A stretch of 64,000 nucleotides of DNA, taken from Chloroflexota bacterium (GTDB lineage: Bacteria; Chloroflexota; UBA11872; VXOZ01). Within the stretch, counting starts at the first letter, position 1, and each line of letters opens with the position of its first letter. The translations under genes and the position numbers were made by a program. The notes under the pieces were generated by a model that was not told the origin of the DNA, searched no databases, and saw only the letters and a list, made by a program, of their open reading frames with translations. Of the stretch, positions 1 through 64,000 are shown in pieces. The stretch spans positions 128,001 to 192,000 of the forward strand of contig OZ219801.1 of assembly GCA_964291655.2 (NCBI GenBank), written 5' to 3'.

Positions 1-70
1 CATGACCATCATTGAAGTGATAGAGTCCCGTTTCCAAGTGGAGGAATTTAGAACCTGCCCAGTCATCACC

Positions 71-203
71 TTGGGGTGAGGGTGAATCCCCACAACCCGG
101 TCTACACGTACAGATTTGGCACTATGGCGCACAAGTCCTACCGGGAGTGGAAGGCACGTTGGCAAGAGCCCCTCACCCCAACCCTCTCCCCGAGGAGAGG
201 GAG
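71..203. repeat. Palindromic intergenic repeat (CCCTCACCCCAACCCTCTCCC..GGAGAGGG type)
   Basis: ttggggtgaggg (71-82) is the reverse complement of ccctcaccccaa (170-181); hairpin ccctctcc-ccga-ggagaggg at 182-201. Confidence 0.6.
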
Positions 204-289
204 TGATCTCTGCGTCTCCAGTCGAAGTTGTGCAAAGCATTACGCGTGAACTAATTCCAAGGTCTCCATAGGAAAAGAGGGAGTTGGCA

Positions 290-1393
290 ATGCAACGATA
301 CCGGGCGGCGCTGATCGGCTGTGGGGGGATGAGCAAGTCGCACCTTCCCGCGCTTCACGAAGTTGGTGAGATAGACGTCGTTGCCGTCTGCGACATTGAC
401 GAGGGCCGACTGCATGCAGTTGGCGACGCGTTCAACGTGGCAAACCGCTACACCGACTACCACGCCATGTTCGCAGCGGAGAAGCTGGACATCGTCGCCA
501 TTGCTACGCAGGGACCCCAACACTGCGCCGCTACGGTAGCGGCGGCAGAGCATGGCGTCCACGTGCTTTGTGAAAAGCCCATGGCTCTCGACCTTGTTGA
601 GGCCGATCAGATGGTGGAGGCTTGCGACCAGGCCGGCGTGAAGCTTGCCATTAACCATCAAGCCACGGTGCGCCCGTCCCTGCAACGCATGCGGTCCATG
701 ATCGAAAATGGGGACATTGGTGACGTAGTCTTGGTGCGCGGTAACAACAAGAGCGGGCGCAAAGCCGGTAACGAACTTATGGAGATGGGCACGCACGTCT
801 TCGACCGCATGCAGTTCTTAGGCGGAGCGCCGACCTGGTGCCTAGCCCACCTTACCTGGGAGGGAAGAGCCGCCACAATTGATGACGCCATGGATTCTCA
901 GGAAATGAGTCCCAGAGACCGCGCCTCCGGTCCGGTGCTGGGCGAACGAGCCTATGCGCTGTTCGGCATGTCACGCGCACCGGTGGGTGAATGCCAGTTT
1001 CTGGGCTATGAGAAGACTGACAACCGGCTCTACAGCGTGGACGTGCTTGGTACTAAGGGGCAGCTATCCTTGCGCGGCACCGGCACGCGGCGGGGCAACA
1101 GCGATCTCTTCCACCTGCCCGTGCCGGCGTTCTATCCTGCTGATCTGCAGGATGCGCCTCAATGGCAGCACATAGCGGTGCCGGAAGAGCTCGACCCGCG
1201 ACTTGGCGAGCACAGCATTACCCCAATCCTGCAAGAGCTAATCAAGTCCATCGAGACCGGCAGTGATCACCCCTGCAGCGGCGAGGCGGGCCGCTACAAC
1301 CTGGAGATGGTGATGGCTATGTATACCTCGCACCTGAGCGGGCAACGTGTAAGCATTCCTCTCGCCGAGCGAGCACACCCCTTGTCTCCGTGA
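290..1393 (+). CDS. Gfo/Idh/MocA family oxidoreductase
   Basis: N-terminal Rossmann ALIGCGGM, HVLCEKPMA motif, EMGTHVFD; ATG at 290 (ORF open from TTG 284). Confidence 0.9.
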   Translation: MQRYRAALIGCGGMSKSHLPALHEVGEIDVVAVCDIDEGRLHAVGDAFNVANRYTDYHAMFAAEKLDIVAIATQGPQHCAATVAAAEHGVHVLCEKPMALDLVEADQMVEACDQAGVKLAINHQATVRPSLQRMRSMIENGDIGDVVLVRGNNKSGRKAGNELMEMGTHVFDRMQFLGGAPTWCLAHLTWEGRAATIDDAMDSQEMSPRDRASGPVLGERAYALFGMSRAPVGECQFLGYEKTDNRLYSVDVLGTKGQLSLRGTGTRRGNSDLFHLPVPAFYPADLQDAPQWQHIAVPEELDPRLGEHSITPILQELIKSIETGSDHPCSGEAGRYNLEMVMAMYTSHLSGQRVSIPLAERAHPLSP

Positions 1394-1501
1394 TTCTCGC
1401 GCAACGGGCCGTCTCGCTTCTCAAGCTCAGTATGATTCCATGGAGTGCTCTTGACACCTCTCTTACTTGCAGCTGGGGCGAGCATGAAGATACTTAACAA
1501 C

Positions 1502-1541
1502 AAACCGCCCCAGGCAGGAATTCTGCCTAGGGCGGCATTTT
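1502..1541. terminator. Intrinsic terminator-like hairpin between convergent genes
   Basis: ccgccccaggcag-gaatt-ctgcctagggcgg followed by catttt and preceded by aaa. Confidence 0.6.
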
Positions 1542-1660
1542 GGATGCCTATTCCTCTTGGAGCGCTGTCAATGGCACTCCACAGCGCAGTAGACGATTGC
1601 CTCTAGGACTCTTGCCGAACGCGTCGTGCAGAGGCAAGGCCATCAATGATTGACTATCCC

Positions 1661-2473
1661 CTAAGGCCAATAGATCCGTATGGGGGCGCTCTCAACCGTA
1701 GCGCCGTTCGGCGTGAGAGCTCTCACTGTGATGATGAGATTGCTGCTTCCTTCCAAGATGTCGATTTTGCGTAACGTGAACGTGCCACCCACGTTCGCAA
1801 CGCCTGATGCTGCCTGGGCGCTATCCAGAACCCTTCCATCCGCACGGACAATATCAATTTTCGATGCATTTGTCACCGAAATGCTCAAGCTGACCGGATC
1901 CTCTGTGGCCCGATACGAGCCTTGACTATCCTCCGTTGCGGTCCCCTTCGCAGCAATGAACGTAAAGGTCACTCCACCATTTGCTGCCGTAGGTGACGGG
2001 AAGAAGGTTGGCTGGGTCGCGGCGGGAGCGGCGGTTGGAGTGGATGAACTCGATGCGAGTTCCTGGGGTACTCGGAGTGTCTGCCCTTCAAATATCGTAT
2101 TCGGATCAGCGAGGCAGTTCGCTGCCTGGACAATTGCCTGTGTGGAATCACTGCGCAGGGCGATGCTATAGAGCGTGTCTCCCGATTGTACGGTGTAGGT
2201 CGGCCAATCGGTACGTGGTGTGCAAGATGGCGGGGCGGTCGCGGCCTGCTGAGCCCGCGTCGGCAATGGCACTAATGTTGGCACCGGCGAGGCAGCAGGC
2301 GCCTCGGAGGTTTCTTGCGTTGGGCGAATGACCGTTGGGATGAATTCAGGAGTGGGCGTCTCTTCATCGGGGCCGTTCCCCACAAATGGGACGCAAGCGG
2401 TTGCTATGACCGCAAGTCCCAGCAACAAAAGCATGACCCGGAAGAAATTAAGGGGCATTTTCACTGGCGACAC
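1661..2473 (-). CDS. LysM domain lipoprotein
   Basis: Signal peptide with lipobox IATAC, Pro/Thr linker, LysM YTVQSGDTLYSIA...NCLADPNTIFEGQTLRVP. Confidence 0.85.
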   Translation of the reverse strand: MSPVKMPLNFFRVMLLLLGLAVIATACVPFVGNGPDEETPTPEFIPTVIRPTQETSEAPAASPVPTLVPLPTRAQQAATAPPSCTPRTDWPTYTVQSGDTLYSIALRSDSTQAIVQAANCLADPNTIFEGQTLRVPQELASSSSTPTAAPAATQPTFFPSPTAANGGVTFTFIAAKGTATEDSQGSYRATEDPVSLSISVTNASKIDIVRADGRVLDSAQAASGVANVGGTFTLRKIDILEGSSNLIITVRALTPNGATVESAPIRIYWP

Positions 2474-2711
2474 TCCTCTTCTCGCAAGCTACCTACACCA
2501 CGGCCCGAAAGGTGCAAAGTAAAAACATCCCTCGGGACTGACTTTGTGAGAATGATCCACCAACCTAAACCACGCTGAGACCAGGGCAGGTGGTGGATAC
2601 AAAACAACTAAACAGACGCTCTGTGGGACTGACGAATCAGAGAGCTATATATATGATGCCTGGAATGGCTGCACATTACAAGCGAACCGCAGAATCCGGC
2701 GCATGACGGCC

Positions 2712-3665
2712 CTACAGCAAGGACCGGGCTTTCGCCACAATGTGTTGAGCGGTCAAGCCATACTTCTGCAGGAGCGCTGACGCATCCCCGGACTCAGCGT
2801 AGGTGTTCTCAACTCCGACGAATGCCATTGCGCAGGGGGCATGCTCGGCAACCGCCATTGCCACGACACTACCGAGACCGCACTGAACCAGATGTTCCTC
2901 AGCAACTACGATCTTGCCTGTTTCACGCGCCGCTTTCGTCACGGCTGCCACGTCCAGCGGTCGCACCGTGTGCATGTCGAGCACACGAGCCTGGACACCC
3001 TCCGCGGCTAATGTCTGTGCTGCCTCCAACGCGGCAGCAACCATGATGCCGTTACTAATGAGCGTAATGTCCCCGCCGCTGCGCAATTCGTTCGCCTTGC
3101 CCAGCGTGAAATCAGGATTGTCCCCGTAAGTGACGGGCACGTCCGGCCGACCCACGCGCATGTATGCGGGACCCTCTGCGCTCAACATCGCCGCAACCGC
3201 CTTATGGGTGGAGGGCTCATCGGCGGGTACGATCACGGTAAACGTCGGCAATCCCAACGCCAAAGCGACATCTTCGATAGCCATCTGCGACGGGCCGTCT
3301 TCACCGATGCTTATTCCTGCATGGCTGCCGACGACTTTTACATTGAGATTCGGGAAAGCAATCGACATGCGCAACTGGTCGTACCCGTTGCACATGATAA
3401 AGCAGGCGAAGCTGGCAATCACCGGCAGTTTTCCACACGCTGCCAAACCGGCGCCGATACCTACCAAGTTCGATTCCGCGATGCCGACATTGATGAAGCG
3501 TTCGGGAAACTCCTGCGCGAACCACTCGGTACGCGTGGAATTATTGACGTCGCCGTCCACGACGACAATATCGGGATTAGTCCTGCCGGCCTCCCGCAAC
3601 GCGGCGCCAAACGCATCGCGAGTCGCCTTGCCCATCTTGAGATTGACTTCTGGTTCTACTGCCAT
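2712..3665 (-). CDS. Transketolase, C-terminal (pyrimidine-binding) subunit
   Basis: ERFINVGIAESN, SHAGISIGEDGPSQMAIED, DMHTVRPLD motifs. Confidence 0.92.
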   Translation of the reverse strand: MAVEPEVNLKMGKATRDAFGAALREAGRTNPDIVVVDGDVNNSTRTEWFAQEFPERFINVGIAESNLVGIGAGLAACGKLPVIASFACFIMCNGYDQLRMSIAFPNLNVKVVGSHAGISIGEDGPSQMAIEDVALALGLPTFTVIVPADEPSTHKAVAAMLSAEGPAYMRVGRPDVPVTYGDNPDFTLGKANELRSGGDITLISNGIMVAAALEAAQTLAAEGVQARVLDMHTVRPLDVAAVTKAARETGKIVVAEEHLVQCGLGSVVAMAVAEHAPCAMAFVGVENTYAESGDASALLQKYGLTAQHIVAKARSLL

Positions 3666-4480
3666 CCGAGTTCCTCCAAGGCACGTTGCTCTTCTTCCTT
3701 GGTAAGCGATTTGCCATGATATGAATAGTCTGCTTCAACGAAAGAGACGCCTTTGCCCTTGACCGTATGGGCGACAATGCAAGATGGGCGTCCCTCGGTG
3801 GACTTGGCTCGCTGCAATGCTTGCACCACGGCGGATGTGTCGTGACCGTCAATTTCCTGAACATCCCATTGAAAGGCCCGCCACTTTTCCGTCAGCGGCG
3901 AGTAGTCGAGCACGTCTCTCACCCAGCCGGTCTGCTGGGCTTTGTTGTGGTCCACAATGGCGGTCACGTTGTCGAGGTTATAGTGAGCCGCCGTCATGGC
4001 AGCTTCCCAAATCTGCCCTTCGTCCAGTTCCCCATCACCCAATATGACGAAAACGTGGAAATCTCTATTCTCGATGCGGGCTGCGAAGGCATGTCCCAAG
4101 CCTAGCGAGAGTCCCTGACCCAGAGATCCGGTACTAGCTTCTACACCGGGCAGGCGGGTCATGTTGGGATGCCCCTCGAGCGGGCTGCCAATCTGCCTAA
4201 GGGTTGCCAGCAGGTCCGTTGAGAAATACCCGGCCTGCGCCAAGACAACATAGAGCAACGGGCTCGCGTGGCCTTTACTCATGATCAAGCGATCACGATC
4301 ATGCCATTGCGGATTTGCGGGATCATATTGCATGATGCCGCCGAAATACAATGCAGCCATGATCTCTACGCCGGAGAGCGAGCTTGACGGGTGCCCTGAC
4401 CCTGCTATTGTCGTGCAGGTGATGATGTCGCGGCGGATTAGTCGAGCTTGTTCTTCTAGATCTTCGATTGACATCTTCAT
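3656..4480 (-). CDS. Transketolase, N-terminal (TPP-binding) subunit
   Basis: SGHPSSSLS, DRLIMSKGHAS, STGSLGQG, GDGELDEGQIWEA; start moved to MKMSIED (4480); overlaps the C-terminal subunit start. Confidence 0.92.
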   Translation of the reverse strand: MKMSIEDLEEQARLIRRDIITCTTIAGSGHPSSSLSGVEIMAALYFGGIMQYDPANPQWHDRDRLIMSKGHASPLLYVVLAQAGYFSTDLLATLRQIGSPLEGHPNMTRLPGVEASTGSLGQGLSLGLGHAFAARIENRDFHVFVILGDGELDEGQIWEAAMTAAHYNLDNVTAIVDHNKAQQTGWVRDVLDYSPLTEKWRAFQWDVQEIDGHDTSAVVQALQRAKSTEGRPSCIVAHTVKGKGVSFVEADYSYHGKSLTKEEEQRALEELGWQ

Positions 4481-4961
4481 CGATACACCCACTGCCTTGA
4501 AAATCCTTCTGCTACCTTCACTCTGACGTCGTGTTCCCGGCGGAGAACCATCCGCGTCCAATGCGCCTTGGTATACTTCCGGGACAGGAGGCTTATTCTT
4601 CTCGAGAAGAAGCACACACACTCACACTATTGTAGCGTTTACGCGCCGGGGGCGCGAGCGCTTCCGGCCAGTCTCCTATTTCAGCCCCTTCCCAGTCGCC
4701 CTGCCACTGAACGTGCACCCCTCGCTTCCCTTGCGGAGACAATTCAAGCCGCACAGACAATTCGGCACTTGAGTGCAGAGGGCACTGTGGGAAAATCGTA
4801 GCGTGCATCCCCTTGCGGCCTGGACGTGTACGCCAGTGCTATACTTGAGCCGACGTGAGTGCTAAGAATTGATTCTCAAGAACTGTGCCAATGACTATTC
4901 GCTTGTCCGGTGAGTGTAGCAGGCAAGAACAGGACTCTAGGTTTACGGCCTGGCTCTCCGC

Positions 4962-5849
4962 TTGCACGATCTGAATCGAGAGGACCCCCATCCCTTGGCT
5001 ACGTCTGAGTCCACCCCCGAGACCAACCAACCTAAGACTCGCGCCTTTCCCAACGTCTGGCAGGCCCTGGTTTTACTCGGCCTGCTTTTGATTCTGCAGT
5101 TGGGCGTGACTGTGGTAGTAGGCTTCTACCTTTCCCTTCAGTCGATTCCGATGCAGGAGTTGTCCACGGTGCTTGCAATGGTGAACCTTTCCACCTTTGG
5201 CGCCGTCGTAATCTTGGGTACGGCATGGTCTCGCGTTTCGGCCCGCCAACTCTTCTATCTGCGGGGATTCTCCCCCATGCTGATCCTGCCGATGTTCGTG
5301 ATGATGCTTGGCCTCATCATTGTCGTATCGGAACTCGATAACGTCCTCCAACGTTTCCTTCCGATACCGGACTGGCTCATAGAGATGCTTGGCGAGCTTG
5401 GTCTTGGCGAGGGCTTCGCCCTTGGCACCTTCATTGTGCTGGTTGTTGTCGCGCCAATCACCGAAGAACCACTGTTCCGCGGCATCCTGCTCCATGGCTT
5501 CACGCGCAACTACGGTGCGTGGTGGGCGGTGATAGTTACCGCTTTCCTATTTGGTGCTATTCACATGAATCCCTGGCAATTCGTAGGCGCTTTTTTCCTG
5601 GGGCTTGCGTTTGGGTGGTGGACGTTGGAGACGCGGTCTATTCTGCCGGCGATCCTCGGCCACGCTATGAACAATGGCATGGTCGTCATTACGGTCGACG
5701 TGTTAAGCGTGGAGATTCAAGGTTTCAATGCCTGGGAAGAAGGGGTGCAGACTCACCAGCCGTGGTGGTTCACACTCTCAGGCGTTATTTTGCTCGTAGT
5801 CGGAGCGGGGATTCTGTACCAGCTATGGTTGCAGGAGCGCCAGACCTGA
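4962..5849 (+). CDS. CPBP (Abi/CAAX) family intramembrane metalloprotease
   Basis: Multi-TM protein; APITEEPLFRG, FGAIH, GHAMNN motifs. Confidence 0.88.
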   Translation: MHDLNREDPHPLATSESTPETNQPKTRAFPNVWQALVLLGLLLILQLGVTVVVGFYLSLQSIPMQELSTVLAMVNLSTFGAVVILGTAWSRVSARQLFYLRGFSPMLILPMFVMMLGLIIVVSELDNVLQRFLPIPDWLIEMLGELGLGEGFALGTFIVLVVVAPITEEPLFRGILLHGFTRNYGAWWAVIVTAFLFGAIHMNPWQFVGAFFLGLAFGWWTLETRSILPAILGHAMNNGMVVITVDVLSVEIQGFNAWEEGVQTHQPWWFTLSGVILLVVGAGILYQLWLQERQT

Positions 5850-5979
5850 TAGCGCCTTCACCCGGCGCCAGCCCTTCTCGTTGTGAGACTCGCGTTTCGT
5901 ACGCTCGTGCATGAAGAGTCGCCAACGTCGGCCAGTACGAGATTGCTCTCTCTTACAGCGGATCGGTAGCAGGATTTGA

Positions 5980-6336
5980 CTAACGCGAGCGCCACAACCA
6001 GAGAACGTTGATGAAGAAGACCATTCCCAAAACGGCATAGAAGCCGTTTGCGCCAGCCACGATCGCGCCGACGATCACCAGCGGCACGCCAAAGCCCAAC
6101 ACGGGCATCGCCACTTTGAGAAAGGCCTCCGCGTCGGATCTTGCCTGCGTGCGTGCCTGGATCATAGCAACCTCGATGCGCTCGTTGATGTGGGAATCAA
6201 TGCGCTCCATTAGCGCCGCCACGATGTGATCGTCATAGTGCTCGCCCAGCTCGCGGCGGGTGGCCACTGTAGACCTCAGCTCATCTTTCAGCCGGGCTGT
6301 TTCCGCGGGATCCTGCGGCCGAAACTTACTTGCCAT
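5980..6336 (-). CDS. Small membrane hypothetical protein
   Basis: RRELGEHYDDHIVAALMERID helix followed by two TM segments; ATG at 6336 after an AAGGAAG RBS-like motif. Confidence 0.65.
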   Translation of the reverse strand: MASKFRPQDPAETARLKDELRSTVATRRELGEHYDDHIVAALMERIDSHINERIEVAMIQARTQARSDAEAFLKVAMPVLGFGVPLVIVGAIVAGANGFYAVLGMVFFINVLWLWRSR

Positions 6337-6447
6337 CGGCTGGCTTCCTTTGTACTCCGCGCCGCCATGCCTCCTCCGGTAAACCACGACCCCATCATAA
6401 CGCAATTGACGGAACTCGAGGTGAGAAGCCTCTAGGTTTTGTCCTGC

Positions 6448-7581
6448 TCACAGCAATGCTCCCTCGTCATGCAACCGCCACGCAGCATCAACGAGCGCCC
6501 AGAGGCCCCCGCTTACCGCCGCATTGCCGCCCAGCACCACAGGATAGCCTGCGTCCCACGCTGCGCCTGCAAAGTCTTGTGTCGATTCATCCTCGATCTC
6601 GCTAACCAGTCCCATGTCTGCAGCAAACCTATCATGTCCGTTGACCTGCCCTCCGCCGTGCGCAAACAGCACGCGCGAGTCGAGAAAGAGGGCGTCTCCC
6701 ATCTGCGAGAACGCGTCAAAGAAAGCCCGAGGCCCTACTTCCTCTAAGTAAAACCCCAGCAATGAGCGCACCGGCCGTGCGCTTGTGCTCATGCCCCGTT
6801 CTTCGGAATAGACGCGGATGCGGCACGCCATGTCCCGCCTGAGCAACGGCCAGAGCTGGGCGCTAACGCGCCCGGCCAAAACGACCTCTTCATGCGGCCG
6901 CACGAAGGAAGGCATTGCATCGCGCAGACGCGAGCTTAAGGAGAGCAGTGGCCGGCTAACAGATTGCTGTGCAATATAGGCGCGGGCCACCGGACCGCAA
7001 AGTGGATGAAGCCCGAGCATGGCAAGATCAGTAGGGGTGTCGATATCGAACATTGCGGCAATTGCGGGTTCCAGCGGTTCATGGCGCAGACTTGCTTCCA
7101 GGACCAGTTGCCGCGCCAGGCCGTTATCACGTGTGCGCGGCAGATCGACAGCGGTAAGGGCGTTCGCAGGATGAAATCCGATGAAGTCTGCCGAAAAGAA
7201 GTTGTTCGCAATCAGCCCATGGTCCAGGAGCGCAACCGCGTCGCGCAGGGCTGCCAATTCGCCAACGGAGAGCAGGGGACCGCTGCCTCCGCCGATATAG
7301 AGGACGCGTGATATGCAGTGTCGTGCGACGATTCCCGCGAGGGTATTGCCAAAGTGAAAGCACCGCGCGTCCGCGGTTGGCTCAATGATGACTTCCGGCG
7401 CAATGCCCCTGCACGCCTCCGCCCGCGAAGTTGCAAGGATGATTGGCGCAAATCCCCCGGCCGTCTGAGCCTTGGCAATTAAGTCTTGAGCAATGGCAAG
7501 ATGGCTATCAAAGACCAATTGCTCCAGCGCGGTGGCGCCTTCCTTGCCGGCAAAGAGTACGAGACCGACGTCATCAGCCAT
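6448..7581 (-). CDS. Hypothetical protein with CofC/MobA-like (GT-A fold) features
   Basis: Long ORF; FDIDTPTDL motif typical of nucleotidyltransferase-like proteins. Confidence 0.55.
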   Translation of the reverse strand: MADDVGLVLFAGKEGATALEQLVFDSHLAIAQDLIAKAQTAGGFAPIILATSRAEACRGIAPEVIIEPTADARCFHFGNTLAGIVARHCISRVLYIGGGSGPLLSVGELAALRDAVALLDHGLIANNFFSADFIGFHPANALTAVDLPRTRDNGLARQLVLEASLRHEPLEPAIAAMFDIDTPTDLAMLGLHPLCGPVARAYIAQQSVSRPLLSLSSRLRDAMPSFVRPHEEVVLAGRVSAQLWPLLRRDMACRIRVYSEERGMSTSARPVRSLLGFYLEEVGPRAFFDAFSQMGDALFLDSRVLFAHGGGQVNGHDRFAADMGLVSEIEDESTQDFAGAAWDAGYPVVLGGNAAVSGGLWALVDAAWRLHDEGALL

Positions 7582-8025
7582 ACGCAAATCACTTCCGCTG
7601 CGTTGTGTTGGCGGTTGCCACAGTATGGCTGGGCACTCTTACAGATCGCACACCGAATTACGAACTGTGGCCGAACTCTTCACCCGCCACACCAAGATTG
7701 CGACGCGAGACTAGTTCTGTTGCTTGCACCGCAATGGCTTACAGCCCTCATGCAATTACGAACTACACCAAACGCGGACAACCCATCGTGACGATTGCCC
7801 AACCCTTGCGGTAGTGCAGGTTTGCTACCTGGGCTCATGCGGCAGCGTGACTCTCGCCGGATCGCAGACCTACTCTTGGCAAGAGTCCGGCCCTACTCAC
7901 GTAAAGTCCCGCCACCTGTGCGCGTGTGCCACACACAAACAGCCGCCAGATGAATTACCAAAGTACTCATCCAGCGGCAATCGAGTATCGCATTGCCAAA
8001 GCATTTTCACGCAATGGCAAAGAAC

Positions 8026-8337
8026 CTACATGTACCCATACTCCATGCGGATCTCTTCGGACATCATTTCCGGCGACCACGCCGGGTCCCAGACGATTTC
8101 CACTTCCACTTCCTCCACGCCCTCAAGGTCTTCGACTACCTGATTGACCTGGGCAATGATGTACGGTCCCGCTGGACAACCGGGAAACGTGAGCGTCATC
8201 TTGATCCCAACGTTGTTGTCATCGGCAGTGGTGTTGATCTCGTAGATTAACCCCAAATCAACAATGTTGACGCCCAGTTCAGGATCGATGACTTCCTTCA
8301 GGCCTTCACGAATTACGTCTTCAGCAACAATAGCCAT
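8026..8337 (-). CDS. Metal-sulfur cluster assembly factor (DUF59/SufT-like)
   Basis: VIDPELGVNIVDLGLIY, MTLTFPGCPAG, VWDPAWSPEMMS. Confidence 0.92.
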   Translation of the reverse strand: MAIVAEDVIREGLKEVIDPELGVNIVDLGLIYEINTTADDNNVGIKMTLTFPGCPAGPYIIAQVNQVVEDLEGVEEVEVEIVWDPAWSPEMMSEEIRMEYGYM

Positions 8338-8418
8338 GTATTTTTCTCCTGGCTCCGATCTCTGTCGTGCCTCTATGGACCATAGTAACAACCGCAAGCG
8401 CGACCCGGCAATGTTGGG

Positions 8419-9126
8419 CTAGTCTACCTCCCGCGCGTAGAGTTCCAGAATGCTGCCCGCAAAGCCGGTGGCCTCCGGTGAAGCAAGAAACACCAAGGCG
8501 TTGGCAAATTCGTCGAGGCTCACGGCGTTGCGCATGTCTTCTTCATCGAGGTATTGTTCCGCCTCCACGGTTGCGATCGTGCCCGCCACAAGGCACGTTG
8601 GTACAATGCCGCGCTGCTTGTAGTCGCGCGCCACACCTTTGGTGAACGTGACCACCGCGGCCTTACTCGCACCGAAGAGCGCGCGTCCCGGCGCCGGATC
8701 AAAGGCGCTGCCTCCGGCGATCGTGATGATATGTCCGTGCCCCTGCGCCAGCATCGCCGGCAGAACCGCGCGCACAAGATTGTAGCTCGTGTAGAGGTTC
8801 GCCTCGATCTGATGTTGCAAGTCCGCCAAGGTCGTCTCTGTTACCTCGCGTTGATCGAAGCTGCCGGAGAGGAGCGTCGCCGCATCCAAGTGCCCAAACG
8901 CGGCGCAGGTCTGCTCTACTGCGGAATTGGCTTGATCAGCCTCTGCGAGGTCCGCCTCTATGCCCAGCACCGTATCCCCATGTGGAATCCGGCTCAACGC
9001 AGCCTGCAGGCGGTCACGATTGCGTGCAGTGGTTGCCACCTGATAGCCGGCGTCGAGAAATGCCGAGATTACGGCCCCTCCTGTCCGGGCCGTCGCACTT
9101 CCGATTAGAATTATTCGAGCTTCCAT
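8419..9126 (-). CDS. SDR family oxidoreductase (divergent)
   Basis: SDR fold motifs (ADLA, FGHLDA, NL); catalytic YxxxK appears as FGASK. Confidence 0.8.
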   Translation of the reverse strand: MEARIILIGSATARTGGAVISAFLDAGYQVATTARNRDRLQAALSRIPHGDTVLGIEADLAEADQANSAVEQTCAAFGHLDAATLLSGSFDQREVTETTLADLQHQIEANLYTSYNLVRAVLPAMLAQGHGHIITIAGGSAFDPAPGRALFGASKAAVVTFTKGVARDYKQRGIVPTCLVAGTIATVEAEQYLDEEDMRNAVSLDEFANALVFLASPEATGFAGSILELYAREVD

Positions 9127-9322
9127 AGGACACCTTTCTCCCAAGCCCGCGCAATACTCTCCCCTCACAAGAGATCGCAAGCTGTGTGCGCAGTCACACT
9201 CGCACGTGAACGTTCACCGATTTCACCCTCGCATGTTTTCCGGTTGAGGAATCCCGTAAGGACGCTAGACGCTCTAAACTATTAGCAGAGATTTCGCCCA
9301 AGCAACTTGCCGCGAATAAGGA

Positions 9323-10291
9323 TTACTTTGCCGCAAGAGCATAGCAGGCATCCACCAGCACCATAGCGCGGTGCATGTCTTCTAGACTAGCCAGAGGTTC
9401 GTGTCCTTCACGGTACGCCTGCAGCGTACTCTTGACAAAATCCTGGTAAAGTCCAGGTACAGAGTGGCCGCCGCGCTCCTCAATACCTTTGTCTGTAACG
9501 ATGCTGGTAGCGCCGTCGCGATAGGTAACGTAAGTTGATCCGTCGCTCACGTTCCACACCACGTCTGCGGCATCCGCCGGGTACGTATATGCTACCTCAA
9601 CCACCGCAAATGCACTGTCATCGCCGCAGAATGTGACGTTGGCGTACTCTTCAACCGGGACCCCCGGCGTAATGCGCTGCAGTTGGACGGACCCGATACG
9701 TACCTCCTGGCTGCCAGTGAACCAGGAGAAGAGGTCGGCGTAGTGCACACCGAGATTGCGCAAGGCGCCGCCACCGGATTCTTCCGCCTTCAGCATCCAT
9801 GGACAGCCCGAATCCACGTATCGCTGTACCGGTCCCCCGGCGTAGCGAAAATGCGCATGCTGAATCTGCCCCATGCGCCCATTGTCGCGCAACTCCTTCA
9901 CGGCTTGAGAAAAAGGCGCCGCGCGATTCGTGAGCGGAATGGCGACAAAGACGTCATTTTGCTTAGCAAGTGCGATCAACCGTTCGAATTGGCTGGCGTC
10001 GGTGCCGAGAGGTTTTTCAATTACGAATGGAATGTGCCGCTCGATCAATTGGGTGGCGATCTCCGGCTGCAGCCGGTAGCGTCCAAACGAAAAGACGAAG
10101 TCGGGCTTCTCTCTCTCCAGGAGTTCCACATAGTCCGTATACGGCGTACAGCCTGCGTACTGCCTGGAGAACCGTTCGGCATAGCTGGGCTGCTCGTCAG
10201 AAACGGCCACCGGCGTGATACCAAGCGCGCCAAATGCAGGTAAGTAAAGCGGTACGTGCCAGTGGCTGATCTCCAGTATCGCAATGCGCAT
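9323..10291 (-). CDS. Gfo/Idh/MocA family oxidoreductase
   Basis: IEKPLG, SGGGALRNLGVHYAD. Confidence 0.88.
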   Translation of the reverse strand: MRIAILEISHWHVPLYLPAFGALGITPVAVSDEQPSYAERFSRQYAGCTPYTDYVELLEREKPDFVFSFGRYRLQPEIATQLIERHIPFVIEKPLGTDASQFERLIALAKQNDVFVAIPLTNRAAPFSQAVKELRDNGRMGQIQHAHFRYAGGPVQRYVDSGCPWMLKAEESGGGALRNLGVHYADLFSWFTGSQEVRIGSVQLQRITPGVPVEEYANVTFCGDDSAFAVVEVAYTYPADAADVVWNVSDGSTYVTYRDGATSIVTDKGIEERGGHSVPGLYQDFVKSTLQAYREGHEPLASLEDMHRAMVLVDACYALAAK

Positions 10292-10538
10292 GTTTTGTTC
10301 TCGCTCCCAAGGAAAATTCTATTCACCAGATCTTGCGGCCCTCGCGGGATCAACCATTGAGCGCTCGGGCCGACGCCGCTTTGCCAATGGAAAACAGGGC
10401 ATCTGCAAAGTCGATAAAAACCTTTTATGTCCAGTCGGGTTCGGCCAAGACCCTGTCGAACTATGAACTGCCCCATGGCAGGTTTAGGGCGTGAAGACAC
10501 CAGTGCGCGAATGACTCCTGCGAGTGCCCACTTAGCCT

Positions 10539-13322
10539 CTATTCTTCCTCAGCGGATCGGCTGCCCGCCAGCAGATTTCGCAAGACATACTGCAACACCC
10601 CGCCGTGAAGATAGTAGTCCACTTCGATGGGAGTGTTGATGCATGCGGTCGCCGAAAATTCTTTTTCATTTCCACGTGCGTCACGTGCACGCACTTTCAA
10701 AGTCTTGCGCGGCGACAATCCTGCTGCGATGCCTTCGATAGCATAGGTCTCCTTGCCGTTGAGGCCTAGAGACTCTGCATCTTCGCCTTCCTCATACTGC
10801 AATGGCAAAACGCCCATGCCGATGAGATTGCTGCGATGGATGCGCTCGTAACTTTCGGCGATAACGGCGCGCACACCGAGGAGCAGCGGACCCTTGGCAG
10901 CCCAGTCCCGGCTGGAACCCATGCCATAGTCCTTACCCGCAAGGAGGACAAGGGGCACCTCGTCACGCTCGTACTGCTTGGCAGCATCGTAGATGGTCAT
11001 TTCTTCTTCGCTTGGCAGGTGAAGCGTCCAGCCGCCCTCTCGTGAAACGAGTTGATTGCGCAGCCGCACATTGGCAAACGTGCCCCGCATCATGACCTCA
11101 TGGTTGCCCCGGCGCGAACCGTAGGAATTGAACTCCTTGGATTGCACGCCCTGGTCGATGAGGTACTTGCCCGCGGGGCTGTCTTTGGCGATTGAGCCTG
11201 CGGGCGAAATGTGATCGGTGGTCACCGAGTCGCCAAGCACCGCCAGCACACGCGCGCCCGCAATGTCGATCGGAGAGCCGGGCTCGGCCGCCATATCTGT
11301 AAAGAACGGCGGCTGACGCACGTAGGTAGACGATGGTTCCCACTCGAAAAGCCTACCTTCCGGCACTGCCAGGGTCTCCCACTCAGACATTCCCTCGAAG
11401 ACTTTGTCATATTGCGAGCGGAACATCTCCGCATCCACCACACGCGTCATTGCGTCGGCAATTTCGCGCTGGCTCGGCCAAATGTCGCGCAGGTAGACGG
11501 GCCGTCCTGCGCCATCGTGTCCGATGGGTTCGTTCGTCAAATCCGTATTGACCGTTCCGGCCAACGCGTACGCAACCACGAGAGGAGGCGAGGCGAGATA
11601 TGACGCCCGCACCAAGGGATGAATTCGTCCTTCGAAATTTCGGTTGCCGCTGAGCACCGCCGCCACTGCCATTTCGTGATCGCTGATCGTCTCTTCAAGT
11701 GGAGAAGCCAGCGGGCCGCTGTTGCCAATGCAGGTAGTGCAGCCGTAGCCTACGAGGTGAAAGCCAAGCGCTTCCAAATGCGGCACCAGGTCGAGCTTCT
11801 CTAAGTAGTCCATTACTACGCGCGAGCCGGGGGCCAAGCTCGTCTTTACCCACGGCTTGCGGCCAATGCCGGCGGCGACGGCATTCTTCGCCAAGAGGCC
11901 CGCGCCAATCATGACGGCAGGATTGGAGGTATTCGTGCAGCTTGTAATGGCCGCGATCACCACTGCGCCTTCGCCAATCCTGGCAGGCACGCCATCCAAC
12001 GAGACATCAACGCTTGCGGACGGATCCGCGACCGCAACCGAGCCGCCAGGTTGCGCAACTGTTGCCGCGACGCCGTTTCCTCCCCCACCAGCCCCGTTGC
12101 CATTGGTCTGTGCAAACTTGTCCGGATACGCCTCATGAAAGCTCTGCCGCACGCCGTGCAACGGCACACGGTCTTGGGGGCGTTTGGGTCCGGCCAGACT
12201 TGGCTCAACCGATGACAAGTCAAGTTCCAAGATGTCGGTAAACACCGGCTCCGCATCGGAGGGTCGGTAGAACATACCTTGTTCCTTGCAGTACGCCTCG
12301 ACGAGTTTAACCAGGTCTTTATCGCGCCCGGTAAGGCGCAGGTAGCGGAGCGTCTCGTCGTCTATCGGGAACATTCCCACAGTCGCGCCGTATTCCGGGG
12401 CCATGTTCGAAATCGTCGCGCGGTCCGGCAAGCTCAACGATGCCATGCCCGGGCCGCAAAACTCCACGAACTTGCCCACAACCCCATGCTGCCGCAGCAT
12501 CTGTGTCACGGTGAGTACGAGGTCGGTAGCGGTAGCGCCCTCCGGTAGCCGGCCGCTGAGCCGAAAACCGACCACATCCGGGACTAATAGAGAGATAGGC
12601 TGGCCGAGCATCACCGCTTCGGCCTCAATGCCGCCCACGCCCCAGCCCAGCACACCGAGACCGTTGATCATTGTCGTGTGGGAGTCTGTGCCCACGAGCG
12701 AATCCGGGTACGCCGTGAGCTCGCCGTCTCGCGCATCGGCAAAGACGACTTTTCCGAGATATTCCAGGTTGACCTGGTGAACGATTCCTGTGTCCGGCGG
12801 TACGATGCTGAAGTTGTCAAAAGCCTTCTGTCCCCAGCGCAGAAACGCGTAGCGTTCCTGGTTGCGGGCAAACTCTCGCTCGGCATTGATGGCGAAAGCC
12901 TCAGGCATACCGTACACGTCCACCTGCACCGAATGATCGATAATGAGATCGGCTGGTTGCAAAGGATTGATGCGATTGGGATCTCCCCCTAAGTCGCTGA
13001 TTGCTTCCCGCATCGCCGCCAGGTCTACCACCGAAGGCACGCCGGTAAAGTCCTGGAGGATCACGCGCGCAGGAGTGAAGTTGATCTCTCGCGCCTCGGC
13101 TTGATTTGGCTCCCAATTCGCAAGGGCAACCACGTCGTCGCGCAGCACCGAATGTCCGTCTTCGGTGCGCAGCAAGCTCTCGAGCAACACCTTGATAGAA
13201 AAAGGCAGCTGCGCCACGTTCCCAATTCCCAGGTCTTCAAGCGCCGCGAGACGGTAAATTGTGTGGGCGTTCCCACCAATAGAGATCGACGACTTGCTGT
13301 CAAAGCTATTCACAGTGCTCAT
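10539..13322 (-). CDS. acnA: Aconitate hydratase AcnA
   Basis: ARVILQDFTGVP, DHSVQVD, GTDSHTTM, AITSCTNTSNP, GYGCTTCIGNSG, GSSRDWAAKG. Confidence 0.97.
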   Translation of the reverse strand: MSTVNSFDSKSSISIGGNAHTIYRLAALEDLGIGNVAQLPFSIKVLLESLLRTEDGHSVLRDDVVALANWEPNQAEAREINFTPARVILQDFTGVPSVVDLAAMREAISDLGGDPNRINPLQPADLIIDHSVQVDVYGMPEAFAINAEREFARNQERYAFLRWGQKAFDNFSIVPPDTGIVHQVNLEYLGKVVFADARDGELTAYPDSLVGTDSHTTMINGLGVLGWGVGGIEAEAVMLGQPISLLVPDVVGFRLSGRLPEGATATDLVLTVTQMLRQHGVVGKFVEFCGPGMASLSLPDRATISNMAPEYGATVGMFPIDDETLRYLRLTGRDKDLVKLVEAYCKEQGMFYRPSDAEPVFTDILELDLSSVEPSLAGPKRPQDRVPLHGVRQSFHEAYPDKFAQTNGNGAGGGGNGVAATVAQPGGSVAVADPSASVDVSLDGVPARIGEGAVVIAAITSCTNTSNPAVMIGAGLLAKNAVAAGIGRKPWVKTSLAPGSRVVMDYLEKLDLVPHLEALGFHLVGYGCTTCIGNSGPLASPLEETISDHEMAVAAVLSGNRNFEGRIHPLVRASYLASPPLVVAYALAGTVNTDLTNEPIGHDGAGRPVYLRDIWPSQREIADAMTRVVDAEMFRSQYDKVFEGMSEWETLAVPEGRLFEWEPSSTYVRQPPFFTDMAAEPGSPIDIAGARVLAVLGDSVTTDHISPAGSIAKDSPAGKYLIDQGVQSKEFNSYGSRRGNHEVMMRGTFANVRLRNQLVSREGGWTLHLPSEEEMTIYDAAKQYERDEVPLVLLAGKDYGMGSSRDWAAKGPLLLGVRAVIAESYERIHRSNLIGMGVLPLQYEEGEDAESLGLNGKETYAIEGIAAGLSPRKTLKVRARDARGNEKEFSATACINTPIEVDYYLHGGVLQYVLRNLLAGSRSAEEE

Positions 13323-13537
13323 CAATTCCCTCGGATCACGTACCAAAGAATTCCAATACAGGTCTGAGGCTCACTCAGAGTTCTGAGTAGAGGATACTAT
13401 ACTCCGCTCATTTCAACACGTGATACGGTTGTACGGACCTTGTTGCCTCCCTACGGTGCTTCTTGTAGCAGGGGTGTTTGCGGGGTATAGTGAGCTCAAT
13501 TGGGCGCCAGACCACCGAGACATGGTGGAAATGCACA

Positions 13538-14368
13538 GTGAAACTCTCCCTGTCAGGTAGAATCGCCGAAGCCGAGGACGTAAAGGACTTCTCTTCTCTC
13601 GACTTTGGCGGCTTGGTGCAGCTTGCCGCCCGTGTCGGCTTCAACGCCGTTTGCGTGCGGCCCACACATCTATCTAGTGAAACTCCGCTTGAACGCGTGC
13701 GCGAAATGCGTGCCATCCTCGAGTGTCACGGATTAGCGGCCTCGATGGTCACCGCGGACTCTCGTGTGTCACGGGAAGGCAGCGTTCCTGACTCAGGCGC
13801 CCCGCTGCAAAATCTCGGACCAATTCTAGAACGCGCCAACGCTCTCGGTGCAGACCTCATTCGCGTGGGCGTGAAGAGTGTGGACGACGTGGTCTGGGCG
13901 CAGCGAGCAGCGGACCAAGCCCGCGAACTCGGCATTCGGCTCGCCCAACAGACTCACACCGGCACACCGTTTGAAACCGCCGCGGGCTGCCAGGAAATGA
14001 TCGCACGCATCAACCGAGCCAACTTCGGTCTCGTCCTCGAACCTGCAAACTTTGCGCTCTGTGGAGAGGACTATGGCGCGGCAGCCTTGGCTCCGGTCGG
14101 CCCGTCCGTCTTCAACGTCTATGTGCAGAACTTGCGGGTCACAGACCGCGGCGATTCCTCCGTCGAGACTAATCGCGGCAAGGTACGCTATGAACGGCTG
14201 ATAATTGGCGACCCGGCGGGAATTGACTTGCCGCGATTCTTTGACGGGCTTTCCGCTATTGCATATCACGGCTATGTGACCTCTCACCAACCCGCAATCC
14301 CGGCACTTTCCGAGCGCAGCCTGTGCGATCAGGTGTATGCATCGCTTGCCCGCTTCGTAGGTTCCTAG
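13538..14368 (+). CDS. Sugar phosphate isomerase/epimerase (TIM barrel, AP-endonuclease 2 family)
   Basis: KLSLSGRIAE, QQTHTGT, NFGLVLEPAN, YHGYVT; GTG start at 13538. Confidence 0.8.
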   Translation: MKLSLSGRIAEAEDVKDFSSLDFGGLVQLAARVGFNAVCVRPTHLSSETPLERVREMRAILECHGLAASMVTADSRVSREGSVPDSGAPLQNLGPILERANALGADLIRVGVKSVDDVVWAQRAADQARELGIRLAQQTHTGTPFETAAGCQEMIARINRANFGLVLEPANFALCGEDYGAAALAPVGPSVFNVYVQNLRVTDRGDSSVETNRGKVRYERLIIGDPAGIDLPRFFDGLSAIAYHGYVTSHQPAIPALSERSLCDQVYASLARFVGS

Positions 14369-14635
14369 TGCCAGACCCAAACCCGCATAGTTCGTCTCTC
14401 TGACGTCAGAGAGAGGCTCCGATAGCTCTCCCCGTGTCCATCCGGAATTCAGGACAACCGAGTATTCTTCGGGCAGATAATTGCAAAGTATCTGTGTTCG
14501 CAGCACGCGACTAAGTTAAAAAAGCCTTGCGGCCTTGATGCAGCCGGCACTAGGTGACGCTATACTAACGACAATAGTCATTCCGCGTAGCACCGAAGCT
14601 CAAAATAGCAATTCTCACTATGGGAGGAAAAGGCC

Positions 14636-15052
14636 ATGGCATCGACTCTGGTTCACGTAGGAGTGCGCGCCAGTGACATTGACAAGACTATTCACTTTTG
14701 GCGTGACGCGCTCGGTCTTGAAGTAGTCAACGAACTGCACCACGGCTTTGATCTCAGTGACGGCTATCACAACTTTCGGGTCTTTCAACACGAGGGGCCG
14801 GACCGTCCGGCGCACGTGTCCGGTATGCTGGACTATCTTCATATTGGTGTGAAAGTTTCGGACTTGGCAGAGGCTGCCACACGGCTCGCCGACTTGGGGT
14901 ACGAGATATTCTGGGAAGGCGTGAGTGAAGGCCAAGAGTACTCGTACGACCCGTCCAAACCGCCTTCCGGCTCATTCAAAGTGGAAGACCCCGACGGTAT
15001 CGTGGTGGACGTCACCGCGAGCAGCGACCAGTGGCCGGGGGTGGACCTGTGA
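14636..15052 (+). CDS. VOC/glyoxalase family protein
   Basis: HVGVRASDIDKTIHFW, HIGVKV, EDPDGIVVDV; GGAGG RBS. Confidence 0.88.
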   Translation: MASTLVHVGVRASDIDKTIHFWRDALGLEVVNELHHGFDLSDGYHNFRVFQHEGPDRPAHVSGMLDYLHIGVKVSDLAEAATRLADLGYEIFWEGVSEGQEYSYDPSKPPSGSFKVEDPDGIVVDVTASSDQWPGVDL

Positions 15053-16146
15053 GCGAGCAGTATCGGGTTGCCATCATCGGTACCGGCCGCATGGGCGGCC
15101 TCATCGAAGACGAGCAGGACATCCGGGGGTTCATGACGCCTTACGGCCACTATCCCGGCTATGCGTCCATGCCGGAGACGACGGTCGTCGCCGTTGCCAA
15201 CCGCGGCAAGGAGCGCCTTGAAAGATTCTGCAAGCGATTTGGTTTCTCCAACGGTTATCTCGACTACCGTGAGATGATTGCAAAGGAAAAGCCGGACATC
15301 GTCAGTGTTACCACGCCGTCATTTGCGCGCGCCGAACCGATCATATTCTGTGCCGAAAACGGCGTGCGGGGAATCTTTTCCGAAAAAGGTCTGTGCGCCT
15401 CGCTGGCAGAAGCGGACCGCATCCACGAGGCGGTGACGCGCAACAACGTCGCCTTCAATTGGGGCACGCAGCGGCGTCATCACGATGCTTACAAGCGGCT
15501 GCGCGCCGCCATTCTGGATGGAGCCATCGGCAAACCGCTGCACGCATTTGTGTACTTCTCCACGGACATCATCAAGCACCATCCACACACCATAGACGCT
15601 GCCAACATGATGCTAGGTGACCCGAAGCCGACATGGGTCGAGGGACGCTTGGTTGATCCCAGCGATCCACGTGTCAGGAACAACGAACGGGCGTCGGCTC
15701 CTTATGACTCTGAGAAACACGCCTTTGTGCCAAAGCAAGGCCAGGAAATTGCCGATCCCTTGGTGGACTTCTTCCGCATTGGCTACGAGACCGGTCAGGA
15801 AAGCTACTTTATTCCCACGCCCGGCCCGTTTGACGTGGAAGTACGCGGCACGGAGGGGCGTGCGCTTGCCTTGGACAACGGCATCAACACGCGCATACAG
15901 CGGCCGCTGCGACGCGGCGATGAATTGGAAGAGACGATCATCCATGCCATTGGCGATGGGCCGACGGTGACGAACATCCGCAATCTCATCCGCGAGATTG
16001 AGACCGGCGAGCGGACAGACGGCAATATCGACCGCGTCATGCAGACCGTGGAAGCCCAATTTGGCGTAGCGCATTCTTCGTTGCAAGGTGGCGCGCGCGT
16101 GTCGCTGCCGGTTGCTGATAGGAGTCTTTATATTCCGGGCGGCTAG
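15049..16146 (+). CDS. Gfo/Idh/MocA family oxidoreductase
   Basis: VAIIGTGRMG, KPDIVSVTTP, FSEKGL; GTGA overlap with the VOC gene stop. Confidence 0.88.
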   Translation: MSEQYRVAIIGTGRMGGLIEDEQDIRGFMTPYGHYPGYASMPETTVVAVANRGKERLERFCKRFGFSNGYLDYREMIAKEKPDIVSVTTPSFARAEPIIFCAENGVRGIFSEKGLCASLAEADRIHEAVTRNNVAFNWGTQRRHHDAYKRLRAAILDGAIGKPLHAFVYFSTDIIKHHPHTIDAANMMLGDPKPTWVEGRLVDPSDPRVRNNERASAPYDSEKHAFVPKQGQEIADPLVDFFRIGYETGQESYFIPTPGPFDVEVRGTEGRALALDNGINTRIQRPLRRGDELEETIIHAIGDGPTVTNIRNLIREIETGERTDGNIDRVMQTVEAQFGVAHSSLQGGARVSLPVADRSLYIPGG

Positions 16147-16239
16147 AGTCCGGCGCGTTAACTCGCAACAATTCCAGCCGATTGTAAACCTCCGCACTGG
16201 GGAAATCAAGGCAAACGGTTTGGCGCGATTGTAGATTGC

Positions 16240-16330
16240 CTGTCATTCCTGCCGATGGTTTGTAACTCAGGCATTGGCCGGGGTCCAGAGACAAGGAGTA
16301 GATAGATTTCCGCTTTTGCGGGAGTGACAG
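16240..16330. repeat. Degenerate GTCATTCC...GGAATGAC-type palindromic repeat
   Basis: tgtcattcctgc ... gcgggagtgaca arms; related to 35311-35340 and 60736-60800. Confidence 0.5.
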
Positions 16331-16455
16331 TTAGAGGCGGCATCCGGAAACTAAATTCAGCTACAAATTATGTAGATGTCGTCGGAAGTTTCGGTCAGAA
16401 GAGCAGTCTAGACTAAGTGGCATTAGGTGGCCCGTAAGCATGAGGAGTAGATAGG

Positions 16456-17532
16456 ATGGCAAAGACTTACCGCGCAGCGCTTATCGGCTGTAGCCGCATG
16501 GGAGCTTTCATAGACAACGAAGTGAGATCAAGCCGCTCAATAACGCTTCCCTACTCTCACGCTGCGGGCTATGAGGCATGTGAGCGTACCGATTTGATTG
16601 CCGGCGCTGATTTGCGGCAGGACGTGTTGGAGCAGTTTGGCAGCCGCTACAATGTGAGTTCCGACCACTGGTATACGAACTACCGCGACTTGATTGCCAA
16701 TGAGCAGCCGGACATTCTCAGCATTGCCACGCAACCGGAGCAACGCTGTGAAATCATCCTTCATGCAATTGAGCAAGGCGTCCGCGCGCTCTATGTGGAA
16801 AAACCTCTCTGCGCCTCGGTAGCGGAGGCCGAAGCCATACGCGACGCTGTCCGTGCCAACAACGTAGCCTTGAACATGGGCACCAATCGCCGCTGGCACA
16901 ACGGCTTTGAGGCGATGCGCGCCAAGATCAACTCGGGCGACTTTGGCGATCTCCGCACGCTCACCATATTCTCTACGGGAAGCTTCTTCAATACGGCAAG
17001 TCACTTCTTCGATCTCCTGCTGTATCTCAATAGCGATGTCGCGCCCAAATGGGTGCAGGCCTACGTCTTTCGTTTTGACGAGCTCGTCGTGGGCACGGAA
17101 GTGCGCGACGATCCCGCGGGCACGGGCACCATGATGTTTGAGAACGGCGTCTTGGGCTATGCTCTGGACGGTTCCAGACGCACTGAGTTCGAGGCAGTGT
17201 GCGGCAACGGTGTAATAACGGCGTTGAACAATGGCGCAGAAATTCGCACGCGCACGCAGGCGCCGGACTCATCAGCAGACGGGCCAAATCTAGACTTTGA
17301 TGAGGCAAGCAGCACGCTGAACCTCGTCAACGATCTTGTGCACGCGCTGGACACGGGTGAGCCAGTTCGTGGAGGGTCTGCCGTGGCCTATTGGAACACC
17401 CAGATCATTTTCGGGTTCATCGAGTCGCATCGGCGTGGAGGTGCGCGAGTCGAGCTCCCGTTGACTAACCATGACTTGCGATTCGTCCGGCACGACCACG
17501 TGGCACGCCAGCCGAAGTACGCACCCGGCTAG
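16456..17532 (+). CDS. Gfo/Idh/MocA family oxidoreductase (tandem copy 1)
   Basis: ALIGCSRMG, YVEKPL; GAGGAG RBS. Confidence 0.9.
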   Translation: MAKTYRAALIGCSRMGAFIDNEVRSSRSITLPYSHAAGYEACERTDLIAGADLRQDVLEQFGSRYNVSSDHWYTNYRDLIANEQPDILSIATQPEQRCEIILHAIEQGVRALYVEKPLCASVAEAEAIRDAVRANNVALNMGTNRRWHNGFEAMRAKINSGDFGDLRTLTIFSTGSFFNTASHFFDLLLYLNSDVAPKWVQAYVFRFDELVVGTEVRDDPAGTGTMMFENGVLGYALDGSRRTEFEAVCGNGVITALNNGAEIRTRTQAPDSSADGPNLDFDEASSTLNLVNDLVHALDTGEPVRGGSAVAYWNTQIIFGFIESHRRGGARVELPLTNHDLRFVRHDHVARQPKYAPG

Positions 17533-17572
17533 AGCCATGCAACCGGCCTCAGTCATTCCCTGCAAATGTCAG

Positions 17573-17816
17573 GTAATTCGTTGACAGATTTGAGAACAAA
17601 AGCAGCTGAACGCAGTACTCTACATGAACAGTACACATGTCATTCCGAACGGAGCGCAGCGAAGAGTCGCTCGGAGCGCGGAATCTAAGATGTTGAGCCT
17701 ATCGGGCGACACGTTGCATGGGCCCTAGATTCCGCGAACAGGGTTCGACGCTCCGCTCGGATTGACATGATCTGTCAACACTGCCAATTTGGGAGAGAAT
17801 TCTGTCAACGAATTAC
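17573..17816. mobile_element. MITE-like element with 16-bp perfect terminal inverted repeats
   Basis: gtaattcgttgacaga (17573-17588) / tctgtcaacgaattac (17801-17816); internal atgtcattccgaacggagcg...cgctccgctcggattgacat palindrome; no ORF. Confidence 0.65.
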
Positions 17817-18120
17817 TCAACACATGCAATTCCCCGCGACAGTGGGGGTCTTGGAGGACGAACAAGAGGCCGCTGAATCCTAAATGGTGGCGTGGATGAA
17901 AGGCGATATTCAGGTGGGCCCGCTAGATCTAGTTTACGGGCGCTAATCAGTGGTACAAGCCAACCTGCCATGGCGAATAAGATGGGTTCCCGCCCTCATG
18001 GAAACAACGGACTCAGGCTGCTTCTGTCCTTCGACAGCGAAGACATAATGGCCGAGACTCCAGTGCCGTGAATCCATAGCTGCTGCCACTGCGCAATGCT
18101 TCATCTGAGGGGTTTCAACT

Positions 18121-19197
18121 ATGGCAAAGACATACCGCGCCGCGCTTATCGGCTGTAGCCGCATGGGAGCATTCATCGACAATGAACACCAAGGCATACC
18201 CTCGATACCGCTGCCGTATTCCCATGCCGCCGGCTATGAGGCCTGTCCACGCACCGACCTCGTAGCGGGCGCCGACCTTCGTTCGGAAGTGCTGGCAAAG
18301 TTTGGCGAACGCTACAACGTGGGACCAGATCATTGGTACACTAATTACCGCGAGTTAATTGCTAACGAACAGCCCGAAATCCTCAGTATCACCACGCAGC
18401 CGGAGCAGCGTTGCGAGATAATTCTGCATGCCATCGAGGCGGGTATTCGCGCGCTCTATGTTGAGAAACCGCTCTGTGCCTCGGTTGCGGAGGCTGAAGC
18501 CATCCGCGATGCTGTGCGCGCCAACAACGTCGCCTTTAGTATGGGCACTAACCGACGCTGGCACTATGGATTCGCGGCAATGCATGCCAAGATTCACTCC
18601 GGGGACTTTGGCGACTTACGCACTTTGGTCAACTACTCAACTGGTCAATTCTTCAATGGATTTAGTCACTTCATCGACCTATTCATGTTTCTCAACAACG
18701 ACGTGACGCCGCAATGGGTGCAGGCCTTTGTCTTTCAATTTGATGAACTCGTTGTGGGCACCGAGATACTGCAGGACCCGGCGGGAACAGGCACCATAAT
18801 GTTCGAAAACGGCGTCCTCGGCTATGGGCTGGACAGTTCCAGACGTGCCGAGGTCGAGGCGGTATGCGAAAGAGGTATGATTGCGGCGTTGAATAACGGC
18901 GTGGAATTTCGTACGCGCAGCAAGGACATGGACTCGTCGGAGGACGGGCCAAATCTCGACTTCGAACAGAAGAGTGCGACCCTGATCCTCGTTGAGGACA
19001 TCGTATCTGCGCTTGACACGGGCGAGCCGACCCGCGGCGGCGCGGAGGTGGCGTACTGGAACACCCAGATCATATTCGGTATGATCGAGTCGCACCGCCG
19101 GGGCGGCGCGCGTGTCGAGTTGCCCTTGACCAATCACGATCTGCGTTTCATCCGCCACGGCCACGTCGCAAGCCAACCAAAGTACGCGCCCGGCTAG
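18121..19197 (+). CDS. Gfo/Idh/MocA family oxidoreductase (tandem copy 2)
   Basis: Same 358-aa length and colinear with 16456-17532. Confidence 0.9.
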   Translation: MAKTYRAALIGCSRMGAFIDNEHQGIPSIPLPYSHAAGYEACPRTDLVAGADLRSEVLAKFGERYNVGPDHWYTNYRELIANEQPEILSITTQPEQRCEIILHAIEAGIRALYVEKPLCASVAEAEAIRDAVRANNVAFSMGTNRRWHYGFAAMHAKIHSGDFGDLRTLVNYSTGQFFNGFSHFIDLFMFLNNDVTPQWVQAFVFQFDELVVGTEILQDPAGTGTIMFENGVLGYGLDSSRRAEVEAVCERGMIAALNNGVEFRTRSKDMDSSEDGPNLDFEQKSATLILVEDIVSALDTGEPTRGGAEVAYWNTQIIFGMIESHRRGGARVELPLTNHDLRFIRHGHVASQPKYAPG

Positions 19198-19496
19198 GTT
19201 CTACCGGCAATGCAGGTAATTCCGATTGGAAGTGAGGAGTCTAGAGCCGCTCAGGTACTGACACTCGCACTTGTACTTAAGCATGGCACGAACATCAACG
19301 GATAGCGAGCGACAATAGTTCGGAAGTGTCGCCTCTCCGCGCAATCGCACAATCAATCTTCAAGTCAAGACAGATTCTCGCTTGCGTAGGACTGACGGCG
19401 AACAGTTGTTTGGTGCCGTTGTCTCGGTCCCCTTAAGCGATGTGTGCGAACAATTGGAGAGTCCGACATTTTCATGTGGAGAAAGGCGAGAGCAAT

Positions 19497-20474
19497 ATGG
19501 CTGAAATGATGTGGCGAGTCGCCAAGCATGAGGGTTTAGGCAACATTGTCATGGAGCATGTGCCCATACCCGACCTCGGGCCCCATGAAGTGCTCGTGCG
19601 CGTTCACGCCAGCTTGATTAGCCGCGGATCGGAACTTTGGCGACGCTACGTCATGCCCGGCCCGGTCGACCCTGGCTCAATGGGGTATTCCACGGCAGGC
19701 ACAATCGTGCAAGTTGGCAGCGACGTAACCGGATACGCGCCCGGCGACCGCGTCGCATGCACGGCGCCCCACGCTGAATTTGCGATAGGTGACGTGAGTT
19801 CCACCGCGCGCAAACGTGTGACGCCGTTGCCCGACGACCTTCCCTTCGAGAGCGGCACCTTCCAACCTCTATCGACCAGCGCATTTGGCTGGACCGCGAC
19901 CGCGGGAATTTTGCCGCAACATACCGTAATTGTCCTCGGCCTTGGGTTGGTGGGAAACCTGGTGATGCAGGCCGCCACCCGCTTTCTGCCCGCGCACCTT
20001 TGCGGAATTGACATGCTGCCTTTACGGCTTCAGCTAGCAGAGCAATTGGACATTGGCGAGATCATTGACGGAACTGCTCACGATCCGGTGCGAGCCGTCC
20101 TGGAACGGACTAAGGGCAATGGAGCCGACATCGTTATCGATTGCGTAGGCGGGCGCGCAGGATTAGAGTCGTTTCGGCAAGCGCAAGACATGCTCGTCGC
20201 AGGCGGTCTGCTGCAACTCATTGGCCTCTACCACGACGATCCCTTGCCGCTCGATGCGGGGAAAATACAGCGCAAGCGGCTTATTGGCGGGTACCTGCCG
20301 GACACGGATGTGGAGGCCATGGCCCATGCGGCGGTGCGGTCGTTAGCCAGCGGCCTCATTCAATCCACGCCGCTGATTACCCACCGCTTCCCCGGCAATC
20401 AAGCAAAAGAAGCCTTTGACCTACTCTATGAACGACCTGATGACGCCATGGGCGTAATTCTGGAGTGGACGTAA
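19497..20474 (+). CDS. Medium-chain (zinc-binding family) alcohol dehydrogenase
   Basis: SLISRGSEL, MGYSTAG, GLGLVG, GADIVIDCVG, PLITHRF. Confidence 0.85.
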   Translation: MAEMMWRVAKHEGLGNIVMEHVPIPDLGPHEVLVRVHASLISRGSELWRRYVMPGPVDPGSMGYSTAGTIVQVGSDVTGYAPGDRVACTAPHAEFAIGDVSSTARKRVTPLPDDLPFESGTFQPLSTSAFGWTATAGILPQHTVIVLGLGLVGNLVMQAATRFLPAHLCGIDMLPLRLQLAEQLDIGEIIDGTAHDPVRAVLERTKGNGADIVIDCVGGRAGLESFRQAQDMLVAGGLLQLIGLYHDDPLPLDAGKIQRKRLIGGYLPDTDVEAMAHAAVRSLASGLIQSTPLITHRFPGNQAKEAFDLLYERPDDAMGVILEWT

Positions 20475-20503
20475 CGGCAAGTAAGTCCCGCCGCCTCCGC
20501 TCT

Positions 20504-20669
20504 GGCAGCGCTGGTTTGCTACCTGCGTCCACACGAACGTACCCGCAGTGTGGCTCTGCGTCCCTCCCCATTCCGGTAGCGCAGGTTTGCAACCTGCGTC
20601 CACACGAATGTACCCGCAGTGTGGCTCTGCGTCCCTGCCCATTCCGGTAGCGCAGGTTTGCAACCTGCG
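20504..20669. repeat. 71-bp tandem repeat carrying a REP-like GTAG palindrome (2.3 units)
   Basis: ggtagcgcaggtttgcaacctgcg-like units at 20504, 20575 and 20646 with near-identical spacers; a further copy at 7810-7831. Confidence 0.85.
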
Positions 20670-20765
20670 CCCGAGAAACCTCAACTAGCGGCTTGTGCGC
20701 CGCAGAAATTCGTCTACATCGCTGGTAAACGCCACCTGTGGTCAGATTCTCACGAGGAGGTCTGC

Positions 20766-21956
20766 TCACTCCCCCGCCAACGCACCCACCCCAGGCATGG
20801 CTGCCTCAATACGCTCCGCCGCCGCCATGAGATTTTCCAGCGAGTTGGCAAAAGAGAATCTCACGTAGCCTTCGCCGGCGGCGCCAAATCCCGTCCCGGA
20901 GAGCGAGGCTACCCCTGCTTCCTCCAGCCAATACCGTTCCAAACGCGCGGACCCCACGCCAAGCTCCTTCACGTTGCAGAAGGCGTAGAACGCCCCTTGC
21001 GGCACTAAACATGAGAGGCCGTCTATGGCATTGAGCGCGCCGATGAAGGCATCGCGTCGGCGGCGAAACTCCGCCACCATAGCATCTACCGAATATTGTG
21101 GGCCCTCAAGTGCCTCGATGCCTGCCATCTGGGTAAAGCTCGCCGTGCATGACGTGGCGTTATTCAAGATCAGTCCGATCTTCTCTGCCAGAGGGACCGG
21201 CATCACGCCGTACCCCAGGCGCCAGCCCGTCATGGCATAGGTCTTCGAATGGCCGTCCAGTAGAATAGTCTGCTCCTGCATTCCAGGGTGTGCCAAAATG
21301 GAAGCGTGGCTGCCATCGTAGACTATGCGGCTGTAGATTTCATCGCTCAGCACCCAAATCGGCTTGCCCCGTACCATGTCGGCGATTTCCCCGAGCTCCT
21401 CCGCCGTGAACACGCCGCCGGTGGGGTTGTGGGGTGCGTTCAAGATAATGAGCCGCGTCTTGTCAGTAATGCTGTCGCGCAATTCATCCAGGTCCCAGCG
21501 GAACTGCCGCTCCTCGTAGAGGGTCAGCGGCACCCTGGCGGCACCGGCAAAGCGCAGCATTGAATCATAGGTGGGAAATCCCGGATCAGGGTAGATCGCC
21601 TCATCTCCAGGATTGACCGTGGCCAAGATTCCGGCAAAGACGATTGGCTTCGCTCCCGGCGTTACCACCACGTTCTCGGCTGAGGCATCGACACCCCACC
21701 CTTGCTGCACGTATCGCGCTATGGCCTCACGACAAGGCATGAGACCGGGAGTAGGGCCATAATGCGTATGTCCGTCCTGTAATGCCTGAACGCCGGCCTC
21801 CACGATGTTTTCCGGTGTGGGAAAGTCCGGCTCGCCGATCTCCAAGTGGATGATGTCTTTCCCGGCACTTTCCAGTTTACGGGCGCGCGCAAGAACCGCG
21901 AACGCCGATTCGCCTTTCAATAGGTCGGTACGAGCGGCTATGTTCGGGACAGCCAT
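20766..21956 (-). CDS. PLP-dependent aminotransferase class I/II (aspartate aminotransferase-like)
   Basis: LEIGEPDF, NAPHNPTG, SDEIY, GHSKTYAMTGWRLG. Confidence 0.93.
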   Translation of the reverse strand: MAVPNIAARTDLLKGESAFAVLARARKLESAGKDIIHLEIGEPDFPTPENIVEAGVQALQDGHTHYGPTPGLMPCREAIARYVQQGWGVDASAENVVVTPGAKPIVFAGILATVNPGDEAIYPDPGFPTYDSMLRFAGAARVPLTLYEERQFRWDLDELRDSITDKTRLIILNAPHNPTGGVFTAEELGEIADMVRGKPIWVLSDEIYSRIVYDGSHASILAHPGMQEQTILLDGHSKTYAMTGWRLGYGVMPVPLAEKIGLILNNATSCTASFTQMAGIEALEGPQYSVDAMVAEFRRRRDAFIGALNAIDGLSCLVPQGAFYAFCNVKELGVGSARLERYWLEEAGVASLSGTGFGAAGEGYVRFSFANSLENLMAAAERIEAAMPGVGALAGE

Positions 21957-22077
21957 CAGTCCACTCCTTTCCCAGAGGCATTACTGATTCAATTGTACTG
22001 GTTCCAAGAATCTCCGCCAACACTATGCTACACTCGTCGTACCAAACGAGGGACAATCCGAAAGTTGGGAACCGCTC

Positions 22078-23028
22078 ATGGCACTTGCGACACTCGCCCA
22101 AGATCCAAGAATTTACCGCATTACGGCCATTTGGAATTGGGACAGCATCGTTGAACTTTACTTTATCAACGGCCCCACGCGGGCGCTCATAGACACGGGA
22201 GCATCTGACACGCCGCGAGAGTACATTGAGCCTGCGCTGCGGTCGCTCGATCTGACGCTCGACGACATCGACGTCATTCTCAATACCCACGGGCACCAAG
22301 ACCACATGGGTGGCAATCACGCGCTGCTCAGCAAGATTGAGGCACAGGTGTACATGCATCAAGATGATGCATTCCTCGTTGAAGACCTTGAAGCGCATAT
22401 GGATTACATCTGGCACGCAGACAAGCACGTTCTTGGCTACGACCTTTCGGCGCGGAGGGCGCAGTTTCTGCATACGGTAGGCGGCCCTTCAGCAGTGCAC
22501 CGCAGGCTGGAAGACGGCGAGATTGTCGACCTCGGCGATGACATCCAACTCCGTGTGGTGCACCTTCCCGGCCACTCACCGGGCAGCACTGCTTACCACT
22601 GGGAAGCCAAGGGCATCGCGTTCGTTGGAGACGCCGTGCAAGGACTTGGCAGCAAGCCGGGCACTTTCCCTCTTTATTACACGGCGAGAGGCTACGAGCA
22701 ATCCATGCTGCGGCTGGCTGCTCTAAACATCGAGACACTCGCGCTCGCCCATCGATACCTATGGTCACAGGAACCCCGTGGCCCAATTCGCACCGGTAAA
22801 GTCGCGGAACAAACGGTGCAAGACAGCATCAACGTTGTCCGATTGATTGATCAATCTGTGCGGCACGCGCTCGAATCTCTTGCAGGCGCCGGTTTTCTGC
22901 AAGTCGCGCTCGCCGCGACACAGGCGCTGGCTACCGAGATACCCTTCACCGTCGATCCTCGCACGGGCTTGCCCACCGGCCTACCCGCAACCTTCTTTGC
23001 CCACTACACGGAACTAAATGGTGGCTAG
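22078..23028 (+). CDS. MBL-fold metallo-hydrolase
   Basis: LIDTG, THGHQDHMGG (HxHxDH), PGHSPG, VGDA. Confidence 0.9.
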   Translation: MALATLAQDPRIYRITAIWNWDSIVELYFINGPTRALIDTGASDTPREYIEPALRSLDLTLDDIDVILNTHGHQDHMGGNHALLSKIEAQVYMHQDDAFLVEDLEAHMDYIWHADKHVLGYDLSARRAQFLHTVGGPSAVHRRLEDGEIVDLGDDIQLRVVHLPGHSPGSTAYHWEAKGIAFVGDAVQGLGSKPGTFPLYYTARGYEQSMLRLAALNIETLALAHRYLWSQEPRGPIRTGKVAEQTVQDSINVVRLIDQSVRHALESLAGAGFLQVALAATQALATEIPFTVDPRTGLPTGLPATFFAHYTELNGG

Positions 23029-23065
23029 GGGCGCCCCCAATGCGCTGGCTGCCGCCGTGTGTTGG

Positions 23066-23094
23066 TTGCCCGTCCCCACGTCCCGTGATAGAAT
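23066..23094 (+). promoter_or_regulatory. Sigma70-type promoter for tRNA-Leu/greA
   Basis: TTGCCC -17 bp- TAGAAT with extended -10 TGn, 19 nt upstream of the tRNA. Confidence 0.6.
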
Positions 23095-23113
23095 CCCGCT
23101 GGGGACTGGTATC

Positions 23114-23198
23114 GCCGAAGTGGCGGAATTGGAAGACGCGCTACGTTCAGGGCGTAGTGGGCCTTGCGCTCGTGAGGGTTCGAGTCCCTCCTTCGGCA
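23114..23198 (+). tRNA. tRNA-Leu(CAG)
   Basis: Acceptor GCCGAAG/CTTCGGC, anticodon arm CTACG-TTCAGGG-CGTAG, long variable arm, GGTTCGAGTCC T-arm; followed by ACCT, so CCA is not fully encoded. Confidence 0.95.
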
Positions 23199-23254
23199 CC
23201 TCATAGGCCTGGTGGCTCGTGCGACCAACCATCAGAGAAAGGTTTGGAAAGACC

Positions 23255-24088
23255 ATGAGCACACAGGATTCTAATCAGTTGGGCCCTCTGTTTACGCAGT
23301 ACTTGCAAACAGTGGGCGTGGCAAACCTGAAGGGTGAAGAGGCCCGGCACCTCCGCAGATTTGTTAGTTGGTGCGGGCCGGACTCCCGAATAACATCGAT
23401 CTATCCCCACCAACTGCAGACCTATCTCGATCAAGTAACAGCGACCGCTGCCGATCCCAAGCCCTGTGCAAGTGCCTTGCGTACGTTCTTTTCCCATGCG
23501 CTGAAGTCTGACTGGGTAGAGAACAACCCCGCCACCGGTTTGCGAATCACCAAGCGCGCCACTAAGAGCAATTCCCGTGCCGCCGATGCTCAGGCCGGAA
23601 GCACTTTCATCAGCCGCAAGCGCTACGATGAATTGGGTGCTGAATTGAAGAACCACAAGAGTGAAGGACGCGAGCGCATCAGTAAGCTTCTGCATGCGGC
23701 CATCAAGGATGGCGATCTGCGTGAGAATGCGGCCTATGATGAGGCAAAGTATCAGCAAGGCATGCTGGAAGCCCGCATTCGCGAACTGGAGCAAACGCTC
23801 CGTACAAGCACGATTACCGAAGAGGAAGCACGGCCGGCAAACGGCGGTATTGACGCCGCCGACGAGGGCGTCAAGATTGGTATGCGCGTTGAATTGGAAT
23901 TGACTGACGGCAGTGAGACCATTGCTTATCAATTGGTTGGACCTTCCGAGGTCGACCCCCTTGAGGGCCGGATTTCGTACCTCTCTCCCGTTGGAGCAAG
24001 CCTCCTTGCCAAACGCGCCGGCGACACCGTTGCCGTGGAAACGCCTGCCGGAAGTGAGACCTATCGGGTTCTTAGCTACTCGTTCTAA
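23255..24088 (+). CDS. greA: Transcription elongation factor GreA with N-terminal integrase core-binding-like domain
   Basis: GDLRENAAYDEAK, LEARIRELE, GRISYLSPVGASLL, VETPAG; about 110-aa N-terminal extension. Confidence 0.9.
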   Translation: MSTQDSNQLGPLFTQYLQTVGVANLKGEEARHLRRFVSWCGPDSRITSIYPHQLQTYLDQVTATAADPKPCASALRTFFSHALKSDWVENNPATGLRITKRATKSNSRAADAQAGSTFISRKRYDELGAELKNHKSEGRERISKLLHAAIKDGDLRENAAYDEAKYQQGMLEARIRELEQTLRTSTITEEEARPANGGIDAADEGVKIGMRVELELTDGSETIAYQLVGPSEVDPLEGRISYLSPVGASLLAKRAGDTVAVETPAGSETYRVLSYSF

Positions 24089-24179
24089 CCACTCGCAGCA
24101 ACCGCCAAGCGGATACTGAACCGCGAGAGTCCGTCTGCCGGCTGGTCTCGCCGCGGCCCAATTCCACCCGCCGGAACCT

Positions 24180-24204
24180 GCATGTAGCAACTGCTACATG
24201 CTAC
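24180..24204 (-). repeat. REP-like GTAG palindrome
   Basis: Minus strand GTAGCATGTAGCAGTTGCTACATGC; 10-bp arms. Confidence 0.5.
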
Positions 24205-24330
24205 GCCTGTGTTGAAGACTCTTGTGCGCCGCCCCCACGTCGAATCCGCTTGTGAACGCTCCTAGTACCGCCTCCAAATGGCTGGTACAATACGAGTGTA
24301 CCTGCCAAATATTGTCCACCAGAGGATGTC

Positions 24331-24759
24331 TTGATGGAGACCATTGCTGCTGTTCTTAACTATGTCCTTGCGTTTCTTATCGCCTACTTTCTCGCGTTGT
24401 GGGTAGCCCTTGCCATCTGGGCATTCTATGACATTCGCACTCGCACCACTGACATATTGGTGCAGCTCTTCTCGGTTCTTCTCGTGCTGGCCTTCAATGT
24501 TTTCGGCCTCATTCTTTACTTGTTCCTCCGACCTAAAGATACGCTGGCAGAGGCAAACGTACTGGCGTTAGAAGAGGAGAGCTTCTTGGCCGAAAGCGAA
24601 TCCTTGTCGCGATGCCCCAATTGCCACTATCGCTTGCAACACGACTACCAGCTTTGTCCAATGTGCCAGCTTGAAATCAGAAGGCGCTGTACCGGCTGCC
24701 GGAATCTCACCGACTTGCAGTGGAGTGCTTGCGCCTACTGCGGGACGCCGGTCAACTAA
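24331..24759 (+). CDS. Membrane protein with double zinc ribbon
   Basis: TM helices, LYLFLRP, then CPNC, CPMC, CTGC, CAYCG. Confidence 0.85.
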   Translation: MMETIAAVLNYVLAFLIAYFLALWVALAIWAFYDIRTRTTDILVQLFSVLLVLAFNVFGLILYLFLRPKDTLAEANVLALEEESFLAESESLSRCPNCHYRLQHDYQLCPMCQLEIRRRCTGCRNLTDLQWSACAYCGTPVN

Positions 24760-24855
24760 GCTCGCTAAGGCTAGTCTTAGTGAGTTCAGGCCGATACTCT
24801 TCACCAACTCTTCGCTTTCCCATTCTGCAACTCACCTCCACGCTTAAGGATTGCC

Positions 24856-25632
24856 GTGCCACTCGCAGCCAGCCAAGACACTGAAAGCCGCACGTTGACG
24901 GAAACCTCCGATGTACCTGACGACTCCCGGCTTTCGGTCCGCGAATGGCCGGCGGCGGAGAGACCACGTGAGCGCTTGCGCGACCTTGGTCCTGCTCACC
25001 TATCGACTGCTGAGCTCCTCGCCATCATTCTGCGTACGGGCACGCGCGAGAGTTCCGTTGTAGCCGTCGCCCAAGGGTTACTTGATAAGTATGGTGGGGC
25101 CAGCGGCTTGGCCCAAGCGAGCTTTCGGCAGATTACCCAGTATCCCGGCGTTGGTGAAGCAAAAGTAGCCCAGTTGAAGGCGGCGCTGGAGCTTGGCCGC
25201 AGAGCCAGCGCGAGTTCCCAGCCCGTACAACCCGTAATCCGTTCGGCCACCGACGCGAAGAACTTCCTGCTGTCCGACTTTGTCGACGAGGAGCAAGAAA
25301 AATTCCTCGTAGTTTTGCTGGACACCAAACACCATGTGGTGGGCAAAGAAACTTTGTATCGCGGCACGCTGAACCAGACGGCAGTTCGTCCCGCCGAGGT
25401 CTTCCGCGAGGCCGTGCGGGCCAACTGCGCGGCCGTGCTGGTTGCGCACAACCACCCGAGTGGCGACCCTACCCCTTCCGCCGATGACGTTGCCACCACG
25501 GCCCGGTTGGAGAGTGTAGGTGATCTCTTGGAGATTGAGCTTGTCGACCACATCATCATGACACGCGACGGCGCACTCTCACTACGGGAAAGAGGACTTG
25601 GCTTTACCCGTAAGCGCCCGCAAGGGACATGA
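24856..25632 (+). CDS. radC: RadC family protein (JAB domain)
   Basis: ERPRERL, LSTAELLAIILRTG, GVGEAK, AHNHPSGDPTPSADD, LVDHII. Confidence 0.95.
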   Translation: MPLAASQDTESRTLTETSDVPDDSRLSVREWPAAERPRERLRDLGPAHLSTAELLAIILRTGTRESSVVAVAQGLLDKYGGASGLAQASFRQITQYPGVGEAKVAQLKAALELGRRASASSQPVQPVIRSATDAKNFLLSDFVDEEQEKFLVVLLDTKHHVVGKETLYRGTLNQTAVRPAEVFREAVRANCAAVLVAHNHPSGDPTPSADDVATTARLESVGDLLEIELVDHIIMTRDGALSLRERGLGFTRKRPQGT

Positions 25633-25782
25633 CAAGGATCCACATAGGTACGCCCAGTTTGAGCTGAGATTGAGACGCGGCGTGTGATCGGGCAAGTTGC
25701 CAAGAAGCTCCAGGACAGTAACTTTCTGCAGGTTCCAGCACGAGACATTGCAGCATGTATACAATGTTATGCTATAGGAAGA

Positions 25783-26478
25783 ATGCCGACCTTAGGCTGG
25801 GAGGAGATCGCCACGAAATCATTCGCTAAGGAAGTTCTGCAAACGCTTCTACTCACCGCCATCATCTTCTTTGGCACACGTCTAGCGGTTCAAAACTATC
25901 GCGTCGAAGGCAGTAGCATGTATGGGACACTCCACCACAGTGAGTTCGTCTTGGTAAACAAGCTTGCCTACGTCCGCTCGGAGCCGCAGCATGGCGATAT
26001 AATCGTCTTTAACTATCCCATTGATCCTTCAGAGCAGTTTGTCAAGCGCATTATTGCCATACCCGGCGACACGATTGAGATTCGCCAGGGCGTAGTTTAT
26101 GTAAACGGTGAGAGTGTGACTGAACCATACGTCAGTGTGGGGTCTCAACTCGCTGGATTTGCCAACCGGGACGAACTCTCGAGCCGTACGATTCCCGCGG
26201 ATGCCTACTTTGTGATGGGTGACAATCGGCGCGGCAGCAGGGATTCTCGAGAGTGGGGATTCTTGCCGCGCAAATTCATCGTGGGCAAAGTCTGGGTAGC
26301 CTATTGGCCTTTGGAGGACTTCGGCGTTATCGAACACTTCGAGCTCATCGTGCCGGATCCCATTGACCGCAAGGAAGCTGTCGTCTTCGACGAAGTCGTC
26401 GTCTTTGACGAAGTCGTCGTCTTTGACGAAATCGTCGTCTTTGACGAAGTCGCTGATTACGACAAGGTCGCCGTCTAG
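25783..26478 (+). CDS. lepB: Signal peptidase I
   Basis: VEGSSM (catalytic Ser), FVKRIIA (Lys), GDNRRGSRDSR; start uncertain. Confidence 0.92.
   Translation: MPTLGWEEIATKSFAKEVLQTLLLTAIIFFGTRLAVQNYRVEGSSMYGTLHHSEFVLVNKLAYVRSEPQHGDIIVFNYPIDPSEQFVKRIIAIPGDTIEIRQGVVYVNGESVTEPYVSVGSQLAGFANRDELSSRTIPADAYFVMGDNRRGSRDSREWGFLPRKFIVGKVWVAYWPLEDFGVIEHFELIVPDPIDRKEAVVFDEVVVFDEVVVFDEIVVFDEVADYDKVAV
26377..26466 (+). repeat. 18-bp in-frame tandem repeat (xVVFDE x4 plus one degenerate unit)
   Basis: gtcgtcgtctttgacgaa units at the lepB 3' end. Confidence 0.9.
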
Positions 26479-26912
26479 TGCCTCCCGACCTCTTTGAATA
26501 CCTCTTCGCGGCCCCCGGACCGCCGGGATCATTCTATCGCGAAATCGCGCCCCTGCTTACGATAGGGTTTGGCTCCGGTCTGGGGATTTCATTCGTCTAT
26601 TACCTAATTAGCGGAATGCTCTTCGGCAGCAGCCCACTACGGCGCCTGGCCGTACGGGTAGTATTGCTAACCAGTATGGTTATCAACGGCCTGGGGCTGG
26701 TGGCCGTATTCTTGCGTCAGGCAGGATGGGGCATCCTTTCCTACCGATTCGTGCTCGTCCTCATTGCGTTCGTGCAGATCTACATCTTGGTCAGGACGTT
26801 TTGGTACCTCTTCCGCGTGTTGCCCGCCAAGATAGCTGAATCGGCAGAAAACCGGAACAAGAAAAAAGGTGGAAGTAAACGCAAGCGGGCGCCACGACGC
26901 AAGAAACGCTAG
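26478..26912 (+). CDS. Hypothetical membrane protein with basic C-terminal tail
   Basis: Three hydrophobic segments; start overlaps the lepB stop. Confidence 0.7.
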   Translation: MPPDLFEYLFAAPGPPGSFYREIAPLLTIGFGSGLGISFVYYLISGMLFGSSPLRRLAVRVVLLTSMVINGLGLVAVFLRQAGWGILSYRFVLVLIAFVQIYILVRTFWYLFRVLPAKIAESAENRNKKKGGSKRKRAPRRKKR

Positions 26913-26962
26913 CGCCGACTCCCACGTGCAGGTGCAGGCCGGAGGCAGGTCCGTTTGACGGT

Positions 26963-27463
26963 CTACGGCCGAAAAGGCATCTCAGCCATCGCCGCTGAGA
27001 GACGCTCGAAGGTTTCTTCCAGCGTCTCGGGAATTACCCGCGTGCCGGATAATACCGTCATGAAACTCGTGTCGCCCTCCCAGCGCGGCACGATGTGCAT
27101 GTGGACGTGGTCGAGGATGCCCGCACCGGCCGCGGCGCCCAAGTTCATGCCGACACTTACCGCATGGGGGCGAAACGTGCTTCGCAAGAGCCGCACGCCG
27201 TAGCGGACGACGTGCATGACGTTCGCGCTCTCCTCTGCCGATAGGTCGTTCAGGTCCCCGACGTGCCGGAACGGCACCACGAGGAGGTGTCCGTTATTAT
27301 AGGGGTAGCGATTGAAGACTATGAAGCACGCCTCATTGCGGTGCAGCACGAGATTGGCCTTGTCGTCAAGCCCTTCGCTCGCCAAACAGAACACGCACCG
27401 GTCGTTTGGCTGCTTCTCTCGTTCCAGGTATTCCTTACGCCACGGTGACCACAGAATATCCAT
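26963..27463 (-). CDS. HIT family hydrolase
   Basis: LWSPWR, CVFC, NRYPYNNGHLLVVP, HVHMHIVPRW. Confidence 0.93.
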   Translation of the reverse strand: MDILWSPWRKEYLEREKQPNDRCVFCLASEGLDDKANLVLHRNEACFIVFNRYPYNNGHLLVVPFRHVGDLNDLSAEESANVMHVVRYGVRLLRSTFRPHAVSVGMNLGAAAGAGILDHVHMHIVPRWEGDTSFMTVLSGTRVIPETLEETFERLSAAMAEMPFRP

Positions 27464-27495
27464 CAACGTCCTTACCGGATGACTCGACTCATCTC

Positions 27496-28233
27496 TTGCC
27501 CACGCTCCGCGCCGGCTGCGCGGCGTTTGACGTTGCCCTCTATCCCAACCAGGTACGGCGATTGCAAGACTACATGACGCTGCTTTTGGGACAGCGCGGG
27601 CAAGTAAATCTTACTGGAATTCGCGATCTCGCGCAGGCAGAGCGGCTGCTTCTACTAGAGTCTATTGCTGCCGCAATTGCCTTGCCAATCCTGCGTGCAC
27701 CTCCCAGCGGCACTGTGGCGCTCCGGCTCTTGGACGTTGGCACCGGCGGCGGTATTCCGGGAATACCTTTGGCAATTGCCTTTCCACATCTCTCAGTCAC
27801 GCTGATCGAAGCGACACGCAAGAAGGTGGACTTTCTGGGGCACGCCGTGCGATCGCTGGGCCTCAAAAACGTTGAAGCGCTGTGGGGACGAGCGGAAGAA
27901 CAAGGTCACGTGGCGGCGCTTCGTGAGCAGTATGACGTCGTTACGGTGCGGGGTGTGGGCGGACTTGCTACGGTGACCGAACTGGCACTGCCGTTCTGTG
28001 CGTTGGGCGGCAGGCTATTAGTCTACAAGTCTTTACCGCTAGACTCTGAAATTCAAGCGGCAATGCACGCGATCAATGTACTTGGCGGAGGCAGGCCGCG
28101 CGTTACGCCGTTCAATCTGCCTGAATTACCGCAGCAGCACTGTGCAGTGACCCTAAGTAAGGCCGCAGGCACGCCACAGCAGTATCCGCGCCGTGACGGG
28201 CTACCTGCCCGGCGCCCGCTCACAGAAACCTAG
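27496..28233 (+). CDS. rsmG: 16S rRNA m7G527 methyltransferase RsmG
   Basis: VNLTGIRD, LDVGTGGGIPGIPLAI, IEATRKKVDFL, GRAEE, YPRRDG; start uncertain (TTG 27496). Confidence 0.88.
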   Translation: MPTLRAGCAAFDVALYPNQVRRLQDYMTLLLGQRGQVNLTGIRDLAQAERLLLLESIAAAIALPILRAPPSGTVALRLLDVGTGGGIPGIPLAIAFPHLSVTLIEATRKKVDFLGHAVRSLGLKNVEALWGRAEEQGHVAALREQYDVVTVRGVGGLATVTELALPFCALGGRLLVYKSLPLDSEIQAAMHAINVLGGGRPRVTPFNLPELPQQHCAVTLSKAAGTPQQYPRRDGLPARRPLTET

Positions 28234-28354
28234 ATCTACCCAGTCACACGCAGCGCCGTCGCGATTCTCTATGGGATGCTCAGGAGAATGCGCGTCGCTT
28301 GGACAATGGCGGCTGTTTGTTGCTGCATGCGCATGCAACATCTGCACGTCTTGC

Positions 28355-29104
28355 TCATAGAAGTTCCGCCGCCGCACTGTCTACGAACACGGTGACGTGG
28401 CGGTGGAGTTGGAGGAAAGAGGCAGGAACCTGCGGCGTAAGCGGGCCGGCAATGGCCCGGTGGACTGCCTGTGCTTTGGTGGCGCCGCTTGCCAAGAGCA
28501 GAATGCGCTCGGCCTTGAGAATCGTCCCCATGCCCATCGTTATGGCACGGCTGGGGAATTCACTGAGGCGGGCAAAGTGGCGCGGATCAGTTTCGCTCCA
28601 GTATTCGAACGCCAGACGACGAGTCTCAGCACTGAGGCGCGCCACGTGGACGTTCGCGCGCAACTCGAGCCCCGGTTCATTAAAGCCCACATGCCCGTTC
28701 AGGCCGACCCCTAGCACCGCTAGATCGAGGTATCCCGCGCCCGCAATGGCATTCTCATAGGCATGGCATTCGACGTGCGGGTCCGGTGCGGCGCCATTGG
28801 GAATATGCACTTGACTCGGCTGCAGGTTTATGTGACCCAAGAAATGGTCCCGCATGTAGGTGTGGTAGCTTGCGGGATGTTCCGGCGACAGGCCAAGGTA
28901 TTCATCGAGATTGAACGTTTGCACCCGTGAGAAGTCAGCGGTGCCTCGTCGATGCGCCGCCACAAGCTGCCGGTACATTCCTATGGGTGTTGCGCCCGTG
29001 GGCAGCCCCAGCACCAGGTCCGGTTTCTCGCCAATAGCCTTACAGACGGTTTCCGCCGCACACAGACTCAGGTCTTCGTACGACGGCACCGTAACGACTT
29101 CCAT
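28355..29104 (-). CDS. nagB: Glucosamine-6-phosphate deaminase
   Basis: LGLPTGATP, TFNLDEY, GLNGHVGFNEPG, AITMGMGTI, PASFLQLH. Confidence 0.95.
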   Translation of the reverse strand: MEVVTVPSYEDLSLCAAETVCKAIGEKPDLVLGLPTGATPIGMYRQLVAAHRRGTADFSRVQTFNLDEYLGLSPEHPASYHTYMRDHFLGHINLQPSQVHIPNGAAPDPHVECHAYENAIAGAGYLDLAVLGVGLNGHVGFNEPGLELRANVHVARLSAETRRLAFEYWSETDPRHFARLSEFPSRAITMGMGTILKAERILLLASGATKAQAVHRAIAGPLTPQVPASFLQLHRHVTVFVDSAAAELL

Positions 29105-29273
29105 TTGCCTCCCTTTCTTGTCCGCGCCCATTATACACAGTTGCGTGCCAAACAAGCGGCAGCCCGATTTGCGGGCAAAGCGTTGCCTATTAGGACAAGC
29201 ATGGTGCTCCGCAGTATACTTGCAGGCAAGTCAACGCCAATGCTATTCGCCCGTGATTGCAAGGTGAAAGACC

Positions 29274-30467
29274 ATGAATATCCGTCCTGACGAACTCTTC
29301 GCTCACATTAAATCGGAAGAGTTGGTGGCACTTGCCGCCGGCCTCGCGCGAATTCCCAGTGAGATTCCCAACGAAGGCGCAATCGCTGAGTTTCTTGCTG
29401 CCGAGATGCGCAAGTCCGGCGCTTTCGATGAAGTGCAAATGCAAGATGTCGTAGCGGGCCGGCCCAACGTCATCGGCATAGTGCGGGGCAGCGGCGGTGG
29501 CCCGAATCTGCTGCTCAACGGCCACATCGATACGGGCGCGCCTGCAGGCGACTGGTCGCGTGACCCCTACGACGCGTACGAGGAAGACGGGTATCTCTAC
29601 GGGTTCGGGCTTACGGACATGAAAGGTGCGGTCGCCTGCTTGGTAAAGGCAGCCGAAGCGGTTGCGCGCGCTGACGTGCGCCCGACGGGGGACCTAGTTG
29701 TTACCGCAGTGGTGCACCATGACGTGTGCGGCTTGGGCACGAAGTTCTTTCTCGAGTCGAATGATCGGCCGTTCGCAATGTGCATCAACGGCGAACCGAC
29801 CGGACTGCGCCTCCAGCTCGCTCACGGCGGCGCCTGGCAGTTCGAATTGACGACCCACGGAATCGCCGAGCACATTAGCCGCCGCGATGGTGGTGTGGAT
29901 GCCACCAAGAAGATGATTAAACTGCTTGCCGCCTTGGACGAGAGCGCATTGACGTTTGATCCTGCCCAAGCCTTGGAAGGACTGCCCCGCCTCGTCGTCG
30001 GCCAAATCAACGGAGGAACCGCAGCTTCACGCACTGCCGACCATTGCACTGCCCGCGGCGATGTACGCATCGTTCCCGGCATGACCGCTGAGTCCTTGAC
30101 CGCTGATTTCAGGCGGGTGATGGCGGAGGTCGCAAAAGACGATCCGGAGTTTCGCGCCGATCTCCGCACCTTGGTGTACCAGCGCCCATTTCGCATTGAA
30201 CCCGACGCCTCGGTTGTGGCGCTTACGGCCCAGGCACACCGCGACGTAAATGGAGCAGAGCCCGAGACCTCAACCGGACTTCCGGTGTGCAGCTACGTCA
30301 CGGACTCCTCCGACATCGTGCGTCACGGAATCCCAACCGTAGTCTACGGCCCCAGCAATTGGCGCATGGTGCCGGACGAACGCATCAGCATCGCGGAAAT
30401 GGTAGCCGCCACGAAAGTCTACGCCCTTGCCGCGGCACGAGTTGTCACAGGTCAATATTCTGATTAG
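29274..30467 (+). CDS. M20 family metallo-hydrolase (ArgE/DapE-like)
   Basis: GRPNVIG, LLNGHIDT, GLTDMKG, NGEPT; the usual EE motif appears as VHHD. Confidence 0.85.
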   Translation: MNIRPDELFAHIKSEELVALAAGLARIPSEIPNEGAIAEFLAAEMRKSGAFDEVQMQDVVAGRPNVIGIVRGSGGGPNLLLNGHIDTGAPAGDWSRDPYDAYEEDGYLYGFGLTDMKGAVACLVKAAEAVARADVRPTGDLVVTAVVHHDVCGLGTKFFLESNDRPFAMCINGEPTGLRLQLAHGGAWQFELTTHGIAEHISRRDGGVDATKKMIKLLAALDESALTFDPAQALEGLPRLVVGQINGGTAASRTADHCTARGDVRIVPGMTAESLTADFRRVMAEVAKDDPEFRADLRTLVYQRPFRIEPDASVVALTAQAHRDVNGAEPETSTGLPVCSYVTDSSDIVRHGIPTVVYGPSNWRMVPDERISIAEMVAATKVYALAAARVVTGQYSD

Positions 30468-30479
30468 GCCGAACTAAAC

Positions 30480-30514
30480 CTAATCGCCTCAAGAGTAACT
30501 CTGGAGGCGATTAG
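30480..30514. terminator. Hairpin between convergent genes
   Basis: ctaatcgcctc-a-agag-taa-ctct-g-gaggcgattag. Confidence 0.55.
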
Positions 30515-30589
30515 CTTGTCCAGCCGCTCTGAACATGCGGGAATTGTGCCGTCATCTGGAAGCCGCTTCTTCCCCACGCACGTTGCGGA

Positions 30590-31519
30590 CTATGACTCGC
30601 TTCCATTGGTGCGCGGTTGGTTGGGAGTGGAGTCAACAATTCCGCTCAGACCTCCCGCCAACGTCGCCAGCTCCATGGGGAAGATCCACTTGGTGGAAGG
30701 ACTTTCGGCCATGTTCTGCAGCGTTTGCAGATACTGTATGAGCATTGTGTTGGAATCCACCGTTTGCGCGATTTGGAAAACATGGTTGATTGCGGTTGCG
30801 TAGCCCTCTGCGCGCAGCGATTGTGCCTGTTTCTCCGCCTCTGCACGCAGGATTGTGGCCTGCCGATCGCCTTCCGCCTTTAGGATTTCAGACTGTTTGG
30901 CGCCTTCTGCCACCAGGATCGCCGACTGCTTCTGACCGCCGGCCTCAGTGACCATGGCGCGCCGGTTACGTTCGGCGGACATCTGGCGGTTCATAGCGTC
31001 CTGCACGTCGCGCGGCGGCAGGATTTCGCGAATCTCCACCGTCGTTACCTTCACGCCCCAGCGCGCGGTCACTTCATCGAGCTTCGCACGGAGGATGTTG
31101 TTTATCTGCTCACGCTTCGCGAGCACGTCGTCCAGGGAAATATCGCCAATCACGGCGCGTAGGGTAGTAGTGGCTATACCTTGCGAGGCTCCCGCAAAGT
31201 TCGCCACCTGCACGACACTATCGGTGGGTTCCGTAACCTTCCAATAGATGAGAAAGTCAATGAGTATTGGCGCGTTATCTGAGGTAATGCAGCTCTGTTG
31301 CGGAATTTCGAGAAACTGCTCGCGCAGGTCGACGCGGACCGGCCGGTCGATGATGGGCCAGAGCCAGACGATCCCCGGTCCTCGCGGTTCGGACATAACG
31401 CGTCCCAGCCGAAAGACCACCAGCCGCTCATATTCCGCCACAATCTTGATGGCAGAATATAATAGCCAAAGTAAGAGAACTACCAGGACTACAATCAGAA
31501 CAATGAGTTGGCCATCCAT
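30590..31519 (-). CDS. SPFH/stomatin-like (band 7) protein
   Basis: N-terminal TM, EYERLVVFRLGR, TTLRAVIG, WGVKVTTVE, QMSAER. Confidence 0.93.
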   Translation of the reverse strand: MDGQLIVLIVVLVVLLLWLLYSAIKIVAEYERLVVFRLGRVMSEPRGPGIVWLWPIIDRPVRVDLREQFLEIPQQSCITSDNAPILIDFLIYWKVTEPTDSVVQVANFAGASQGIATTTLRAVIGDISLDDVLAKREQINNILRAKLDEVTARWGVKVTTVEIREILPPRDVQDAMNRQMSAERNRRAMVTEAGGQKQSAILVAEGAKQSEILKAEGDRQATILRAEAEKQAQSLRAEGYATAINHVFQIAQTVDSNTMLIQYLQTLQNMAESPSTKWIFPMELATLAGGLSGIVDSTPNQPRTNGSES

Positions 31520-31614
31520 AACAGGTTACCCTCTCTTTAGTGCACACTACATCCCGCTGATGTCCAGCCTGCCGAGCGGCTGCACCTCCTTAGTCCAAAC
31601 CGGCTTGCCCCGGA

Positions 31615-32952
31615 CTACATCGAAATCGCTGGAATCTCCGGCGCCGGCCCTACAACCAGTGCCAATCCGTCTACGTCATAGACCCAAATCTGATCCCCCT
31701 CCTGGACCGACGTGCCCATAGTTCTTGCCGACCACTCCTCACCGGCAACCCGGACAACACCCTCCGGGTCCAACGCCGTCAACGCCAGTCCTTCCTGCCC
31801 GACTATGCGCCGCTGGCCGCGGAATTGCTGGGGTTCATTCTGTGACTGAGCGGCAATTCTCAGCAGCAGAAGGAGAAAGGCGACTGTGAGCGCTACCATG
31901 AAGCCAAGCACCCATGGCGACACAAAGAACGGACCGCCAAACGGCGAGGTAAGCGGTTGATAGAGCAGGAGCGTCCCGAGCACGAGTGCAACTACACCGC
32001 CGATTCCAAGCACACCCAGGCCGGGATTCTGGGCCTCAAATGCAATCAATGCAGCGGCAACCAAGAGGAGCACCACGCCGCCCCAGTTGATGGGCAAGGT
32101 GCCGAACGCCACCAGCGCCAGTACGATGGCAATTGCTCCTACGACTGCCGGAACTATCGCCCCCGGGTTATAGAGCTCCGCAATTACAGCGTACAGTCCA
32201 ATTAAGAAGAGCAAGTAGGCGGTATTGGGGTTGAAAATGAACTTGAGCACCTGCTCCGCAAAATTGTATTCCATCTCCCGCAAAGGTGCGCCTGCTACGA
32301 CCAGCGTGCGTGTCCACGTAGGCGTTTGCACCTGGCGGCCGTCAAGCTTTGCGAGAAGGTCGGGCAAGTCTCGCGCAATCAAGTCTACGACATCCGACTT
32401 TACCGCTTCCTCTGCAGTCATCGTCTGACTGGAGCGAACCGCCTGTTCTGCCCACTCGGCGTTCCGGTCCCGCAATTCTGCCAGACTGCGGATATATGCC
32501 ACCGCTTCGTTCGTCACCTTGTCATTCATGTCGCCCATGATCTGCCCGCCGCCTGCGGAGACCGGATGGGCAGCGCCAATGTCAGTGCCCGGGGCCATTA
32601 CGGCCACGTGCGCCGCCATCGCCAAGAATACGCCGGCACTCGCAGCACGGCCTCCCTGCGGATAGACGAATACGACCACCGGCACAGGCGACATGAGCAT
32701 GTCCTGCACCATCGCCCGCATCGAGGAATCCAGACCACCGGGGGTATCGAGGAGGACGATGAGCACTTCCGCCTGGTCGGCAACAGCGCGATTGACCGCG
32801 CGGGCGAAGAGCTGCTCAGAGGCAGGATCGATGGCGCCGGAAATCCTCACGGTGTCCACCGTACCCACGCGCTCTTGGGCAAGGGCCCCTTCAACCGATA
32901 GGAGGCCCGCAACTAGCACGATGATGCCCAGCAGTACTCTTCGCATCGCCAC
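31615..32952 (-). CDS. nfeD: NfeD family membrane serine protease (long form)
   Basis: LDTPGGL, RAASAG, PGTDIGAAHPV, C-terminal OB-like GEEWSAR; adjacent to an SPFH gene. Confidence 0.92.
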   Translation of the reverse strand: MAMRRVLLGIIVLVAGLLSVEGALAQERVGTVDTVRISGAIDPASEQLFARAVNRAVADQAEVLIVLLDTPGGLDSSMRAMVQDMLMSPVPVVVFVYPQGGRAASAGVFLAMAAHVAVMAPGTDIGAAHPVSAGGGQIMGDMNDKVTNEAVAYIRSLAELRDRNAEWAEQAVRSSQTMTAEEAVKSDVVDLIARDLPDLLAKLDGRQVQTPTWTRTLVVAGAPLREMEYNFAEQVLKFIFNPNTAYLLFLIGLYAVIAELYNPGAIVPAVVGAIAIVLALVAFGTLPINWGGVVLLLVAAALIAFEAQNPGLGVLGIGGVVALVLGTLLLYQPLTSPFGGPFFVSPWVLGFMVALTVAFLLLLLRIAAQSQNEPQQFRGQRRIVGQEGLALTALDPEGVVRVAGEEWSARTMGTSVQEGDQIWVYDVDGLALVVGPAPEIPAISM

Positions 32953-33182
32953 TCCTCCCCAACCTTTAACTTCATTATACTCCCGCCCAATGGCTAACGA
33001 ACCCCTATTCGCTCCCCCTGTCGCATCGCGCTTGCCCGCTCTTGCTGCCTCACTACCTATCTGTCACGATGGAAGGGAGATTGGGCTGCTGGCAGGGATT
33101 TCGAAATGTTGGCACCGCCCGTCCCAAGCGGCCAGTACACTGAAATACATGCCTTCTATTGCTTTGATCAGAAAGACAAGAT

Positions 33183-35216
<2,034 letters not shown>

Positions 35217-35262
35217 GCCCTCTTCAGTCTCCCCTTTTCGCACGGACCTACGATATACAAAG

Positions 35263-35340
35263 GGGGCACGACATGTCGTGCCCCTACCGAGTGTTACCTG
35301 CCGGTCAGTTCCGTCATTCCGGCGAAAGCCGGAATCCAGA
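35263..35340. repeat. Two palindromic repeats (REP-like and GTCATTCCGGCGAAAGCCGGAATCC)
   Basis: ggggcacgacatgtcgtgcccctac (GTAG-REP on the minus strand); ccgtcattccggcgaaagccggaatcc. Confidence 0.7.
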
Positions 35341-35452
35341 TGCCTCAAATTGGGAAAACATCCTCGCCCGTCACTTCCGTAGAAGAGGGTGCCCATCCTT
35401 GTCTCACAGTCAGCAATGCTTCTTCGGCGAAGCAGCGCAATTGCCATGGGCC

Positions 35453-36175
35453 CTACATCATGCTGCGCGCGACGTTCCCTCCGTAGGCAGACTCACCGCG
35501 CACGAGAAGCCTATAGGGATCCTGCACCCCGGCGAGTTCATCCACACTGACGTACCCCATCGTCATGCTCGTGCGCGTGCCGGTGGTCACATTCGTGCCA
35601 ACGCGGTGAAAAATCTGGCTGTCGATTACGGCCAGGCCGCCGGCCGGGCTCGGCACCGGAACTTCCTGTCTAATGATTTCGTCAGTTATGACGTCTTCGA
35701 CGCTCGACTTCGTGCCGATATTCTGAATCCAATTGAAGAGGTGAGTACCGGGCACAACGTGGGTGCAGCCGTTGTCGACGGTGGCTTCTTCCACGTAGAA
35801 CAACACCGTTACGATATCGCGCGTCCACTGGAGCACGTCGCGGTGCAGCTCCGTGCGACCGCGTGACGGGGGATTGAGCGTGGCATGGTTATGCCGGTTT
35901 GTAATGAGCTCGATGTTTGGACCCAAGAGCGACTCCAAGGAGTCGAGCACAAGCGGGCTGGTCGCGACTTCTCGAAAGATCGGGTCACGATCGAGTACCT
36001 GTGAGAGCCGGATCACGTCTCCATTCTTATCGCGGACGTACGGCTCAACCTCATTCCCTACATCATTCTGGATGGCTTCCTTGAGGCGTGCCACTGTCGC
36101 GTCGGACATGCGACCCGGCAGACGCAGGAAGCCATTGTGGCGGAAGAGCTTAACTTGATCGTCAGAAAGCGCCAT
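35453..36175 (-). CDS. Phytanoyl-CoA dioxygenase (PhyH) family protein
   Basis: FRHNGFL, LHRD (HxD), NGCTHVVPGTH, FHRVGTN..R. Confidence 0.9.
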   Translation of the reverse strand: MALSDDQVKLFRHNGFLRLPGRMSDATVARLKEAIQNDVGNEVEPYVRDKNGDVIRLSQVLDRDPIFREVATSPLVLDSLESLLGPNIELITNRHNHATLNPPSRGRTELHRDVLQWTRDIVTVLFYVEEATVDNGCTHVVPGTHLFNWIQNIGTKSSVEDVITDEIIRQEVPVPSPAGGLAVIDSQIFHRVGTNVTTGTRTSMTMGYVSVDELAGVQDPYRLLVRGESAYGGNVARSMM

Positions 36176-36317
36176 GCTTGCACTCCTCTAGGTACTTGAC
36201 TCGGCGTTAGCAGTATTATCTATGTTACACAGGCACAATGATACGCTTCATTCCACTAACGCGCACCTGTACCGCCAAGCCGCGTACGATGCGTGCACAC
36301 CTCAACCCATTCGATTG

Positions 36318-36358
36318 AAATAAAACCACCCGCCCTGCGAATTGGCAGGGCGGGTGGT
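36318..36358 (-). terminator. Intrinsic terminator of the solute-binding protein gene
   Basis: 14-bp stem accacccgccctgc/gcagggcgggtggt with a T-rich tail on the minus strand. Confidence 0.8.
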
Positions 36359-36392
36359 AATTTGCGCTGAACAAGCTTGGCTGGACTGTGAT

Positions 36393-37784
36393 TTACCCGT
36401 CGATGCGGGCCTTCCACTCGTCGAGAATTGCCTGCATGTCGTGCTCGGCTGACGCCAAGCCTTCCTGTGGCGTTACCTTGCCCGAGGTCACGTCGTCGAC
36501 CAACGGGATCCGCCAGCGTCGACGCAAGGCCTCGGCTCCAGGTATACCCACGTTACCCACGCGATGCGGGATCATCTCGTTTTGCAGCAGCAAGAACGGA
36601 TCATTCTCGTGGAATTCCGCCGAGTGGGTTACGTCAATGCGAATAGGAATACGGTCGTAGCGTTTGGCGAATAGGAGGTTCCACTCGGGTCGGGCCCCAA
36701 ACTCAATGAACGCCCAGCCGCCGTCCGGGTTGGCAGCACTATTGCCAATGTGCCAGGTGTGCGTGCCACCCCAGGTCGCGTGCTTATCCGTCTCACGCGG
36801 ACGCGGATACGGCATGAAGTGGAACGTGAGATCCGGCGCATTCACGCGCAGCCACTCGCCGCGTTCGGCGTAGGTAGCCCAATAGTTGGCGATCCGGCCG
36901 TCATTGAAGTGGACGTTGGACTGAATGCCCTGGCCTCTAAGCTGCTGGACATTATCCCAGCCGCCCTGGAGATCGAAGATCTTCTTCAGCCACGTGAGCG
37001 CCTCCACCGCCTCAGGGCTGTTGATCGTAACCGTCCAGCGGTCCTCGCTAAAGCGCGAGCCGCCGAGTTGGGTCAGAGGAACGATCCACTCGTTGTGGCC
37101 GCCGCTGCCCCAGAACGGCGCATAGCCGGAGACGGTGAGCTTGCCGCCCGCATCCACCTTAGACGTCTTGGTGACTACCTCTTCCATCTCATCCCAGTAT
37201 TGGGGCGGATTCTCCGGATCGAGCCCCGCTTCCAGGTAGCTCTCTGTCCGCATATACATGACACGCAGGTCGGGAGAATAGGAGAAGCCGTAGAGCTTGC
37301 CGTCCCAGTAATTCTCTTGGAAAAGAGATCCCCAGAACGCGCTCATGTCAACGTTGGACGCCTTGACGCGCGGCAAGAGGTCGGTTGCCACACCGGTGAG
37401 ACCCCACTCCGGCGAGAACCAGTCGCCACCTGAGGCAACGTCCGGCGAAGAGCCTGCCGCAGCCGCGGTTGCAATGGTGTTCCACAGACTGGCCGGCGTG
37501 GAACCCACAACGCGGACTTTGTTGTCGTATGCCTCGCGGAACGCATTGGAAATTTCGCCACCCGTGTCGGTGCCAAAGTCGTACTTGGTGGGACTCCAGA
37601 CCGTCACCACGCCTTCAACTGCGCCCGGCTCCGTCATGGCTTCAGGCGCTTTGGCTTCCGGCTCGGCATCATCGGCCGCCGGAGCTGCCGCCGGCTGCAC
37701 ACCGCAGGCTGCAGCCAAGAGCGTAGTGGCGCCAATTCCTGTTGCCGCCAGGAAACCGCGTCGCGAAATGTGCGCTGCTTTCAC
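36393..37784 (-). CDS. Sugar-type ABC transporter solute-binding lipoprotein (Tat-exported)
   Basis: SRRGFL Tat motif, LAAACG lipobox, WDGKLYG, AGLDPENPPQYWDE. Confidence 0.88.
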   Translation of the reverse strand: MKAAHISRRGFLAATGIGATTLLAAACGVQPAAAPAADDAEPEAKAPEAMTEPGAVEGVVTVWSPTKYDFGTDTGGEISNAFREAYDNKVRVVGSTPASLWNTIATAAAAGSSPDVASGGDWFSPEWGLTGVATDLLPRVKASNVDMSAFWGSLFQENYWDGKLYGFSYSPDLRVMYMRTESYLEAGLDPENPPQYWDEMEEVVTKTSKVDAGGKLTVSGYAPFWGSGGHNEWIVPLTQLGGSRFSEDRWTVTINSPEAVEALTWLKKIFDLQGGWDNVQQLRGQGIQSNVHFNDGRIANYWATYAERGEWLRVNAPDLTFHFMPYPRPRETDKHATWGGTHTWHIGNSAANPDGGWAFIEFGARPEWNLLFAKRYDRIPIRIDVTHSAEFHENDPFLLLQNEMIPHRVGNVGIPGAEALRRRWRIPLVDDVTSGKVTPQEGLASAEHDMQAILDEWKARIDG

Positions 37785-38036
37785 TGTGCCCCTCCTTGCT
37801 TAAGGGTCTACTTTTTCACCGACACAACAGTACCACTCTAGTGAGGATGTAGTCAATAACCTTGCGTATACTCAGAGTCTCATAATCAAAGCGCTTCCTC
37901 TGTCAAACTGAAATGCTGGCCGCCGTACACGCACGTGTACCGCGAGCCGGTGATTTGCCTAGGTATGTACCCACAAACGTACCATTGGTATAATGTCTCT
38001 GATATCCCCCGAACACTCATGGACCAGCCAGGGCTT

Positions 38037-38963
38037 ATGCGGAAACTATTCAGCAATCAAGAGCGGCGGTTTGGCTTTTTGCCGGGACGGCAACAGCAGC
38101 CTGAGTTACCTGATGAACTTTGGGAAAAGTGCGCTGGCTGCGGCGAGATGATCTATGCGGCAGAATTCGAGCAGAATGCTCATGTCTGTCCAAAGTGCGA
38201 TCACCATGCCCGCCTGAGTGCTCGCAAGCGTGTCGCCTACCTTCTCGACGAGGGCTCTTTTGCCGAACGCGACAATGGAATGCGCTCGCGTGACATTCTG
38301 GGCTTCGAGCGGCCTGACCGCAGCTACGAACAAAAGCTTGCAGATGAAGCGGACAAAGCCGGCATTCCGGAATCAGTAGTCTACGGTACCGGCACGGTAC
38401 GAGGCGAAGACGTGGTGCTGGCCGTCATTGACACAAATTTCTTCATGGCGACAATGGGCTCGGTGGTCGGCGAGAAGATTACCCGGGCAATCGAGCTCGC
38501 CACGATAACGCGCACGCCGTTGATCATCGTATCGGCATCCGCCGGCGCACGCATGGAAGAAGGCATGTTTTCCCTCATGCAGATGGCTAAGACATCCGCC
38601 GCCTTGACTCGGCTGCACGAGGCGCGCGTACTCTACGTCTCTATCCTTACCGATCCCACGCTTGCGGGTGTTACCGCCAGTTTCGCGACGCTTGCCGATG
38701 TGATTGTCGCCGAGCCACAGGCCACGATAGGCTTTACCGGTCCGCGCCTCATTGAACAGATCACGCACGCCAAGTTGCCGGCAGGGACACACTCGGCAGA
38801 ATTCATGCTCGAGCGCGGCATGGTGGACTGTATTGTGCCGCGGGCAGACCTGCGGCGTACGCTCGCCCGCTTGATAGGCCTATACTCCCACCAGACATCG
38901 GACCCCCGCACCGACGTTGTGCCGCCGACAAACGGCAGCACGCCAGCAGAAACAGTTACCTAG
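38037..38963 (+). CDS. accD: Acetyl-CoA carboxylase carboxyltransferase beta subunit
   Basis: LWEKCAGC..CPKC zinc finger, MGSVVGEKI, GARMEEG, SLMQMAKTS; start uncertain. Confidence 0.95.
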   Translation: MRKLFSNQERRFGFLPGRQQQPELPDELWEKCAGCGEMIYAAEFEQNAHVCPKCDHHARLSARKRVAYLLDEGSFAERDNGMRSRDILGFERPDRSYEQKLADEADKAGIPESVVYGTGTVRGEDVVLAVIDTNFFMATMGSVVGEKITRAIELATITRTPLIIVSASAGARMEEGMFSLMQMAKTSAALTRLHEARVLYVSILTDPTLAGVTASFATLADVIVAEPQATIGFTGPRLIEQITHAKLPAGTHSAEFMLERGMVDCIVPRADLRRTLARLIGLYSHQTSDPRTDVVPPTNGSTPAETVT

Positions 38964-38965
38964 CC

Positions 38966-39916
38966 ATGGCGTACGAGTTCGAACAAGCACTTGTAGACCT
39001 GCGCGAACGCATCGACTCAATGGAAGCCGATCTCAAGAACGGTGCTCCGGCCGACGCGGCGCAAGCGGTAAAGGCGCTCCGCACCGAGCTTGAGCGTCAG
39101 ACCGTTGATGTCTTCGCGAATCTCTCGCCGTGGGACCGGGTGCAGCTTGCCCGCCATTCGCAGCGACCGCGGTCACTGGATTTCATCCGCTACGCCTTTT
39201 CCGACTTTGTGGAACTCCACGGTGATCGCCACTACGGTGACGATCTGGCGATAGTCGGCGGTCCTGCCCGCCTTGGCGACACGCCGGTTATGGTAATAGG
39301 ACATCAGAAGGGCAAGGACGCCAAAGACAACCAGCAACGTAATTTTGGCATGGCGCACCCGGAAGGCTTCCGCAAGGCGCGGCGCCTCATGCTGCAGGCG
39401 GAGAAGTTCCGGCTGCCGCTCTTCACGTTTCTCGATATTCCCGGCGCCAGTCCGTTTCTGGCTGATGAGGAGCGCGGCCAAGCGTGGGCCATTGCCGAAA
39501 ACCTGCTGACGATGAGCCAATTGCGGACGCCAATCATCGTTACCGTCATCGGAGAGGGCGGCAGCGGCGGGGCCTTGGCGCTCGGCATCGGTGACCGCGT
39601 GCTCATGCTGGAATTCAGCATGTATTCGGTCGCCTCACCGGAAGGGGCAGCTTCCATTGTCTGGAAGGATTCCAAGTTTGCGCCGGAAGCGGCTGGCTCC
39701 TTGAAGCCATTTGCCCAGGACTTGGCAAAACTCGGCATTATCCACCGCATTGTACCGGAACCGGTCGGCGGCGCCCACGTGGACCCGCGCGATGCAGCAC
39801 AAATGCTCAAGTCCGCCCTGGTAGAAGAGCTAATCGCGCTCCAGGAGCTCTCGCTCCCCAGTCTCATAGACCGTCGCTACGAGTTCTATCGCTCGCTCGG
39901 CGTTGTGATTCCGTAG
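38966..39916 (+). CDS. accA: Acetyl-CoA carboxylase carboxyltransferase alpha subunit
   Basis: WDRVQLARH, ELHGDR, NFGMAHPEGFRKA, GEGGSGGALA, SPEGAASI. Confidence 0.95.
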   Translation: MAYEFEQALVDLRERIDSMEADLKNGAPADAAQAVKALRTELERQTVDVFANLSPWDRVQLARHSQRPRSLDFIRYAFSDFVELHGDRHYGDDLAIVGGPARLGDTPVMVIGHQKGKDAKDNQQRNFGMAHPEGFRKARRLMLQAEKFRLPLFTFLDIPGASPFLADEERGQAWAIAENLLTMSQLRTPIIVTVIGEGGSGGALALGIGDRVLMLEFSMYSVASPEGAASIVWKDSKFAPEAAGSLKPFAQDLAKLGIIHRIVPEPVGGAHVDPRDAAQMLKSALVEELIALQELSLPSLIDRRYEFYRSLGVVIP

Positions 39917-40171
39917 CAGGGCCAACCGCTCACTCGCCGGACGCCCGGCTCTCGAGCCGGATTTACTCTGCGCGAAAACCTGCTCTACACGCCGAATCTC
40001 CCCCCGCCGACTGGTTGCCCGGCTGGGGCGATTCGCCGTGACAGTTCTGGGGGGCTACCTCTAACGGACTCTGGGGCCGGCTACTGCGGGTGCGACGGCT
40101 TACCTACAGCGCAGATTCTCCAGTCGAACCGATGCCATCCCGCCATGTCTGATCCAGCCTGCGCCGCAAGG

Positions 40172-41134
40172 CTAATTGGACGGATTACTCAATTCCCAAC
40201 GCAGCGCACCTTCCAGGGCGGGCTCCTCCCAGCGGAATCCTAACGCATCGAGACGGGCGGGAAGCGCCGCCTGCCCTTTGAGAATGAGTTGCTCCCCCAT
40301 CTCTCCGTACAAGGCGCTGATCGCAAAACTCGGCACGCGCGCGAACGCAGGTCGCCGCAGCACAGTCGCCAGGGCGTGGGTAAACTCCCGGTTGGTGGTC
40401 GGCTGGGGGGCCACCACGTTGATGGGTCCTAGCGCCTCCTTGGAACACACAAGGAAGTAGAGCGCGCCTATCGCGTCATCCATTCCGACCCAACTCATCG
40501 GCTGAGAACCGCTACCAACTACCCCACCTGCCCCCATGCGAAACAGCGGCAACAATCGCTTAAGCAGTCCACCCTGTGGGCTGAGAACCGCACCCAAGCG
40601 TGCATGTGCCACACGGATACCCGCATCCCTCGCCGGAGCGGCGGCATGCTCCCATGCGTCAGTCAGCTCCGCCAAGAATCCGTTACCCACCGGCGCAGAT
40701 TCGTCAACCTGATCCGCCGTGTCGCCGTAGTAGCCAACTGCTGATGCCGCCACCAAGACCGCCGGAGGCTGCGACAGTCCGGCCAAAGCGCCGCACAATA
40801 ATTCCGTGGCCTGAACGCGACTCTGCCAGATCCTGCCGCGCCGCGCCGCGGTCCAGCGCCCAGCGCCAATATTCTCACCCGCCAGGTGGATTACTGCGTC
40901 AAAGCCCTCCAGAGCCGACGCATCGATCTTCCCTGCGGCGGGGTCCCAGGAAATCTCAGCCGGCGCCGCAGCCGACCTACGTACCAGCCTGCACACCTCA
41001 TGGCCCCCACTCTCAAGAAACGGGACGAGCGTGGCGCCAATCAAACCGGACGCGCCCGTTACCAGTACTCGCTGCGGACTATCCGGACCGTGGGAAAGCC
41101 GGGCGAGATTTCGCCGTGACCGTTCTGGTGTCAT
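40172..41134 (-). CDS. TIGR01777 family NAD-dependent epimerase/oxidoreductase
   Basis: VLVTGASGLIG, IHLAGENIG, SAVGYYG, GSGSQPMSWV. Confidence 0.9.
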   Translation of the reverse strand: MTPERSRRNLARLSHGPDSPQRVLVTGASGLIGATLVPFLESGGHEVCRLVRRSAAAPAEISWDPAAGKIDASALEGFDAVIHLAGENIGAGRWTAARRGRIWQSRVQATELLCGALAGLSQPPAVLVAASAVGYYGDTADQVDESAPVGNGFLAELTDAWEHAAAPARDAGIRVAHARLGAVLSPQGGLLKRLLPLFRMGAGGVVGSGSQPMSWVGMDDAIGALYFLVCSKEALGPINVVAPQPTTNREFTHALATVLRRPAFARVPSFAISALYGEMGEQLILKGQAALPARLDALGFRWEEPALEGALRWELSNPSN

Positions 41135-41143
41135 ATCAAAGGC

Positions 41144-41407
41144 CTATTCTACTTTTCGTTGCGATGTCGCGCGACCAACGAGAGCCACCGTCCTGCTCGG
41201 TAAATCTTCGGTCCGGCCAGTCATCTCAGACTGCGACTCCACGGTCAACCGGTTGCCGAATTCTTGGGGAGAATCGTAGTTTTCATTTCCCAGCGCAAAA
41301 GGAATGCAAAGCGGACCGACGCGGAACTGCCTCTCAAGCCATGCCCAAGCCACTTCCAGGCCGTGTGGATGTGCTCTTGACCGTTCGTATACTTTCACTT
41401 TGGACAT
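41144..41407 (-). pseudogene. Eroded SRPBCC domain, in frame with the TIGR01777 gene
   Basis: YERS..AWAWLER / FRVGPL / LVGRATSQRKVE resemble the SRPBCC N-terminus of fused homologues; separated only by TAG at 41144-41146. Confidence 0.55.
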
Positions 41408-41669
41408 AGCTATAGGGCCTTGCTCCGGAGAGCAACCGTCCCAAGAAGCGCCCATCCCTTCCTGTCCAGCGGCCAGTCTAGGTGCGAACCCACACCAAGC
41501 CCAAGATCGCCGCCTAGGCCTTTTGCAGCGCGCTCACATTGTTAGAATTATGCTCCCTGCTCAAGCGCTGCGGCAGAGCCTGGAAACCCACACAGCACTT
41601 TGCAAATACTCTTAAGCTGCTCATCTTCGAGCAACTCGGAGTAATCTTTCTCCACAAGCTGCCAGATTC

Positions 41670-42485
41670 CTACTCTAAGCCGAAGATCGTATCCAAAGAT
41701 TCAGCCATTATACGCACGCCCAACTCTGGATTGTGGCGCATGGGCCCGATCTCAACGGTTACATAGTCGTCATACCCAATCTCGTTCCACGCCTGTCGCA
41801 CGGCGGGCCAATTCACATCGCCTTCCAACAAGGTAGTAAAGTGGCCGCCGGGCCGTTGCGCAACGAAGTCCTTCACATGGCACTTCTTGATGCGCTTGCC
41901 CAGAATCCGAATCCATTGCTCCGGGTAGCCGTAGGCAAGGATATTGCCCACGTCAAAGTAAGCGCCGACGTGGGGATCATTGATTTCGTCAACGAACCGA
42001 GCAAATTCAAGCGGGCTCAGCAAGAATTTATTCCACACGTTCTCTACGCCAATCGACACGCCCAGGCTTCTCGCTTTGGGAACAAGACCCGCTAGCGCGT
42101 CGCGTGCACGGTTGTACGCATCGTCGTAGGCGGTGGTTTCATCGACCACTCCCGGCACAATGAGCAGAGTGTTCGCGCCAATCTCATGCGCCACTTCCAG
42201 CATGCGCTCGTTGATGCGCGCCGCATTGGCGCGTACGTCCGGGTCGGCAGACGTCATGAGAACCTGCCAATTCAAGCTGGTATATAAGCTGGGAAGTTCT
42301 ATACCAATTGACTCGGCATGTTTCCTGATGGTGCCCAACTCGTCGTTCGTGAGGTTGACATGCAAGTATCCTTCATTGCCAAATGTCAACTCCACACCAT
42401 CGAAGCCCGCTGCTTTAGCCGTATCGAGAATTTGCGCAGGTTGCCAGTCTTGCGGCAACGCTCCCCGGTTAAGACCCTTCTTCAT
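41670..42485 (-). CDS. Sugar phosphate isomerase/epimerase (hexulose-6-P isomerase-like)
   Basis: AGFDGVEL, GVENVWNKFLLSPLE, YFDVGN, HVKDF, GDVNW. Confidence 0.9.
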   Translation of the reverse strand: MKKGLNRGALPQDWQPAQILDTAKAAGFDGVELTFGNEGYLHVNLTNDELGTIRKHAESIGIELPSLYTSLNWQVLMTSADPDVRANAARINERMLEVAHEIGANTLLIVPGVVDETTAYDDAYNRARDALAGLVPKARSLGVSIGVENVWNKFLLSPLEFARFVDEINDPHVGAYFDVGNILAYGYPEQWIRILGKRIKKCHVKDFVAQRPGGHFTTLLEGDVNWPAVRQAWNEIGYDDYVTVEIGPMRHNPELGVRIMAESLDTIFGLE

Positions 42486-42564
42486 GGTTTCCCTCTACTC
42501 TTTATTGCCCCCATTTCATGTCGACTCAAGTACTAGCGCTTACCTCAAATAAGAACATCATTCC

Positions 42565-42584
42565 ACATGAAACAGGTTTCATGT
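42565..42584. promoter_or_regulatory. Candidate operator palindrome
   Basis: ACATGAAAC-AG-GTTTCATGT, 80 bp upstream of the isomerase start. Confidence 0.5.
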
Positions 42585-42684
42585 TGAGAAGTCAAAGGAA
42601 GTCTTCCTGCTTCACCCAAAAGAGGAGGTCGAGTCTCGGAGGCGTAAGTACAGTCCTTGGACATGACCCAAGTCAACGCCACAA

Positions 42685-44310
42685 TCAACATTCAAGCACT
42701 TGCTTCCCTACAGAATCCAGCCAAGCCTTGTTCCAGGCTATGCGCCACTTCCCCCTCGTCTCAATCGTAGAATCCAAAATATCTGGCGCTCTAAGGCGAC
42801 TGATCCTCTGAAGTCTCACTGTACAGACCAAGTCGTCACCAAGACCGAAAATTGAGAGCCTTCGCCGCCGGTAATCTCGTCTGAATACGTTGATTTGAGC
42901 ATAACCAATCGGCAGCAATCCCGCGAAGCTAAAGGAGCTTGTTCTACGCGCATTTCTCTTACCATTCTTGACAATGCGCCCACAGTTGTCACGGATAATA
43001 CCTACCAGTTCTTGATCGGCAACTCCCTCAAGCACGACACTGCCCCACAAAACGGCACCCCAAGAGTTACGGTGCACGGTGGCGGATCTACAATGCATTA
43101 ATGGTTTTCCTAAACTCTCCCTAAACTTCTGGACGGCAATTGGAATAGTGATGCGAAAGCTCGTAGTGTAAGTGTCCACCTTAGCGAGTAAAGCAGGCAA
43201 CTTAGGTCGAGGCTCATAATAGAAGATATTGTCTTCAAGAACTCCCTGATACGCCGAAAGAGTATCTGCTCCACTTTCTCGCAAATCCCTTAGCTTTTCC
43301 CCGTCAAAGGCCGCCCAGCCCTGTAATGCCTTACGCGAGTGCAGCGAGAAAAAGTATCGGTCGTATCCTGGCGCCAGACTCTCACTCAGAATGCCACTTT
43401 GGACAGTTGACCAGAACACTTTCCACTTGTCCCGCGAATCTGGCCTCGCATAGATAGTCAACTGCGATCCACCAGCGATCTCAGCTTCGACGCAACCTTC
43501 AATTGCCCACCAGGGTGCCCTAGTATGTTCTTGAAGTACCTCAATCATGAACTCTCGCGGCCGCACGTAATCTTTACTCGGTGAATTAAGTAGGAACACT
43601 TTGAGCGCCGCAGCTATTCCATTGCATGAATCCAATAAGCCATCGAAGAGTTGGATCAAGTACCCTGTGTCGAGGGTTTCCTCATTTCCTTTCAGGTCGC
43701 GGTAGCGAATCCCTCGTTGTAGAAAAGTAATGCCACCGTGGGCGACGCCATTGCGGACTGTGTGTTGATAATATTCACTTAGATGCTCTTCACTTTGGCC
43801 CTCTATTTCGTCAACAATCGACCAGACATTTAACCCACTTACACACTTACCGCGATGTAGCCGGGAAAAGTAGGCTAAGGGCCGAAGAAGTGGAGTAAAG
43901 ACCCCCTCCACCAATCGTAGGTACGCTGGGTGGACATGTTTGTCGATCACTCTGATCAAGTCATATTCGTCTCCCTCAGAAAGGCGGCCGTCGTGCCATC
44001 CTTCCATGTTTAGTTCCCTAAGGAAGAGCAATGCACGATTGATCTCTAAACTGAACTGAGCGAGGTATTTCCTCAGTTGTTTCGAACATATCTGATCCTG
44101 TCTTTGGAGCCAGTACAGATAAGTCTCATAGGCATCTCTATCGAAGAATTTCTCGGGACGGCTGTGAAGATATCGCCGTAGTACCAAAGAGTGATGCTCT
44201 GATTCTGCGCCTAGTATGGTGAATACTCTAAGGATACGCGCTATATCGCGTTGATCTCGTTCCTTAGTAAGTGGGTTTTGAATTTTATCTAAAAGCTTCT
44301 CATTTAGCAT
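42685..44310 (-). CDS. Hypothetical protein with HEPN-like RxxxxH motif
   Basis: 541-aa ORF in visibly AT-richer DNA; R186-N-G-V-A-H191. Confidence 0.7.
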   Translation of the reverse strand: MLNEKLLDKIQNPLTKERDQRDIARILRVFTILGAESEHHSLVLRRYLHSRPEKFFDRDAYETYLYWLQRQDQICSKQLRKYLAQFSLEINRALLFLRELNMEGWHDGRLSEGDEYDLIRVIDKHVHPAYLRLVEGVFTPLLRPLAYFSRLHRGKCVSGLNVWSIVDEIEGQSEEHLSEYYQHTVRNGVAHGGITFLQRGIRYRDLKGNEETLDTGYLIQLFDGLLDSCNGIAAALKVFLLNSPSKDYVRPREFMIEVLQEHTRAPWWAIEGCVEAEIAGGSQLTIYARPDSRDKWKVFWSTVQSGILSESLAPGYDRYFFSLHSRKALQGWAAFDGEKLRDLRESGADTLSAYQGVLEDNIFYYEPRPKLPALLAKVDTYTTSFRITIPIAVQKFRESLGKPLMHCRSATVHRNSWGAVLWGSVVLEGVADQELVGIIRDNCGRIVKNGKRNARRTSSFSFAGLLPIGYAQINVFRRDYRRRRLSIFGLGDDLVCTVRLQRISRLRAPDILDSTIETRGKWRIAWNKAWLDSVGKQVLEC

Positions 44311-44732
44311 TTGTCAACAACCAACAAGAGTGATGTTCGAAGAGTGAGTCACGAGAAACCGCAACAAATGAAGCATTTGAACAATCAGTGACCCGAGAGA
44401 CTCTAGTCTCTGCCACAACCATGCGACAGCCACCTTGAAGTAGTCGCTCGAATCGCCTCTTGCTATTTCCATTGCAGTCCAAAGATCGTGAACATTGTAG
44501 ACGGTGGAATTCTCCAACAGGTGGTTAGAGCCTGGCTAAATTGAGGAACGCCGAGTACCGGAATCATGTGTGTATTGTGTACCACGTTTAGTTAGAAATA
44601 CAAGCAGTTGTTGGCTTAAGAATCTGATTGTACAATGATTCTTGGAGGGAATTTTCTCTCGCCTCAAATACGATCAGGGTTAGGAGAAAGCAAAATAGCA
44701 CTCCTCTCTGCTTCTGCCGCTGCTAATGTGAC

Positions 44733-47700
44733 TTGATGTTCCGTAAGTTTGGGCGCCTTATCGTGCCCCTTCGCATCCCGTTGCTTGTCTTTTGGATCGC
44801 TCTGGCGCTTATCCTCGGCTTTACGGCGCCATCTATCAGTGACGTCGGATCTTCCGATCAGACGAGCTTTCTCCCCGATTCTGCCAGGTCCATCGCTGCC
44901 CGCACATTGGAAGCTGAGGAATTCGCAGCGAGCGGCAGTGCCAGTTTCGGTCTGTTGGTTCTCACCCGCGAGGGCGGACTCACCGCGGCGGACCGTGGGT
45001 TCGCCGAATCTATCCACAATTGGCTGCTCTCCCCTCAGGGCCCTGCCATCGTGCAGGATGTGGTCTCGATTTACAGCCGTCCCGAGCAGGAAAGCACGCT
45101 TGTCAGCGCCGATGGCGCTGCCATGCTGCTCCAGGTCAACTTCACCGTTGAAGCCTTTCAGCCGGTGGTGGACGAGGCGACGTACGCTATCCGTGAGCGG
45201 GTGCAGCAAGGCAGGCCCGACGGCCTGGCCGTGCATTTCACTGGAGAGGCCGGGCTGGGCACAGACCTGGTCGATAGCATCGTCGAGAGCACGGACCGCA
45301 CAACCATTGTTACGATTTTTCTCGTAATCGGCTTGCTGTTCTTCATCTATCGTGCGCCGCTGGCAATCCTCATTCCCCTCATTACTATTTCGCTAGCATT
45401 TCTTGTCTCCCGTGGCATCCTGGGGTACCTGGCTCAGTTTGGCTGGCAAGTTTCATCTTTGCTCGATTCCTATATGGTGGTGCTCGTCTTCGGCGCCGGC
45501 ACGGACTATTCGCTATTCTTCATTTCAAGATTCCGGGAAGAACTCGCCAAGCATTCGGCCTATGAAGCAGCGGTGCGCTCTGTGCAGCGCATCGGCACAG
45601 TGATAGCGGCGAGCGCCATAACGACAATGGTCGGACTTTCGGCGCTAGGCATGGCACGATTTGGCCTGGTCCAGACGATGGGGCCCGGTTTGGCGCTTTC
45701 TGTAGGCATCACTCTGCTTGCCGGACTAACGCTAACACCGGCCCTGCTTTCCATCTTTGGCCGCTATCTCTTCTGGCCGCGCAAGACGAGCGTCGAGAAT
45801 ACGCAGCCGTCCACCTTCTGGGTACGTGTGAGCAATCTGGTTGCCAGGCGGCCGTTAGTCTCTGTGATTCTCATCACCGTGCTACTGGCAATTCCTTACC
45901 TCGGGCTACTCCAGTATCGAGAGAGTCTCGCTTTAACTGCATCTCTACCTAAGACCACAGATTCACGCCAGGGCTTCGATGCAATTGCCAATCACTTCCC
46001 GCGAGGAGAGTTTGCTCCTGCAGTGGTGCTGCTCCGGCTTCCGTCGAGCGCAGACGTCACATCTACTCCCTTCTTACGTGCCGTTGCTACGTTGCAAGAT
46101 GAACTTCTGGAGATTGATGGGGTAGATCTGACGCGCAGTTTCATTGATCCTGTTGGCGACGGGTCTGCATCTGCAGCATTCACGGTAACGGGACAGCTCG
46201 ACCAGATTGCGGCATCATTGCGGGACCCTCAAGCAGACGCAAGTGGTGATCCAGCACGCCGGCTCAATGAAGCATCGGCTCTAGTCGACGATCTACAACG
46301 GTATGTGGACGAGTTGGCAGTCGCCTTCCCCGACGTGGCGCAAGCCGCGCAGTTCTCCCAAACCCGAGAAGCGCTCGCTCGTCTGTCCACAACCACTTCC
46401 GCGCTCCACGCCCAGGCACATCCGGCCACGCAGCTACGGCAGTTGGCAGCACAGTTGCGCCAGCCTCCGCCAACGCAGAGTCCGGCCGACCCGTCCGAAG
46501 CGTTTGCTCCTGTGACCCGCTATCTAGCGGAATTGTCTCAGGCGTTTCCGGATGTGTCCGCACAGACTGCTTACGGGGAAGCAACCGAGCTTCTCGAAGG
46601 AATTCAACAGCTAGCGCAGGACGCGCCGGCGCCAGCCAATCTCTCTGCTCAACAGCGAGCGGCGCTGCAGTCTCAATTACAAGATTCTGCCGGTGGCGTG
46701 GCTGCCCAACTCGATCTACTCGCCGGATTCTTCGCCGAAAAGCCGGAGGCGGTGTTTTTCCCAAGCGACGCAGCGCAGGAATTGGGGGAGAACCCCACTG
46801 TAGGAGCGACAACCAGCCTAGCGGAGGCCCTTTCAGCATTGCGCAATGTCTTCGCGGCAAATCCTTACCCTTACTTCATTCCAGCGTCGCTACCCGATGT
46901 GGAGCAGGCTGCCAACGCTGTCATGCCGCTATTCATCTCAGAGGATTCAAAGACAGTCAGACTCTTCGTCATTCTCAATGAAGACCCGCAAAGCGCAGAT
47001 GCCATCTCTACGCTGGAAAGAGTTCGGCAGACAGTTGAGCAGAACAATGACGGCCCACTGGCTTCGGCCCAGGTTTTCTTAAGCGGCGCCACTGCCGAGG
47101 TCGCTGACGTCCAGCGCGTGATCCATCAAGACCTGCAAACGGTGGGGGTGGTGACCGTAGTAGGCATCTTTGCCGTACTCGCCATTCTCCTGCGCAGCCT
47201 CGTTGCCCCCCTCTATTTGGTTGGAACCGTAGTCTTTTCCTACGGCAGCAGTCTAGGACTTTCCACGCTCTTCTTCCAAGGGTTGCTCGGCCACGAGGGT
47301 GTGTACTACCTGTTGCCGTTGACGGTAATGGTCATGCTCATTGCGCTCGGGGCGGACTATAACGTTTTCTTGGTTCACCGCATTCGGGAAGAAAGTGCGA
47401 CATTGCCCCTGCGTGAGGGCGTACGCGTGGCCTCAGCGCGCACCGGGGCAATAATCACGGCCGCTGGAGTCATCCTCGCCGGTACCTTTGCCGCGCTCAC
47501 GGCGTCCCCGCTGCAGATGCTCTTTCAGATGGGTGCGGCTGTTGCGCTGGGCATCCTCATCGATGCGCTGGTCGTACGCTCGCTGCTCGTGCCGGGAATT
47601 GTTACGCTGATAGGCAGCGCGAACTGGTGGCCGGCATCCATTCGCGCAAACTGGTGGCCGCTCCTTCCCGCCGGTTCAAAGATCCCGCTCGGAAGTGAGC

Positions 47701-48128
47701 AAGGCCTTGCGCGAGTTGTCGTTTATTCCGCCGTAGCCGTGATCATCGCCGTGACGTTTGCCACCCGCAGCCTCTGGTATCCCGCTTCGACGGTCGCAAC
47801 AGCGCAGGCAGCCACCCACACAGACGATCTGCAATCCACGGTACCGACAGCGACACCCCAATTACTCGTAGTGCCGCCGACACCAGTGGCCGAAACCACC
47901 CCAACACCAGCACCCACACCTAGCCCCCAATTGACTACAACGCCTTCGCCTACGCCGCTTCCACCACCTGTGCCGAGAGAGTACGTCGTACAGCCTGGCG
48001 ATAAGCTCACCGCAATTGCCCTGGAGTTTGGCGTCACAGTGAGTGCGCTTGCAGAGTATAACGGGATTGAGGATCCCAACGCGATTTCCGCCGGTCAGCG
48101 CCTGCTCGTCCCGCCCACAGCACCGTAG
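44733..48128 (+). CDS. MMPL (RND) family transporter fused to a C-terminal LysM domain
   Basis: GAGTDYSLF and ALGADYNVF motifs, two TM modules, extra TM, Pro/Thr linker, YVVQPGDKLTAIA..NGIEDPNAISAGQRLLVP. Confidence 0.9.
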   Translation: MMFRKFGRLIVPLRIPLLVFWIALALILGFTAPSISDVGSSDQTSFLPDSARSIAARTLEAEEFAASGSASFGLLVLTREGGLTAADRGFAESIHNWLLSPQGPAIVQDVVSIYSRPEQESTLVSADGAAMLLQVNFTVEAFQPVVDEATYAIRERVQQGRPDGLAVHFTGEAGLGTDLVDSIVESTDRTTIVTIFLVIGLLFFIYRAPLAILIPLITISLAFLVSRGILGYLAQFGWQVSSLLDSYMVVLVFGAGTDYSLFFISRFREELAKHSAYEAAVRSVQRIGTVIAASAITTMVGLSALGMARFGLVQTMGPGLALSVGITLLAGLTLTPALLSIFGRYLFWPRKTSVENTQPSTFWVRVSNLVARRPLVSVILITVLLAIPYLGLLQYRESLALTASLPKTTDSRQGFDAIANHFPRGEFAPAVVLLRLPSSADVTSTPFLRAVATLQDELLEIDGVDLTRSFIDPVGDGSASAAFTVTGQLDQIAASLRDPQADASGDPARRLNEASALVDDLQRYVDELAVAFPDVAQAAQFSQTREALARLSTTTSALHAQAHPATQLRQLAAQLRQPPPTQSPADPSEAFAPVTRYLAELSQAFPDVSAQTAYGEATELLEGIQQLAQDAPAPANLSAQQRAALQSQLQDSAGGVAAQLDLLAGFFAEKPEAVFFPSDAAQELGENPTVGATTSLAEALSALRNVFAANPYPYFIPASLPDVEQAANAVMPLFISEDSKTVRLFVILNEDPQSADAISTLERVRQTVEQNNDGPLASAQVFLSGATAEVADVQRVIHQDLQTVGVVTVVGIFAVLAILLRSLVAPLYLVGTVVFSYGSSLGLSTLFFQGLLGHEGVYYLLPLTVMVMLIALGADYNVFLVHRIREESATLPLREGVRVASARTGAIITAAGVILAGTFAALTASPLQMLFQMGAAVALGILIDALVVRSLLVPGIVTLIGSANWWPASIRANWWPLLPAGSKIPLGSEQGLARVVVYSAVAVIIAVTFATRSLWYPASTVATAQAATHTDDLQSTVPTATPQLLVVPPTPVAETTPTPAPTPSPQLTTTPSPTPLPPPVPREYVVQPGDKLTAIALEFGVTVSALAEYNGIEDPNAISAGQRLLVPPTAP

Positions 48129-48514
48129 CGCCACTCAGTGCCGCAAGTTGATAACAGTTCAGAGTTAGAGTCGCCTGCATTGGGCACCGTACGCTTGCGA
48201 AACACGTCTCTTGCCTCCAAGTGCCGGGCGTATCTCCGTACCTGCATTGAGACATACCTCCAGAATTCTCTCAGCTCTAAACTCTTCCACGGGGCGCGAT
48301 TCTTGGGCTTGCCTCGGAGATTCCCACGAGACCTACGCACGGTACAGCTCTCGGCGCGGGTTGACTCATTGTGTCCTGCATCTAAGCGAGCTCGTCTCGG
48401 TCCTTTCAGTCCCAAGACCATATGTCTGTGATATTCTACCTGCTGAGACAACCTCTCTAAACGGTATTCAATGTCGAATTCAGGGGGGTTGGCCTATTAG
48501 GAGACAGTGCGGAC

Positions 48515-50413
48515 ATGGGATTCTTCGTCGACAGATGGCGGCGGATCGGAACACGATTATACATAGCTTTGGGCTTCGCGGTAATCCTCACCCTCGTATC
48601 CGGCGCGGTAGGAGTCTTCTACTTTGAGCAGAGTGGTGACCTAAACTTCCAGGTGCGGTCAGAATCCGTGCCGGCGTTAGAGGCGTCTTGGACTGTGGCT
48701 CAGGAGTCCGAGCGCTTGCGCAATGTGGGGCTGGGTCTGGCAGCAGGGCCCGATTCTGGGCTTCAGGGCTTGGCAAGGGGCACCGTGGCCGATTCACTGG
48801 CGCGAATTGACTCGGCATTGGATGTAGTAAACGGCGTACCGGACCTATCCCCGGATGCCCAGGCCGTAAGCGATGCGGCCTACGATCTGGCGGATGCAAT
48901 TGATAGTCTCGGCCGCAGCCGTGAGGCATTGATTAGTACAAATCAGGTTGCCGCCGATTATCGATTGATTCTGGCGACGGCCCGGTCGAATGTCGGCGAG
49001 TCGGAGGCAGCATTGTCGGTATTGCGACAGGTGCTGGAAGCCGAGGGCGAAACCGAGTTGCAGCGGCTGTGGGATGAGTTTGTAAGGCTGCATGCGCAGG
49101 GCATTGACCCTTCGGTGGCGACTCTGGGTGAAGGCGAAGGGGTATTCTACGTCCGCAGCCTTCAGTTGGCCTTGACCGCAAACATTAAAGACTTAACGGC
49201 TTCCTTCGACGCGTCAAGTGTGGCATTGGAAAATGCCGTCGCAAGTCTGCTGGCGGCATCCCGCGCCCACTCTGCAGAATCGCTCGGACAAGCGGTGAGC
49301 AGCTTCGATGAGGGACGGACATTATTGACGGGAATTAGCGTGATAAGCGTGATAGCAGCTACGCTTGCTGCCTGGCTATGGGTGGGCAACGGCATGGTGC
49401 GGCGACTCTCACGTATGTCGGAGCGCATGCGGCACATGGCCGACGGAGACTTGGAAACGCCCGTTCCGGAAGTGGGGCGGGATGAGATCGGGGAGCTTGC
49501 CAACGCTTTGGAAGTCTTCCGAGAGCAAGCACTGGAAGTGCAACGTCTCAACCTGGTTGAAAAGCTCTACGAAGAGTTGCGCCAGACCAATGCGGAATTA
49601 AAACGTGCCCAAGCCCGATTGATTGCTCAGGAAAAACTGGCCGCACTCGGAGAATTAGTATCGGGTGTTGCCCATGAAATCAGGAACCCGCTAAACTTTG
49701 TCAATAATTTTTCCGAAGGGACACTGGAGCTTTACAACGAACTTACCGAAATGTTGGACACGTATCGCGACAGAATGTCGGCAGACGATACGGCGTTGCT
49801 GGATGACATTGGCGAGGAAATGACCGCTAGTCTGAATCGTGTCCTATCAAACGGAGGACGCGCCTTGGCAATCGTGGAGCGTATGCGGGGACTGGGAGTG
49901 GTAGGTGGAGAACCGGTCGTCACAGAGTTGAACGGCCTGGTGCGGGACGCGGTGCAGTCCGGCGTAAACAGCTTTACCGCTGAAGCTCAGGGCTTTTCCG
50001 TACGGACTGAATTTGACCTGGATCCGGCGGTGGGAGAATTGTCGCTCGTAGAAACGGATTTTGGCGAAGCAATGCTCAACATCGTCAGAAACGCCTGCTA
50101 TGCGATGCAACTAAGGCAAGAAGCCTCAGAGGATGACTATGAACCGAACCTGGCCGTTTCTACCCAGGTGGTTGGCGACGTAGCCGAAATCCGGGTACGT
50201 GATAACGGCACGGGCATTACTGAAGACGTGCTCGGTCAGATTTTCAATCCATTCTTTTCAACGCGGGAAGGTGTATCCGGGGCCGGATTGGGCCTTCCTA
50301 TCGCCGCAGACGTGGCCAGGCGACTGGGTGGCGACCTTGCGGTGGACTCGGTGCACGGAGAGTACACAGTGTTCACCATGACCTTGCCCCTAAGCGTGCC
50401 TGCTCCGGTTTAG
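48515..50413 (+). CDS. Membrane sensor histidine kinase (HAMP)
   Basis: Two TMs, HAMP (GRDEIGELA), EKLAALGELVSGVAHEIRNPLN H-box, N box, DNGTG, FNPFFST, GAGLGL. Confidence 0.93.
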   Translation: MGFFVDRWRRIGTRLYIALGFAVILTLVSGAVGVFYFEQSGDLNFQVRSESVPALEASWTVAQESERLRNVGLGLAAGPDSGLQGLARGTVADSLARIDSALDVVNGVPDLSPDAQAVSDAAYDLADAIDSLGRSREALISTNQVAADYRLILATARSNVGESEAALSVLRQVLEAEGETELQRLWDEFVRLHAQGIDPSVATLGEGEGVFYVRSLQLALTANIKDLTASFDASSVALENAVASLLAASRAHSAESLGQAVSSFDEGRTLLTGISVISVIAATLAAWLWVGNGMVRRLSRMSERMRHMADGDLETPVPEVGRDEIGELANALEVFREQALEVQRLNLVEKLYEELRQTNAELKRAQARLIAQEKLAALGELVSGVAHEIRNPLNFVNNFSEGTLELYNELTEMLDTYRDRMSADDTALLDDIGEEMTASLNRVLSNGGRALAIVERMRGLGVVGGEPVVTELNGLVRDAVQSGVNSFTAEAQGFSVRTEFDLDPAVGELSLVETDFGEAMLNIVRNACYAMQLRQEASEDDYEPNLAVSTQVVGDVAEIRVRDNGTGITEDVLGQIFNPFFSTREGVSGAGLGLPIAADVARRLGGDLAVDSVHGEYTVFTMTLPLSVPAPV

Positions 50414-50490
50414 GAGCGGGGAATTAGTCTAGCTGAACACGATTGCCACTCGCGAACTAATCAATGCTGGTAATCGCGATTCCTGCAATC

Positions 50491-51573
50491 CTATTGGCGC
50501 CTGCGCAGAATCAAGTATCCGAAGACTGATACTGCAAAGATGCTTGCAAGACCTTGAATAACCATCAGCGTTATCCTTCTCCGTGGCGTGGACGCAATGC
50601 CACCCAAGGTATTGCGGATACGAGGAACAGTGTTGCTAATGACTGGAGCGGCCAGCCGCTGCAAGTCGCGTTGCACAGGCTGCACCACCGGCTCGGCTGT
50701 TGGGAGAGCGGCAGTTGCTGTCGCAGAAACGGCGGCGGGCTCCGGCGTAGGCGTGGCGGCAACATTGTTACCAACCGTTCCGGCAGTCTCAGCAGTGGGC
50801 TCAGCAATCAATGCAACCGTGGGAACAGCAATCAATGCTGGTGTGGGTGTCGGAGTCGGTGTAGGCGTCGGGGTTGGCGTTGGCGTCGGAGTGGGAGGGA
50901 TAGGTGTTGGGATTGGTGTAGGCGTTGGTACTGGCGAAGGCGTTGGAGAGGGCGTAGGGACTGGTGTCGGCCTGGGTGTAGGGCTCGGAGTCGGTGGCGG
51001 TTCCGGTGTTGCCGTTGGAGCGGGCCTCCGCGTCGGAACGGGACTAGGAGTAGGTGAAGCACTTGGTGTCGGCGATGGTGTTGGCGTCGGAGTAGGAGTC
51101 GGCGTCGGCGTCGGAGTAGGAGTAGGTGTTGGTTCGGAAGTGGGAGTAGGCGGTGGTGGCGGGGGCGGCGGCGGCTCCACGTTATCATCATCGAAGAGGC
51201 CGCACCATGATCTGGGATCGGAACCGCAACTAAACTGACACTCAGATCCCCCGTCACTGACGGCACACCCCCTCAACGGTCCCAGCGGATTGGCAGGGAC
51301 TATTGGCAGACCTCTACTGTCGCAGCCGGTTGTAGCACTATTGCTGCTTCCTCCTTCTTCAGCGTAATAGTACTTACACTCTAAGGACACTGGGGCGCCA
51401 ACACGGACTGCATAGCTCATTGCGGCTGTGGAAAACGCAATTACAATGATCAGGCCGCAGATGGCTAGCTTCCTGCTTTCCACTCCCCAGACGCCCATGT
51501 GATTCATTCGTGACAAAAGTGTATGCGGTGTCGTGCCAGCAAAGGGTCTGAGGCGCCGGAGGAAGTTCATCAC
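50491..51573 (-). CDS. Secreted Cys-rich, Pro/Thr-repeat protein with C-terminal membrane anchor
   Basis: Hydrophobic signal-like segment, 6 Cys, long (PT)n tract, terminal TM plus RRRQ. Confidence 0.7.
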
Positions 51574-51855
51574 TCTTTTAGCTCACACAATGACTTGAAG
51601 AAGTGCCGACACTCTAGCTGTCAAAGACATGATACACTTCAATGCGGATCGCTCGGTCCCCCAACCCTTCTTCGGAGCATAGCTACCCGACTTACATGCT
51701 CCGCCAGCACGGAATTCGTACGCAATTATTGTATCGGCAATGCCGCCTCCCGGCCTATCGAAACTAAGTCCCCGCCTCTCACCTGCTCCGTTGCCCAGAG
51801 TCATCTTGCATTATACTATCGGCACGGGAGGCTTTTCCCTTAGGCGGAGGCTGGT

Positions 51856-53913
51856 ATGGCGTCTCGCGAACCCGAACAGCTAGCAAACCGAGAGTTTGAA
51901 ATCGACGACGGCAGTGGGCTGCGGGTGGCGCACGTTCGCTTTGAGTCGGAGGCAAAGTTCGACTGGTCGCTGTTCGACGGCTACGACCGCATCCGTATTC
52001 TCACCTACTCAGCAGGTGTGAGCGCGATTATTCGGCTGCTGGAGAAGCATAGCTTCAGCGAATTCGAGTGCGTATTCGGCTGCGAGAGCACGCTGCGCAC
52101 GCTCAAGGACATCATGGCTTTCCAGCAGGTCGCCATCGGCGACACGCGGGCCGCCATCAAGAACCTGTCCGATGAACGCCATGCCTTCATCCTGAGCCGT
52201 GTCAGGGAAGGACAAGCCCGCTTTCGCGTGCTGCGCAAGCAGATCGCCCACGCCAAACTCTACCTGCTGGAGAATACCGAGACCGGCAGCACCCGCACCC
52301 TTGTCGGCTCCGCGAACCTATCGGAGACGGCCTTTGGCGGTCGGCAATCCGAGACTCTGGTCTGCTTCGATGATGATCGCGCCGCGTGGGATCACTACCT
52401 CGACATGTATGAAGCCATCCGGGACCGGGCATCCGACGAGCTGCCGCTGCCGTCTGAGCGCATCGAAAGTACTGAAATTGCGCTGAAGGAAGTGCCCGTC
52501 CTTGATCCTGAAAACATCTCCACTCTGGTAATTGACACGCCGGAGAGCGAGCAGGGCGCAGCCGATGGGGCCCACATTGCCATTCCCACGCAAATTGAGC
52601 GCATTGAAAAGATGAAAGCAGCGATTCCACCGGTGGTGGCCAACCTCATCCCTTCGCCCCGCAGTGGCAAGCAGCAGATCACACCCGACATCCGGCGCAA
52701 GATCGTACGAGAGTCCAGCCGCATCCGCGTCGTGCAGTCCGAGGAAGAGACCGACCACCGCGAGCTATCCATCGACAGAGACACAAAGACCGTTACACTC
52801 CTTGGCGAACCGTATTCACTGGAAGCCGACCTTGCCGCCGCAAAGTCAGATGCGAGACTGCTGGTGGAATTCTTTGGCAACTATGAGGGCACGTTTGAGG
52901 GCGGCATGGGGGTGGAACGGCTGCAGCGGGACTACTTCATCCTCTGGTCGTGGCTCTACTTCGCACCATTCATGTGCGACATGCGCACGCTGGCCGGCCA
53001 CCAGGGTGACATCTTCCGGTTCCCCTCGTTCGCCATCGTCTACGGCAAGCCATCGTGCGGTAAGTCCAGCCTCATCGAGACACTCATGTCATCCATGTTC
53101 GGCAAGTCGTACAGCATCGATAAGCGGGAGTTTACCCGGGCTCGACTAAGAGACATCCAGCACGCCTACAAGCGGTTCCCCGCCGTGTTCGACGATATTG
53201 GCAGGTCGGCCATTCGGAGCCACGGCGAGGACGTCATCAAGGACGAGAATCCGCCGCCGGTCACTGAATACCCCTGCTTCGTGCTCTCGATGAATCAGGA
53301 GCTCAAGGCGTTTACCGACCAGATCGTCAAACGCAGCCTGATGATCTACACCACCACCGCGCTGCCCTCATACAAGGAAGAATTGCGCCACGAGCTGCAC
53401 CTGAAGATACAGGAAGTGCGCCGCAGCCTCTCCACGCACCTCTACCGCGAGTATCTGCAGCGAACGCTCGCTCGCTTTGACGAGACCCCCCAGCCCGAGG
53501 ACTGGCTCGCGTTCTCATCTACCATCCTCGCGGGATTGATCGGCGACCTGCTGGACGACGGTCCGCCTGCATGGTGCACGCCCGTCACGTGGGACGAATA
53601 CGCGGACAAACGCCACGAGCGGGTCAAGTCACAGCTCGAGCACCTGCTGCGGCGCGCCACCCGCATGAACAAAGAGGGCGACCACCCCACCGGCTGGATA
53701 TTGGAAGCTGACAAGGTTATTGTCATCGAACAGAAAGACACCTTCGGACGGCGCGAGTTCGACTGGGAAAACGTCCCCTCCACCCTCATCGACGACAACG
53801 CCAGCGTCGGCGGCCGCACGGTGTTAAATCGCAAAGAGCTGGAGGAGTTCCTAGACAGGAAGCTTACCGGGGGAGGAATTCGATTCCTGGATAAGCTGTT
53901 TGGTCGGAGTTGA
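51856..53913 (+). CDS. PLD-family nuclease (NgoFVII-like) fused to a P-loop ATPase
   Basis: HAKLYLLE...GSANLS; Walker A GKPSCGKS, Walker B-like AVFDD; GGAGG RBS. Confidence 0.82.
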   Translation: MASREPEQLANREFEIDDGSGLRVAHVRFESEAKFDWSLFDGYDRIRILTYSAGVSAIIRLLEKHSFSEFECVFGCESTLRTLKDIMAFQQVAIGDTRAAIKNLSDERHAFILSRVREGQARFRVLRKQIAHAKLYLLENTETGSTRTLVGSANLSETAFGGRQSETLVCFDDDRAAWDHYLDMYEAIRDRASDELPLPSERIESTEIALKEVPVLDPENISTLVIDTPESEQGAADGAHIAIPTQIERIEKMKAAIPPVVANLIPSPRSGKQQITPDIRRKIVRESSRIRVVQSEEETDHRELSIDRDTKTVTLLGEPYSLEADLAAAKSDARLLVEFFGNYEGTFEGGMGVERLQRDYFILWSWLYFAPFMCDMRTLAGHQGDIFRFPSFAIVYGKPSCGKSSLIETLMSSMFGKSYSIDKREFTRARLRDIQHAYKRFPAVFDDIGRSAIRSHGEDVIKDENPPPVTEYPCFVLSMNQELKAFTDQIVKRSLMIYTTTALPSYKEELRHELHLKIQEVRRSLSTHLYREYLQRTLARFDETPQPEDWLAFSSTILAGLIGDLLDDGPPAWCTPVTWDEYADKRHERVKSQLEHLLRRATRMNKEGDHPTGWILEADKVIVIEQKDTFGRREFDWENVPSTLIDDNASVGGRTVLNRKELEEFLDRKLTGGGIRFLDKLFGRS

Positions 53914-54598
53914 AGATGAATCAGACTGAGCCCAATTCATTGCGCCCTGGAGATGCGACGCATCTGGCTCATGCTCCCTTGAAAACAACCAGCCTGCCGG
54001 CCGAGTGGGGCGCCGCGAGGAACTGCATAGCCCTAATTCAGATTGTTTGGTGGGCCAAGGCGTACCGATTTGCGAACTCTTCGCTGGGAAGTCCGATTGT
54101 AGCATCGTGGGCGACTATTCACCACATTTTTCCATGCGATGAGTCACTCAGCCACCGACTCGTCGATGTGCCATACGGAGCCGAGCACCATTCCACCGTG
54201 CTCGACTGAAGACTACGGAACGCCCGTCTGTTGGCAACCCGCGCATCGGAATGCCGACACACCATGAGCGCAATCCGTTTCGTCCGCTTACGGAGCTTGC
54301 TCTTTGACCTGAACCTTCCTCACTGCTACCTTAGACTTGGATGTTTGCCGGTGGGTCACTGTGGACCGAAGGGTCGGAAACGCGCCTAGAGCAAACCGAG
54401 AAATTGTCCCTCACCCTGTTCATGACTCTCAGCTACGACTCCGCATTCGCTGTATAGCGCACTACTTCCCCATGGATGAGGCATATTGCTATGAACTGCG
54501 ACACAGAGTTTGGACGGGAAACTTCCGTCAGGCCAGTAATTCATTGGTGCAATAGGGCCATCTTGTATAGGCAATTTACCTTGAGGAGACGATATTAG

Positions 54599-55588
54599 AT
54601 GGAGAACGCCATTCACACCGCAGAGGGCTACACGGATCGAATACGACAAGAGCTCGGAAACTGCCTCATTGAGACGAATCTTCCTCAAGGTGAGAAGTTC
54701 ATAGGCAAAGTACGGGATCGCTACGATCTTGGGGAACGTTTGGTACTCATCACTACCGACCGACAGAGTGCCTTCGACCGGGTGCTGGCCGCTGTCCCCT
54801 TCAAAGGGCAGGCCCTCAACATGACGAGCGCATGGTGGTTCGAACAGACCCGCCATATTGTGCCAAATCAGGTTCTATCAATCCCCGATCCAAACGTCAC
54901 AATTGCCAAGAAATGTACTGTCTTCCCGATTGAGTTCGTGGTGCGTGGATACATCACCGGAACCACGAGCACCTCCCTCTGGACGGTCTACCAGAGTGGT
55001 CAGCGTCACTACTGTGGCATCGACTTGCCCGACGGCCTCATGAAAAACCAGAAGCTCCCGACGGATTACCTCACACCGACCATCAAGGCGGAGGACCACG
55101 ACCGTCCGATCAGCCCTGACAAGATCGAGTCCGAGAACTGGATGACGGTCGATGATTGGGAACAATGTAGCCGCATCGCGCAGCAACTTTTCGCTTTCGG
55201 TCAAGCCAGGGCAGCCGAACATGGCTTGGTTCTCGTCGATACCAAATATGAGATGGGCCGTGACGAGAACGGTGAGATCCTTCTGATCGATGAGATCCAT
55301 ACCCCTGACTCCAGTCGCTACTGGATCGCCGACACTTATCAACAGCGCATGCGGGAGGGACAGGAACCCGACAACGTCGACAAAGAATTCCTCCGGCTCT
55401 GGTTCACGGAGAACTGCAACCCCTACGAAGATGACGTCCTGCCACCGGCGCCGGATGACCTTGTAATCGAACTCTCAAGACGCTACATCTACCTTTACGA
55501 GTCGATCACCGGTCGCTCTTTCGAGTTTCCGGAGGTGGACCAACCGATCGAGACACGTTTGGAAAACAACCTTGAAGGAATCGCTTGA
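54599..55588 (+). CDS. purC: SAICAR synthetase
   Basis: GKVRDRY, TDRQSAFD, PIEFVVRGYITG, LVDTKYE, DEIHTPDSSRYW, DKEFLR. Confidence 0.95.
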   Translation: MENAIHTAEGYTDRIRQELGNCLIETNLPQGEKFIGKVRDRYDLGERLVLITTDRQSAFDRVLAAVPFKGQALNMTSAWWFEQTRHIVPNQVLSIPDPNVTIAKKCTVFPIEFVVRGYITGTTSTSLWTVYQSGQRHYCGIDLPDGLMKNQKLPTDYLTPTIKAEDHDRPISPDKIESENWMTVDDWEQCSRIAQQLFAFGQARAAEHGLVLVDTKYEMGRDENGEILLIDEIHTPDSSRYWIADTYQQRMREGQEPDNVDKEFLRLWFTENCNPYEDDVLPPAPDDLVIELSRRYIYLYESITGRSFEFPEVDQPIETRLENNLEGIA

Positions 55589-55740
55589 AGATATGCGGAG
55601 GACAATAGGGCCGATGTGATTCTCCTTCCACTTCAATTGACGGAAAGCCCTATCCAACAAGCAAGAAGTGTAGGCTGATCAGGCGCTCAACTTAACCGAG
55701 CCGGCATTTTTTCTTAGAAGGTGTCCAATAGGTCGCCTGA

Positions 55741-55801
55741 TCCGTTCGTGGTGAGCTTGTCGAACCAAGAACGACCCTTCGACAGGCTCAGGGTGAACGG
55801 A
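55741..55801. repeat. Palindromic repeat (CCGTTCGTGGTGAGC..GTCGAACC / CCCTTCGACAGGCTCAGGGTGAACGG)
   Basis: Long imperfect inverted repeat tccgttc..gagcttgtcgaa / ttcgacaggctc..gaacgga. Confidence 0.7.
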
Positions 55802-55921
55802 GTTCTTACACACCATTGGAGTTTCAGCGTCGCAATCACCGTTATCTCTTCTCTGACGGTTCGTCGCCGGGGCTCGTCAAGTTGGCTTGATAGTTAAGCC
55901 GAAATTGAATCGAGCGAAAAA

Positions 55922-56581
55922 GTGAAGAGATTTATCCTCTTTGACCATGATGGCGTTCTGGTGGATACCGAATTCTGGTATTACAAGGCCGGAGAGCGCG
56001 CCCTGGCTGACATTGGATTTATTTTGGATAGAGATCAATACGTCCGAGACATGACCCAGGGATTGGCCACCTGGGGCCAAGCTAGAGCGGCAGGAATTGA
56101 TGAACAGACCATCAGCAGGCAGCGTGAGGTCCGTAATGCCTATTATCAGGAATATCTTAGAACAGAAGACATCGAAATCGAGGGTGTCTTGGAAACGCTG
56201 GACGTACTCGCAGGTGAATACAGGATGGCCGTAATTACTACCTCCAAACCACCTGACTTCGCCTTAATACACGATAGGCGATCCATTCTGGATCATATGG
56301 AATTCTATTTTACTCGGGAGGATTACGAGCGAGCTAAACCACATCCCGAACCCTATCTGAGAGGGCTCCAACGCTTTGGTGCTACTGCCGCTGAAACGGT
56401 TGTTGTTGAAGACTCAGCGAGAGGGATGAACTCGGCAATTGCGGCGGGTATTGACTGCATCGTGGTCGCGAACGAGTTCACTGCAGCTCACGATTTATCC
56501 AAAGCGACTGCCAAGGTTGCTACGTTTAGGGAACTGCCATCTGCAATAAGGGGCTTGGACAACTTACCCGCGCGACGCTGA
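55922..56581 (+). CDS. HAD-IA family hydrolase
   Basis: ILFDHDGVLVDTE, KPHPEPY, VVEDSARG. Confidence 0.92.
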   Translation: MKRFILFDHDGVLVDTEFWYYKAGERALADIGFILDRDQYVRDMTQGLATWGQARAAGIDEQTISRQREVRNAYYQEYLRTEDIEIEGVLETLDVLAGEYRMAVITTSKPPDFALIHDRRSILDHMEFYFTREDYERAKPHPEPYLRGLQRFGATAAETVVVEDSARGMNSAIAAGIDCIVVANEFTAAHDLSKATAKVATFRELPSAIRGLDNLPARR

Positions 56582-56627
56582 AGAGCGCGCGCCTGCCAAA
56601 AGCGTTTGGCCTTAGAAATCGAGAGTC

Positions 56628-56985
56628 ATGAATCAGCAAACGCAGAAGCAACCCGCCGAATCGCCGGCCGAAAGCTATGAATATCAGATGGTACCGGCCA
56701 TATTTGCCCCTTGGGTGCCGGCCTAACTGGGCATTGCAGCGCCACAGATTGGCGGAATTTTCCTGGATGTCGCGTGTGGTACTGGCGTTTTCACGCGAAG
56801 TTGCCGAGGCTTTGGACCTCATCGTGGAGTTCCGTGAGCGTAAGGAGAAGCTGGAGATTGCCGCAGAAGAAGCGAGGAGCTTGCCCAGGAAGCGGTGGCA
56901 ACTCCTGGATAGCGCCGATGTCAGCGCCACTTTCGCCGGGGACATGGACGAGTATTGCAAGGACGACGACTACGGAAGTCCCTAA
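56628..56985 (+). pseudogene. Class I SAM-dependent methyltransferase pseudogene
   Basis: AESYEYQMVPAIFAPWVPA*LGIAAPQIGGIFLDVACGTGVFTR; premature TAA at 56724, then frameshift/deletion. Confidence 0.75.
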
Positions 56986-57037
56986 CGCCTAAAGATAAGG
57001 TGCCCTGGACAGATGGTTGAGGGGCAGATCACCTGGG

Positions 57038-57796
57038 CTAACCTACTAGGGTACCGCTCGCGCGGGTTGGGTACCGAGCGTTCGGACCTTCAAGGATGGC
57101 GCGTTGGGAATCGGTCAGGTCTGCATAGTCATCGGGGTCCAGGTAGCTGGCCGACCATGAGAGCGGGTGCGGGCTGTACTTGAAGAAGATGGTGCGGCGC
57201 TCGTCGGCGCCATTCCAGGGAAGGGTGCCGTGGGTAAGGGCCTCGGTGAAGATGATGGCGGTGCCGGCGGGTCCGGTTACCCGCTCCACGAATGGGCCCG
57301 GTTCGTCCATCGCTTTCCACTCTTCGGGGAACTTGATGTTGCTCTTGTGCGAGCCTGGCACGCAGCCAAAGCCGCCGTCCATGGGTCCGACATCCTTCAG
57401 ATTGTAGGCAACCACGGACAGGCCGTTATACATCATCCCGTCATGGAAGCGGTAGTAGAACGTGGGGTTGTAGGGGGCGCCGCCGCCGTGGAGGTTAGTC
57501 CCGATCGGGCCCTTGCCTGACCTGATGACGTCGAGATAGACGTGGTCGAGCCTGAACTGATCGCCAAGCAGTGTTTCCAGGTAGGGTGTGATTGCCGGAT
57601 TGTCGATTAGGTCACGGTATTCCTTGGACCAGTCAAGCAGATGCTCAAACCTGTGGGTGCGCATGTCCGTTGTGAACTCAGCGGCCATGTGCTCGTCGAG
57701 CACGCTGTTGAGCTGGGCGATCTTCTCAGGTGACAATGCTCCCTGCACAACAAGGTAGCCTTGAAGGTCGAACATGTAGCGCTCGTGGTCGTTCAT
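57038..57796 (-). CDS. Phytanoyl-CoA dioxygenase (PhyH) family protein
   Basis: FDLQGYLVV, LHGGG, GGFGCVPGSHK, FTEALTHGTLPW..ERR. Confidence 0.9.
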   Translation of the reverse strand: MNDHERYMFDLQGYLVVQGALSPEKIAQLNSVLDEHMAAEFTTDMRTHRFEHLLDWSKEYRDLIDNPAITPYLETLLGDQFRLDHVYLDVIRSGKGPIGTNLHGGGAPYNPTFYYRFHDGMMYNGLSVVAYNLKDVGPMDGGFGCVPGSHKSNIKFPEEWKAMDEPGPFVERVTGPAGTAIIFTEALTHGTLPWNGADERRTIFFKYSPHPLSWSASYLDPDDYADLTDSQRAILEGPNARYPTRASGTLVG

Positions 57797-58210
57797 GAGT
57801 TGTCTCCCTGTTACATGTTATCTGGAATCAATGGCAAGAGCCTTTATGCCATGTTCCTTCCAGGCCCTGTTTCTAGCCTACGTCGACCGCCTCGATGGTC
57901 CACCAAGAGTCAGCAACTCAACACCTACCTTGCCACTCTGGAGGACCAATCGCAATAACCTGGTTTCGATCTCTGTAACTGGAGTCTTGCCAAGGCAGCA
58001 GACATGCGCTTGCGTGGCGTCCAAGATTTGCTTTCGAGCGGGCGCCCCTCTAACTTCCCTTACACGGTTCCGTTCTTACCCTCCGTATTGTCACATCCCT
58101 GGGTAACTATCTCAAAATGGTCAGCCGCCACTGTCGGCGGAACCACCGGTCAAGTCTGGTCAAGTGCAACCGTGGAATAGTTCGAGTCCCTTCAGGTCTT
58201 AGCTATGAAC

Positions 58211-58287
58211 TGGTGGGCAAGAGAGGACTTGAACCTCCGACCTCCACGATGTCAACGTGGCGCTCTAACCGGCTGAGCTACTTGCCC
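58211..58287 (-). tRNA. tRNA-Val(GAC)
   Basis: GGGCAAGTAGCTCAGCCGGTTAGAGCGCCACGTTGACATCGTGGAGGTCGGAGGTTCAAGTCCTCTCTTGCCCACCA; CCA encoded. Confidence 0.96.
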
Positions 58288-58301
58288 TGCTTCTATAGCG
58301 G

Positions 58302-58330
58302 AGTATAGCATGCGCCTACCGCCCGGACAA
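58302..58330 (-). promoter_or_regulatory. Sigma70-type promoter for tRNA-Val
   Basis: TTGTCC -17 bp- TATACT with extended -10 TGn. Confidence 0.6.
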
Positions 58331-58377
58331 TCGGCGACGGCGGGGCGGCAGGCTTGCTGTCTGTAATTGTCAATTGC

Positions 58378-59094
58378 CTAGCGCAACGTTACCAGCACCT
58401 CGTTGCGGCGGAACCAGGGAATGGTGAACGGAGGATCATACGTCGCAATTCTCCAATCGCCTTGGTGCTCCAGACCTTGTGCGTGCAGCCAGTATTCCAG
58501 CTTTGCCCGCTGGGTCTCGGCACTTTGGTTCGACAGCCTCCCGTTGAAGCGAATGCTGGCGACCTCGCGCGCTTCAATTTCGCGAATTGTCACGCTACTG
58601 TTGGTGGGGAGGGGAGCCGTCTCGACCGTGTAGCCCGCGGGGAGCACAAACGCCATCGTCCAGGCTTCGATATCTGCTCCAGCCAGCCTCTGTCCGTCCG
58701 CGCTTTCACCGGTGGCTCTCGGCTCCACTAAGACCGGCACCGTCATGGCGAGCTTTTCCGACTTTGCCTGACCGGAAGGTTCCACCAATACCGGCGTGGT
58801 CATGTCAATGTTCTCGCGGCTGCGATTATTGCCCGATATGTACCTGAACAGCGGACTGAAGGAACTATTCGTCGCCCGGTTGAACGACCCGGTAGCAGAA
58901 ATCTCAGCAACCACGTACGGCTCGTACCTGCGAATCTCGATGTTGCCGTCTTTCAATACGACTTCGTGCGCGGGCTCTTCGTACGCGCTGCCAAACAACG
59001 AGCCGAAGACGAAAGACCTGAGGTAGAAGACTCCCGACCCAAGTAAGAGAACGAATACGAGTGCCACTGCCAGTCTCCTGTATCTTGACATCAT
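58378..59094 (-). CDS. SOUL family heme-binding protein
   Basis: YEEPAHEV, IEIRRYEP, LFRYISGNN, MTTPV, MAFVLP, YDPPFTIPWFRRNEV. Confidence 0.93.
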   Translation of the reverse strand: MMSRYRRLAVALVFVLLLGSGVFYLRSFVFGSLFGSAYEEPAHEVVLKDGNIEIRRYEPYVVAEISATGSFNRATNSSFSPLFRYISGNNRSRENIDMTTPVLVEPSGQAKSEKLAMTVPVLVEPRATGESADGQRLAGADIEAWTMAFVLPAGYTVETAPLPTNSSVTIREIEAREVASIRFNGRLSNQSAETQRAKLEYWLHAQGLEHQGDWRIATYDPPFTIPWFRRNEVLVTLR

Positions 59095-59838
59095 CCGCTC
59101 CTTCTCCAGTCACTTAGTCGCCTCGTTACGTAAATTATATCTACGCAACCTAAGTAGAAGCTAAGTTATCTGCCGGCCACAGTCCTCCCGCGGAGACATT
59201 TACGGGCAATTGAGCAACTCTACCGCCCGAGAGCGCGACTGGAACGGGTGATTTGGTTGACAGCTTGCAGAGACCCGGAATTTCCTTCGTAATCGGCTTC
59301 GCAAAATGTGCATATTCACAAAGCTGGCAATGGTACAAGAGGACCGTCACACAACGTTAGGAGTGTCCACGAATGTTGCGTGAGAGTTCAATCCAAGCTC
59401 CGGCCTGCCTACTTTCAATGAAGCGTTCTAACCCAGAGAGCAACTTGCCCTTCCTCCACGGCGGGGTATAGCATGGTGCTAACGCTTGGGCTTCATGCGC
59501 AGCGGATGCGGCTGCACCGGCAAGAACTCGGCGGGAATGCGGTGAAGTGCTCCAAATTTCAGCCCAATGCAACGCAGGAGAGCAGTTCTCGCGGAGGAAA
59601 ACCCTAAGAGTCAGAGTAGGGAACTGAATCGCCTCATTTAGGGCATTCAGCCCACCGTGACGGGTCAAAACTCTCCACTCTCGCGAGGAGACGGCCAGGG
59701 TGAGAGCGAGTCCTAATCCGACTCAATTCCGCTTGCCTGGCCGATGTATCCAAGATTGTTCAGACTGGTACAAGTCAGTTCCTTACCGCCTTGTGAGAGT
59801 GGCGGCAAACACGATCGAGAGGCAAAGGAGTAATCAAG

Positions 59839-60702
59839 GTGAGCGTAACATTACAGCGACCCGAAGTGGGTATGGAAGCTCCGGACTTCAGTCTGCCGGA
59901 CGTGTACGGCAAACGCTGGTCGTGGAGCCAGTTTCGGGGCAAGAGAGTCCTGTTGTACATGTGGGCCTCGTGGTGAGGCTGCCGCGATCAGTTGCCAGGT
60001 TGGCAACGATTTGCGGAAAAGCACCAGGGCGACAACTTCCAGATGCTCTCTGTAGCCATGGACGGCGGCGGCGTGGAAAAGCCACGCGCGTTCGTGGAAG
60101 AGTCCGGTGTCACGTTTCCCACCTTTGTGGACGCCAGCGGCCTCTTGTTCCGCCTCTTCGGCTTCACGGCGGTGCCGAACGGTGTTTACGTGGATGAAAC
60201 GGGCATCATTCGCTTTCAACTCTTCACGGGCTTTAGCGTTGACCGCAAGGACATTGTGGCGCAGCTTGAGACGCTGCTGGCAACGCCTGCCGGCGACGTA
60301 CCCGCCACGCCGACGGTCGCGCAGCAGTCGTTTGAAGTCGAAGTCATGTTGGAGCAAGCGGCATCCCAAGGCGACGATCCGCACATGCAGCTCGGCCTCG
60401 CGGAGGCCCTGCTGCAAGAGGGCGAGAACGAGCACGCGGCAGAGGCATTTCGGCGGGCGTTTGAGCTAGACGGTGATTCTGCCAATGCCGCCTTTGGTCT
60501 GGGCACCGCGCTGCAACAACTTGGGCAGACTTCCGAGGCGCTCGCCTCATGGCGGCAGGCCTTGCAGATCGAGCCGGATAATTTCATCATTCGCAAGCAG
60601 ATCTGGCGCGTCGAATATCCGGAGAAATTCTACCCTGTCATCGACTATGACTGGCAGAAGGTCAAACTTGCCCAAGAGAAGGCTGCGGAAGGCAGAGCGT
60701 GA
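59839..60702 (+). CDS. Putative selenoprotein: ResA/TlpA-like redoxin with WASWUGC motif plus TPR
   Basis: AAGGAG RBS, GTG 59839, APDFSLPD..FRGKRVLLYMWASW-TGA(59974-59976)-GCRDQLPGW continuing in frame; C-terminal TPR helices. Confidence 0.88.
59981..60016 (+). promoter_or_regulatory. Bacterial SECIS-like hairpin
   Basis: ccgcgatc-a-gttgcca-GGT-tggcaac-gatttgcgg; G-containing apical loop 21 nt after the UGA. Confidence 0.7.
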
Positions 60703-60735
60703 TTTTCCGAGGCAGGCCTATCGCCCATAGGTTGC

Positions 60736-60800
60736 CACTCCCACGAATGCGGGAGCCACGGGGGTATGAGAAGATGGATTCCCGCGTGCGCGGAAATAAG
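60736..60800. repeat. Degenerate palindromic repeat (GGATTCCCGC..GCGGAA type)
   Basis: ctcccacgaatgcgggag and tggattcccgcgtgcgcggaa. Confidence 0.5.
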
Positions 60801-60889
60801 GGACTGCGAAGAGTCTCAGTTTCGGGAATTGCAGTCTTGGCGAGGAATCGCTTCGGCAGGATGCTCAGCAGGCAGTGAGGCTATGATGC

Positions 60890-62083
60890 ATGGCATGGGG
60901 ATTCTTGGATAGATTTGTGCGGCCTAAATGGCTGCTCGACCGCATCTTGCTTGTGGCGGAGCGCGTCGCCGAGCGTGACGAGGAAGAGCTGCCCTCGCTC
61001 CTCATCGACACGCTGCGGGAGCATTTTGGCGCGCAGCATGTTTGCATACACTTCGCTGATCCCTGCATCCTACGCACCTCAGCACGGGAGGCCATGGTTG
61101 CGGCGTGTCCTACTGCGTCCGCCAACGCGACAGATGGTGCCACCGGCGGCGCGGAAGCGCCCTTCTGGCAATTCGCCCTCGCGCATGGGAAGGTTGTCAC
61201 CGCTTCCACCACACCCACAGCCATACAGGATGAGCTCCGCCCGCTCCTTCAGGCCGTCGGTGCACGCGATGGCATTGCAATCCCTCTCATCTACCGGGGC
61301 ACAGTCTACGCCGTCGTCAATCTCTACTTCAAACGCACGGTACCCTCTAAGCTTGCAACTGCGGAAAACGTCATGCGGAGCATCCGTTTGCTCGGGAACC
61401 TCGTGTATAGCGTCCTCCAGCAAGAGTACTACGCGAGCGCGTTGCAGGAGGGTGAAGACGTAGTGCTAGCCCTTGCTCAGGCAATAGCCACAAGGGATGG
61501 CTACGACGCGGGCCACGTGCAACGGGTGTCCACTCTCGCGAGCGAGTTGGGAAGAGCGGTGGGCCTGAGCCACGCTGAGCAGATCGCAGTGTGCAAAGGG
61601 GCAATGCTCCGTGACATTGGGAAGCTCTACGTCCCTGACTACCTCCTCCAAAAGCCCGGCCCGCTCGATGCCGCAGAACACGCGTGCGTACGCGAGCATC
61701 CGGTTACGGGTGCGAATATGCTCTTGGACGCCGGCAGCAGCATGGCGCCGTCCAGGGAGTCGCCGGCCATGGTTGTATCCGCCATCCGCAGTCACCACGA
61801 ACGGCTCGACGGCTCCGGCTACCCGGATGGCCTTACAGGGTCGGACGTGCCGGCGCCGGCCCGCATTGTCGCCATAGTCGACGTTTATGCCGCGTTGACT
61901 GCCGATCGTCCCTATCGGGCCGCATTGCCGCAGCCGCGGGCGGTGCAGGCACTCCAAGAGATGGCCGGACCGGGACTCGATGCCGAGTTGGTGTCGCTCT
62001 TCCTCTCCCGTGGCATTCACACCGCCGTTGCGTCCGGACTGTCAGAACAGCTTGAACCGGCGGCGCCACGCGCTGCCTCGTAG
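60890..62083 (+). CDS. GAF-like plus HD-GYP domain protein (HD motif altered to RD)
   Basis: GHVQRV, MLRDIGK, KPGPL, HHERLDGSGYPDGL, DVYAALTADRPYR. Confidence 0.88.
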   Translation: MAWGFLDRFVRPKWLLDRILLVAERVAERDEEELPSLLIDTLREHFGAQHVCIHFADPCILRTSAREAMVAACPTASANATDGATGGAEAPFWQFALAHGKVVTASTTPTAIQDELRPLLQAVGARDGIAIPLIYRGTVYAVVNLYFKRTVPSKLATAENVMRSIRLLGNLVYSVLQQEYYASALQEGEDVVLALAQAIATRDGYDAGHVQRVSTLASELGRAVGLSHAEQIAVCKGAMLRDIGKLYVPDYLLQKPGPLDAAEHACVREHPVTGANMLLDAGSSMAPSRESPAMVVSAIRSHHERLDGSGYPDGLTGSDVPAPARIVAIVDVYAALTADRPYRAALPQPRAVQALQEMAGPGLDAELVSLFLSRGIHTAVASGLSEQLEPAAPRAAS

Positions 62084-62145
62084 TCAGTCCGGTCGTGAGC
62101 TAAGTACGCCAGTGCCTTCCTCACTACCTCGTTTGCACTCCAGTC

Positions 62146-63357
62146 TCACGAGCCATCTGTCGCTCGTCTTGCCTGACGGAATGCCTTGTGTGTCAAGAAC
62201 GGCATGACAATTGCGATTGGCACGAGGCTCAGCATGGCGACACGGAAAGAAAGCGTCTCCGCCACAAATCCCATGGCATATGGTGGGAGAACTCCGCCTG
62301 CGGCAGCGCCAAGCAGGAGCAAAATGGCAACCGTACCTGGCCGGCGGGGAAACCGTTGCAGGGCCAGGGCAAACATGGTGGGAAAGATTGGGGCCACACA
62401 CAAGCCGAGCAGAAAGATCACCACGTATACCACCGGAGCAGTGGGCGCGAGGCCAAGTAAAAGAAATAACGGCACGCTGACGATGAGTGGAATCTGTAGG
62501 GCTTGTTCGGTCGATAGGTGCCGGGCCAGCCACATCATCGCGAGCCGCCCGAGAAAAATCGCACCCCAGAATAAAGAAACAACCGCGGTACTCCGCCCAT
62601 ACGGCTCTTGAAAGACGTCCGTGAGATAAATCACACCCCACCCGATCATCGAGAGCTCTACCCATATATATAGAACCAGCACGGCAGTGACGGCCGCGAT
62701 TACGCCGTTGCGCGCCAAAGGGAGTACGTTGGCGCGGCTGAGTCGCTCGAGGTTCGCCGCCTGCGGGAGACGCACACGCATTGCAAACGGCAAGCTTGCG
62801 AAGCCAAGCACGCCAATGGCAAGCATTGGCAGCCGCCAATTGAAGTCGAGCGACAAACCTATCAAGAGCGGGCTGAGCACGGCGCTAAGTCCAAAGAACA
62901 TGTGCAAGCGATTGAGATCGGCAACACGATTGCCGGAACTTGCGTCTGATGCCGTGACGTTGGTAATTATGTCAATGCAACCTAGCCCCGCTCCGGTAAA
63001 GATCATGAATGCGGCCATCGTGGCCCAGTGCGGCGCGAGACCCCATCCCAGGTACCCAACACCCAGCATCAGACTTGCGCCGATCAAGGCCGGCCGCCGA
63101 CCGTAGCCATCGACTACATATCCCGCAACCATAACCGCCAAGGCAAAACCCAACGTTGCCAGCGGGAATACTATCCCAACGCTTGCGAGACTTAGTGAGA
63201 ACTCGGCCCGCATAGCCGGCAATGAGGGTCCTATAAGATTCCAGCCAAGCCCCATTAGGATGACGAGCGCGTAGTTCAATAAAGTCAGGTGACGAAAGCT
63301 GGGAGTTTCCTCATGGGCGATCCCTGCCTGCAGAGTTGACGAGGCTGGCTTTATCAT
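62146..63357 (-). CDS. MFS transporter
   Basis: About 12 TMs, GYVVDGYGRR motif A, LHMFFGL. Confidence 0.9.
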   Translation of the reverse strand: MIKPASSTLQAGIAHEETPSFRHLTLLNYALVILMGLGWNLIGPSLPAMRAEFSLSLASVGIVFPLATLGFALAVMVAGYVVDGYGRRPALIGASLMLGVGYLGWGLAPHWATMAAFMIFTGAGLGCIDIITNVTASDASSGNRVADLNRLHMFFGLSAVLSPLLIGLSLDFNWRLPMLAIGVLGFASLPFAMRVRLPQAANLERLSRANVLPLARNGVIAAVTAVLVLYIWVELSMIGWGVIYLTDVFQEPYGRSTAVVSLFWGAIFLGRLAMMWLARHLSTEQALQIPLIVSVPLFLLLGLAPTAPVVYVVIFLLGLCVAPIFPTMFALALQRFPRRPGTVAILLLLGAAAGGVLPPYAMGFVAETLSFRVAMLSLVPIAIVMPFLTHKAFRQARRATDGS

Positions 63358-63495
63358 TGCCTGGTGTTTGACGCCTTCTTCTCAGATTGCAGCATGGTAC
63401 ACACGACACGCTTGCCGTAAGTTCCATGTGTCAGCAATACGTGTCGGCTCTGGTCCGCGCTCAGTGTGAGCGCTCATGTCGTTACAACGATAATC

Positions 63496-64000
63496 TCACA
63501 CCCGAAACGCCGCTGCTACCTTCCTAATTGCATCCAGCACGTCATCCAGGTCCTCTTCTTGCAGTGTAGGAAATACCTCCAGCCTAAATGAGCGCTGGCC
63601 GATGTCTTTGGCATTCGGACACTCTACTTGCCCATAGTCAGTGGATTCAAACGGATGATGCGAATTGCCGTAGCCAACCCGGTCCTGGTAGACCGGTTCC
63701 CTATAGAGCTCGGCACTGGTGCCGCGCGCGGCGCGTACACCTTCAGCTTGAACCGCGCGCACGAATTCATCGCGGCTGCAGTTGAACTGCGTCAGGTTCA
63801 GCGTGACGTAGTAGCAATAAAAGGCATGCGCGGATGCCGGTGTTTCCGGCGCGGGACTCAGAACCTCGTCTAGGTCCTCGAGACCGGCAGTGAGATAGTG
63901 TGCATTCGCGCGGCGACGCTGGAGGTGCCAGTCCAGCCGCGCCAGGGCTTTCAACCCAATGGCGCTCTGCATCTCGGTCATGCGGTAGTTGAAACCAACG
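63496..64000 (-). CDS. DegT/DnrJ/EryC1/StrS aminotransferase (5' end outside window)
   Basis: VGFNYRMTEMQSAIG, RRRANA, CPNA, LDAIRKV. Confidence 0.88.
   Translation of the reverse strand, partial: VGFNYRMTEMQSAIGLKALARLDWHLQRRRANAHYLTAGLEDLDEVLSPAPETPASAHAFYCYYVTLNLTQFNCSRDEFVRAVQAEGVRAARGTSAELYREPVYQDRVGYGNSHHPFESTDYGQVECPNAKDIGQRSFRLEVFPTLQEEDLDDVLDAIRKVAAAFRV

Follow-up and report, generated by a model that had tools for sequence, protein, structure and literature searches.

The window, a 64,000-nucleotide stretch of a Chloroflexota genome, encodes a protein in which the core-binding domain of a tyrosine recombinase, without its catalytic part, is joined by a flexible basic linker to a complete GreA transcript cleavage factor. 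This fusion is old and widespread, having been inherited across many Chloroflexota families, and the studied genome encodes a canonical GreA in addition to it. A literature search for fusions of a recombinase domain with GreA found no paper on the extra domain, which has apparently never been studied. The preliminary description had mentioned extended GreA proteins in Dehalococcoidia as possibly lineage-wide and little studied; both points stand, with the fusion carried by Dehalococcoidia and beyond. The coordinates of the gene, its parts and its neighbors are collected in Table 1.

Table 1. Position and basis of the features of the fusion locus in the window.
Feature	Positions	Strand	Basis
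Promoter-like site ahead of tRNA-Leu, TTGCCC / 17 nt / TAGAAT with upstream TG	23066..23094	+	Consensus scan
tRNA-Leu (anticodon CAG)	23114..23200	+	ARAGORN; Rfam RF00005, 51.4 bits
Fusion gene: core-binding-like domain, linker and GreA, 277 aa	23255..24088	+	ORF, Pfam, AlphaFold2, homologues
Tyrosine-recombinase core-binding (SAM-like) domain, residues 1-97	23255..23545	+	Profile matches, fold matches
Basic disordered linker, residues 98-117; R97 and K100 conserved, remainder low-complexity	23546..23605	+	pLDDT ~50
GreA N-terminal coiled coil, residues 118-187, acidic tip D154 and E157	23606..23815	+	Pfam PF03449, E 3.9e-19
GreA/GreB C-terminal globular domain, residues 204-274	23864..24076	+	Pfam PF01272, E 1.7e-20
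Downstream neighbor, 142-aa membrane protein with double zinc ribbon	24331..24759	+	Pfam DZR PF12773, E 2.9e-8, 34.2 bits vs 27.3

The open reading frame extends from an ATG to a stop codon at 24086-24088 on the + strand. All of the motifs singled out in the preliminary description lie within its 277-aa translation (LRRFVSWC at residues 33-40, ASALRTFFSHALKSDWVENNPATGLR at 72-97 and GDLRENAAY at 153-161), and the segment ahead of the GreA core, put there at about 110 aa, measures about 117 residues. In the homologue alignment, 31 near-full-length relatives keep the upstream part as protein, at identities down to 31%, and M1 is conserved, so the ATG at 23255 is preferred as the start over a GTG at 23219. 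Comparison with 14 relatives gave dN/dS values of 0.04-0.15 for the N-terminal domain, 0.03-0.14 for the GreA core and 0.12-1.0 for the linker, from pairs of which most have dS >1 and are hence saturated (dS is 0.45 for L003); these values point to purifying selection on the N-terminal domain. Protein conservation in the 31 relatives, the low dN/dS and a confident AlphaFold2 fold together argue that the N-terminal part is not a chance open frame. The full-length model (pLDDT 88.4, pTM 0.57) consists of two confident domains separated by the linker. In four metatranscriptome runs compared with positions 23050-24150, coverage was confined to the tRNA region (23087-23234) and came from contigs carrying the tRNAs of other organisms.

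The C-terminal part is a complete Gre factor. Both Gre domains score above their Pfam cut-offs (69 bits against 24.5 for PF03449 and 73.2 against 26.9 for PF01272), the modeled coiled coil consists of helices 121-151 and 159-184, and Foldseek matched this part to GreA, GreB and Gfh1 at E 6e-14 to 4e-10. All 17 fusions of one alignment agree at D154, E157, N158 and A159, and in a set of 74 each of these residues is conserved to at least 90%. From their alignment positions in Pfam and NCBIfam, we take D154 and E157 to correspond to D41 and E44 of Escherichia coli GreA. The two Gre domains and these acidic residues thus bear out the earlier recognition of a GreA with the acidic GDLRENAAY tip. The NCBIfam GreA models are not reached (127.2 bits against 139 for TIGR01462, 124.2 against 145 for NF001263), whereas the canonical 156-aa paralogue of the same genome passes with 165.8 bits against a cut-off of 145, and the GreA part of the fusion represents a divergent GreA subfamily. 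Relatives are named in the databases as "GreA" or "GreA/GreB family elongation factor".

The origin of the N-terminal domain is indicated by both profile homology and fold. The domain is a four- or five-helix bundle (helices at residues 9-20, 27-40, 51-64, 69-84 and 92-95), modeled with pLDDT >90 across most of residues 10-100 from an input of 74 sequences. A family profile built from 14 N-terminal domains matched the Brujita integrase structure 5vfz at E 1.3e-5, followed by weaker matches to 2kj5 (E 0.0027), 3nrw, 2kd1 and 2kob, and among 1.84 billion representative sequences it matched 923 proteins at E<=1e-3. These include true multi-domain integrases at E 7.9e-22 to 1e-9; in the best of them the matching region (E 7.9e-22) is itself Phage_int_SAM_1 above the Pfam cut-off. 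Among the profile-matched proteins scanned with Pfam, ten carry Phage_int_SAM domains above cut-offs, and six of the ten also carry the Phage_integrase catalytic domain. As a single sequence the domain scores 14.2 bits against PF13495, below the gathering score of 27, and of the 14 N-terminal domains three match PF13495, three PF02899 and two PF13102, all below threshold (best E 6.7e-4); kinship with Phage_int_SAM_1/4/5 is therefore seen in profile-level homology and shared fold, and not in single-sequence gathering scores.

Structural comparison gave the same picture. VIA-align placed the N-terminal model on lambda Int at Z 12.1 and on XerD at Z 12.0 (rmsd 2.4 over 85 residues), and in a fold search of 48,161 chains the top 22 were all recombinase-type, 21 of them at Z>=8, with the first unrelated chain at Z 6.4. 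Thus the core-binding (SAM-like) identity proposed earlier for the first ~100 residues was upheld by sequence profiles and by the fold, as was the proposed lack of a catalytic recombinase domain: a Pfam scan found no match to PF00589 in the fusion protein even at E<=10. With PF00589 absent and residues 118-277 being GreA, the protein is not a recombinase. A separate likeness to thioredoxins, seen in PDB matches through a WCGP motif at E 0.43-1.5 for the single sequence and E 0.16-1 for the profile, was rejected as chance, since an all-helical structure is predicted for the domain, the motif lacks its second cysteine and conservation of C40 across the family reaches only 43%.

To describe the distribution of the fusion, we sampled 401 Chloroflexota genomes, at least 88 of which carry it, representing 36 of 82 families; in these 88 genomes it is read as a single frame with no interrupting stop. 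Twenty-four of the 88 carriers, all with small genomes, have no other Gre match, and in a recheck of small genomes, five of five had one GreA_GreB domain, located inside the fusion frame. The carriers with no other Gre factor include genomes with a protein recorded as the GreA of Dehalococcoides or Dehalogenimonas, and the translations from three loci (L052, L053 and L054) are identical to database GreA entries of Dehalococcoides mccartyi and Dehalogenimonas alkenigignens. Within the class of the studied organism, all five genomes checked outside its genus have the short GreA form only, which makes the fusion an accessory gene in that class. In an unrooted tree of 74 fusions and 46 short GreAs, the latter chosen as best matches to the studied protein, the GreA parts of the fusions form one group (SH-like 93, SH-aLRT 95), suggesting that the architecture arose once, or at least that these GreA parts group together. 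The 27 contig loci bearing the N-terminal domain are an undercount, since the scan used peptide patterns of the studied subfamily only; similarly, word searches with the N-terminal domain returned 21 and 14 proteins, close relatives alone, and are uninformative on range or on other architectures. Restriction to Chloroflexota was judged from record titles and names. One 90% cluster has a member labeled as a Tectomicrobia MAG and another labeled Chloroflexota.

The gene lies 54 nt downstream of tRNA-Leu, close to the ~55 bp first reported, and this position had been read as a hint of integrase ancestry, integrases being often found beside tRNA genes. The proximity would also suit a captured integrase fragment left at a tRNA site as a relic. 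The surroundings of the gene speak against both. While the tRNA precedes the gene in all 14 close relatives (77-87% identity), it does so in none of 13 distant fusion loci, and the adjacency goes no further than synteny within the genus. No second copy of the tRNA's 23-nt 3' end occurs in the 64 kb with up to 3 mismatches allowed, the G+C content shows no step marking an island (0.53-0.63 throughout 18-30 kb), and the neighboring genes encode an aminotransferase, an MBL hydrolase, a DZR protein, RadC and a signal peptidase. With neither direct repeat, foreign composition nor mobile genes at the tRNA, the fusion gene sits in housekeeping-gene surroundings that bear no mark of a mobile element. 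The promoter-like site ahead of the tRNA, the sole consensus match in 22800-24500 (0.9 expected by chance), is kept in place in eight of nine aligned genus relatives and may serve as a common promoter of tRNA-Leu and the fusion gene; an Rfam scan of 22800-24400 found the tRNA and nothing else. The DZR family lies directly downstream of the fusion gene in four of eight distant loci scanned (L019, L020, L025 and L027). A PilZ protein is encoded upstream in distant fusion loci. Because synteny with PilZ and DZR holds in some lineages only, we make no claim that either protein is functionally linked to the fusion.

A second way in which the N-terminal domain could be an artifact is a mis-called start, with the GreA core alone being made. 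Older annotations of the Dehalococcoides orthologues do start within the gene, giving 156 aa in Swiss-Prot and 170 aa in strain CBDB1, and in the D. mccartyi sequences the core begins with an internal Met; the studied protein, however, has no Met at this junction. Moreover, a tryptic peptide of CBDB1 corresponds to residues 10-26 of the 170-aa entry (supplement of PMC7918482) and runs from the linker into the GreA core, opposing translation from the core start, the finding named in the preliminary description as one that would refute it; the peptide lies outside the core-binding domain, and the search database of that study held the 170-aa entry alone. Acetyl-K17 from the same study was considered as a site in the N-terminal domain and rejected, being located in the linker three residues before the internal Met. 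The curated entries of the two reference strains (156 and 170 aa) appear truncated relative to a protein of 265-266 aa. Together with the stop-free frame in 88 genomes, the indications of purifying selection, the 13 distant loci lacking the tRNA and the lack of an att-like repeat or G+C shift, this peptide leaves a relic or annotation artifact hardly credible as an explanation, and the present results already contradict it.

Conserved residues of the N-terminal domain are shared with true integrases. R76 is K or R in 99% of the 74 fusions, and in 32 core-binding instances from 10 integrase-like proteins the corresponding residue is R in 27, the F78 position is F in 26, N91 is kept in 20 and P92 in 26. 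Further conserved basic positions (35, 44, 71, 84, 97, 99 and 100) map to helices 27-40 and 69-84 and to the tail, while helix 51-64 is acidic. It is the second and fourth helices of this domain that insert into the major groove in structures of Cre, XerD and lambda Int. The 74 fusions have linkers of 17-43 aa with a mean net charge of +3.4. We read these shared and basic positions and the basic linker as signs that the N-terminal domain may still bind nucleic acid. The net charge of the domain core averages +1.4 (sd 3.0, range -15 to +8 in 74 fusions) and is +1 in the studied protein. At positions 91-92 the family consensus is NL, whereas the studied subfamily and the integrases have NP, consistent with an ancestral signature that has partly drifted.

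The most likely mechanism may be a nucleic-acid tether, and we give roughly even chances to the specific proposal that the core-binding domain and linker act as a general nucleic-acid anchor holding the Gre factor near RNA polymerase, rather than as a gene-specific address. In solved Gre complexes, RNA polymerase is engaged through the C-terminal Gre domain. In the fusion, this domain would dock at the rim of the secondary channel, as in ordinary Gre factors, and the coiled coil would bring the acidic tip to the active site for cleavage of backtracked RNA. Meanwhile the core-binding domain and basic linker would grip nucleic acid beside the polymerase, most plausibly duplex DNA, which by a geometric estimate could lie within reach of a ~20-residue tether from the GreA N-terminus. 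The cleavage factor would thereby be locally more concentrated at transcribing or stalled complexes and would stay on them for longer. In the 24 carriers where it is the only Gre factor, the fusion must serve transcription generally. The weak DNA binding of isolated recombinase core-binding domains when the catalytic domain is absent, the near-neutral charge of the domain core and the replacement of NP by NL at positions 91-92 count against a tether.

The near-neutral core is also what might be expected if the N-terminal domain were a protein-docking module that binds RNA polymerase or another factor, altering Gre affinity or competition without contacting nucleic acid. The docking site could be, for example, a lineage-specific RNA polymerase surface near the secondary channel, with other channel binders as competitors. 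The beta' subunit of the studied genome is long (1501 aa) and has extra sequence relative to solved beta' chains, and a different affinity class would be sensible where a canonical GreA coexists. However, the residues conserved in the 74 fusions include R76 and F78, common to true core-binding domains, a pattern that a kept ancestral nucleic-acid surface would produce, and the basic character of the linker is conserved as well. We consider docking to a protein an unlikely reading.

The preliminary description had proposed locus-specific targeting, in which the domain reads a defined DNA sequence and concentrates cleavage at certain genes or sites. Core-binding domains do contribute sequence recognition in recombinases. 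The canonical GreA in the studied genome leaves space for a specialized paralogue, and the short-form-only genomes of its class make the fusion accessory here. In addition, plant ALOG, a version of the XerC/D-type N-terminal DNA-binding domain that works alone, is proposed in the accessible text of PMC3537659 to be a sequence-specific transcription factor, and a solved ALOG-DNA complex appears in our fold list at Z 4.5. Yet where the fusion is the sole Gre factor its action would have to be genome-wide, a search near the gene for a candidate site, repeat or conserved motif found none, and the putative contact residues are conserved over 36 families and not diversified. Locus-specific control is therefore possible and less likely than a general tether; we regard it as distinctly improbable. 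The same low expectation applies to the fusion being the first DNA-anchored secondary-channel factor, one that would read DNA sequence or structure and direct cleavage to, for example, strong pause or conflict sites.

Compared with known proteins, the fusion shares with canonical GreA and GreB (PF03449 and PF01272; 1grj, 2p4v, 6ri7) the two Gre domains, their fold and the acidic tip, and differs in its ~117 extra N-terminal residues, comprising a folded domain and linker, and in its own tree branch. Similarly, NCBIfam NF004969 ("transcript cleavage factor/unknown domain fusion protein", 718 positions) and NF011309 (906 positions), which presumably belong to chlamydiae and spirochaetes, combine a C-terminal Gre core with an N-terminal extension; the fusion aligns to their C-terminal Gre parts only, and their extensions span several hundred residues and are of a different, unassigned kind, whereas that of the fusion is compact (~100 aa) with an identifiable origin. 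TFIIS, a cleavage factor that reaches the active site via the pore, has an extra N-terminal helical-bundle domain for recruitment, but it is an analogy only, being unrelated in sequence and fold and having an N-terminal domain that binds proteins, not DNA. Conflict-system fusions of TPR, GreA/B-C and PIN domains join a Gre domain to foreign modules and are proposed defense effectors in the accessible text of PMC8195603. As described in that text, they have the C-terminal Gre domain only, without the cleavage coiled coil, while the studied fusion is a complete GreA encoded by a housekeeping-like gene.

On the recombinase side, lambda Int, XerC/D, Tn1549 Int and Brujita Int have the same helical fold, profile homology and signature positions, but in these proteins the core-binding domain is followed by a catalytic domain and not by a Gre factor. 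Precedents for recombinase DNA-binding parts outside recombination are ALOG, MrpR of SPbeta, SroF of phi3T and Ndc10, of which the last three appear in the fold list at Z 8.1, 7.6 and 5.8, respectively. These are DNA-binding regulators or kinetochore proteins, and none is joined to a secondary-channel factor; moreover, MrpR and SroF retain the whole recombinase fold, whereas the fusion has the core-binding domain alone. It is thus a clean bacterial case of reuse of a core-binding domain without its catalytic partner.

Gre factors are regarded as freely diffusing proteins that find RNA polymerase via the secondary channel alone. A phylum-wide Gre factor with a built-in recombinase DNA-binding domain suggests another recruitment route. 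If the improbable site-specific reading were true, the fusion would add a gene- or site-specific layer of elongation control, acting beside a general GreA in genomes like the studied one. D. mccartyi, a bioremediation model, has no Gre factor other than the fusion. Work on Dehalococcoides, whether proteomic or functional, has so far been blind to the N-terminal domain because the entries appear truncated and because none of the clusters seen has a Pfam domain over the first ~100 residues.

The 277-aa open reading frame, separated from tRNA-Leu(CAG) by a spacer of 54 nt (Table), encodes an N-terminal domain (residues 1-97, N-domain), a linker (98-117) and a GreA core (118-277) in which Pfam recognizes two GreA domains well above their cut-offs (residues 118-187 and 204-274). 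The observations in the preliminary description are correct as written, with all quoted strings in place, and its statement that a catalytic recombinase domain is lacking is borne out by Pfam, which returned no match to such a domain in the 277-aa protein even at E≤10. NCBIfam models for XerC, XerD and tyrosine recombinases match weakly at residues 31-103 (E 0.008-0.05). Because the Gre part has the full set of cleavage-factor features, including the acidic tip (D154/E157), we assume standard Gre action for it.

Table. Features of the locus and its surroundings (positions in the window)
Feature	Position	Strand
71-bp unit, 2.3 copies, 95% matches, containing a palindrome, just downstream of the aminotransferase gene	20507-20669	
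Promoter-like site TTGCCC-17-TAGAAT with upstream TG, 5' of tRNA-Leu	23066-23094	
tRNA-Leu(CAG)	23114-23200	+
Fusion ORF, 277 aa (ATG at 23255, stop 24086-24088)	23255-24088	+
Small membrane protein with C-terminal double zinc ribbon, downstream of fusion gene	24331-24759	+
18-bp in-frame repeat, 4.1 copies, inside ORF 25684-26478 (+)	26380-26452	

The whole length of the protein is common to 31 relatives of 274-288 aa, down to 31% identity. A profile of 14 N-domains searched against PDB sequences picked up core-binding domains of integrases, namely residues 30-118 of Brujita integrase 5vfz (E 1.3e-5), 2kj5 (E 0.0027) and, more weakly, 3nrw, 2kd1 and 2kob. Against 1.84 billion representative proteins the same profile gave 923 matches at E≤1e-3 (105 at E≤1e-10), and a GreA-core HMM found a Gre part in 92 of the best 150 of these 923. 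Pfam was run on 22 of the best 150, with 17 drawn from the 58 that lack a detected Gre part and five from the 92 that have one; ten of the 22 contain Phage_int_SAM domains above cut-offs (for example P0128, with a profile E of 7.9e-22, P0132 and P0139), six of these ten also with the Phage_integrase catalytic domain, and the other 12 have GreA pieces, unrelated families or no Pfam match. A further 41 of the best 150 without a detected Gre part are mostly short (96-200 aa) and may be fragments or stand-alone domains. The best non-Gre matches are recombinase-like proteins with two to seven tandem core-binding (Phage_int_SAM) domains, in some cases followed by one catalytic domain (P0128, 818 aa; P0233, 706 aa; P0132, 506 aa; P0150, P0215, P0257 and P0261); to our knowledge, several core-binding domains arrayed in one integrase are unusual.

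AlphaFold2 predicts a helical bundle for the N-domain alone (pLDDT 76.8); given 74 sequences, it models the full-length protein at pLDDT 88.4, and most of the N-domain then exceeds 90. The recombinase core-binding fold proposed at the outset is what both structural searches returned: the top 33 Foldseek rows consist entirely of core-binding domains of recombinases (TM 0.51-0.70, E from 0.007), and in a VIA-align search over 48,161 chains, made without Foldseek, the top 22 chains are recombinase-type (lambda Int Z 12.1; XerD Z 12.0, rmsd 2.4 over 85 residues) and the best unrelated chain stands at Z 6.4. Since chance alone can give helical bundles Z values of this size, we weigh the fold jointly with the independent sequence evidence. 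In 32 core-binding domain instances from 10 integrase-like proteins, R76 of the fusion corresponds to R in 27, F78 to F in 26, P92 to P in 26, F36 to F in 21 and N91 to N in 20. A thioredoxin-like WCGP motif in the N-domain was judged a coincidence.

Several results support translation of the N-domain and GreA as a single protein. No Met stands at the domain junction of the window protein, and the reading frame is unbroken in all full-length genomic matches. In comparisons with 14 genus relatives, with dS saturated in most pairs, dN/dS ranges over 0.04-0.15 in residues 1-100 and 0.03-0.14 in the GreA core, against 0.12-1.0 in the linker; that the N-terminal part is a relic or artefact is highly improbable. 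For the extended GreAs that the preliminary description mentions in Dehalococcoidia, database entries exist: the exact proteins of loci L052 and L053 are entered for Dehalococcoides mccartyi as 'transcription elongation factor GreA' (265-266 aa), and that of L054 as a 268-aa GreA of Dehalogenimonas alkenigignens. Compared with the long forms P0284, P0291 and P0293 (265-266 aa), older D. mccartyi entries begin inside the gene (Swiss-Prot strain 195, 156 aa, P0296; CBDB1, 170 aa, P0288), and the 170-aa form takes as its initial Met a codon that is Leu in the long frame. A CBDB1 acetylome study (PMC7918482) includes GreA among the detected proteins, and its supplement reports a tryptic peptide, residues 10-26 of the 170-aa entry, that begins in the linker, spans the internal Met and ends in the core. 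In CBDB1, translation therefore starts upstream of the core, at odds with the possibility, raised earlier, of translation from the GreA core; the search database of that study contained the 170-aa form only, so that it could not have revealed peptides of the core-binding domain. An IMG fragment covering the N-terminal part, truncated by a frame break and belonging to the same cluster, bears the automatic name 'Site-specific recombinase XerD'.

To assess distribution, we surveyed 401 sampled genomes of the phylum Chloroflexota with a full-length fusion profile, which found a Gre match in 397. Fusions, defined as matches starting at profile position ≤12 and ending at ≥273, were counted among the best 150 matches, besides which there are 520 weaker ones. 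Among the matches listed, at least 88 of the 401 genomes carry the fusion (the unpublished G227 is counted among the 88; the unpublished G038, G344, G173, G272 and G145 are in the denominator only); 11 carriers are all 11 genomes of the window's genus and the other 77 fall in 35 further families, giving at least 36 of 82 families. The fusion is the only listed match in 24 of the 88 carriers, mostly genomes of 0.9-2.3 Mb, and a recheck with PF01272 of five fusion-only genomes found a single GreA_GreB domain in each, inside a long frame. All 11 genomes of the genus have two matches. The 35 other genomes of the class are all absent from the 88 carriers listed, and five of the 35, rechecked, match profile positions 117-277 only, in frames of 156-188 aa; among the genomes searched, the fusion is thus restricted within its class to this genus, which could reflect transfer from another Chloroflexota lineage, or losses. 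In trees of the GreA part, a single branch separates 74 fusions from 46 short GreAs (FastTree SH-like 93; IQ-TREE SH-aLRT 95), a topology compatible with a single origin, which stays unproven because the trees are unrooted and the short-GreA set is small and selected. The names and titles of the records retrieved are Chloroflexota throughout, bar one Tectomicrobia-labelled MAG protein whose cluster also contains a Chloroflexota-labelled member.

The tRNA-Leu(CAG) precedes the fusion gene in all 14 loci at 77-87% identity, and no tRNA lies within 3 kb of it in the 13 loci at 32-40% identity. Within the window no second copy of the tRNA 3' end was found, G+C is even around the locus, and the flanking genes are ordinary (aminotransferase, MBL-fold hydrolase, double-zinc-ribbon membrane protein, RadC, signal peptidase). 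The tRNA position, earlier taken as a hint of an integrase site, is therefore ancestry common to the genus and not an integration footprint. The promoter-like site 5' of the tRNA is kept in 8 of 9 aligned genus relatives; in the spacer (23201-23254) only a Shine-Dalgarno-like GGA is kept, with neither a promoter-like nor a terminator-like site, and co-transcription of the gene with tRNA-Leu is possible, judging from these motifs. The double-zinc-ribbon protein is also next downstream in four of the eight distant loci that were scanned, where a frequent order is aroB, PilZ protein, fusion gene, double-zinc-ribbon protein and maf. The 18-bp repeat translates into a VVFDE-type repeat that lies C-terminally in a signal peptidase I homologue. 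Eight public runs contain at least half of the sampled words of 23050-24150 (four at 99%), two of them labelled sponge metagenome; RNA runs over this interval gave tRNA-like contigs only.

Databases already list the protein as 'GreA', with no assignment for the additional domain: 17 ESM Atlas clusters of 263-268-aa Chloroflexota GreAs show the two Gre Pfam families only. The domain seems unstudied: no paper mentioning the fusion architecture was found in a literature with few subscription journals, in which the sole paper naming both GreA and Dehalococcoides was the acetylome study. The window's genome also encodes, on contig 2, a canonical 156-aa GreA paralogue (L001:1498-1968, minus strand) that scores above the NCBIfam GreA equivalog cut-off and has an altered tip, DLSDMGEY versus DLRENAAY in the fusion, with Asp replacing the second acidic Glu. 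The beta' subunit, on the same contig (L061:1827-6332, minus strand; 1501 aa), matches the 312-position model of Pfam domain 1 over residues 5-509, implying that its N-terminal part contains a large insertion, and about 350 further residues follow the final block that aligns with solved beta' chains.

Over the 74 fusions, basic residues are conserved at positions 35, 44, 71, 76, 84, 97, 99 and 100, clustering on helices 27-40 and 69-84 and the tail; helix 51-64 is acidic, and the linker (17-43 aa) is always basic, with a mean net charge of +3.4. The major groove is entered by helices two and four in Cre, XerD and lambda Int, where the stretch behind the core-binding domain follows DNA towards the catalytic domain. 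On these grounds we favour, at about an even chance, a role of the N-domain as a nucleic-acid tether for the Gre factor; that a domain of this recombinase fold targets a specific DNA sequence seems rather improbable. Against the tether count the near-neutral charge of the N-domain core and the fact that core-binding domains on their own bind DNA weakly, and docking of the N-domain on a protein, though unlikely, is the stronger of these two alternatives. As a nucleic-acid tether, the added domain and basic linker would keep the Gre factor near transcribing or stalled polymerase, where the Gre part would cleave in the standard Gre manner.
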